14,041 nucleotides of DNA from Sulfurimonas sp. SAG-AH-194-I05. Its GTDB lineage: Bacteria; Campylobacterota; Campylobacteria; Campylobacterales; Sulfurimonadaceae. The position numbers were made by a program, and so were the translations under genes. This document shows, piece after piece, positions 1 to 14,041 of this stretch. How positions within the stretch are numbered: position 1 is the first letter of the stretch; each line of letters starts with the position of its first letter. The notes beneath the pieces are model-generated. The model was not told where the DNA came from and made no database searches. It worked only from the letters and a program-made list of their open reading frames with translations. Location: positions 1 to 14,041 of the forward strand of contig JAEMVA010000044.1 of the NCBI GenBank assembly GCA_029215955.1, given 5' to 3'.

Positions 1-879
1 ATGTGTGTAGACCCTTCTTCCTGCTTTACGAACAAAAGCAAGATGGAGTTTATTGATATAACTCTCGCTGTGTAAATATTTAGTATCATGTCCTAACTGG
101 CATTTAACTACACCTTCTTTGATTGTGCTTTCATCTAGTTCAAATTCACCATCTATACTCTTCGTTAGATACTTGGTAATATCTTCTTCGTAACGATCCA
201 CCATCATTGTTTTGGTATAAAACTCTACAGGTGTCCAACTTCCACTTTTAAACTCTCGTTGTTCAATTTCTGGAAGATAGTGTTCTGTTCTAGTTGCATC
301 ACCTTTTGCCTTATGCGCATTCATCCTATATTTCTCTGCAAACTTTTGTTTCAACATGGAAGTAAGACCAATGTGGCTACGGTCAATAGGAAATGCTTGC
401 TTAAATTTGAAAAAATACGGTTGTATGTAGCGTCCCTTAAAATCCTGTACGAACTCCACAAGTGCAAATATCTCGTCAACATTAGCAACAGATGCAGCAA
501 TATGTGCATGAAGTGCTCCTCCCTCTGGTTGTACTTCCACTACCGCAAAGTATCTGATGTCATGTTTGAACCGCTTGCTTCTCTGCATTCGATAGAGGAA
601 CCCCATTAGGCTGTTGTATTGAGTTTCTGCAACTTCGAGTATCTTTTTCTGCGACATTCGCTGAAAGTTAACACGACTATCTTTTCCAAAAGTCAATGTT
701 ATCATCGCCATATGCCGCCCATCTTCTGCGGCATACCTAGCCATTGCAGAGGCTTTGTTTTTGAGTTGAGCAATTTTCATTTTGCCTCTCTTCTCGCTCC
801 ACTTATCCTTCTGCTCTAGCTGTACCATCGACTCTAGTGCCAGCGCAGTGTCCTGAGTATTTCTTTCTTTTTGTGTCAT
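1..879 (-). CDS. HUH-type rolling-circle replication initiator (Rep), N-terminal 293 aa; the 3' end runs off the left edge of the window
   Basis: Absent from the ORF track because there is no stop inside the window. Hand translation of the reverse strand starts at ATG (complement of 877-879), preceded by GAGAGGAAAATATT, and stays open for all 293 codons to base 1: MTQKERNTQDTALALES...MAMITLTFGKD...EGGALHAHIAASV...EEDITKYLTKSIDG...GRRVYTH. The three classical RCR Rep motifs occur in order. Motif 1 is ITLTF (aa 60-64), motif 2 is HUH as H-A-H-I (aa 124-127, nt 499-510), and motif 3 is Y-x-x-K as YLTK (aa 237-240). The + strand ORFs 259-609 and 619-819 are antisense shadows of this gene. Confidence 0.7.
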   Translation of the reverse strand, partial: MTQKERNTQDTALALESMVQLEQKDKWSEKRGKMKIAQLKNKASAMARYAAEDGRHMAMITLTFGKDSRVNFQRMSQKKILEVAETQYNSLMGFLYRMQRSKRFKHDIRYFAVVEVQPEGGALHAHIAASVANVDEIFALVEFVQDFKGRYIQPYFFKFKQAFPIDRSHIGLTSMLKQKFAEKYRMNAHKAKGDATRTEHYLPEIEQREFKSGSWTPVEFYTKTMMVDRYEEDITKYLTKSIDGEFELDESTIKEGVVKCQLGHDTKYLHSESYINKLHLAFVRKAGRRVYTH

Positions 880-919
880 AATATTTTCCTCTCATGCGAC
901 AATTAATTTTATTTACTTG

Positions 920-946
920 TATCCCAAAGTACACCCTGCTATACCC
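920..946. repeat. Three phased iteron-like direct repeats (TATCCC / TACACCC / TATACCC) in the Rep upstream region
   Basis: TATCCC is at 920-925, TACACCC at 930-936 and TATACCC at 940-946. Each copy starts exactly 10 bp after the previous one, which is one helical turn. The block lies 41-67 bp upstream of the Rep start codon (879, minus strand). The repeats are visible directly; a role as operator or iteron is inference. Confidence 0.35.
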
Positions 947-1046
947 TTCTGGAAAGCGATTTCAGGTGAATTTTTGACATTAAAAATGTGTCCCGCTTGG
1001 GTAGCATTTTTGGTTTTTGGATATTTGATATATCTACTTAGTTGTT

Positions 1047-1370
1047 CTAGTTGTGTTTTACTACTTCTTTTACTGTTTCTGTGAGCATTCGTTTATAGTC
1101 CGTAAGACAGATTATTTCTTGTTTCTCTAACACAAGAGGGTTTACAGAATCCATATTTATTGTTGTAGCTTTGATTGATATATTTGTATTAGTCTCTATT
1201 CTCGAAAGTTCAATGCCGCTGTTGAAATTAGCTAAGCTCGGTAGAACATTTGATTTAAGACTGAGTTGCAGATTCATTAGATATACTGTCGGTCTCTTAA
1301 CTACAACAGTAGCATCAGTAGATGCTGCAACTCTTTTTGTTTCACCTCCATGTAAAATATTTGTTTTCAT
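1047..1370 (-). CDS. Hypothetical protein, 107 aa, no recognisable motif
   Basis: ORF from the track. Its ATG (complement of 1368-1370) lies 2 nt after the stop of the upstream HTH gene (TAATTATG) and has an AAGGTG Shine-Dalgarno-like sequence about 10 nt upstream. It shares strand and packing with the neighbouring Rep and HTH genes. The overlapping + strand ORF 1171-1446 is treated as an antisense shadow. Confidence 0.5.
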   Translation of the reverse strand: MKTNILHGGETKRVAASTDATVVVKRPTVYLMNLQLSLKSNVLPSLANFNSGIELSRIETNTNISIKATTINMDSVNPLVLEKQEIICLTDYKRMLTETVKEVVKHN

Positions 1371-1372
1371 AA

Positions 1373-1577
1373 TTAGGCACCTTTTGATGCAACTCTACCT
1401 GATGCAATTAATACTTCTACATCCGCTCTTTTATAGAGAATCTTAGTAGTACCAGGTAAGACATAATATGGGAGTATTCCATCAGCTCTAAGCTTAGACT
1501 GTAGTCCAGCTTTTATACTGTGTCCATTTTACATCTACGGTTATTGGCTGTTGTGAAATATCTGTTGATTGAGTCAC
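1373..1577 (-). pseudogene. Xis/AlpA-like helix-turn-helix (excisionase-family) gene interrupted by a +1 frameshift
   Basis: On the reverse strand, AAAAGGAGCTACA is followed by GTG (complement of 1575-1577). This opens MTQSTDISQQPITVDVKWTQYKSWTTV and stops at TAA (1494-1496). A second frame is open from 1528 down to the stop at 1373-1375. It has no start codon and encodes ...SIKAGLQSKLRADGILPYYVLPGTTKILYKRADVEVLIASGRVASKGA. That sequence has the excisionase-type layout of an HTH followed by 'LP.Y.(I/L).G....(F/Y)(K/R)..D(L/V)E..(I/L)'. The total span is 205 nt (3n+1). Removing one A from either A4 run on the coding strand (T4 at 1527-1530 or 1511-1514) restores a single ORF of about 67 aa. 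Confidence 0.45.
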
Positions 1578-1682
1578 TGTAGCTCCTTTTGTTTTTGTTA
1601 CAATGATATTATGAACAAAAAAATCTAGAAATAGGAATGAAGTATGAACGATATGATAGAAAAGGGTTAGATTAAGGGGGTA

Positions 1683-2624
1683 CTAAAAATTTGAAGTGTA
1701 TCTATCGAGGTGTAATCTCGCAAATTTATAAAAGTAATGGTCGCATCGTAATTGTAAAATACGAATAGTATATATAGGTAACTTATCATCACCATATGTC
1801 CACTCTAGGAGGATAGAAAAATTGTATTTATTGTAGTCTATTTCATTTATATGGGACTCTATATAAAGAATCTTTTGTTTACCTTGAATCTTTACTGACC
1901 AAGAGAAATTTTTTGCTATGTATTTCATTTGTGCTTTTAAAGCCTTTGTTTCTTCTGATGCAAACAGTTTGTGTACTTCTTGTTTGTAGTGACTATTGGC
2001 TTTGTAATATTTGCATTTTTGCTGATCTGTATTCTCATTGGAACTGATATACTCACTGACATAGTAAGCAAATTTAAGAGAACATTCTGCTCCAAAATTC
2101 TCTTCAAACCAAGCCCTTGCATAGAACTTACATATCGATAGGAATTTAGTATCTTTTAGTGTATGATTTTTACTAAGTCTCTTCTTGGCATCTTGTTCTA
2201 TCTGCTTATCCGTTGTTCTTATAGCATTACCTTGAGTATTTAGTTGTGTAATAATTTCTGCCAGTTCTCTGGAAATTATCGCTTCTTCTTTTATCATTCC
2301 TTTTGAAGGAGAACTCATCTGGTCGTAATCAGATTTAAGTTTTGGATAGAAATAACAAGCCCAGTTCAGAAAATGGAGAAAAGAGATGCTCTGCAACAGT
2401 GATGACTGTTCCAGTTTACTTTCCGAGGGAATAAGTGTTAAAAAGTGAAAAGGCGATGAAGGAGATACATTTTCATACTTAAAGTTTAAGTAGTTTTTAT
2501 TTGGGTTGAACTCATTAGGGTTAATCTTCACATCTCTTATCATTAAAGATGGGTACTCTTTTGAGATCATTGTATTATGTCTTTTTTGGAACAAGTCAAA
2601 GGCTTGGAGTCCTGTTTCTATCAT
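1683..2624 (-). CDS. Hypothetical protein, 313 aa, no recognisable domain; divergent from hsdM
   Basis: Long ORF from the track in very AT-rich DNA; a spot count of 1801-1860 gives 18/60 G+C. A weak TAGGG Shine-Dalgarno-like sequence precedes ATG 2624. No TM segment, nucleotide-binding motif or nuclease motif was found by eye. The internal ORFs 1937-2122 (-) and 2506-2691 (+) are shadows. Confidence 0.6.
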   Translation of the reverse strand: MIETGLQAFDLFQKRHNTMISKEYPSLMIRDVKINPNEFNPNKNYLNFKYENVSPSSPFHFLTLIPSESKLEQSSLLQSISFLHFLNWACYFYPKLKSDYDQMSSPSKGMIKEEAIISRELAEIITQLNTQGNAIRTTDKQIEQDAKKRLSKNHTLKDTKFLSICKFYARAWFEENFGAECSLKFAYYVSEYISSNENTDQQKCKYYKANSHYKQEVHKLFASEETKALKAQMKYIAKNFSWSVKIQGKQKILYIESHINEIDYNKYNFSILLEWTYGDDKLPIYTIRILQLRCDHYFYKFARLHLDRYTSNF

Positions 2625-2666
2625 TACATACCCTACTGTTTTACTATCACTATATTCATATTGCTC

Positions 2667-2675
2667 ATTATATCA
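2667..2675 (-). promoter_or_regulatory. Candidate extended -10 promoter element (TGaTATAAT on the minus strand) for the 313-aa gene
   Basis: The + strand ATTATATCA at 2667-2675 is the reverse complement of TGATATAAT, a perfect TGnTATAAT match. It lies 42 nt upstream of ATG 2624. No convincing -35 element is present. AT-rich DNA produces such matches fairly easily. Confidence 0.35.
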
Positions 2676-2683
2676 TCTTACTT

Positions 2684-2692
2684 TGCTATAAT
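2684..2692 (+). promoter_or_regulatory. Candidate extended -10 promoter element (TGcTATAAT) for the hsdM operon
   Basis: TGCTATAAT at 2684-2692 is a perfect TGnTATAAT match, 24 nt upstream of the hsdM ATG (2717). An AGGA RBS sits at 2707-2710. It stands back-to-back with the minus-strand element at 2667-2675 in the 92-bp divergent intergenic region. Confidence 0.4.
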
Positions 2693-2716
2693 ATAGACAA
2701 ATCAATAGGATAAGCT

Positions 2717-4321
2717 ATGACTGAACAGAAGTTTTTACAAGATTTAGAGAAGAAATTGTGGGCATCGGCGAATACTCTTCGTTCTAACATCTCAGCAGCA
2801 CTCTATAGAGATGTGGTGTTGGGTTTAGTGTTCTTGAAGTATGTATCTGACAGTATGGATGCTAGACGACTAGAGTTAGAAGCAGCGTTTAAAGATCCTC
2901 AAAATGATTACTTTTTAGGTGAAGATGCGGATGAGTCATTCATTAAAGAAGAGTTAGAGACTCGTGACTACTACACAGAGAAAAATGTTTTTTGGGTTCC
3001 AGAGCAGGCACGATGGCAGTATGTGCAAGATTGTGCAGGGCTTACTATTGGTGCAGCTCTTCCACTTGGAGGTGAGTTTAAAGGTTTAGCAAAACTCTTA
3101 GATGACACGATGGATACCATAGAAAAAGCAAATCCTAAACTAAAGAACATCCTAAACAAAGGTTACTCTCGCCTTGACATCGACCCAATTAAGCTTAAGA
3201 AGCTTGTTGTTGAAATTATCTCTACTATTCCATTTAATCATGAGAGCCTAGGCTCAAAGGATATCATCGGGCATATATATGAGTATTTCTTAGGGAAGTT
3301 TGCACTTGAAGAGGGGCAAAATGGTGGGAAATTTTACACACCTAAATCTATAGTCAATCTTATCGTTGAAATGATAGAGCCATACAAAGGACGAGTTTAT
3401 GACCCAGCTATGGGAAGCGGTGGTTTCTTTGTTTCTTCTGAAAAGTTCATTGAAGAGCATAGTGGACGAATCGGAGATATCGCTGTATATGGTCAAGAGT
3501 CAGATCCTACTACTTGGAAGTTAGCTGTGATGAACATGGTTATCCGTGGGATAGACTTTGACTTTGGGAAACAAGCTAGAAGTACATTTACAAATGACCA
3601 ACACCTAGACTTAAGAGCAGACTATGTTCTTGCAAATCCTCCATTTAACCAAGATGAAGATGACTGGTGGGATGCAACTTTAGAGGGTGATGCACGGTGG
3701 AAATATGGAACACCTCCAAAAGGTAATGCCAACTATGCTTGGATACAGCATATGTTACACCATACTAACACGAACGGAGTAGTCGGACTTGTTCTCTCTA
3801 ACGGTTCACTTAGTACAACTTCTGGTGGTGAAGATACAATCCGAAAAGCAATTATCGAAGCAGACTTACTTGAAGCTATAGTAGCTCTTCCTACACAACT
3901 CTTTGGTAACACTCAAATTCCTGCTTGCATATGGATACTTAACAAAAATAAGCCACAAAAGGGCAAAACTCTCTTCATTGATGCTAGAGAAGTTGGGCAT
4001 ATGATAGACCGTAAGCAGAGGGCTTTTGATGTAGCAGACCTAAAGGCTATTGCTGAGACTTTTCACAAGTATAGAACTGGAACTGAGTATGAAGATGTTG
4101 TGGGTGAATACTTCGCTGCAACTACAGAAGATATAGCTAAACAGGATTATATCTTAACACCTGGGCGATATGTAGGTGTAGTAGAAGAGGAAGATGACGG
4201 TGTTCCTTTTGCTGAGAAGATGGGGTTACTTACGGCTACACTTGGAGAACAGTTTGCGGAGTCGGCTCGGTTGGAGAGTGAGATAAAGAAGAACTTATTA
4301 GGGCTTGGGTATGAGTTCTAA
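2717..4321 (+). CDS. hsdM: Type I restriction-modification system, DNA methyltransferase subunit M (N6-adenine)
   Basis: 534-aa ORF. It has an N-terminal HsdM_N-type helix (KLWASANTLRSN). AdoMet-binding motif I is DPAMGSGGF (aa 229-237, nt 3401-3427). Catalytic motif IV is NPPF (aa 307-310, nt 3635-3646). Length and position directly upstream of and overlapping hsdS are typical. Confidence 0.95.
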   Translation: MTEQKFLQDLEKKLWASANTLRSNISAALYRDVVLGLVFLKYVSDSMDARRLELEAAFKDPQNDYFLGEDADESFIKEELETRDYYTEKNVFWVPEQARWQYVQDCAGLTIGAALPLGGEFKGLAKLLDDTMDTIEKANPKLKNILNKGYSRLDIDPIKLKKLVVEIISTIPFNHESLGSKDIIGHIYEYFLGKFALEEGQNGGKFYTPKSIVNLIVEMIEPYKGRVYDPAMGSGGFFVSSEKFIEEHSGRIGDIAVYGQESDPTTWKLAVMNMVIRGIDFDFGKQARSTFTNDQHLDLRADYVLANPPFNQDEDDWWDATLEGDARWKYGTPPKGNANYAWIQHMLHHTNTNGVVGLVLSNGSLSTTSGGEDTIRKAIIEADLLEAIVALPTQLFGNTQIPACIWILNKNKPQKGKTLFIDAREVGHMIDRKQRAFDVADLKAIAETFHKYRTGTEYEDVVGEYFAATTEDIAKQDYILTPGRYVGVVEEEDDGVPFAEKMGLLTATLGEQFAESARLESEIKKNLLGLGYEF

Positions 4322-5672
4322 GTTTACAAATGTAAGATTAGGCGATTGCTGTTCTAAAATAGGTAGTGGTTCAACTCCAAGGGGCGGTAGCAATGTTTAT
4401 CTTGAATCAGGCGAATATGCCTTGTTTCGTAGTCAAAATATATATAACAATGGTTTTGCTACAAATGGTTTAGTGTATATTACTGCTGAAGCTGCAACAA
4501 AACTAAAGAATGTAACAATACTTGAAGATGACATACTGTTGAATATTACTGGTGATTCTGTTGCTAGAGTTTGTATAGCTCCATCAGAATTTTTACCTGC
4601 AAGAGTTAATCAACATGTTGCAATAATTAGAACAGATAGTTTAGAGTTAAATTCAAAGTATACTCGCTACTATTTATCATCATCCTATATGCAAAAAAAT
4701 ATGCTGTCATTAGCTTCCGTAGGAGCCACAAGAAATGCTCTAACAAAAGTAATGATTGAAGATTTTATGATTCCAAAACCACCTCTACAAATCCAGCAAA
4801 AAATAGCCGATATCCTCTCAACCCTAGATGAAAAAATAGAACTCAATCGTAAGATGAACCAAACACTAGAAGAGATGGCTCAGACACTTTTTAAGTCTTG
4901 GTTTGTAGACTTTGACCCTGTACATGCAAAGGCTGGTTGTAAAAGTGATGCAGAACTAGAAAAAGCCGCTACTGAACTTGGCATATCTAAAGAGATACTA
5001 GACCTATTCCCGAGTGAGCTTGAAGAGAATGAGATGGGGATGATTCCGAAGGGCTGGGCAGTTAAAGTCTTATCTGATGTAATTGATTTTCAAAATGGAT
5101 ACTCTTTCAAAAGTAAAGAATTACATAAGGATATTATTAACTCAACTAAAGTCTTTAAGATGGGACATATTCATCGTGGTGGTGGATTTAAGGAAGAAGG
5201 AAAAGACACCTACTTCTACAATATGAATCCTGAAAGAATGAATAAATACCTTCTCAAACAAGGAGATATATTAATGGCAATGACTGATATGAAAGCAAAT
5301 ATGGCTCTTTTAGCTCATACAGCTTTGATGCCACACACTAACAGATATTTACTAAACCAAAGAGCGGGAAGACTAAGAGTTAAAGATTCATCTATTTTAA
5401 ATTATCCATATGTATATATATTTTCTAATCATCCTAGCACAATTCAGGACTTAAGAAGTAGGTCAAACAGTGGGGTACAAGTGAATTTAACAACTATAGC
5501 TATATTAGATACAAAAATAATAGTTCCAGCTCCCAATATTCATGTAATATTTGATGAAATGGTACTGTCGTTGTTTAATAAATTATTTGTGAATAATAAA
5601 GAAATTATTAATTTACAGAAAACAAGAGATACACTCCTCCCGAAACTATTGTCAGGAGAGGTGGAAGTATAG
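4311..5672 (+). CDS. hsdS: Type I restriction-modification system, specificity subunit S
   Basis: This has the hallmark HsdS layout. Variable target-recognition domain 1 (about aa 10-150, ...RLGDCCSKIGSGSTP...) is followed by a conserved central helix (...QQKIADILSTLDEKIELNRKMNQTLEEMAQTLFKSWFVDFDPV...). A linker (...LFPSELEENEMGMIPKGW) leads into variable domain 2, then the second conserved helix (...LQKTRDTLLPKLLSGEVEV). I prefer ATG 4311 (MSSKFTNV...) to the TTG at 4305 used by the ORF track. Either start overlaps the hsdM stop (4319-4321). Confidence 0.9.
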   Translation: MSSKFTNVRLGDCCSKIGSGSTPRGGSNVYLESGEYALFRSQNIYNNGFATNGLVYITAEAATKLKNVTILEDDILLNITGDSVARVCIAPSEFLPARVNQHVAIIRTDSLELNSKYTRYYLSSSYMQKNMLSLASVGATRNALTKVMIEDFMIPKPPLQIQQKIADILSTLDEKIELNRKMNQTLEEMAQTLFKSWFVDFDPVHAKAGCKSDAELEKAATELGISKEILDLFPSELEENEMGMIPKGWAVKVLSDVIDFQNGYSFKSKELHKDIINSTKVFKMGHIHRGGGFKEEGKDTYFYNMNPERMNKYLLKQGDILMAMTDMKANMALLAHTALMPHTNRYLLNQRAGRLRVKDSSILNYPYVYIFSNHPSTIQDLRSRSNSGVQVNLTTIAILDTKIIVPAPNIHVIFDEMVLSLFNKLFVNNKEIINLQKTRDTLLPKLLSGEVEV

Positions 5673-5674
5673 CT

Positions 5675-6745
5675 ATGTATGACCCTACTGCAAACTTATT
5701 TGAATCATTAGATCCAATGCGTAAATTTAATGAAGATATGAAAAGAATCACCGACCCTATGTATGAGATAAACAAGGCTCTTGACCCAATGCATTCTATA
5801 AACGAAAGTTTGACATTAGCAACACAACCTCTAGTAGATTCTATTTCTGAATTTCAAAAGCGAATGGAATATATATATGATCCAATGAAAAAAATCAATG
5901 AGCATATGGAGTCGATGTTTGACCCATTTAAGAAGATTCAAGAGCAGATGGATTCATTATATTCACTTCCAGACTTGAGCTTTGAAAACCCTTCAATAAA
6001 AGCAGTCCAACAATTACAAGACAGTCTAAATCTTGCTCTAGGCTCAACATCTCTACACAAGTATAATGATTTGGTTTCTAGCCAAATGGAATCTTATAAA
6101 AAGATGGAGAAAGCTCTCTCATCTGCTGCTTCTTCGGTAATTCAAAATCCCTTCCGTTCAGTAGATAGTGTTATAGAAAAAATACTCGAACGAGAAAATG
6201 TAATACAAGCAGCAACACAGAACCCTACACCTGATGATGCCCTAGCAGAGTTTACATCAATGAAAGATGAGATACTAGAATCATTAGATGGTCATCACCT
6301 TAAAGTTGAAGAGCAGTTAGAAAAGATTTATATACTACTAGAGAGCCTAAAAAACCCTTTATTATTAGCTTTCTTTGTGTCTTTTATCTTTCCAATTATT
6401 ATAAATAATATATCTAATGCTATATATGACAATGTTGTTAAACCTGCCATCGCAAGCTCTAGGGCTACCAAAGTTCAACTAAAGAAAGAAGTAAATCGCA
6501 ATGTTAAATCTGTATTGAGTCATTCTGGAGTAATTGGAAACTATCGTATAGTGTCAGTTAACACACTAAATGTGAGAAAGAATCACTCCACTAAGTCAAA
6601 AATAATTGGATATACCTTTTTCGGTGAGGTGGTTGAAATTATAGAGAAGAAACGGAATTGGTGTTTGATTAAACGATATGACTCTGAAAGTGAAACATAT
6701 GTACAAGGCTGGGTATTTACTAGATACTTGGGAAGGATAACATAA
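5675..6745 (+). CDS. Membrane protein of unknown function: N-terminal 'DPM' repeat region, one TM helix, C-terminal SH3b-like domain (356 aa)
   Basis: The ATG lies 2 nt after the hsdS stop (TAG 5670-5672), downstream of GGAGAGGTGGAAG. About aa 1-95 carry repeated DP[MF]xx[IF][NQ]E units. A hydrophobic segment PLLLAFFVSFIFPIIINNISNAIY spans aa 228-251 (nt 6356-6427). The C-terminus is YRIVSVNTLNVRKNHSTKSKIIGYTFFGEVVEIIEKKRNWCLIKRYDSESETYVQGWVFTRYL (aa 290-352). It fits the bacterial SH3 (SH3_3) pattern 'LNVR...s..skvig.l..Ge.v.v.....nW..v......GWv...yl'. Confidence 0.8.
   Translation: MYDPTANLFESLDPMRKFNEDMKRITDPMYEINKALDPMHSINESLTLATQPLVDSISEFQKRMEYIYDPMKKINEHMESMFDPFKKIQEQMDSLYSLPDLSFENPSIKAVQQLQDSLNLALGSTSLHKYNDLVSSQMESYKKMEKALSSAASSVIQNPFRSVDSVIEKILERENVIQAATQNPTPDDALAEFTSMKDEILESLDGHHLKVEEQLEKIYILLESLKNPLLLAFFVSFIFPIIINNISNAIYDNVVKPAIASSRATKVQLKKEVNRNVKSVLSHSGVIGNYRIVSVNTLNVRKNHSTKSKIIGYTFFGEVVEIIEKKRNWCLIKRYDSESETYVQGWVFTRYLGRIT
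5681..5959 (+). repeat. In-frame coding repeats: six or seven Asp-Pro-initiated units inside ORF 5675-6745
   Basis: DP (or QP) dipeptides start at aa 3, 13, 27, 37, (51), 69 and 83. The units are DPTANLFESL / DPMRKFNEDMKRIT / DPMYEINKAL / DPMHSINESLTLAT / (QPLVDSISEF...) / DPMKKINEHMESMF / DPFKKIQEQMDSL. Spacing alternates between 10 and 14 residues, which gives a 24-residue super-repeat. At DNA level a GAYCCNATG motif recurs. Confidence 0.7.
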
Positions 6746-7287
6746 TGAGTGAAACTTTTGATAAATTCTTGAAATTATTGCATTTAGAACCTAGAACACT
6801 GTTTGGAATAGTGTTACTTGGAAGTATATTGCTCTTTGGTACAGAAGAATTTTTAACTACTTTTGGATTAGAATTGTTCAGGAATGACTACAAAGGCTGG
6901 ATAGGAATAATAACTTTAATTTCAGCTATATTCTTTCTAATTCAACTATTACCTTGGATACAAAATATATATCATCAATATAAATATGAGCAAAAGGTCA
7001 TAGAATATCTAAGCAGTTTATCTCGTGAAGAATCTTTGCTTTTGTTGTACTGTAAACGAAAGAAACAACAAAGTTTATCTTTACCAGTTACCCATGGTAC
7101 AGCAAAGTCCTTGGTATCAAAAGGAATAATGGAACAAGCAGGTGGTAATGGTAGCATGATGGAATGGCCATATACAGTAAGTAATATTGTTTGGAAAAAG
7201 ATATTAACAGACGAGACAGTATTGCCTCATATTGTACCTGATGACGAGCTGAAAAGATATGAACAAGTTATTTATAACATATATTAG
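6745..7287 (+). CDS. Two-TM membrane protein resembling the superinfection exclusion protein B (SieB) family (180 aa)
   Basis: Its start overlaps the previous stop (TAATG at 6743-6747), with an AAGGA RBS 8 nt upstream. Two hydrophobic helices are present: TLFGIVLLGSILLFGT (aa 18-33) and GWIGIITLISAIFFLIQLLPWI (aa 51-72). The soluble tail is ...VIEYLSSLSREESLLLLYCKRKKQQSLSLPVTHGTAKSLVSKGIMEQAGGNG.... This layout matches my memory of SieB-family (Pfam SieB) proteins: N-terminal 'L.LP.r.lf.i.l.s...LF.p...l..lgL..f...y..wIGi..l.s...l', then 'L..Ls..Ek..L..f...........l.......v..L..kGI'. The assignment comes from recall, not from a search. Confidence 0.55.
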   Translation: MSETFDKFLKLLHLEPRTLFGIVLLGSILLFGTEEFLTTFGLELFRNDYKGWIGIITLISAIFFLIQLLPWIQNIYHQYKYEQKVIEYLSSLSREESLLLLYCKRKKQQSLSLPVTHGTAKSLVSKGIMEQAGGNGSMMEWPYTVSNIVWKKILTDETVLPHIVPDDELKRYEQVIYNIY

Positions 7288-7296
7288 GACTGAATA

Positions 7297-10200
7297 ATGA
7301 TTAACGAAGACCAAGTAGAACAGTTAGCGATAGAGTGGTTTAAAGAGTTAGGATATGACTACTTATGCGGTTACGACATTGCTCCAGATAGTGATGATCC
7401 ACAAAGAGAAAACTATCAAGAAGTGTTACTTTCTAAACGCTTACATGTAGCCCTAACTAAACTCAACCCAACACTTCCAGCTTCTGCCATAGATGAAGCT
7501 CTCCATATTCTACAAAAGCCACAACACACTAGCCTCATCCAAAACAACCGTGCTTTTCAGATACAACTTTTACAAGGTATCTCTGTAGATGTTAAAGTAG
7601 CAGATGAAACAAAAGGTGAAGTTGTTAAGATCGTAGATTTTCACAACATAGAGAACAATGACTTCTTAGTTGTAAATCAATTCACCATAAAAGGCACAAA
7701 AGGCAATCGCAGACCTGACTTGGTAGTGTTCATAAATGGACTTCCTATCTCTGTCATAGAGCTAAAAAATCCTGCTGATGAAAATGCAGATATATTTAAA
7801 GCCTACAACCAACTACGAACTTATAAGGATGAGATAGAAGACCTCTTTGTTTACAATGAAGCTTTGGTTATCAGTGATGGTATCAATGCCCGTGTTGGCT
7901 CCCTTACTGCTACTGATGAGCGATATATGCAGTGGAGAACTATCAAGGACGAAAACGATAAACCACTCTTAGAGTATGAACTAGACACACTCATAAAAGG
8001 TTTCTTCGAGAAAGAACATCTACTAGACTACATACAAAGCTTTGTTCTGTTTGAGGATGATGGAAAGAATATCATTAAAAAGATAGCAGGGTATTATCAG
8101 TTTCATGCGGTAAGAGCTGCTGTAGACTCTGTTATGCAAGCATCTATCAGTGGAAGCAAACGCGGGGGTGTTGTTTGGCATACTCAAGGAAGTGGAAAGT
8201 CTATCTCTATGGCTTGTTTTGCAGGGAAATTAACAAGACAGAGTGAGATGAAAAACCCTACACTTTTGGTAGTAACAGATAGAAACGACTTAGACGGTCA
8301 GCTTTTTGCAACATTTTCAAGTGCGAAGATGTTACTGGGTCAAGAACCGGTACAGATAGATAGTGTGGATGATTTGAGAGAGACCCTACAGAACAAACCC
8401 TCTGGTGGGATTATATTTACGACTATACAGAAGTTCTCTTTGAAGAAAACAGAAAGTCAGTTTCCTATATTGAGTGAGAGAAGCAATATTGTAGTTATTG
8501 CTGATGAAGCACACCGAAGTCAGTATGGATTTGATGCGGTGCTTAACTCTGAGACGGGAGCTTACAAGTACGGCTATGCACAACACCTTAGAGATGCTAT
8601 TCCTAATGCTACATTTATTGGGTTTACGGGAACACCTATTGAGAGTGAAGACAAAGACACTCGTGCGGTATTTGGTGAGTACATTTCTGTGTATGACATT
8701 GAAGATGCGGTAGCTGATGGTGCTACTGTGCCTATTTATTATGAGAGTCGATTGGCGAAGTTAGATTTAGATTCGGATGTGTTAAAAGAGATAGATGAGG
8801 AAGTGGGTGAACTTGTTGAAGATGAAGAAGCAAGTGATGCTGAGAAGTTCAAAAGTAAGTGGAGTGCATTAGAAAAGCTTGTTGGGTCTAAGCCTAGGAT
8901 AGAGCAAGTTGCTCGTGACTTAGTGGAACACTTCGAAGATAGGATAGCGGCTATTGAGGGTAAAGGGATGATTGTTGCGATGAGTCGTCAGATTGCAGTT
9001 GAGTTGTATGATGCTATTGTAGCGATTAGACCTGATTGGCATGATGAAGATCCTACTAAGGGAGCTATAAAAGTTATCATGACGGGTAGTGCTAGTGATA
9101 GCGAAAAACTACAACAGCATATCTACAACAAGCAGACTAAAAAAGCATTAGAGAAACGAATCAAAGATGAAAATGATGAGCTGAAACTTGTCATCGTTCG
9201 AGATATGTGGCTTACTGGATTTGATGCACCAAGTATGCACACGATGTACATAGATAAACCGATGAAGTCTCATAACCTTATGCAAGCCATAGCCAGAGTG
9301 AACCGTGTGTTTAAAGACAAAAAAGGTGGTCTTGTTGTTGATTATATTGGGATTGCAAATGAGCTTAAAGCTGCTCTGAAAACTTACACTGGAGCGGGTG
9401 GAAAAGGCACGGGGACTATTGATACAGCAGAAGCACTTGCAGAGATGTTAAAACGACTAGATATTGTGAGTAATATGTATCATGGATTTGATTATAGCGA
9501 GTATGAGACAAAGGCACATATGCTCCTTGCACCTGCTGCGAATCATATACTTGGACTAAAAGATGGAAAAAAACGATACTTAGATGAGGTGTTGGCATTG
9601 ACTAAGGCATTTAGTCTGTGTGGGACACTCGATGCTGCTAAAGAGAAGAAAGAAGAGATAGCATTTTTCCAAGCAGTGAAGTCTATCATTCAAAAGGCTG
9701 GACGAACAGTGAAGAGTAAGAAGGACCCGAACAATGTTATTAAGCAGATAATAGATAATGCTCTTATCTCTGATGGGATTGAAGATATCTTTTCACTTGT
9801 AGGATTAGAGAAGCCAAATATTGGAATATTATCTGCAGAGTTCTTGGCAGATGTTGCGAATATGAAGCATAAGAACTTAGCAGTAGAACTCCTAGAGAAG
9901 CTACTCAATGATGAGATAAAAGCGAAGAGTAGAACAAACATCGTTCAAGAGAAGAAGTTTAGCGATAGACTCCAAGCGACACTTGGGAAGTACCACAATA
10001 GAGCGATAGAAACAGCTAAGGTTATAGAAGAGCTGATTCAGATGGCAAAAGATTTTGCAGCAGCGACTAAGCATGGTGAAGATTTAGGGCTAAACTTTGA
10101 TGAGTTGGCTTTTTATGACGCACTTGCTGAGAATGAGTCAGCGATGAAAGAGATGGGTGATGAGATACTAAAAAGTATTGCTCTTGAACTTACGAATAAA

Positions 10201-10374
10201 CTACGAAATAGCATTAGTGTGGATTGGCAGAAGAGGGAGAGTGTTAGAGCGAAGATGAGAAATATGATTCGTATCATACTTAGACGATTTAAGTATCCAC
10301 CTGATGAACAGATGGAAGCGATAGATATGGTGATGAAACAAGCGGAAGTGCTTAGTGATGAGTGGAGTAAGTAA
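7297..10374 (+). CDS. hsdR: Type I restriction enzyme, endonuclease/translocase subunit R
   Basis: 1025-aa ORF with an AGGA RBS 8 nt upstream. The N-terminal PD-(D/E)xK nuclease motif is [19 protein letters not shown] (aa 139-157, nt 7711-7767). SF2 helicase motif I is HTQGSGKS (aa 295-302, nt 8179-8202), motif II is DEAH (aa 403-406, nt 8503-8514), motif III is GFTGTP and motif VI is QAIARVNR. The helical C-terminal region (...[16 protein letters not shown]...[14 protein letters not shown]...) is typical of long HsdR proteins. Confidence 0.95.
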
Positions 10375-10375
10375 G

Positions 10376-12328
10376 ATGATTCAAAATGCAGAAGATATAG
10401 CGAACCTAAGTGAGAGTGTTGAATTAGAGTGTAAACTAGCTAATGGAAGAGATGGTAAAGGTGGATTACCAGGGAAAACTTTTTGGGAAACTTACAGTGC
10501 TTTTGCGAACACTAATGGGGGAACTCTTCTGCTTGGAGTTAAGGAGAATAAAGACCATACCTTTGAGGTTGTCGGAGTTCAAAATATACAGAAAGTTTTA
10601 GATGAACTATGGACATCAGTAGCTAATGTTGAAATAATCAGTTGTAATTTACTACGGGATGAAAATGTCCAAGTTTTGACAATAGATTCTAAAGAAATTA
10701 TAAAGATAGTTATCCCAAGAGCATCACGATATGAGAAGCCTGTTCATCGAACAACGAACCCTATTGAATGGACTTACCAAAGATTACATAGTTCAGATGT
10801 AAAATGCTCGAAAGAGACTGTTCGCCGTATGTTAGCTGAACAACTAGAAGATAGCAGAGATGATAAGCTACTAGAAAATTTCACTATGGCTGATGTTGAT
10901 TTAGAGACACTTCGTTCATATAGACAAATTTATATAAATCGTGATGCAAGTAATGAACGAAATCGTTATGAGGATATTGAATTTCTTCGTAGTATTGGTG
11001 CTTGGAAAAAAGACCGTAAAACAGGGCTAGAAGGTTTGACAATTGCGGGGCTTTTAATGTTTGGAAAGCTTATGAGTATACAAGAAGAGTTTCCAAATTA
11101 TATGCTCGACTATCAAGAAAGAGCTGAAGCTAAAACTGAGGCTAGATGGATAGATCGCATTAGCTTAGATGGAACATGGTCTGGGAACTTATTTGATTTT
11201 TACACTCGTGTCATTCGTAAGTTAACAATTGATTTGAAAATTCCTTTTCAACTCAAAGGAGACCAGAGACAAGATACTACACCAGTGCATGATGCACTCC
11301 GTGAAGCATTGGTAAATACTATTGTACATGCTGACTACAGCGGTAAAGCTTCTGTCTTAATAGTGAAGAGACCAGATATGTTTGGATTTAGAAATCCTGG
11401 ACTAATGCGAATTTCTATTGAGCAGGCAGTAAGTGGATATGAACACGATTGTAGGAATGAGAAACTACATCAGATGTTTCATTTCATAGGTCTTGGGGAA
11501 AGAGCAGGTTCTGGTATACCAAATATATTTAAGTGGTGGGGAGCGAATCACTGGAGACCTCCATATTTACATGAGAAGCTAGAACCGTATGATCAAACAC
11601 TCTTTGAATTACGAATGGTAGATTTGATTTCAGAGGATATTATTGTTGAGATGCAAAGGCTATTTGGAGAACAATTTAACAGTTTAAATAATACTGCTAG
11701 GCTAATCTTAGCTACAGCATACAGCGAACAAACAGTTACTCATGCAAGGCTCAAAGAGATTAGCGATACTCATAATTATGATTTATCACAGACCTTACAT
11801 AAGTTAGTGCAGGATCGTATGCTATCCTCAAATGGCTATGGACAAGGAACAGTTTATTTTCTTCCAAACCAAACTCTTGTTACTCCAGATGATGTTTTTG
11901 GGGCTACAGTAACACATAACAATGAAGTAGTTACTCATAATGGAGAGACAGTAAAATATGGTGGTCTATGGGTTAGCTCTGGGGGTATGGGTGTAAGCTC
12001 TGGGGGTTATGTAGTTGATGGACTAGCTTATCCGATTTTTGATAGCATTGGCTCCCTTAGTGATGAGCTTACGGAGAGTTTACATGCTATGGCGAAGCCA
12101 GTAATTGATAGCAAGAGGTTTCCTAAAACTGAGTTTAGAACAATTGTAAAGAACTTATGTGTAGAGAAATATCTTACATTAGCTGTTTTAGCTGAACTAC
12201 TCAATAGAACTGAGGATTATATTCGTAAAGATATACTAAATCCTATGGTTGAAGAAGAAGAACTTTTACGAGCATTCCCAAAGACACCGAATGATCCTAG
12301 ACAGGCATACACATCAACAAAAGTATAA
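10376..12328 (+). CDS. COG2865-type protein: N-terminal AlbA_2 (Schlafen-like) domain, HATPase_c_4-like domain and C-terminal winged-helix segments (650 aa)
   Basis: I moved the start to ATG 10376. It lies 1 nt after the hsdR stop at 10372-10374, with GGAG at 10363-10366. The track used GTG 10355. The N-terminus ...SESVELECK...YSAFANTNGGTLLLGV fits the AlbA_2 signature 'E...lEfK ... AfaNt.GG.l.iGv'. The middle ...ALREALVNTIVHADYS...GFRNPG...RNEKLHQMFHFIGLGERAGSGIPNIF fits the HATPase_c_4 signature. wHTH-like segments and the terminal ...PNDPRQAY are typical of this family, which is often annotated as 'RecG-like ATP-binding protein' or 'transcriptional regulator'. Confidence 0.8.
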   Translation: MIQNAEDIANLSESVELECKLANGRDGKGGLPGKTFWETYSAFANTNGGTLLLGVKENKDHTFEVVGVQNIQKVLDELWTSVANVEIISCNLLRDENVQVLTIDSKEIIKIVIPRASRYEKPVHRTTNPIEWTYQRLHSSDVKCSKETVRRMLAEQLEDSRDDKLLENFTMADVDLETLRSYRQIYINRDASNERNRYEDIEFLRSIGAWKKDRKTGLEGLTIAGLLMFGKLMSIQEEFPNYMLDYQERAEAKTEARWIDRISLDGTWSGNLFDFYTRVIRKLTIDLKIPFQLKGDQRQDTTPVHDALREALVNTIVHADYSGKASVLIVKRPDMFGFRNPGLMRISIEQAVSGYEHDCRNEKLHQMFHFIGLGERAGSGIPNIFKWWGANHWRPPYLHEKLEPYDQTLFELRMVDLISEDIIVEMQRLFGEQFNSLNNTARLILATAYSEQTVTHARLKEISDTHNYDLSQTLHKLVQDRMLSSNGYGQGTVYFLPNQTLVTPDDVFGATVTHNNEVVTHNGETVKYGGLWVSSGGMGVSSGGYVVDGLAYPIFDSIGSLSDELTESLHAMAKPVIDSKRFPKTEFRTIVKNLCVEKYLTLAVLAELLNRTEDYIRKDILNPMVEEEELLRAFPKTPNDPRQAYTSTKV

Positions 12329-12414
12329 TGATATAAACTAAGCGATAAGCAGACCAATGCAAATGTAGAAGGCAATACGAATCTCTACTTGATGGGACAA
12401 AAGCAACTGTTTCA

Positions 12415-13110
12415 TTATGCTGCAACCTGAGAGTTAATAGGCTTACTCCATTTACGGGAATTTCCATTCCAGAAGTAGCCTGCATTTTTAATTTCAGCTT
12501 TATAGGTAAAGGTATCTCCACCTGTCACGATCAGCTCTCCATTTTGTTCAACTACAACTAGACCTAATGAAGCTAAATCATAATTAGTATTTGTTTGGGG
12601 TTGATGTTGAATTTGTTGAGGCTCTTGCATCTGTTGTTGACTTCCTCTAATTTGATTTGAATTAGTGTAGTCTACATCCCTCTGCTGTGGGTCGTACAAT
12701 GGATTTCCCAGAGAATTTCCGAAGCTTTTGGCACTGCGTTTAATTCCATCAGAAACACTCGCTTTGGATGCAGTTTCCATTGCTTCACCTAGAGACTTTG
12801 CCACTGATACAGACACACCATTGTCTTCACGAACTATATAATGCTTATGTGCTGTGTCCCAAACTTTGAGTCTTACTATGGCAGAAAATGTTACTACGAA
12901 GTTGCCGTTCTGATTTGTTGTAGAGCTAATCATATCCAGTCTTTTAACTTGTGTCTCCCATCCATCGTAACCGAAGATAAGATTGAGTGTATTGATGATG
13001 TCAAAAGTAGGAAGATAAGAGAACTTTCTCCCTGCTTTCTCTAGTGTTTTCACTCTTGAACCATCCAGAGGATAGCTTAAAAGCTTTTGTTGTCTATCGT
13101 TGAAAAACAT
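12415..13110 (-). CDS. Rad52/Rad22-family single-strand annealing protein (phage Sak-like recombinase) with a Q-rich linker and an extra C-terminal module (231 aa)
   Basis: I moved the start to ATG (complement of 13108-13110) with AAGGAG 6 nt upstream. The track used TTG 13140, which would overlap the upstream gene. The core is MFFNDRQQKLLSYPLDGSRVKTLEKAGRKFSYLPTFDIINTLNLIFGYDGWETQV...ASKASVSDGIKRSAKSFGNSLGNPLYD. It fits the conserved core of prophage Rad52-family proteins ('L..PL....vk.r...g..lsY.....vi..lN.iFG.dGW' and 'sDa.KRa.k.fGn.lGn.LYd'). Confidence 0.8.
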   Translation of the reverse strand: MFFNDRQQKLLSYPLDGSRVKTLEKAGRKFSYLPTFDIINTLNLIFGYDGWETQVKRLDMISSTTNQNGNFVVTFSAIVRLKVWDTAHKHYIVREDNGVSVSVAKSLGEAMETASKASVSDGIKRSAKSFGNSLGNPLYDPQQRDVDYTNSNQIRGSQQQMQEPQQIQHQPQTNTNYDLASLGLVVVEQNGELIVTGGDTFTYKAEIKNAGYFWNGNSRKWSKPINSQVAA

Positions 13111-13123
13111 AATATACTCCTTT

Positions 13124-13711
13124 TTATGCTGCTGCTTCAACTAAGTTGAGCAGTTCATCAGCTTGTGTATTTATCGCTGATCGTTTTGTGTTTATTTTAA
13201 TCTTTGCAGGTGTAATGATGTCTTCTGAAGAAACTGATACAAACGCATCCAATTCTTTGAAACCATTTACAGTTTTCATGGCTAAGGTTATTTCTTCAAT
13301 ATCTGGTTCATATTTGATATACCCGAGTCTCATTACGGCTTTAGCATCTGTAACGACAAGAGATGTCTTAGTTTTTACAGATGGCTTCGTGAGAGTAAGA
13401 GAACTGATAATGTTCCCATCTATACGATCCACACCATTATCTTCAAACACAGAAGCGGTAACTTCCTTAGCTATATCTAAGGCAGATGTTAGTTTTTTCT
13501 TCAACTGCTGTAGCTCTTGAATATCTTGAGCAAGAAAATCTATCTTGGACTTCAGTTCATTAAGCGACAAGCCAACATAATCAGCTCGTTGATGATAAGG
13601 CTTCGAGTTGTCCTCAATAATAGTGCGAATATAATCTGCGAAGAACTCTGTTGACTTCTCTGATGAAAGCGACTCTATTTGTGTTTGTAGCTGGTAATTT
13701 ACAAGTTTCAT
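13124..13711 (-). CDS. Phage coiled-coil protein with Gp157-like / Mu-Gam-like architecture (195 aa); family assignment tentative
   Basis: ORF from the track with an AAGGAAA RBS 7 nt upstream. A central heptad-like coiled coil (LNELKSKIDFLAQDIQELQQLKKKLTSALDIAKE) is followed by a beta-rich C-terminal part (...SLTLTKPSVKTKTSLVVTD...IKINTKR). It sits immediately upstream of the annealing protein, where phages commonly place Gp157-family or Gam-like genes. I cannot tell the two families apart by eye. Confidence 0.4.
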   Translation of the reverse strand: MKLVNYQLQTQIESLSSEKSTEFFADYIRTIIEDNSKPYHQRADYVGLSLNELKSKIDFLAQDIQELQQLKKKLTSALDIAKEVTASVFEDNGVDRIDGNIISSLTLTKPSVKTKTSLVVTDAKAVMRLGYIKYEPDIEEITLAMKTVNGFKELDAFVSVSSEDIITPAKIKINTKRSAINTQADELLNLVEAAA

Positions 13712-13809
13712 TTGTATTTCCTTTTGATGTAATTAATATATTTGAAGTAAGCTGGTCTGCTCACAAGGACTATGGCAGTAGCGGTAGTGAGTATTAGAAC
13801 AAGGCTCAT
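13708..13809 (-). CDS. Possible small hydrophobic peptide (33 aa), below the ORF-track size cutoff
   Basis: Reverse-strand translation gives MSLVLILTTATAIVLVSRPAYFKYINYIKRKYK, one TM-like stretch followed by a basic tail. Its ATG is 1 nt after the upstream stop (TAA 13811-13813). Its TGA overlaps the next start (ATGA at 13708-13711), so it fills the gap between two genes exactly. No Shine-Dalgarno sequence is visible. The 99 bp could instead be a plain intergenic promoter region. Confidence 0.25.
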   Translation of the reverse strand: MSLVLILTTATAIVLVSRPAYFKYINYIKRKYK

Positions 13810-13810
13810 T

Positions 13811-14041
13811 TTATGCAGCCATTAGATAAGATGGAGATTTCAAGTCTGCCATTGTTTGCACCGTTGAGAATAGCTCCTTATTTAATTTTAGATTTGTATC
13901 GATTGCAGTGATAGGCTTTGAAGTAAAAGCTCTACCTGTATGTTTATTGTAGCCTTTGACTCCTCCTCTAATAATGGACTCTTGTATACGGTTAAATACA
14001 GTCCACAATGATGAGTCATCATCCTCTTTTCGATGAACATA
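13811..14041 (-). CDS. DUF932-like (phage/plasmid/ICE-associated) protein, C-terminal 76 aa; the 5' end runs off the right edge of the window
   Basis: The track ORF (TTG at 14008) stays open in frame to base 14041: YVHRKEDDDSSLWTVFNRIQESIIRGGVKGYNKHTGRAFTSKPITAIDTNLKLNKELFSTVQTMADL.... The pattern 'LW.vFNR.QE.l.kGG..g.....r....r.i..id....lN..LW' is as I remember it for C-termini of DUF932 (formerly DUF945) proteins of integrative and conjugative elements. Confidence 0.55.
   Translation of the reverse strand, partial: YVHRKEDDDSSLWTVFNRIQESIIRGGVKGYNKHTGRAFTSKPITAIDTNLKLNKELFSTVQTMADLKSPSYLMAA

Follow-up and report, generated by a model that had tools for sequence, protein, structure and literature searches.

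What is the function of two membrane-protein genes that separate hsdS from hsdR in a type I restriction-modification (R-M) operon? The window, i.e., the whole analysed stretch of 14,041 nucleotides from Sulfurimonas sp. SAG-AH-194-I05, carries such an operon on its forward strand, with two open reading frames, ORF1 and ORF2, inserted between the genes of the specificity and the restriction subunit (Table 1). A preliminary description had placed both frames at the operon position that prrC takes in the E. coli prr locus. They do lie in the hsdS–hsdR interval, as prrC does, and all junction coordinates given there were verified in the sequence. By their profile matches, the genes flanking ORF1 and ORF2 are a canonical type I system. 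The hsdR product is an HsdR of widespread type, with a PADLOC REase_I match that spans the entire protein.

Table 1. Positions in the window of the type I genes, the two embedded genes and their parts
Feature	Position	Strand	Evidence and remarks
hsdM (type I methyltransferase subunit)	2717..4321	+	Pfam N6_Mtase 348 bits, HsdM_N; PADLOC MTase_I 531 bits
hsdS (specificity subunit)	4305..5672	+	Pfam Methylase_S, two stretches; PADLOC Specificity_I 385 bits
ORF1, 356 aa: acidic coiled-coil N-domain, one TM helix, basic linker, SH3b domain	5675..6745	+	
ORF1 D-P-[MFT]xx(I/F)N(E/K)xM repeat region, aa 3-95	5681..5959	+	Motif scan, alignment A1
ORF1 TM helix, ~aa 228-250	6356..6424	+	Hydropathy scan, all 23 family members; AF2 helix
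ORF1 SH3b domain, ~aa 290-354	6542..6736	+	Pfam SH3_3
Shine-Dalgarno GGGAAGGA for the downstream gene	6730..6737	+	Inside the final ORF1 codons
ORF2, 180 aa, SieB-family protein	6745..7287	+	Pfam SieB PF14163
ORF2 TM hairpin, helices ~aa 16-39 and 43-72	6790..6960	+	Hydropathy scan; AF2
ORF2 C-terminal winged-helix-like soluble domain (predicted), ~aa 90-155	7012..7209	+	AF2 order H-E-H-E-E-H
hsdR (restriction subunit)	7297..10374	+	Pfam HSDR_N, SWI2_SNF2, T1R_D3-like, T1RH-like_C; PADLOC REase_I 1205 bits
SLFN_AlbA_2/HATPase_c_4 gene	10355..12328	+	Pfam; abuts hsdR stop; ATG 10376 likely start

The junctions within the operon are tight. The first listed start of hsdS is TTG 4305, with ATG 4311 as an alternative, and its stop codon (TAG, 5670–5672) is followed after a gap of 2 nt by the ATG of ORF1 at 5675. 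The ORF1 stop codon (TAA, 6743–6745) shares one nucleotide with the ORF2 start (ATG, 6745–6747), giving TAATG. From the ORF2 stop (TAG, 7285–7287) it is 9 nt to hsdR, with an AGGA (7286–7289) upstream of the hsdR ATG at 7297. The Shine-Dalgarno sequence at the 3′ end of ORF1 reads GGAAGGA or GGGAGGA in 6/6 compared junctions, regardless of whether a SieB or an SLFN gene comes next. Because promoter-like and terminator-like sites inside the operon showed no excess over the shuffled expectation, co-transcription of ORF1 and ORF2 with the operon, albeit unproven, is consistent with these data. Scans of the window for tRNA genes and Rfam families gave no matches. Downstream of the operon, phage-like Rad52 and Gp157/Gam-like genes were seen on the opposite strand.

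ORF2 is a member of the SieB family. Pfam PF14163 matched aa 21–151 of the 180 residues with 73.7 bits (cut-off 26; E 1.5e-20), and lambda SieB scored 103.5 bits on the same model. The hydropathy scan found two hydrophobic helices in 7/7 members of the SieB subfamily, and the AF2 model of ORF2 (mean pLDDT 82.9) combines a transmembrane hairpin with a winged-helix-like domain. Top Foldseek matches in the PDB were nearly all winged-helix regulators of the MarR family or CodY, together with a few ribosomal-protein chains, at weak scores (best E 0.014, TM-score 0.3–0.45). The soluble domain probably is winged-helix-like and cytoplasmic. It contains the conserved motif LSxEE...C...KG...WPxT..VW. 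Homologue searches yielded 6 close clusters and 1037 distant representatives, to which a third large search added 8 distant SieB proteins; otherwise, this search was swamped by short-word matches. By its homologues and a dN/dS of about 0.09–0.10, next to 0.03–0.06 for hsdR, ORF2 is a real gene under purifying selection and not a chance reading frame.

Homology of ORF2 to the characterised SieB proteins became visible at the profile level only. In hhalign comparisons, the 40-sequence profile A4 aligned with lambda SieB over 130 columns (probability 87%, E 4e-6) and with P22 SieB over 71 columns (probability 86%, E 5e-6); the shallow profile A2 gave no significant alignment with lambda SieB. The best BFVD match was a 195-aa P22 protein from the sieB region. 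ORF2 and the SieB proteins of lambda and P22 share their size class (180 aa versus 184–192 aa) and an architecture of N-terminal transmembrane helices and a C-terminal soluble domain. In contrast, the genomic setting is different. The sieB genes of lambda and P22 are located in the prophage early region, adjoining ral and N/24, whereas ORF2 is part of a type I R-M operon rather than of a prophage immunity region, and 7/7 of its close relatives likewise are found inside hsdM-hsdS-...-hsdR. Furthermore, in P22 the esc start lies 24 codons into sieB, but an internal start of the Esc type is not evident in ORF2, which has no in-frame ATG between codons 2 and 128 and whose GTG at codon 23 is not preceded by a Shine-Dalgarno sequence. 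The phenotype described for SieB is that macromolecular synthesis stops about halfway through lytic growth (PMC10883804).

The preliminary description had read ORF1 as a repeat region with one transmembrane helix and an SH3b-like domain, and ORF2 as two transmembrane helices with a SieB-like domain; both architectures were borne out, ORF2 as set out above and ORF1 by six D-P-[MFT] motifs, a single hydrophobic helix and the Pfam SH3_3 match at aa 297–352 (E 6e-12, 46 bits versus a cut-off of 27). The six motifs start at aa 3, 13, 27, 37, 69 and 83 and are absent beyond aa 85. Among ORF1 homologues, the number of repeat units differs by block insertions and deletions (alignment A1). Against PDB sequences, the ORF1 profile gave coiled-coil-type matches only, also in the repeat region; these matches, e.g., to MCP signalling domains, spike heptad repeats and designed coiled coils, were set aside as compositional rather than homologous. 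The SH3b domain is the best-conserved part of the family, and invariant columns of alignment A1 concentrate there. A conserved N-terminal peptide and the conserved SH3 domain bracket a spacer of variable length. The AF2 model of whole ORF1 is poor, with a mean pLDDT of 52, and we therefore relied on the SH3 portion alone. With few exceptions, the top Foldseek matches of this portion were SH3b or SH3 domains, at weak scores (best E 0.015), and the closest structural matches were C. perfringens SH3b domains with 30–31% identity.

Bacterial SH3b domains of the SH3_3 family serve as wall-binding domains in lysins and wall hydrolases, and the C-terminal 60 aa of ORF1 match this family. Unlike these enzymes, ORF1 has neither a catalytic domain detectable by Pfam nor a recognisable signal peptide, and its SH3b domain sits behind a 225-aa acidic coiled-coil region and one transmembrane helix. 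The net charge of the N-domain is −10 to −24 in 22/23 family members, with P0043 at +2. Charges in the 15 residues on each side of the helix are balanced, and the linker that follows carries a net charge of +2 to +7. Scans of both ORFs against PADLOC, NCBIfam and PHROGs returned a single informative family, PHROG 23259 (function not annotated), which matches ORF1 with E 3.7e-7.

ORF1 homologues form about 40 clusters, of which the named ones are all Campylobacterota, and all members that have the complete N-terminal region came from Campylobacterota-named records or metagenome contigs. By these homologues and a dN/dS of 0.13–0.25 versus 0.03–0.06 for hsdR, ORF1 also is a real gene under purifying selection rather than a chance ORF. 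The SH3 protein evolves several times faster than HsdR and is the sole non-hsd gene product found throughout the operon lineage, which, if the reading preferred below is right, would make it a candidate accessory subunit or arms-race interface of a type I system.

Whether the two genes belong together can be judged from the neighbourhoods of their relatives, a small sample of ~13 distinct architectures mostly from metagenomic contigs. In this sample, the ORF1 family occurs in 12 distinct hsd architectures and the ORF2 subfamily in 6, on the same strand and embedded. A SieB gene follows the SH3 gene in 5/12 architectures (the window, L012, L023, L026 and L028); seven distinct architectures have an SH3 gene without SieB, and one (L024) has SieB without an SH3 gene. 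The two-gene cassette of the preliminary description is hence supported only in part; the pair recurs but is not obligate, and it is restricted to a single HsdR clade, clade A. Within clade A, SieB stands behind the SH3 gene in 5/6 SH3-bearing architectures, always with the identical 1-nt overlap, and therefore a functional partnership of the two proteins is conceivable in this clade. In general, ORF1 and ORF2 are separable modules in a variable slot and not a fixed pair.

In nearly all loci, the SH3 gene comes first in this slot. SH3-bearing loci span three HsdR clades with a mutual identity of only 57–62%, and the gene is located directly 3′ of hsdS in 8/9 full contexts (L001, L002, L004, L007, L009, L010, L012 and L023). 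In L016, it comes after an inserted SIR2 gene, and the order is hsdS-SIR2-SH3-hsdR with no cargo behind the SH3 gene. All 7 close SieB-subfamily relatives occupy the hsdS–hsdR slot. Behind the SH3 gene, the cargo differs between loci and for the most part belongs to defence families, either known or candidate ones, i.e., SLFN_AlbA_2 genes, a PtuA-like ATPase, PDC-S19, PDC-S45, TIR/PDC-S66 and then a gene with Pfam Fic_N/Fic/SoFic-like_C; for a 335-aa gene behind the SH3 gene of L009, no PADLOC model matched. In L024, PDC-M59A and a Fic gene follow SieB. Defence genes are also found elsewhere in or beside these operons, with AbiTii between hsdM and hsdS in L001 and SoFic behind hsdR in L023. 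The SLFN_AlbA_2 gene that follows hsdR in the window shares 70% identity with the L004 gene between the SH3 gene and hsdR; by sequence, it is cargo of a type found inside the slot of related loci.

The preliminary description had asked how often homologues of both genes lie in defence surroundings and had stated that no named defence system is known to have this composition. Every neighbourhood that we found for the Campylobacterota relatives of ORF1 and for the close relatives of ORF2 is a defence context, and PADLOC v2.0.0 has no model for either protein, with zero families at E ≤ 0.1. A divergent ORF1 homologue (L017) adjoins RhuM and Mks/Wadjet-like genes on a stretch that shows no hsd gene. 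Neighbourhoods were also examined for two distant chromosomal members of the SieB family and for one plasmid-borne member, and none of the three has hsd genes next to it. Searches for phage relatives gave nothing significant for either protein by tblastn against INPHARED, nor did the alignments of the two families, used for pattern scans, pick up relatives in IMG/VR. The only tblastn matches against phages and plasmids were marginal, namely an Advenella plasmid for the SH3 protein and a small Tunicatimonas plasmid for the SieB protein, both in unrelated contexts.

Defence genes embedded in type I operons are an established theme, as exemplified by PrrC (PMC12707154) and TgvAB (PMC11411939). 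A guilt-by-embedding approach to such genes is described by Payne et al. (bioRxiv 10.1101/2024.01.29.577857), whose main text and available supplements mention neither SieB nor SH3. The locus analysed here is a new case of this theme. It has in common with TgvAB of V. cholerae and with the PADLOC PDC candidates in type I R-M, BREX and DISARM operons that genes are embedded on the same strand in a known defence operon and that such embedding recurs; the slot in related loci carries PDC-S19, PDC-S45, PDC-S66 and PDC-M59A. ORF1 and ORF2 differ from these candidates by the missing PADLOC v2.0.0 match, and in contrast to typical, variable embedded cargo, ORF1 is kept across the whole operon lineage.

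We hence assume, with a probability of roughly 55%, that the hsdS–hsdR interval takes up defence genes as embedded cargo, with SieB as an autonomous abortive-infection gene and the SH3 protein as a lineage-specific accessory. In one Campylobacterota lineage of type I operons (hsdM-hsdS-...-hsdR), the slot genes would be read from the operon transcript via tight or overlapping junctions. The nearly constant first occupant would be the fast-evolving SH3b membrane protein, here ORF1, whose final codons would provide the ribosome-binding site for whichever gene comes next. Variable cargo would then follow, which in the window is ORF2. Like SieB of lambda and P22, ORF2 might be a self-contained abortive-infection protein that acts on phages escaping restriction and stops macromolecular synthesis, probably through a disturbance of the membrane that sets in when its soluble domain encounters a trigger produced by the phage. 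ORF1 may be an accessory of the R-M lineage that works at the membrane or the cell wall, be it as an adaptor, a tether or a sensor, without being a dedicated SieB partner.

Alternatively, ORF1 could be a structural accessory of the restriction enzyme itself, with SieB as unrelated cargo. Acting as an envelope sensor, or as a tether to membrane or peptidoglycan, it would then position the type I complex, or switch it on, where phage DNA comes into the cell. We regard this as possible, though unlikely. Apart from the hsd genes, no gene but ORF1 persists in the three HsdR clades, its coupling to the upstream gene is constant and it supplies the Shine-Dalgarno sequence for the downstream one, and the cargo-free arrangement in L016 as well as the design of conserved N-terminal peptide, variable spacer and conserved SH3 domain would suit a tether. 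However, the HsdR protein is of the widespread type (REase_I 1205 bits), whereas ORF1-family members with full N-terminal region came only from Campylobacterota-named records and metagenome contigs. The divergent homologue in L017 has RhuM and Mks/Wadjet-like genes as neighbours but no visible hsd gene, and, given the balanced flank charges and the poor AF2 model, the SH3b domain may lie on either side of the membrane.

As a second alternative, ORF1 and ORF2 could together make up one membrane effector that is held latent by the type I complex, in analogy to PrrC, and is released for killing or growth arrest when an anti-restriction protein (Ocr, ArdA or Stp-like) attacks. PrrC is a soluble ABC-ATPase and anticodon nuclease, whereas ORF1 and ORF2 are membrane proteins without similarity to it; Pfam, NCBIfam and PADLOC detected neither an ABC-ATPase N-domain nor an anticodon-nuclease C-domain in the two proteins, and there is also no resemblance to RloC by Pfam and PADLOC. 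A guard of this kind would agree with the operon position shared with prrC, since the type I operon of E. coli prr (EcoprrI) likewise has this accessory gene inserted behind hsdS and ahead of hsdR (PMC12707154). The tight junctions on both sides, the linkage of the SH3 gene to hsdS in three HsdR clades and the recurrence of the pair with an identical junction in 5 clade A architectures point in the same direction. Yet, the genes separate, in seven architectures with SH3 alone and in L024 with SieB alone, and the SieB-family members examined elsewhere, two distant chromosomal ones and one on a plasmid, have no neighbouring hsd genes. Moreover, lambda and P22 have sieB beside ral and N/24 in the early region of the prophage, and AbiTii, SoFic, PtuA-like, SIR2 and TIR genes in or beside these operons are listed by PADLOC as stand-alone systems. 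By this comparison, guarding by the R-M enzyme is distinctly unlikely and not favoured here.

A further reading, which we consider a long shot, would make ORF1 a dedicated envelope-anchored component of the type I system. Its SH3b domain would be placed at the wall or membrane, and the N-terminal peptide on its variable coiled-coil would dock the restriction complex and perhaps also SieB-like effectors, so that restriction and abortive infection would be positioned or triggered where phage DNA enters. This logic would resemble the membrane-anchored sensing of Zorya, but here it would be tied to a classical restriction enzyme.

SH3b domains are typical wall-binding modules of endolysins, and a degenerate, prophage-captured lysis cassette with ORF2 as holin and the ORF1 SH3b domain as an endolysin remnant could draw on weak ORF1 matches to a phage amidase PHROG and the phiSM101 endolysin and on the phage-like genes downstream of the operon; we nevertheless reject it as highly improbable, given that a catalytic domain is missing from ORF1, ORF2 falls into the SieB family and into no holin family, the gene order is reversed compared with the usual holin–endolysin order, both genes are conserved in hsd operons under purifying selection, and neither protein has significant matches in INPHARED (tblastn) or IMG/VR (pattern scans).

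On the preferred reading of a cargo slot with an autonomous SieB gene, the locus family would be a clear example of a precise intra-operon cargo slot in which cassettes are swapped at gene boundaries. If ORF2 indeed acts in defence from within a chromosomal R-M operon, the little-understood SieB family of prophage exclusion proteins would reach into cellular defence islands, and ORF2 would provide a compact, phage-independent model for studying SieB. The predicted membrane-tethered winged-helix domain furthermore offers a testable idea of how SieB proteins might sense infection.

Operon inspection in this Sulfurimonas sp. SAG-AH-194-I05 contig bore out the gene order and each junction of the preliminary description, whose coordinates match the sequence. 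The hsdS stop TAG (5670-5672) is separated by 2 nt from the ATG of ORF1 at 5675, ORF1 and ORF2 overlap in TAATG (6743-6747), and the ORF2 stop TAG (7285-7287), with AGGA at 7286-7289, lies 9 nt ahead of the hsdR ATG at 7297. Promoter-like and terminator-like matches within the operon did not exceed their frequency in shuffled sequence, and scans of the window found neither tRNA genes nor Rfam families.

Genes of the hsd operon and its flanks in the window
Feature	Position	Strand	Basis
313-aa ORF	1683-2624	-	
hsdM	2717-4321	+	ORF call, Pfam, PADLOC
hsdS	4305-5672	+	ORF call, Pfam, PADLOC
ORF1, 356 aa	5675-6745	+	ORF call, Pfam SH3_3
ORF2, 180 aa	6745-7287	+	ORF call, Pfam SieB
hsdR	7297-10374	+	ORF call, Pfam, PADLOC
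SLFN_AlbA_2/HATPase_c_4 gene	10355-12328	+	ORF call, Pfam
Rad52/22-like gene	12415-13140	-	
Gp157/Mu Gam-like gene	13124-13711	-	

The stretch between hsdS and hsdR in this operon lineage is best read as a slot that takes embedded defence genes. A search of 5.8 billion proteins returned 40 clusters homologous to ORF1, and those carrying an organism name belong to Sulfurimonas, Sulfuricurvum or other Campylobacterota. In eight of nine Campylobacterota contexts long enough to judge, the ORF1 family (the SH3 gene) directly follows hsdS inside an hsdM-hsdS-...-hsdR operon. What comes after it varies from locus to locus: DUF3644 (PDC-S19), Trypsin_2 (PDC-S45), TIR and Fic in L001, a PtuA-like AAA_15/21 ATPase in L002, an AAA_21/AAA_23 ATPase and then an SLFN_AlbA_2 gene in L010, an SLFN_AlbA_2 gene in L004 and L007, a 335-aa protein of unknown type in L009, and SieB in L012, L023, L026/27, L028 and the window. 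In L016 nothing follows the SH3 gene, and a SIR2 gene stands between it and hsdS. L024/L025 have no SH3 gene; there hsdS is directly followed by a gene for a SieB protein that shares 67% identity with ORF2, and then by PDC-M59A and a Fic gene. An obligate two-gene cassette is not supported, as seven distinct architectures carry SH3 without SieB, one SieB without SH3, and five both. The pair occurs only in one HsdR clade, with at least 81% HsdR identity to the window.

The SH3 gene ends in a sequence encoding L-G-R-I-x-stop, and before SieB and SLFN genes alike it retains the Shine-Dalgarno motif GGAAGGA and overlaps the following ATG by 1 nt. Cargo is therefore swapped exactly at the gene boundary. 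The window's own SLFN_AlbA_2/HATPase_c_4 gene abuts the hsdR stop, with an ATG at 10376 one base past it, whereas its homologue in L004 (70% identical) lies between the SH3 gene and hsdR; the same cargo hence takes different positions in related operons.

ORF1 and ORF2 are real genes; dN/dS against the closest loci was 0.13-0.25 for ORF1, about 0.09-0.10 for ORF2 and 0.03-0.06 for hsdR, rough values with synonymous sites near saturation. The SH3 protein roughly tracks the three HsdR clades and diverges much faster: between the window and L012, identity is 86% for HsdR, 81% for SieB and 35% for SH3. In clade C, the two halves of the SH3 gene have different nearest relatives, which implies that the gene has recombined internally. 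N-terminal parts pair L001 with L010 (86%) and L002 with L009 (87%), C-terminal parts L002 with L010 (95%) and L001 with L009 (76%).

The operons are probably carried on mobile islands, or a recombinase may act on the locus. A serine recombinase gene (Pfam Resolvase, 188-189 aa) lies directly upstream of hsdM in the clade C loci L001, L009 and L010, and tyrosine integrases are found nearby in L002, L009 and L012. The overlapping Rad52/22-like and Gp157/Mu Gam-like genes of the window recur as a pair after hsdR in L007, so the R-M operon seems to adjoin a recombination module of phage-like or mobile type. At the upstream end, the initial 1.6 kb contains short, unconvincing ORFs only, and the 313-aa ORF had no significant match in Pfam, NCBIfam, PHROGs or PADLOC. 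In L002 (8078-10004), an NTase_sub_bind gene precedes one whose 504-aa product carries a Polbeta nucleotidyltransferase domain as well as Methylase_S (HsdS). Either gene calling merged separate genes here or an MNT/HEPN-type pair has been fused to hsdS.

Of the two components, ORF1 stands out as the more unusual: it is the sole non-hsd gene retained throughout the operon lineage, and it evolves quickly. Its predicted SH3b-like domain proved right (SH3_3, aa 297-352, E 6e-12), as did the SieB-like assignment of ORF2 (PF14163, 73.7 bits, threshold 26). In the family alignment, a conserved peptide of roughly 35 aa at the N-terminus precedes D-P-M-x-x-(I/F)-N-E-x-M units in varying number; in the window protein, D-P occurs at residues 3, 13, 27, 37, 69 and 83 and not later. 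After these come a helical middle, a hydrophobic helix near aa 228-250 and some 40 aa of basic linker; the SH3 domain follows and contains most of the invariant columns. No signal peptide was found; the N-domain is strongly acidic, the linker net positive, and charge is balanced between the two sides of the TM helix. Against PDB sequences, the N-part gave matches of coiled-coil type only. The AF2 model is poor (mean pLDDT 52), with the SH3 part alone reaching 70-82, and structure comparison matched it to SH3b and SH3 domains. ORF1 is built like a tether or sensor; the chance that it is a true envelope-anchored accessory of a type I restriction enzyme is small. In the region 754-8909 of L017, a divergent 418-aa homologue with an N-terminal extension adjoins a gene of the RhuM family and a Mks/Wadjet-like trio (unknown/MksE/DUF3584), with no hsd gene visible on the 12-kb contig. 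Very distant TM-SH3 proteins of other phyla lie in unrelated loci.

For ORF2, a profile of six close relatives matched 1037 representatives among 1.84 billion proteins; among the matches listed, nearly all measure 110-260 aa and most about 160-200 aa. A 40-sequence family profile aligned with SieB of lambda (probability 87%, E 4e-6, 130 columns) and P22 (86%, E 5e-6), and tblastn of ORF2 against 50,697 phage records gave no significant match. The AF2 model is good (mean pLDDT 82.9): a short helix at the N-terminus is followed by a TM hairpin (about aa 16-39 and 43-72), which a long helix connects to an H-E-H-E-E-H domain. PDB neighbours of this soluble domain in Foldseek are nearly all MarR-family or CodY winged-helix regulators, along with a few ribosomal-protein chains, at weak scores (best E 0.014). 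The closest predicted viral structure belongs to a P22 protein of 195 aa encoded in the sieB region. Around the distant family members examined (22-28% identity) there was no hsd operon; they adjoin DUF6978/DUF1828-1829 genes or a toxin-antitoxin pair with IS66, or sit on a small plasmid. One match, the 3396-aa protein P0072, was hit in 20 separate stretches, the best at profile positions 113-147 in the wing region of the soluble domain, and looks like a giant repeat protein of a SieB-like sub-motif.

Embedding of defence genes in defence operons has already been described, for PrrC in the type IC EcoprrI locus (PMC12707154), for TgvAB of Vibrio cholerae (PMC11411939) and in a 'guilt-by-embedding' survey that counted 3,231 embedded families (bioRxiv 10.1101/2024.01.29.577857). 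Its text and the supplements searched name neither SieB nor SH3. PADLOC v2 models matched neither ORF1 nor ORF2. The preliminary description had placed the pair in the prrC position and suggested that the type I enzyme may guard it or cooperate with it; a PrrC-like guard is less likely than an independent embedded function. SieB of P22 and lambda stops macromolecular synthesis midway through the lytic cycle of a superinfecting phage, and Esc, a product made in frame, shields the phage itself (PMC10883804; PMC3224144). No Esc analogue is evident in ORF2, because codons 2-128 hold no in-frame ATG. The putative function of ORF2 is most simply read as that of an autonomous SieB-type abortive-infection protein backing up restriction. 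Its winged-helix-like domain, on the predicted cytoplasmic side, would sense a phage product, and its TM hairpin may disturb the membrane.
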